The position numbers were made by a program, and so were the translations under genes. The notes under the pieces were generated by a model, which saw only the letters and a list, made by a program, of their open reading frames with translations, had not been told where the DNA came from and searched no databases. This document shows, one piece after another, positions 1-12,899 of a stretch of 12,899 bases of DNA. Origin of the DNA: PVC group bacterium (GTDB taxonomy: Bacteria > Auribacterota > Erginobacteria > Erginobacterales > Erginobacteraceae); the NCBI GenBank assembly GCA_043804695.1, contig JAZDIV010000020.1, positions 1-12,899 of the forward strand, read 5' to 3'. Within the stretch, counting starts at the first letter, position 1. Each line of letters starts with the position of its first letter.

Positions 1-108
1 CGAAGCCGCGAGCAAAGCGTGGCGGGAAGCAATCTCTTGCTGTGCATATAGTTGAGATTGCGTAGCCTGTCCCGAGCGATAGCGAAGGATCTCGCTCCTC
101 GCAATGAC
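1..108. repeat. Palindromic cruciform repeat (GTCATTGCGAG/CTCGCAATGAC family), left end cut off by the window edge
   Basis: GCAATCTC (29-36) pairs with GAGATTGC (54-61). CGCTCCTCGCAATGAC (93-108) is the exact 16-nt reverse complement of 12788-12803 in the second copy. Confidence 0.8.
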
Positions 109-152
109 ATGTCCATACAATTATGGACTGACTAATAATAAAAGAGTCCGAT

Positions 153-1520
153 ATGACTAACCAGAACAACGTAGTCAAAATAACTAATTACAGTGAAGCC
201 CTGGATTACCTGTACCGTTTGCGCCTCTTCGGGACCAAGCTGGGGCTGCATAACATCCGCCGCCTCCTGGAGCTGCTGGGGGATCCTCATCAGGGTCTGG
301 CCTTTTATCATATCGCGGGGACGAACGGAAAAGGTTCGGTGGCGGCGATCCTCCAGTCCCTGCTCCGGACCACTCACCGCCGGGTGGGCCTCTACATCTC
401 CCCCCACCTGGAGAATTTCCGGGAACGGATCCGGATCAACAACCGCCTGATCTCTCCCCGGGCCGTCACGGCCGGGGTGGAGGAGATGCGGCCGCTGCTG
501 GACCGGGTTGCCCGGAGCCCGGGCTGCTCTCACCCGACCTACTTCGAGGCGGTGACCGCGCTCGCCTGTCGGTACTTCCGGCGGGAGGGGGCCGACGCCG
601 TTGTTTGGGAGGTCGGGCTGGGAGGACGGCTGGACGCCACTAACGTGGTCAGGCCTCTGGTCTCGGTTGTCACCAATGTCTCTCTCGAGCACCAGCAATA
701 CCTGGGAAGGAGCATCGATCTGATCGTCCGGGAGAAGGGGGGGATCATCAAGAACGGGGTTCCCCTGGTGACCGCCGCCCGGAATCCGAAAGTCAGAGCG
801 TGTCTGCGCCGGATCTGCCGGCGGGCGCGCGCCCCGATGATCGAGGTGGATGCCCTCTATAAAGGAACGGTAGCGGAGCGGAGCATGACGGAACAGCGGA
901 TAACCGTCACCGGCCCCCGCCGGGTGTATGCCGATCTCGTTCTCCCGCTGCCGGGCGACCACCAGGTGGCGAACTGCGCCACTGCGCTCGCCGCCTGGGA
1001 GGCATCCGATCCCCGGGCCGGGGAGGTCGCGTCTTCCCGGATCCGGCGGTCTCTCCGGCGCGTTTCCTGGCCGGGCCGTTTTGAATTCATCCCCGGTCCG
1101 CCGGATGTCGTCCTGGACGGAGCGCACAACCGGTCCGGGGCGGCGGCCTGCGCGAAGACCATGCGGATGCTGGTTCCGGACCGTCCGATCATTCTTATTC
1201 TGGGAGTGCTGGCCGATAAAGATGTCGGGGCCATCTGCCGTCCGCTGGTCCCCTTGGCCTGGAAGGTGATCGCCGTCCGGCCCGCGAGCAGCCGCGGCCT
1301 CCCCGCTTCCGAACTGGCCCGGGTCTGCCGCCGCTCTGCGTCCTCGGGAAAAATTCCGGTTCTGGTCCGCAAATCGCTTGAGTCGGCCCTCGAATCCTGC
1401 TACCGTATATGCTTTTCCGGCCGTCCGGCCGCGGATCGGCGTCCGCCGCTGATCTGCATCACCGGGTCCCTCCGCCTGGTCGGCCCGGCCCGGAGGATGA
1501 TAATGAGTCATAAAATGTAG
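153..1520 (+). CDS. folC: Bifunctional folylpolyglutamate synthase/dihydrofolate synthase
   Basis: 455 aa. P-loop HIAGTNGKGS, plus the Mur-ligase/FolC motifs LYISPHL, EVGLGGRLDATNVV, WPGRFE, LDGAHN and ITGSL. Confidence 0.95.
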   Translation: MTNQNNVVKITNYSEALDYLYRLRLFGTKLGLHNIRRLLELLGDPHQGLAFYHIAGTNGKGSVAAILQSLLRTTHRRVGLYISPHLENFRERIRINNRLISPRAVTAGVEEMRPLLDRVARSPGCSHPTYFEAVTALACRYFRREGADAVVWEVGLGGRLDATNVVRPLVSVVTNVSLEHQQYLGRSIDLIVREKGGIIKNGVPLVTAARNPKVRACLRRICRRARAPMIEVDALYKGTVAERSMTEQRITVTGPRRVYADLVLPLPGDHQVANCATALAAWEASDPRAGEVASSRIRRSLRRVSWPGRFEFIPGPPDVVLDGAHNRSGAAACAKTMRMLVPDRPIILILGVLADKDVGAICRPLVPLAWKVIAVRPASSRGLPASELARVCRRSASSGKIPVLVRKSLESALESCYRICFSGRPAADRRPPLICITGSLRLVGPARRMIMSHKM

Positions 1521-1580
1521 GGGCGATCCTTGTGATCGCCCAAATGCAATCAAAGGGGCGAATACAAGATTCGCCTGTAC
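1517..1580. repeat. GTAG-type REP doublet (REPIN-like inverted pair)
   Basis: GTAG-GGGCGATC-cttgt-GATCGCCC (1517-1541), then an inverted related copy GGGCGAAT-acaag-ATTCGCC-TGTAC (1556-1580). The GTAG contains the folC TAG stop. Confidence 0.8.
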
Positions 1581-1612
1581 GTTACGAAGCGATATCAGAT
1601 AGTTTCATTGTT

Positions 1613-2788
1613 ATGACCCAGAAACAGTCAACCGCCATCATCAACGCCGTTATCCTGAGACCGGGCTTCCCGCCTTCCCGCGGCGGCCTCCTGGTTGTCG
1701 GCGACCGCATCGAACGCCTCTTCCCGGAGGGGGTTCCCGCTCCGGAGTTTGCCGGTTCGGTGATCGATGCCCGGGGTGACTATCTCGTTCCCGGCTTTAT
1801 CGACCTGCACGTTCACGGCGGCGGGGGTGACGATTTTAACGATAACGGCGGCCGGATGGTGATGCGGATCATCAATTTTCTGGCCCGTTTCGGCACCACC
1901 GCGGCGCTCCCCACCATCGCCACCCCGTCCCGGGACCAGCTGCTCCAGATCGTCCGCACCATCGCCCCGTTTTACTGGGGGAAGAAAGGCCGCGGGCGGG
2001 TGCTGGGGATCAATCTGGAGGGGCCCTATCTCAGCATTGGCAAGCGCGGTGCGCAGCCGCTCCGGTTCATCAGAAACCCCTCCGGGCCCGAGGTGGAGGA
2101 ACTTCTGGAAGCGGCCGAAGGCTCCATCAAGATCATGACCCTGGCCCCGGAGGTGGAGGGCGCCCTGCGGCTGATCCGGCTGCTGAAACACTCCGGGGTC
2201 ATCCCCGCGATCGGGCACACCACCGCCGATTATGAGACGACCCGGGTGGCGATCAGGGCCGGCCTCTCCTACGCGACCCATGTCTTTAACAGCTATCCGC
2301 CCCTTCATCACCGCCATCCCGGCGCGGTCGGGGCAGTCCTGGAATCCGACCCGATCAATGTGGAGTTGCTTTGCGACGGGATTCATCTCTCCCCCGTGAT
2401 CGTCAAGCTCGTTTCCCGCCTGAAGCCGCTCGAGCGTCTCCTGCTGGTGACCGACGGCATCGCGGTTCTGGGACGGCGGATCAAGAAGTTCATGATGGGC
2501 GGGAGGGAGGCCGTCGTGGATGACAACGGCGCCCACCTCCCGGACGGCACCCTGGTCGGCAGCACGGTGCCGATGAATCACGCGCTGCGGAATTTCACCC
2601 AGTTTACCGGATGCTCGCTCTCCGACGCGCTGATGCTGGCAACCGGCAATCCGGCCCGGCTGCTGGGGATCGAAGACCGGAAAGGGGACATCCGGCGCGG
2701 CATGGACGCCGACCTGGTCGTCATGGACAGACACTGCGCGGTGAAACGGACGATCATCGCCGGAGAGACCGTGTACCGAAAACCGTAA
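1613..2788 (+). CDS. nagA: N-acetylglucosamine-6-phosphate deacetylase
   Basis: Motifs PGFIDLHVHGGGG, GINLEGPYL, RGAQP, TLAPE, GHT, THVFN...HHR, DGIHL, VTDG, GTLVGS, ATGNPA. Start moved from 1532 to ATG 1613 (391 aa) because the upstream extension runs through the REP doublet. Confidence 0.93.
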   Translation: MTQKQSTAIINAVILRPGFPPSRGGLLVVGDRIERLFPEGVPAPEFAGSVIDARGDYLVPGFIDLHVHGGGGDDFNDNGGRMVMRIINFLARFGTTAALPTIATPSRDQLLQIVRTIAPFYWGKKGRGRVLGINLEGPYLSIGKRGAQPLRFIRNPSGPEVEELLEAAEGSIKIMTLAPEVEGALRLIRLLKHSGVIPAIGHTTADYETTRVAIRAGLSYATHVFNSYPPLHHRHPGAVGAVLESDPINVELLCDGIHLSPVIVKLVSRLKPLERLLLVTDGIAVLGRRIKKFMMGGREAVVDDNGAHLPDGTLVGSTVPMNHALRNFTQFTGCSLSDALMLATGNPARLLGIEDRKGDIRRGMDADLVVMDRHCAVKRTIIAGETVYRKP

Positions 2789-2795
2789 TCTTATA

Positions 2796-2805
2796 AAAGG
2801 AGGTG
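2796..2805 (+). promoter_or_regulatory. Strong Shine-Dalgarno sequence
   Basis: AAAGGAGGTG, 4 nt upstream of ATG 2810. Confidence 0.85.
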
Positions 2806-2809
2806 TGGC

Positions 2810-3715
2810 ATGAAAAGGAAGGGATACCTGTTGTTCGGGATTCTTCTGGCGGCGGGATGCCTGTTGCCGGCGTCCGGCGGCCTCGCCGGCCCCAAGAAGA
2901 CGATCGCTGTCGCCGCCTTCGATAACAAGTCGGGCTGGTACGGCAACTGGGATATCGGCCAGGCGATGCAGGAGATGGCCGCCGAGTCTCTCATCAAGAC
3001 CGGCAAGTTCTCCGTTCTGGAGCGCCAGGAACTGGACAGCGTGCTGGCGGAGCAGGATCTCGGGGCCAGCGGGCGAACCGGAGAAGGTTCCGCGGCTGCG
3101 ATCGGAAAGCTGGGGAAGGCCCAGATTCTGGTCGCCGGGACGGTATCCGAGTTCGAGGAGCAGAAGGGGGGAGAGGGAGCCGGCATCGGATTCAAGGGAA
3201 TACGGCTCGGCGGCAGCCACGAGACCGCGCACGTGGGAATCCTCGTCCGCCTGATCGATACCACGAGCGGGGAGGTCCTCGATTCGATCCGGGTGGTGAA
3301 AGACGCCCACGCGGGGGGGCTCAAGATCGGCTACAGCAACGCCGACTTCGGGGGCGACCTGGGCGGTTTCCGGAAGACACCCCTGGGACAGGCAACCCAG
3401 GAAGCCATCGACGAGGCCGTCCAGAAAATAACCGCCCGGCTGAAAAACGTTCCCTGGCAGGGGAAACTCATCAAGGCCGGTCCTTCCCAGGTCTATCTCA
3501 ATGCCGGCAGCGAGGGCGGCGTCAGCGATGGGATGGAGTTCGATGTCTACCGTCAGGGCGAAGCCCTGGTCGACCCCGACACGGGGATGACGCTCGGCGC
3601 GGAGACGGAGAAGATCGGCCGGATCAAAGTCACCGAGGTCAAGGATAAATTCTCGCTGGCCGCCGTCGTCTCCGGTTCCGACATGCAGCGGGGCGACCTG
3701 GTGAAGTCCGACTGA
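2810..3715 (+). CDS. Exported CsgG/HfaB-family (TolB-N-like) protein with a FlgT-C-like C-terminal beta domain
   Basis: 301 aa. N-terminal signal peptide (MKRK + hydrophobic stretch, possible AAGC lipobox). CsgG-like pattern IAVAAFDN...FSVLERQELDSVLAEQ...IGKL..AQILVAGTV...VRLIDTTSGEV. C-terminal VYLNAG..GV..GMEFDVY...DPDTG domain. Confidence 0.8.
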   Translation: MKRKGYLLFGILLAAGCLLPASGGLAGPKKTIAVAAFDNKSGWYGNWDIGQAMQEMAAESLIKTGKFSVLERQELDSVLAEQDLGASGRTGEGSAAAIGKLGKAQILVAGTVSEFEEQKGGEGAGIGFKGIRLGGSHETAHVGILVRLIDTTSGEVLDSIRVVKDAHAGGLKIGYSNADFGGDLGGFRKTPLGQATQEAIDEAVQKITARLKNVPWQGKLIKAGPSQVYLNAGSEGGVSDGMEFDVYRQGEALVDPDTGMTLGAETEKIGRIKVTEVKDKFSLAAVVSGSDMQRGDLVKSD

Positions 3716-3945
3716 TGCTGCGCCGGCTGTTCAAGCTCATCCTGCTCCTGATCGCCGTGGCCCTGGTTTACGGGTTCTGGCTGCTTTACCAGGATAAGCC
3801 GCCGGAAGAAAAACAGGAGTTCCGGGAGGGGATGGTCCGGGTGGTCAAGGACGCGGGCCGGACCGTGGCCAAAGCAGGACGACGGGTGGTGGAGAAAGGG
3901 CAGGAGGTGCTGGGGCAAGGACGTGATGAGGAGAAAGAGGAATAG
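3715..3945 (+). CDS. Small single-pass membrane protein of unknown function
   Basis: 76 aa. ATG overlaps the upstream TGA (TGATG, translational coupling). Hydrophobic N-terminal helix LILLLIAVALVYGFWLLY followed by a charged amphipathic tail. Confidence 0.75.
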   Translation: MLRRLFKLILLLIAVALVYGFWLLYQDKPPEEKQEFREGMVRVVKDAGRTVAKAGRRVVEKGQEVLGQGRDEEKEE

Positions 3946-3951
3946 ATGAAA

Positions 3952-4129
3952 GAATGATGAAAACCGAATATCGAAGCACCTCCGCCGAAGCGGCTTCGGC
4001 GCTCTCGCGAAGGCGGATGACGAAATGTGCTCCCGCTATCTGCGCCACGTCGTTGAAAGGGAGATTGGGAATTAAGTCATTTATCATTGGGATTTCATTC
4101 GGATTTCGTCATTCGGGTTTCGTCATTTA
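3952..4129. repeat. Heptamer-periodic inverted-repeat element (GAATGAC/GAAAYCC units) with a nested GC-rich palindrome
   Basis: Left arm GAATGAT GAAAACC GAATATC GAA (3952-3975) matches the reverse complement of the right arm (TCATTCG GATTTCG TCATTCG GGTTTCG TCATTTA, 4095-4129) at 19/24 positions. Nested CGCCGAAG-cgg-CTTCGGCG at 3983-4001. Confidence 0.8.
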
Positions 4130-4167
4130 GGATCGGGGAGTGTACTTCCCGGATTCTTGAAATCACC

Positions 4168-5508
4168 ATGCCTTCTCTTATTCCAGCCGGCCGCCGGTTC
4201 TACCTGCGCACATTCGGCTGCCAGATGAACCGGCACGACTCGGAGCGGATCGCCGGGATGCTGAAAGCCCGGGGCTGGCGGCCGGCCCGGAACGAGGAGG
4301 ACGCGGATCTGATCCTCCTCAACACCTGCAGCGTTCGCCGGCACGCCGAGGAACGGGTCCTGGGCCGGCTGGCCCGCTATCGCCGGGAGAAGGAGAAGCG
4401 TCCCCGTCTGGCAGTGGGGGTGCTCGGCTGCATGGCCCAGATCCGGGGGGAAACGCTGCGGGAACAGTTTCCGGAGCTGGACCTGATACTGGGGCCGGGC
4501 AGTTTTGGCCGCCTCCCGGAAGAGGCGGAGGCCGTTCTCGCCGGCGCGGGGCCGCGGCTGGCCGCCGGTTTCGACCCGCCCGACGCTTTCTTCCGGGGCC
4601 TCTGTCTGCGGGAAAACTCCCTCTGTGGCTGGGTCACCGTGATGCGGGGATGCGACAATTTCTGCTCCTACTGCGTGGTCCCCTTCGCCCGGGGGCGCGA
4701 GGTCAGCCGTTCTCCCGACGAGATCGTCGAAGAGATAAGGACGCTGGGGGAGGGGGGATACCGGGAGGTCACCCTCCTCGGCCAGAATGTCAATTCCTAC
4801 CGGGGAATTGACCCGGCCGGTGCCGCAGTGACCTTCCCCGGGCTGCTCCGCCGGGTGAACGCGGTCCCCGGAATCGAGCGGATCCGGTTTTTAACCTCGC
4901 ACCCGAAAGATATCTTCCCGTCGTTAATCGAGGCGATCGGGGAACTGGATAAAGTCTGCGAGTCCCTGCACTTCCCCGCCCAGTCCGGTTCCGACGCCAT
5001 CCTCGAAAAGATGAACCGGGGATACACCCGGGACGAATACCTGGCCAAGGCGCGGAGATTGAAAGAGGCTGTCCCGGGCATATCGCTCGCCTCCGATTTC
5101 ATCGTCGGTTTTCCGGGGGAGACCGGCGATGACTTCTCCCGGACGCTGGACCTCCACCGGGAAGTCCGTTTTGACCGGATCTTCGCCTTCGCTTATTCTC
5201 CCCGGCCGCGGACGGCCGCGGCCGGGTTCCCCGACGATGTCCCCCCGGAGGTGAAAGCCTCCCGACTCCAGGAGCTGTTCGCTCTTCAGAGAACAATCTC
5301 GCTGGAGAAGAACCGGGAACTGGCCGGCAGCGCCGTGGAAGTCCTGGTCGAGGGAAGGAACCGCCGGTACCCGGACCGGGGGGAGGGGAGGACCCGGGGC
5401 GGTCAGATGGTCTTTTTCCCCTGGGAGGAGGGGATGGAGGGGCGGATGATCAAGGTGCTGATCGACCGGGTCACCGACCTGAGCTTGTTTGGCCGGGCTA
5501 TTGAATAG
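4168..5508 (+). CDS. miaB: tRNA-2-methylthio-N6-dimethylallyladenosine synthase (radical SAM methylthiotransferase)
   Basis: UPF0004 cysteine motifs TFGCQMN, NTCSVR, GCMAQ; radical SAM CDNFCSYC; LLGQNVNSY, RIRFLTSHP, SDFIVGFPGET, YSPRPRT; C-terminal TRAM domain. Start placed at ATG 4168 because 4087-4129 is repeat sequence. Confidence 0.95.
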   Translation: MPSLIPAGRRFYLRTFGCQMNRHDSERIAGMLKARGWRPARNEEDADLILLNTCSVRRHAEERVLGRLARYRREKEKRPRLAVGVLGCMAQIRGETLREQFPELDLILGPGSFGRLPEEAEAVLAGAGPRLAAGFDPPDAFFRGLCLRENSLCGWVTVMRGCDNFCSYCVVPFARGREVSRSPDEIVEEIRTLGEGGYREVTLLGQNVNSYRGIDPAGAAVTFPGLLRRVNAVPGIERIRFLTSHPKDIFPSLIEAIGELDKVCESLHFPAQSGSDAILEKMNRGYTRDEYLAKARRLKEAVPGISLASDFIVGFPGETGDDFSRTLDLHREVRFDRIFAFAYSPRPRTAAAGFPDDVPPEVKASRLQELFALQRTISLEKNRELAGSAVEVLVEGRNRRYPDRGEGRTRGGQMVFFPWEEGMEGRMIKVLIDRVTDLSLFGRAIE

Positions 5509-5553
5509 ACCTGACCGGTAACGATATAGTGCACTACTGAGACAGGGAAAAAA

Positions 5554-5624
5554 GGAATGATGGAGTGGTGGAGGCAGGCTCCCCATTACTCCGATACTCC
5601 AGTACTCCATTACTCCATTACTCC
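5554..5624. repeat. Octamer-periodic inverted-repeat element (GGAGTAAT / CCATTACT units)
   Basis: Left GGAATGAT GGAGTGGT GGAG (5554-5573); right CCATTACT CCGATACT CCAGTACT CCATTACT CCATTACT CC (5583-5624). Confidence 0.85.
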
Positions 5625-5642
5625 TGAGCAATTGTTTCAACC

Positions 5643-7409
5643 ATGCATACCGGTCATGTACAGTTCAAAAAACAAGGTCTGACCCCAACGTGGCTGCTGG
5701 CGGCGGCGGTGCTGCTGGTCTACGCCAACTCCTGGAGCAACCCCTTCATCCTCGACGACGTCACCCACCTTCTCCAGGATCCGCGGATCGGGGAGTGGAA
5801 AAACTGGACGGAGGTGTTCCGGTCGCCGTTCTTCGAATTCAAGGAGGCCGGCCTGGCCCAGTATTACCGCCCGCTGACCAGGCTGACCTACAAGGCGGAA
5901 TGGCTTTTCTTCGGCGGCCTCCCCTTCGGCTACCACCTGGTCAATACAGCCTTCCACCTGCTCAACACGCTCCTCCTCTACCTGATCTGCCGGAGGCTGG
6001 CCGGGCGGGGACCGGCCTTCCTGGCCGCGCTCATCTTCGGCATCCACCCGCTCCAGGCCGAGGAGGTGAGCTACATCTCCGGCCTGGGCGGTGTCGCCTC
6101 CGTCTCCGGAATACTGGCCTCGCTCTATTGTTTTATCAGGTTCCTGAAAAACCGGCGGTTCGTCTGGTATCTTTCGTCCCTTCTCTTCTTCCTGATCGGG
6201 CTTCTCTACAAGGAGGTCGCCCTGCTGGGGCCGGTTCTCCTGGCCTGGCTGGTTCTGACGGCGATCCCCTCCGGGGGGGAGGAGACTCTTCCCCGGGGGA
6301 CTGCTGTTTGGTTTGTTCTCCCCTTCTTCCTGCTCGCCGGAGGGTATCTCATCCTCCGCGTGTTCTTCCTGATCCGGGCCGACTTCACAGCCGGCCTCGC
6401 GGACGGGCTCTGGCTCCGGTTTTTGACCTTTGGGAAGGGGATCTGGATCTACCTGGGGCTGGCGCTCTTCCCGTTCCGCCTCCATTTTTACCGATCCCTG
6501 GAGGTGCTTTCCCATGGGTGGCATGTTCTCCCGCTCCTCCTGCTGGGCGGCGGCGCCGCCGGGCTTCTCCGGAGCGTCCGGCGGCCCGGGCGCCCGTTTT
6601 CACTCTTCGCCTTCGGTTTCGGCTGGTTTCTGATCGGCCTGCTCCCTTTTTCCGGGATCAACCCCATCTACCTGGAAAGAGAATTCCTTTACTGGGCCGA
6701 GCACTTCATGTATCTCCCCCTGGCCGGTCTGGGCATCGCCCTGGCCGCCGCGTTCACCGGCCGGGGAAAAGGTTTGCCTGCCGTTACGGCCCGGGTCTGC
6801 CTGGTTCTGATCGTCTGTGTCCTGGCCCTCCTCACCGTCCGGCAGAATGAATTCTGGTCCGATGAAACAGTGTTCTTCGAGCGGATGAGCCGGCATGAAC
6901 CTGATCTTTTCCGGACCGCCTCTCTTTTAGGGATCGCTTATTATAAAGAAGGGCGGATCGACGAGGCGATCGCCGCCGATCTCCGCGCCCGGGCGCTGCT
7001 CTTCGCCCGGAATCCCGTGTCTTCGGGGAAGGATCTGCTCCCGATGGAAAGGTATCAGCTCAAAATCATTCTCTGGCGGCTGTCGCAGGGCTGCCGGAGC
7101 GCCCGCCGTTACGACGAGGCCCGGCAGGCCGCCCGGGAACTGCTGGAGATTTCTCCGGACGGGTATGAGGGCCGGTATTTGCTGGGGCGGGCTTTCCTGG
7201 AAAGCGGTGACGGCGCAGAAGCCCTTCCGTTCCTGGAGGAGGCGTACCGGCTGCGCCCGGATGACTATGAAGTCGCCCGGGCGCTGATCCTCTGCTGCCG
7301 GCAGCGGGGGGACCAGGCCCGCGCTCGGGAGGTCTGGAGTGAAGCGTCCCGCCGGATCCCCGCTTTCAGTAAGGCACGGGAAATCTTGAAGCAGCGATAT
7401 GAAAAATGA
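5643..7409 (+). CDS. Polytopic membrane protein with C-terminal TPRs; TMTC-like / GT-C-fold glycosyltransferase candidate
   Basis: 588 aa. First loop FILDD, then YYRPL, YHLVN..FH, HPLQAEEVSYISG, L.KE and AEHFMYLPLAG, as in TMTC/PMT_2-like proteins. About 10 hydrophobic segments. TPR-like helices from about residue 420 (LGIAYYKEGRIDEAI, YLLGRAFLESGDGAEAL). Confidence 0.75.
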   Translation: MHTGHVQFKKQGLTPTWLLAAAVLLVYANSWSNPFILDDVTHLLQDPRIGEWKNWTEVFRSPFFEFKEAGLAQYYRPLTRLTYKAEWLFFGGLPFGYHLVNTAFHLLNTLLLYLICRRLAGRGPAFLAALIFGIHPLQAEEVSYISGLGGVASVSGILASLYCFIRFLKNRRFVWYLSSLLFFLIGLLYKEVALLGPVLLAWLVLTAIPSGGEETLPRGTAVWFVLPFFLLAGGYLILRVFFLIRADFTAGLADGLWLRFLTFGKGIWIYLGLALFPFRLHFYRSLEVLSHGWHVLPLLLLGGGAAGLLRSVRRPGRPFSLFAFGFGWFLIGLLPFSGINPIYLEREFLYWAEHFMYLPLAGLGIALAAAFTGRGKGLPAVTARVCLVLIVCVLALLTVRQNEFWSDETVFFERMSRHEPDLFRTASLLGIAYYKEGRIDEAIAADLRARALLFARNPVSSGKDLLPMERYQLKIILWRLSQGCRSARRYDEARQAARELLEISPDGYEGRYLLGRAFLESGDGAEALPFLEEAYRLRPDDYEVARALILCCRQRGDQARAREVWSEASRRIPAFSKAREILKQRYEK

Positions 7410-7417
7410 TTTGCTTT

Positions 7418-7653
7418 AAAAATTTTAAATCCTAATATCTAAATCCTAAATAAATACAAAATTCAAAATCCAAATACACAAAAAGACTATCCCCTGGGCA
7501 GTGTAAGGGAAACAGCGCTGCCTATAACATCTGAGAAGGCTCTTCTTGCCTCCAATTCGTTTCGAAGAATCCGCCTGGATGTGCTGCCGGGGGAGGTTTT
7601 GGTCATTTGGATTTGAATATTGTTTAGGATTTAGATATTAGGATTTAGGATTT
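7418..7653. repeat. AT-rich heptamer-periodic long inverted repeat (AAATCCT units) enclosing a ~110-nt spacer
   Basis: TAAATCCTAATATCTAAATCCTAAA (7426-7450) is the perfect 25-nt reverse complement of 7623-7647. ATTCAAAATCCAAAT (7461-7475) pairs with ATTTGGATTTGAAT (7605-7618) with one bulge. Confidence 0.9.
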
Positions 7654-7685
7654 GTTTCTTGATCAGTCTCGATATCGGAACATGA

Positions 7686-7695
7686 GATTATAATC
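7686..7695 (+). promoter_or_regulatory. Possible sigma70 -10 box upstream of mutS
   Basis: TATAAT at 7689-7694 inside the palindrome GATTATAATC, 24 nt before the mutS ATG. No convincing -35 at canonical spacing. Confidence 0.3.
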
Positions 7696-7718
7696 CGGAA
7701 GAATATATTATCTGGCTG

Positions 7719-10325
7719 ATGAGTAAACTCACCCCCATGATGAAGCAGTACCGGGCGCTGAAGGCGTCCGTCAAGGACGCGGTCCTTCTCTTCCGGCTGG
7801 GCGATTTTTACGAGATGTTCGGAGAGGACGCGAAGATCGCGGCCCCCATCCTGGAGATCGCCCTCACCGCCCGCCACACCACCCCCATGTGCGGGATACC
7901 CCATCACGCCGCCTCCGGCTACATCGCCCGCCTCCTCAAGGCGGGCAGGAAAGTCGCCGTCTGCGAGCAGGTGGAGGATCCCCGGCAGGCGCAGGGGATC
8001 GTCAAGCGCGACATCATCCGGATCATCACCCCGGGAACGGCGGTCGAGGAGGAGCTCCTGACCGCCGCCCCCAACTACCTGGCCTCGGTCCACCGGCTGG
8101 GTCAGGTCTACGGGTTCGCCTACATCGAACTCTCGACCGGCGAGTTCAAGGTCGCCGAACTCACCTCCCCAGACTCCCTCCAGAACGAGCTGGAACGGCT
8201 CCGGCCCAGCGAATGCCTGGCGCCCGCGTCGCTGGCGCCGGAACTGAAAACGCTGACGTCTCTTCTGCCGGGGACGGTCCTCACCTCCCTCGAGGACTGG
8301 TTCTTCGATTACGACCTGGGCGCCGGGGCGCTGAAGAGGCAGTTCCGGACCGCCACCCTGGACGGATTCGGCTGCCAGCACCTGGTCCCGGGGATCGGAG
8401 CGGCCGGGGCGATCCTCGGCTACGTGGGCGAGAATCTCAAATCGCCCCTTTCCCATATCCAGTCCCTCTCCGTCTTCTCACCGACCGAGTTCATGATCAT
8501 GGACGCCGTCTCCCAGAGCAACCTTGAAATCATCGAGCCGCTCCGGGGGAGCGACCGCGCCGCCACCCTTTTCGGGGTCCTCGACCGGACGGCGACCTCG
8601 ATGGGGAGCCGGACCCTGCGTTCCTGGCTGCTCCAGCCCCTGCTTGATCCGGCGGAGATCGGGAAAAGACTGGACGGCCTCGAGGAGCTGACGGGGCGCC
8701 GGGACGCCCTCGCGGATATCCGGGAGCATCTGAAAGGGATCCGGGATATCGGAAGGATCATCGGGAGGGTCTCCTGCGGCCGGACCAACGCCCGGGAGCT
8801 GGCCGCCCTCCGGGAATCTCTTTCCTCCCTTCCCCCCCTCCGGGAGGAGCTGAAGGGGCTGGCGTCGGCCGCCCTCCGGGGACCGGCGGAAGATCTCGGC
8901 GTCCCCCCGGCGCTGATCCTTCTGCTGGAAAACGCCCTGGCCGATAATCCGCCTCTCGCCCTCAAGGAGGGGGGGATGATCAGAAGCGGCTACCGAGCCG
9001 ATCTCGATGAGCTGCACGCGCTGGCCCGGGACGGGAGGAACTGGATCAGCCGCTTCCAGGAAGAGGAGATCCGCCGGACCGGGATCAAGTCGCTGAAGGT
9101 CAGGCACAACCGGGTCTTCGGCTATTACATTGAGGTCACCCGCCCCAATCTGCCCCAGGTCCCGGACAACTATCTGCCCAAGCAGACCCTGGTCAACGCG
9201 GAACGGTTCATCACCGAGGAGCTGAAGAGCTACGAGAACAAGGTCCTGGGCGCCCAGGAGAAGGCGGCGGCCCTCGAGTACCGGATCTTCGAGGAGATCC
9301 GGGAGGAGGTGAAAAAAGAAGCCCCGGCGATCCAGCGGGCGGCCCGGGCGGTGGGGGCGGTCGACGCTCTGGCCGCCCTGGCGGAGGCGGCCGTCGCCAA
9401 CCGGTATGTCCGGCCGAAGATCGAGTCTTCCGACCGCCTCGAGATCGTCAACGGGCGCCACCCGGTGATCGAGAGGATACTGGTGGACGAGCGGTTTGTC
9501 GGGAACGACACCCTGATGGACGGGGGCGAGAACCAGATCGCCGTCATCACCGGCCCCAACATGGCGGGCAAGTCCACCTATATCCGGCAGGTCGCCCTGA
9601 TCGTGCTCATGGCCCAGGTGGGGAGCTTCGTCCCCGCCGACTCGGCCCGGATCGGGGTGGCGGACCGGATCTTCACCCGGGTGGGCGCGTCCGACGAACT
9701 GGCCCGGGGACAGTCCACGTTCATGGTGGAGATGATCGAGACGGCCAACATCCTCCACCACGCGACCCCCCGCTCCCTGGTCATCCTGGATGAGATCGGC
9801 CGGGGGACGAGCACCTTCGACGGCATCAGCATCGCCTGGGCGGTGGCCGAGTATCTTCATAATCACCCCTCCTCCAGAGCGCGGACCCTCTTCGCGACTC
9901 ATTACCATGAGCTGACCGAGTTGGAGCTGACCCTTCCCGGGGTGAAAAACTACAACGTGGCGGTCCGGGAGTGGAACGATGAGGTGATATTCCTGAGGAA
10001 GGTGCTCCGCGGCGGGACCGACAAGAGCTACGGGATCCAGGTGGCCCGCCTGGCCGGTCTCCCCCGCGCCGTCATTGAACGGGCCAGCGTGATCCTGGCC
10101 AATCTGGAGGATGAGACCCTCTCCGCCGACGGACGGCCGAAGTTCGCCGGCGGATCCGGGGCCGGGGGAACCGGCTCCGCCGGCTCCGGCCGCCAGCTCT
10201 ATCTTTTCGAGGCATCGGCCCACCCGGTTCTGACCGAGCTGAGAAACATCAACCTCGACCACCTGACCCCGTTCGAGGCCATGCAGCGGCTGCGGGCGAT
10301 GAAGGACCGGGTCCTGGAAGACTGA
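7719..10325 (+). CDS. mutS: DNA mismatch repair protein MutS (MutS1)
   Basis: 868 aa. TPMMKQY, mismatch-binding GDFYEMF, Walker A GPNMAGKST, STFMVEM, Walker B DEIGRGTST, FATHYHEL, SYGIQVA, clamp motif QLYLF and C-terminal TP.EA. Confidence 0.98.
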   Translation: MSKLTPMMKQYRALKASVKDAVLLFRLGDFYEMFGEDAKIAAPILEIALTARHTTPMCGIPHHAASGYIARLLKAGRKVAVCEQVEDPRQAQGIVKRDIIRIITPGTAVEEELLTAAPNYLASVHRLGQVYGFAYIELSTGEFKVAELTSPDSLQNELERLRPSECLAPASLAPELKTLTSLLPGTVLTSLEDWFFDYDLGAGALKRQFRTATLDGFGCQHLVPGIGAAGAILGYVGENLKSPLSHIQSLSVFSPTEFMIMDAVSQSNLEIIEPLRGSDRAATLFGVLDRTATSMGSRTLRSWLLQPLLDPAEIGKRLDGLEELTGRRDALADIREHLKGIRDIGRIIGRVSCGRTNARELAALRESLSSLPPLREELKGLASAALRGPAEDLGVPPALILLLENALADNPPLALKEGGMIRSGYRADLDELHALARDGRNWISRFQEEEIRRTGIKSLKVRHNRVFGYYIEVTRPNLPQVPDNYLPKQTLVNAERFITEELKSYENKVLGAQEKAAALEYRIFEEIREEVKKEAPAIQRAARAVGAVDALAALAEAAVANRYVRPKIESSDRLEIVNGRHPVIERILVDERFVGNDTLMDGGENQIAVITGPNMAGKSTYIRQVALIVLMAQVGSFVPADSARIGVADRIFTRVGASDELARGQSTFMVEMIETANILHHATPRSLVILDEIGRGTSTFDGISIAWAVAEYLHNHPSSRARTLFATHYHELTELELTLPGVKNYNVAVREWNDEVIFLRKVLRGGTDKSYGIQVARLAGLPRAVIERASVILANLEDETLSADGRPKFAGGSGAGGTGSAGSGRQLYLFEASAHPVLTELRNINLDHLTPFEAMQRLRAMKDRVLED

Positions 10326-10377
10326 GCGCAGAGCGCAAAGAGCATAGCGCATAGCGTTGCACCCCGGGCGCTATGCT
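10324..10377. repeat. Heptamer-periodic inverted-repeat element (TAGCGCA/GAGCGCA units)
   Basis: GAGCGCA GAGCGCA AAGAGCA TAGCGCA TAGCGTT (10324-10358), overlapping the mutS TGA. AGCATAGCGC (10341-10350) is the perfect reverse complement of GCGCTATGCT (10368-10377). Confidence 0.85.
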
Positions 10378-10384
10378 TTTATTT
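10349..10384 (+). terminator. Possible intrinsic terminator after mutS, formed by the heptamer repeat
   Basis: Stem GCATAGCG (10349-10356) / CGCTATGC (10369-10376) followed by TTTTATTT. The 12-nt loop is longer than typical. Confidence 0.45.
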
Positions 10385-10406
10385 AAATGTTATCATCGAT
10401 ACAATA

Positions 10407-10415
10407 TGGTATTAT
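10407..10415 (+). promoter_or_regulatory. Possible extended -10 promoter for the NIL/kinase genes
   Basis: TGgTATTAT within a very AT-rich tract (10377-10458) in an otherwise GC-rich window. Confidence 0.35.
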
Positions 10416-10456
10416 TATTAAATAAAGGCGCTAAATTACTGCTTCGGAATTTTAAA

Positions 10457-10576
10457 AACGGTAACGGCAAGGGTAACAATGCCCGTATCGGTGAGGGTAA
10501 CGGTAACGGCTACCTCGCTGGCAGCACGTAACCGTAACCGGCAGACGAAACGGGCCTCGTTACCGTAACCCTAACC
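10457..10576. repeat. Hexamer-periodic inverted-repeat element (AACGGT / CGTAAC-CGTTAC units)
   Basis: Left: AACGGT AACGGC AAGGGT AAC ... GCCCGT ATCGGT GAGGGT AACGGT AACGGC. Right: CGTAAC CGTAAC CG ... ACGGGC ctCGTTAC CGTAAC CCTAAC C. GCCCGT (10481-10486) pairs with ACGGGC (10550-10555). Confidence 0.8.
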
Positions 10577-10603
10577 AAGTTGTTTAGTGTTTAGGAGACT
10601 CAC

Positions 10604-10825
10604 ATGCGCATCATGGCGGAACTGACCATGCCCAAAGATTGCAAGGATGAGCCCGTCTTTTATCAGATGGTCAAGCGGTTTGAAGTCGTCCCCACGATCA
10701 TCGAGGCTTCGTTCTCCACCGGCACCGGCTGGGCATATATCAAGCTGGAGGGGGAGGAGGAGGAGATCGACCGGCTGCTGGTCTTTCTGAGGTCGAAGAA
10801 CGTCATCGTCGATGTCCGGTCATAA
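10604..10825 (+). CDS. Stand-alone NIL-domain (ACT-like) protein
   Basis: 73 aa with SD AGGAG at 10593-10597. Pattern L..P.....EPV.Y..VK.F.V..TII.A......G....L.GE.EEI.....FL....V.V resembles the NIL domain of MetN C-termini and NIL-ferredoxins. Confidence 0.75.
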   Translation: MRIMAELTMPKDCKDEPVFYQMVKRFEVVPTIIEASFSTGTGWAYIKLEGEEEEIDRLLVFLRSKNVIVDVRS

Positions 10826-10901
10826 CCCGGGTTGCTGAGTGCGGCATATCCGGCGGCAATGAATAACCGGAAGCATTCGCGGACAGTGTTCATTTTCGTG
10901 A

Positions 10902-12689
10902 ATGCTCCTGGGTAACTTCGCCCGTGCGATGATTTCGAAGATCCATCAAATTTTTTTATCCCCCCGGCGACTGGGGCGCCTGGTTCTGGAGAACGTGCTG
11001 GTGGGAACCCTGATGGGGGCGATGGTCGGCCTCGCGCTTCGCGGATATCTCAGGCACCTCGCCAGCCTGAACCTGGATTGGGCGATGTTTCTTCTTCTGG
11101 GTCTGATCATCGGCCTGCTTAGCGGTTTTGCCCGGGAAAATCATCAGAAGTCCATGATGTACGGGGAGAAACTGGCCGCGTCGCTGCGCCGGGAAAGCCG
11201 GCTGATCAGCACCGAAGAGCGGTATAAGAACCTTCTCGACCAGGCGAATGATATCATCTTCCTGCTGGACAAGAGGAGCCGTTTCATCGAGATGAACGGA
11301 AAGTTCGAGGAGATCCTGGGATATAAACGGGACAAATGGGTCGGCCGCTTGATGTATGAACTGATCCCCGGCAATGACCGGGAGAAGGCGATCAAATACA
11401 GCTGGGAGACCCTGAAAGGGGGGTCCCCGCGCTTCGACCTGGTCGCGCTCCGCGCCGACGGCCGGGTGATCAATCTCGCTCTGGCCAACTCACCGGTCCG
11501 CAACGTCGAGGGGGAGATCACCGGGATCATGGGCATCGCCCGCGATATCTCCGAGAGCAAGAAGATCGAAGAACTGCAGAACAAGTTCATCTCCCATGTT
11601 TCCCACGAGCTGAGAACCCCCCTGACCGCGATGCGGGAGTACATCGCCTTGCTGATCGACGGGATCCCCGGCCGGCTCAATGAAGAGCAGGAAGAGTATT
11701 GCACCCGGGTGAGTTCCAACATCGACCGGCTGACCCGGATCATCGAAAACCTGCTCCTGATTTCCAGCGTCGACGAGGGCAGGATCACCCTGGAAAAGAC
11801 GCTGGTCGATCTCCCGGAATTGATCACGCATGTCCGCGACATCCTGAAGATCACGGCCGAAAGGAAGAAAATCCGGCTGCAGACGGTCACCGATGACGCG
11901 CTCCCCCGGATCTACGCCGACCCGGACCGGATCATCCAGGCCCTGACCAACCTGGTGAGCAACGCGATCAAGTTCACGCCGGAAAAGGGGGAGATCACGA
12001 TGGGCGCCCGCGACAGCGGGGAAAACGTGCTCCTCTGGGTCGAGGATAACGGGGTCGGCATCGATCCCCGGGATCAGGAACGGATCTTCGACCGCTTTCA
12101 GCAGATCCGCCGTCTCCACGCCTTCGGAGAGCAGGGGACCGGTCTCGGTCTGGCGATCTCCCGGGAGATCGTGGGGCTCCATCGCGGGGAGATCTGGGTT
12201 GAAAGCAAGCCGGGCGCGGGCAGCAAGTTCATCATCTCGCTCCCCAAGGCGATGGCTCCCCTGGTGTTGCTGGTGGATGACGATCCCGACCTGCTGGAGA
12301 TGTACAAGGATTTCCTGGAGCCGCTTCATTACCGCTTTGCCATTGCCGGCAACGGTGAGGAAGCGCTGGACAAAGCTTTCGCGGAAAACCCCGATCTCAT
12401 CATTCTGGACATCGTCATGCCCAAGATGAACGGCTACGAGGTGCTGGGGAGACTGAAGCAGAACATGCTGACCTGCAATATCCCGGTCATCATTCTCACC
12501 GGCTACAGCCTGGAACAGGAACGGATGGACAAGCTGGGGAAAGGCCTGCTGCCGACCCTGCGCAAGCCGGTCAGCATGAATGAGTTCGTGGCGGCGGTAG
12601 CCGGGGTGCTCGAGAAAGACCAGGCGGCCGGGCTTTTCCAGATATCCGGGGTTCCCGTTCCGGCGCCGTCCGCGAAGATGAGAACATAG
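10902..12689 (+). CDS. Hybrid sensor histidine kinase/response regulator (2 TM - PAS - HisKA - HATPase_c - REC)
   Basis: Two N-terminal hydrophobic helices; PAS (DIIFLLD...N...LGY...GIARDISE); H-box SHELRTPL; N-box NLVSNAIKFT; G1 DNGVGI; G2 GTGLGLAI; receiver VLLVDDD...LIILDIVMPKMNG...IILTG...KP. Start could be ATG 10929. Confidence 0.93.
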   Translation: MLLGNFARAMISKIHQIFLSPRRLGRLVLENVLVGTLMGAMVGLALRGYLRHLASLNLDWAMFLLLGLIIGLLSGFARENHQKSMMYGEKLAASLRRESRLISTEERYKNLLDQANDIIFLLDKRSRFIEMNGKFEEILGYKRDKWVGRLMYELIPGNDREKAIKYSWETLKGGSPRFDLVALRADGRVINLALANSPVRNVEGEITGIMGIARDISESKKIEELQNKFISHVSHELRTPLTAMREYIALLIDGIPGRLNEEQEEYCTRVSSNIDRLTRIIENLLLISSVDEGRITLEKTLVDLPELITHVRDILKITAERKKIRLQTVTDDALPRIYADPDRIIQALTNLVSNAIKFTPEKGEITMGARDSGENVLLWVEDNGVGIDPRDQERIFDRFQQIRRLHAFGEQGTGLGLAISREIVGLHRGEIWVESKPGAGSKFIISLPKAMAPLVLLVDDDPDLLEMYKDFLEPLHYRFAIAGNGEEALDKAFAENPDLIILDIVMPKMNGYEVLGRLKQNMLTCNIPVIILTGYSLEQERMDKLGKGLLPTLRKPVSMNEFVAAVAGVLEKDQAAGLFQISGVPVPAPSAKMRT

Positions 12690-12708
12690 CGCCTTCGGCG
12701 CTAACTTC

Positions 12709-12751
12709 GTAGCGGCGACCTTCAGGTCGCCACTATTTGGCGATCTAAAGA
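12709..12751. repeat. GTAG-type REP with a truncated inverted partner
   Basis: GTAG-C-GGCGACC-ttca-GGTCGCC (12709-12731), then GGCGATCTAAAGA (12739-12751), which resembles the first half of the inverted partner GGCGACCTGAAGG. Confidence 0.6.
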
Positions 12752-12787
12752 GGCTGTCCGATAATTCAGATTTTAGGCATTTTAGAG

Positions 12788-12891
12788 GTCATTGCGAGGA
12801 GCGCAGCGACGAAGCAATCTCATCATTTTGGATAAGAGGTGGTTATGAATGAAAAAATAGATTGCTTCGCCCCTTTGGGGCTCGCAATGAC
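12788..12891. repeat. Complete palindromic cruciform repeat (GTCATTGCGAG...CTCGCAATGAC)
   Basis: Perfect outer 11-bp IR GTCATTGCGAG (12788-12798)/CTCGCAATGAC (12881-12891); perfect inner 11-bp IR CGAAGCAATCT (12810-12820)/AGATTGCTTCG (12859-12869); side hairpin GCCCC-ttt-GGGGC (12869-12881). Confidence 0.88.
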
Positions 12892-12899
12892 ATTTTAGG

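Follow-up and report, generated by a model that had tools for sequence, protein, structure and literature searches.

Introduction

MITEs, REP/BIME and REPIN-RAYT elements are short, non-coding, hairpin-forming sequences dispersed between genes in many copies. In Drosophila foldback (FB) transposons, a variable loop lies between long inverted arms that are composed of short tandem units, and the STRR heptamers of cyanobacteria form abundant intergenic arrays with no established function.

The intervening sequence (IVS) in helix 45 of the 23S rRNA of Coxiella burnetii contains an S23p ORF and a 28-bp stem with tandem heptamers, the number of which varies between strains; the RNase III cut falls inside this stem (PMC4990558). 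That report also cites Leptospira and other ORF-bearing 23S IVS and discusses IVS as possibly mobile by an unknown mechanism. In Geobacter metallireducens, "putative global regulator binding sites" of classes 1–3 are present in dozens of intergenic copies with a variable distance between the arms; as far as the accessible text goes, they were interpreted as IHF/HU sites without a test or a link to a cargo gene (Aklujkar et al. 2009, PMC2700814). For the TAACTGA repeats of Beggiatoaceae, Cyanobacteria and Bacteroidetes, 169 direct sets and one indirect repeat only are reported (MacGregor 2015, PMC4679880).

The window analyzed here, a stretch of 12,899 nucleotides (contig JAZDIV010000020.1), comes from the ~3-Mb genome of an uncultured PVC-group bacterium (G000; other G numbers denote other genomes compared). 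An earlier note on this DNA had described five intergenic elements with inverted arms of short tandem units and considered them empty derivatives of a mobile or RNA-level system. Their structure, genome-wide population, gene-bearing counterparts and orthologous junctions were analyzed.

Structure and Position of the Window Elements

All five elements were recovered both by TRF and by an inverted-repeat search at the sites described earlier (Table 1), and each of them was flanked by protein-coding genes on both sides (Pfam).

Table 1. Repeat elements of the window (position 1 is its first nucleotide; rc, reverse complement)
Element	Position	Strand	Feature	Method
el1	3952..4129	.	Degenerate left arm 3952–3975, core 3976–4083, right arm 4084–4127	TRF, repeat search
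el2	5546..5625	.	Hairpin of 8-nt units (GGAGTRAT / rc), 23-nt loop	TRF, repeat search, fold
el3	7418..7655	.	AAATCCT-type heptamer arms around unique 138-nt core	TRF, repeat search, fold
el4	10324..10380	.	Left arm of ~4.7 heptamers GAGCGCA/TAGCGCA, short right arm, then T-run	TRF, repeat search
el5	10440..10580	+	Copy of ~140-nt dispersed repeat	BLAST, alignment, TRF

Element el1 was located between a small 76-aa ORF (stop at 3945) and a MiaB-like gene. Its right arm had a period of 14, composed of two alternating heptamers (word AATGACG/AAATCCG), and its inverted arms were 83% complementary over 23 nt; the first 50 nt of its core represented a separate G+C hairpin module with 6 further copies in the genome. 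The arms of el2 (5546–5573 and 5597–5624; period 8, 28 nt at 75%) lay between MiaB (stop at 5508) and a TPR/PMT2 gene (start at 5643). The word pattern of el2 was counted 129 times in G000; six further genomes of the order had 26–414 occurrences and three more at most 9, and its backwards control gave 0. In el3, located between the TPR gene (stop at 7409) and mutS (start at 7719), irregular units were mirrored between the arms (7420–7467 and 7606–7653; period 7, 48 nt at 81%).

The left arm of el4 (10324–10356, period 7) began with the mutS stop codon, and its right arm was limited to ~2 units (13 nt, 92%). Alone among the five, el4 matched a terminator-like pattern; such sites numbered 8 in the region, no excess over the 6.6 of shuffles. 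Element el5 combined a left module (CTGCTTCGGAATTT) with a 17-nt core and arms of (GGTAAC)n and (GTAACC)n, in which a non-periodic insert (GCCCGT / ACGGGC) was mirrored. Its arms (10460–10508 and 10546–10576, period 6) paired over 31 nt (74%) and 19 nt (89%), and the element ended 24 nt upstream of a NIL-domain gene. The exact 39-nt pattern taken from the start of this gene was absent from the metagenome contigs searched.

Terminal inverted repeats able to form a stem were present in the window elements. The RNA fold z values against 100 dinucleotide shuffles were −9.9 for el3, −4.1 (+ strand) and −6.3 (− strand) for el5, and −4.0 and −2.7 for the two strands of el2; el1 and el4 were weak as hairpins, with values of only −1.4 and −2.3, respectively. 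No Rfam family matched anywhere in the window at a permissive threshold.

The elements are thus described, in our opinion with high probability, as head-to-head arrays of a family-specific 6–9-nt word, X...rc(X), with the A- or purine-rich arm first, around a variable loop. The loop consists of some tens of bases, of a unique core without coding capacity, or of a gene, either for a four-helix-bundle protein (PF05635/TIGR02436, the "23S rRNA intervening-sequence protein") or for a GxxExxY PD-(D/E)XK nuclease. A common polarity relative to transcription, as claimed in the earlier note, is a tautology for such arms: a sequence of the form X...rc(X) is identical to its reverse complement and reads alike on both strands. 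The statement that the purine-rich arm comes first is correct for four of the five elements and fails for AAATCCT, with 3 purines in 7; read from the sequence, the first arm had more A than T in all five.

Genome-Wide Population and Dispersal

The genome of G000 contained about 200–300 intergenic elements of the same repeat class. Arrays were defined by a period of 5–12 and at least 2.8 copies, and partners by 3 units within 1.5 kb at an identity of at least 80%. Among 981 short-period arrays, 310 had an inverted partner and 128 a direct one, versus 32 in the reverse-only and 34 in the complement-only control, which confirms an excess of inverted pairing. Merging of the inverted pairs resulted in 221 elements. 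At least 21 word clusters with 62 distinct words were distinguished in G000. The orientation within a word family was nearly fixed (16:1, 15:1, 14:0, 12:0 and 10:1). Of 195 elements, 165 had a purine-rich and 25 a pyrimidine-rich first arm (47 versus 12 when the 62 distinct words were counted); the order of the arms, X first, is therefore real.

Since gene calls came from a crude caller (2062 genes), the context counts are approximate: 11 of 195 elements lay inside called genes, though these make up 75.5% of the genome, and co-directional, divergent and convergent spacers accounted for 142, 16 and 13 elements versus 1482, 216 and 209 in the background, with no enrichment of the divergent or convergent type. 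The elements are therefore practically restricted to intergenic regions. We failed to find a fixed distance to gene starts or stops in G000.

Members of a family are dispersed as faithful copies. The el5 repeat was found by BLAST at 39 places of G000 with 79–93% identity, including the non-periodic parts. Copies of one family kept the irregular order of units and often also the core and flanking modules; in the CACCAAGA and AAATCCT families, identical irregular arms were found at unrelated loci, and mismatches in the el5 stem were conserved from copy to copy. The copies formed mosaics with G+C hairpin modules, 237 of which had the form GCGCC(3–5)GGCGC. When 37 copies of el5 were aligned together with 70 nt of flanking sequence, conservation extended into common flanking modules and no duplication was evident. 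At 33 places between co-directional genes, the asymmetric el5 family ran along the gene direction in 26 cases and against it in 7. Neither a transposase nor a target-site duplication or a clean empty site was found for these elements, the boundaries of which are blurred by the mosaics of flanking modules.

A comparison of partner and non-partner arms indicated only that the similarity between copies exceeds the complementarity between the two arms within a copy; it was rejected as a test, as copies in opposite orientation turn it into a comparison of homologous arms. Single-linkage clustering of words gave a p of 0.004, a rough value because the clustering chains unrelated words.

Gene-Bearing Copies

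All six small stand-alone PF05635/TIGR02436 genes of G000 (five intact and one pseudogene) and its single GxxExxY gene (G000:C127; TIGR04256, PDDEXK_3) were located between such arms. This is the loaded form which the earlier note had suggested for these two families. The words flanking these genes were among the commonest of the genome, and all seven ORFs had the direction of the flanking host genes. The PF05635 ORF was absent from the loops of all five window elements; elsewhere in G000 it was present in copies with the words of three of them. The el1 word was found in the arms of the TIGR02436 pseudogene (G000:C120), the el3 word in those of an intact PF05635/TIGR02436 gene (G000:C83, one of 12 copies of el3-type arms) and the el5 arms around another intact PF05635 gene (G000:C121:4969-5367). 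No loaded copy was found in G000 for the window words GGAGTRAT (el2) and GCATAGC. A tblastn search with 27 protein segments against the four element-bearing spacers gave nothing below E 0.1, hence no detectable remnant of a four-helix-bundle gene in the window cores. Of the proposed "empty derivatives", a family of gene-less elements with loaded counterparts is supported, and an origin by gene decay is not. To our knowledge, neither the PF05635 nor the GxxExxY family moves DNA.

Other candidates for loaded copies were discarded. Where the apparent loop measured ~1–1.4 kb, two neighboring elements bracketed an ordinary host gene (ABC ATPase, OMP decarboxylase, CobW and others) that was not cargo. 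The 160-aa ORF between ACGTTGA-type arms (G000:C31) belonged to no Pfam or NCBIfam family, had a pLDDT of 0.33 in its Atlas model and is probably not a gene.

Of 29 further genomes of the phylum, 26 had inverted flanking arms (score of at least 11) at their best TIGR02436 match, versus 2 of 52 mock positions. Cargo proteins with words at a distance of 0–1 scored 111–174 bits with each other on average, and those with words at a distance of 3 or more, 67–78 bits; the correlation was weak (rho −0.12, permutation p 0.04) in a set of related genomes, and co-descent of gene and arms accounts for it as well as recognition does. This covariation of word and protein, together with the exact irregular arms common to the copies, does not support the idea that structure and periodicity are recognized rather than sequence. 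G000, G005 and G011 share one loaded cassette at an orthologous locus, the word being altered in both arms; kept at the same locus across the order, the cassette looks like a stable resident and not an active mobile element.

Orthologous Junctions in Relatives

As anticipated, elements were present or absent at orthologous junctions of relatives, and different word families occupied one and the same gene junction. The ortholog of el1 in G001 was 79% identical. That of el3 was 86% identical, with a right arm identical over ~60 nt and 5 uncompensated changes in the left arm, and G004 had a 19-nt spacer at this junction. The ortholog of el4 in G001 was longer by 36 bases across the loop and the right arm, the latter reaching ~5 units, and el5 was absent from the corresponding spacer. 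The number of units was unequal in the G000 and G001 copies of el1, el2 and el4. Past a common left module, the two genomes contained different cassettes.

Identity between G000 and G001 was 0.86 in the el3 spacer and 0.79 in that of el1, compared with 0.66–0.69 at codon third positions and 0.49 in an element-free spacer; conservation of these elements therefore exceeds the level of synonymous sites. For the right arm and core of el3, it could equally reflect a function as a leader or promoter of mutS.

Wobble Pairs and RNase III

An RNA-level system was not supported by the pairing pattern. In 142 elements between co-directional genes, sense-strand G·U pairs numbered 139 versus 164 A·C pairs (45 versus 49 elements). 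No RNase III gene was found in any of the 14 genomes of the order (G000 and 13 others, completeness 75–97%), searched with three HMMs, TIGR02191 and PF14622 in all of them and PF00636 in 5; the domain was present in 6 of 7 genomes of other families. The 23S rRNA of G000 itself contained a 23-nt periodic insert in one hairpin, which folded with G·U pairs.

Arrays with an inverted partner numbered 9.9, 1.0, 7.5, 8.0, 20.1, 5.0 and 0 per 100 kb in genomes without RNase III and 0, 2.1, 0, 0, 5.0, 0 and 10.3 in genomes with it. The possibility that loss of RNase III allowed the expansion was considered and set aside as suggestive at best, since relatedness of the genomes is a confounder and G058 and G016 run counter to it.

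Discussion

The window elements are best read, with about even chances for this explanation as a whole, as gene-less members of a large IVS-like population of DNA cassettes that may be mobile. The mechanism can be outlined tentatively, as a candidate scheme that is less likely than not. The cassettes would spread by copy-and-paste or cassette exchange at the level of DNA; their inverted symmetry would also arise in DNA, without being kept by selection on an RNA stem; and the cargo proteins may recognize their own word arrays and serve the gene-less copies in trans, as in an autonomous/non-autonomous pair.

Mobilization by an enzyme encoded elsewhere, such as a Y1 transposase of the REP/RAYT type that works on hairpins of single-stranded DNA, or a recombinase that exchanges cassettes at the flanking G+C hairpin modules, with the cargo genes as passengers, seems unlikely to us but not negligible. 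Six Y1_Tnp matches above the Pfam cut-off are encoded in G000, a strand-biased single-strand mechanism could produce the directional bias of the el5 family, and both the mosaics with GCGCC hairpin modules and the exchange of cassettes between G000 and G001 would fit. However, periodic arms flank none of the six Y1 genes, the aligned el5 copies reveal neither a target-site duplication nor a fixed target word, and this explanation accounts neither for the word tracking the cargo protein nor for the retention of arms in 26 of 29 other genomes. The arms might instead act in RNA as in ribosomal IVS, pairing in the operon transcript to be cut by a double-strand-specific RNase, which would separate cistrons or free the loop RNA. 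Cutting of the heptamer-containing Coxiella stem by RNase III (PMC4990558), the uniform co-orientation of the cargo ORFs with host transcription, the stable folds of el3, el5 and el2 and the insert in the 23S rRNA of G000 agree with such a role. We consider it improbable, as G·U pairs are not in excess, the stems of el1 and el4 are weak and the mismatches of el5 are conserved across copies; with no RNase III gene found in the 14 genomes of the order and no wobble signal, the view of the stems as RNase III substrates cannot be a general explanation.

Regulation or nucleoid structure could also be the selected function, if the arrays bind host DNA-binding proteins as proposed for Geobacter and the cargo is incidental. 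Aklujkar et al. (2009, PMC2700814) describe 3–5 tandem 7–9-nt repeats paired on opposite strands; their class 2 word, TCTCCGTS[Y], corresponds in G000 to the CACGGAGAA family. On double-stranded DNA both arms are the same site in opposite orientations, in line with the missing wobble bias, and the conservation of el1 and el3 exceeds the neutral level. The probability of this reading is nevertheless low: at least 21 word clusters would need equally many regulators, promoter-containing divergent spacers are not enriched, spacing to starts and stops is not fixed, and both presence/absence among close relatives and the use of different words at one junction point to insertion more than to a regulon under conservation; the Geobacter proposal itself, in the part available, was given without a test (PMC2700814). 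Growth in place, in which slippage during replication lengthens ordinary terminator or spacer hairpins and template switching within quasi-palindromes keeps the arms alike, with no mobility, is very improbable. The unequal unit numbers in orthologs of el1, el2 and el4, the terminator-like pattern of el4 and the variable heptamer number among Coxiella strains (PMC4990558) speak for it. But the same 140-nt el5 sequence at 39 places, non-periodic parts included, and the same irregular arms of the CACCAAGA and AAATCCT families at unrelated loci make it already hard to hold for el3 and el5, and the nearly fixed X-first orientation and the association with two cargo gene families are left unexplained.

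The cassette reading touches several long-standing questions. We know of no function for the very large PF05635/TIGR02436 family outside diversity-generating retroelements, of no accepted origin of 23S rRNA IVS since about 1990 and of no explanation for the abundant intergenic heptamer arrays of several phyla. In one genome, these genes, IVS and heptamer arrays appear as the same object in loaded and empty states, which brings all three questions within reach of tests using a few oligonucleotides and purified proteins. In the literature outside subscription journals, we failed to find a paper making a general link between TIGR02436/GxxExxY genes, heptamers and the inverted repeats of IVS. A more far-reaching proposal, which we consider doubtful, is that each four-helix-bundle protein or GxxExxY nuclease reads its own 6–9-nt word, placed head-to-head around its gene and at dozens of gene-less sites. 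Such autonomous/non-autonomous pairs, working without RNase III in this order, would constitute a class of mobile or self-maintaining elements not described before; classical 23S rRNA IVS would be one special case of it, and much of the known heptamer excess of bacteria would be accounted for.

Comparison with Known Systems

The STRR and TAACTGA repeats are likewise abundant bacterial intergenic heptamer arrays, both with no established function; for the latter, the available part of PMC4679880 draws no link to PF05635 or GxxExxY. FB transposons also have inverted arms built from short tandem units but are eukaryotic. With MITEs, REP and REPIN-RAYT the elements have in common related gene-bearing and gene-less copies and mosaic flanking modules; they differ in arms that are tandem arrays of a short word instead of a unique inverted repeat, in the lack of a visible target-site duplication and in gene-bearing copies without a known transposase. 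Unlike in REP-RAYT, the arm-flanked genes of G000 are those of PF05635 and PDDEXK_3 and not its Y1_Tnp genes.

The Geobacter sites, as far as described in the accessible text (PMC2700814), are similar in their tandem 7–9-nt units, opposite-strand pairing and many intergenic copies, and their class 2 word is the reverse complement of that of the CACGGAGAA family; they belong to another phylum, and the words of el1–el5 match none of GTTGCTYN, TCTCCGTS[Y] and MTYCTGA. ORF-bearing 23S IVS, which are inserted in a 23S rRNA hairpin (helix 25 or 45), resemble the loaded copies in having terminal inverted repeats that form a stem, with a small PF05635 gene for a four-helix-bundle protein in its loop. 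The elements described here differ from them in belonging to an order with no detected RNase III gene and having no RNA wobble bias, in their location in spacers of protein-coding genes and not in rRNA, in being mostly gene-less, as are all five in the window, with a GxxExxY nuclease gene in some, and in amounting to hundreds of copies with more than 20 word families in one genome.

Window Elements and Their Orthologous Junctions

The window is a complete contig (C20, 12.9 kb) of a 2.97-Mb genome (G000; 155 contigs, G+C content 57.8%, completeness 88%). Its nine genes all lie on the + strand, and eight relatives keep the order CsgG, small ORF, MiaB, (TPR), MutS, NIL, and kinase. Among the MutS matches listed, the nearest named relative was a MAG titled Candidatus Euphemobacter frigidus (79% identity). 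The 76-aa ORF was kept in position and sequence in 8/8 relatives examined (43–83% identity) and matched no Pfam family. The TPR/PMT2 gene was found in G000, G001, G003, and G004 and was absent from G002, G005, G006, G011, and G013, in which miaB directly adjoins mutS.

Features of the window and of other loci of the order (positions in C20 unless another contig is named)
Feature	Location	Strand	Word	Remark
Mur ligase	C20	+		first in gene order
Amidohydrolase	C20	+		second
CsgG-like	C20	+		third
76-aa ORF	3715–3945	+		between CsgG-like gene and miaB
el1	3952–4129		AATGACG/AAATCCG	gene-less
MiaB-like radical SAM	C20	+		fifth
el2	5546–5625		GGAGTRAT	gene-less
TPR/PMT2	5643–7409	+		between miaB and mutS
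el3	7418–7655		AAATCCT	gene-less
el3 core	7484–7605			
MutS	C20	+		seventh
el4	10324–10380		GAGCGCA/TAGCGCA	gene-less
Flanking modules	10390–10456, 10576–10603			
el5	10440–10580		(GGTAAC)n/(GTAACC)n	gene-less
NIL-domain protein	C20	+		eighth
PAS histidine kinase	C20	+		last
TIGR02436 gene	C101		ATGGGGA	intact; word of no window element
TIGR02436 gene	C27		AGTAATC	intact; word of no window element
TIGR02436 gene	C143		GTGTAAA	intact; word of no window element
TIGR02436 gene	C83		AAATCCT	intact; word of el3
TIGR02436 gene	C121		el5-family arms	intact; word of el5
TIGR02436 pseudogene	C120		AATGACG/AAATCCG	three TAA; word of el1
GxxExxY/PDDEXK_3 gene	C127		CACCAAGA	
Longer TIGR02436 protein	C11:22588–23262			224 aa
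Longer TIGR02436 protein	C33:13754–14554			266 aa
23S rRNA insert	C48:36231–36268; locus L151, about 3260–3310	− (L151)		
Tandem unit at el1 junction, G003	G003:C203 (locus L018), about 1121–1429		GATTAC-type	

All five proposed hairpins, el1–el5, were recovered by TRF and repeat search. Folding was much better than that of dinucleotide shuffles for el3, el5, and el2 and not clearly better for el1 and el4; el4, directly after mutS, matched a terminator-like pattern. el3 combines arms of the AAATCCT family with a 138-nt core that has no second copy in the genome. The el1 core begins with a separate 50-nt module, of which G000 holds six further copies.

The presence/absence polymorphism expected among relatives was seen at orthologous junctions. 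The same-genus genome G001 shares el1–el4 with differing unit numbers, has an extra el2-type hairpin, and lacks el5: the same left module is followed there by other modules. Spacers of 19 and 27 nt occupy the el3 and el2 sites of G004, the el1 site of which holds a hairpin of another word, AAGTGCCT. Every junction in G003 carries other words, and the el1 site spacers of G005, G006, and G002 are only ~20 nt long. In the comparison of G000 with G001, identity was 86% for the el3 spacer (the right arm identical over ~60 nt) and 79% for the el1 spacer, against 66–69% for codon third positions and 49% for the element-free NIL–kinase spacer. The el3 core is well conserved in G001, far above this third-position level (0.66–0.69), and is a candidate for a small RNA or for a mutS leader; an Rfam search matched nothing there. 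Among the 15 genomes searched, G000 had 129 occurrences of the el2 word pattern, six others of the order had 26–414, a further three had at most 9, and the last five had none; the backwards control word was absent from all 15.

Genome-Wide Census

TRF (period 5–12, at least 2.8 copies) found 981 non-overlapping arrays in G000. With a partner defined as three units within 1.5 kb at ≥80% identity, 310 arrays were inverted-partnered, compared with 32 reverse-only and 34 complement-only, bearing out the expected excess of inverted pairing; 128 had direct partners. Merging gave 221 elements, mainly of period 7 (93) and period 8 (75), with a median inter-arm distance of 44 nt.

The earlier note had also given all five window elements the same polarity relative to transcription. 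This carries no information, because reverse-complementing X...rc(X) gives X...rc(X) again, so that both strands look alike; the informative question is which arrangement, X-first or rc(X)-first, occurs. Within single words this ratio was almost fixed (16:1, 15:1, 14:0, 12:0, 10:1). The first arm was purine-rich in 165/195 elements and pyrimidine-rich in 25/195, or 47 vs 12 per distinct word. In gene calls from a rough caller of our own (2062 genes covering 75.5% of the genome), 11/195 elements lie inside genes. Element spacers were 142 co-directional, 16 convergent, 13 divergent, and 13 contig-end; background gene pairs numbered 1482, 216, and 209 in the first three classes. No fixed spacing to neighbours was found (median 47 nt to the upstream stop and 51 nt to the downstream start).

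Sequence does matter, contrary to the earlier proposal. The 141-nt el5 is one of 39 matching places in G000 (79–93% identity), and 37 aligned copies have common irregular arms, a mirrored non-periodic insert, a 17-nt core, and a left module, followed in most by a right G+C hairpin module and the start of the next gene. In the CACCAAGA and AAATCCT families, arms with identical irregular unit order occur at unrelated loci around differing loops. The word families are thus copies, not look-alikes.

Small modules flank many elements: a CTGCTTCGGAATTT motif on the left, and a G+C hairpin that has a 4-nt loop and precedes TAATTT. GCGCC(3–5)GGCGC hairpins number 237 in G000, often a few bases 5' of a start codon. 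The el1 junction of G003 holds three to four tandem copies of a ~70-nt hairpin-plus-spacer unit, which shows local amplification of whole cassettes to be possible as well.

Loaded Copies

TIGR02436 (four-helix-bundle) matched nine places in G000, and inverted periodic arms exactly bracket 6/6 of the small stand-alone genes among them. The three remaining matches are longer (224–266 aa). Two of these, on C11 and C33, match the four-helix bundle in part and also carry the TIGR04258 "four helix bundle suffix" domain, the C33 protein having zinc ribbons as well; both, the two of three checked, lack flanking periodic arms. The sole GxxExxY/PDDEXK_3 gene is likewise enclosed by arms. The words of el1, el3, and el5 bracket the genes on C120, C83, and C121, which confirms that gene-less elements belong to families whose loaded members hold TIGR02436/GxxExxY genes. 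For the el2 and el4 words, no loaded copy was found in G000, an incomplete genome.

When the best TIGR02436 match was taken from every one of 29 further genomes of the phylum, an ungapped inverted match (score ≥11) bracketed the gene in 26/29, vs 2/52 mock positions set 900 nt off within the same loci. At the best period, almost always 7 nt, arm self-match was at least 0.5 for 22/26 bracketed genes. Across 27 cassettes, words 0–1 differences apart had mean protein similarities of 111–174 bits and words at least 3 apart 67–78 bits (Spearman rho −0.12, permutation p 0.04), figures that overstate the evidence because the genomes are related. In G000, G005, and G011, the ATGGGGA cassette has one and the same gene as its downstream neighbour; G011 is from a different family of the order and has the word changed to GGTGAAT in both arms. 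This shared neighbour indicates that at least some cassettes are old, vertically inherited, and kept.

DNA or RNA Level

We favour DNA-level cassettes, the arms of which would be read by their own cargo proteins, over three rivals that remain: mobilization by a separate enzyme, action at the RNA level, and service as sites for host regulators. For an RNA role, we compared mismatches in the sense transcripts of the 142 elements between co-directional genes: G·U numbered 139 vs 164 A·C, and 45 elements leaned to G·U vs 49 to A·C. RNase III was not found by TIGR02191 and PF14622 in G000 and 13/13 other genomes of the order (completeness 75–97%), nor by PF00636 in the five searched; the former two profiles match in 6/7 genomes of other families of the phylum. 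The lack of a G·U excess and of detectable RNase III argues against a selected RNA stem cut by this enzyme. It would be unusual for a whole order to have lost rnc. Array density had no clean tie to RNase III presence or absence. In the left arm of el3, none of the five changes between G000 and G001 was compensated. Cargo ORFs are co-oriented with flanking host genes in 7/7 cases, and the asymmetric el5 family is biased in orientation (26 vs 7); together these show some polar constraint, the source of which could be transcription or replication.

Comparison with Known Systems

The 23S rRNA gene of G000 has a 23-nt insert in a hairpin loop (Rfam LSU model positions about 1206–1227), which we take to be helix 45, the site of the Coxiella intervening sequence (IVS). 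This insert is built of about four tandem repeats of an almost palindromic 9-mer, and its fold is a 20-bp stem that includes G·U pairs; the adjacent hairpin is also enlarged (37 nt vs 14).

We failed to find a statement linking such cassettes in general to TIGR02436/GxxExxY genes in the literature searched on TIGR02436, GxxExxY, S23 protein with heptamers, and IVS inverted repeats, or a paper on GxxExxY dealing with repeats. In the Coxiella burnetii IVS, the ORF of the PF05635 protein S23p lies within a stem-loop, the 28-bp stem of which contains a variable number of tandem heptamers and is cut by RNase III; older proposals of IVS mobility are cited in the paper on it (PMC4990558). Paired tandem 7–9-nt repeats on opposite strands are described for Geobacter metallireducens as putative "global regulator" sites, and one of their words is that of a G000 family (PMC2700814).
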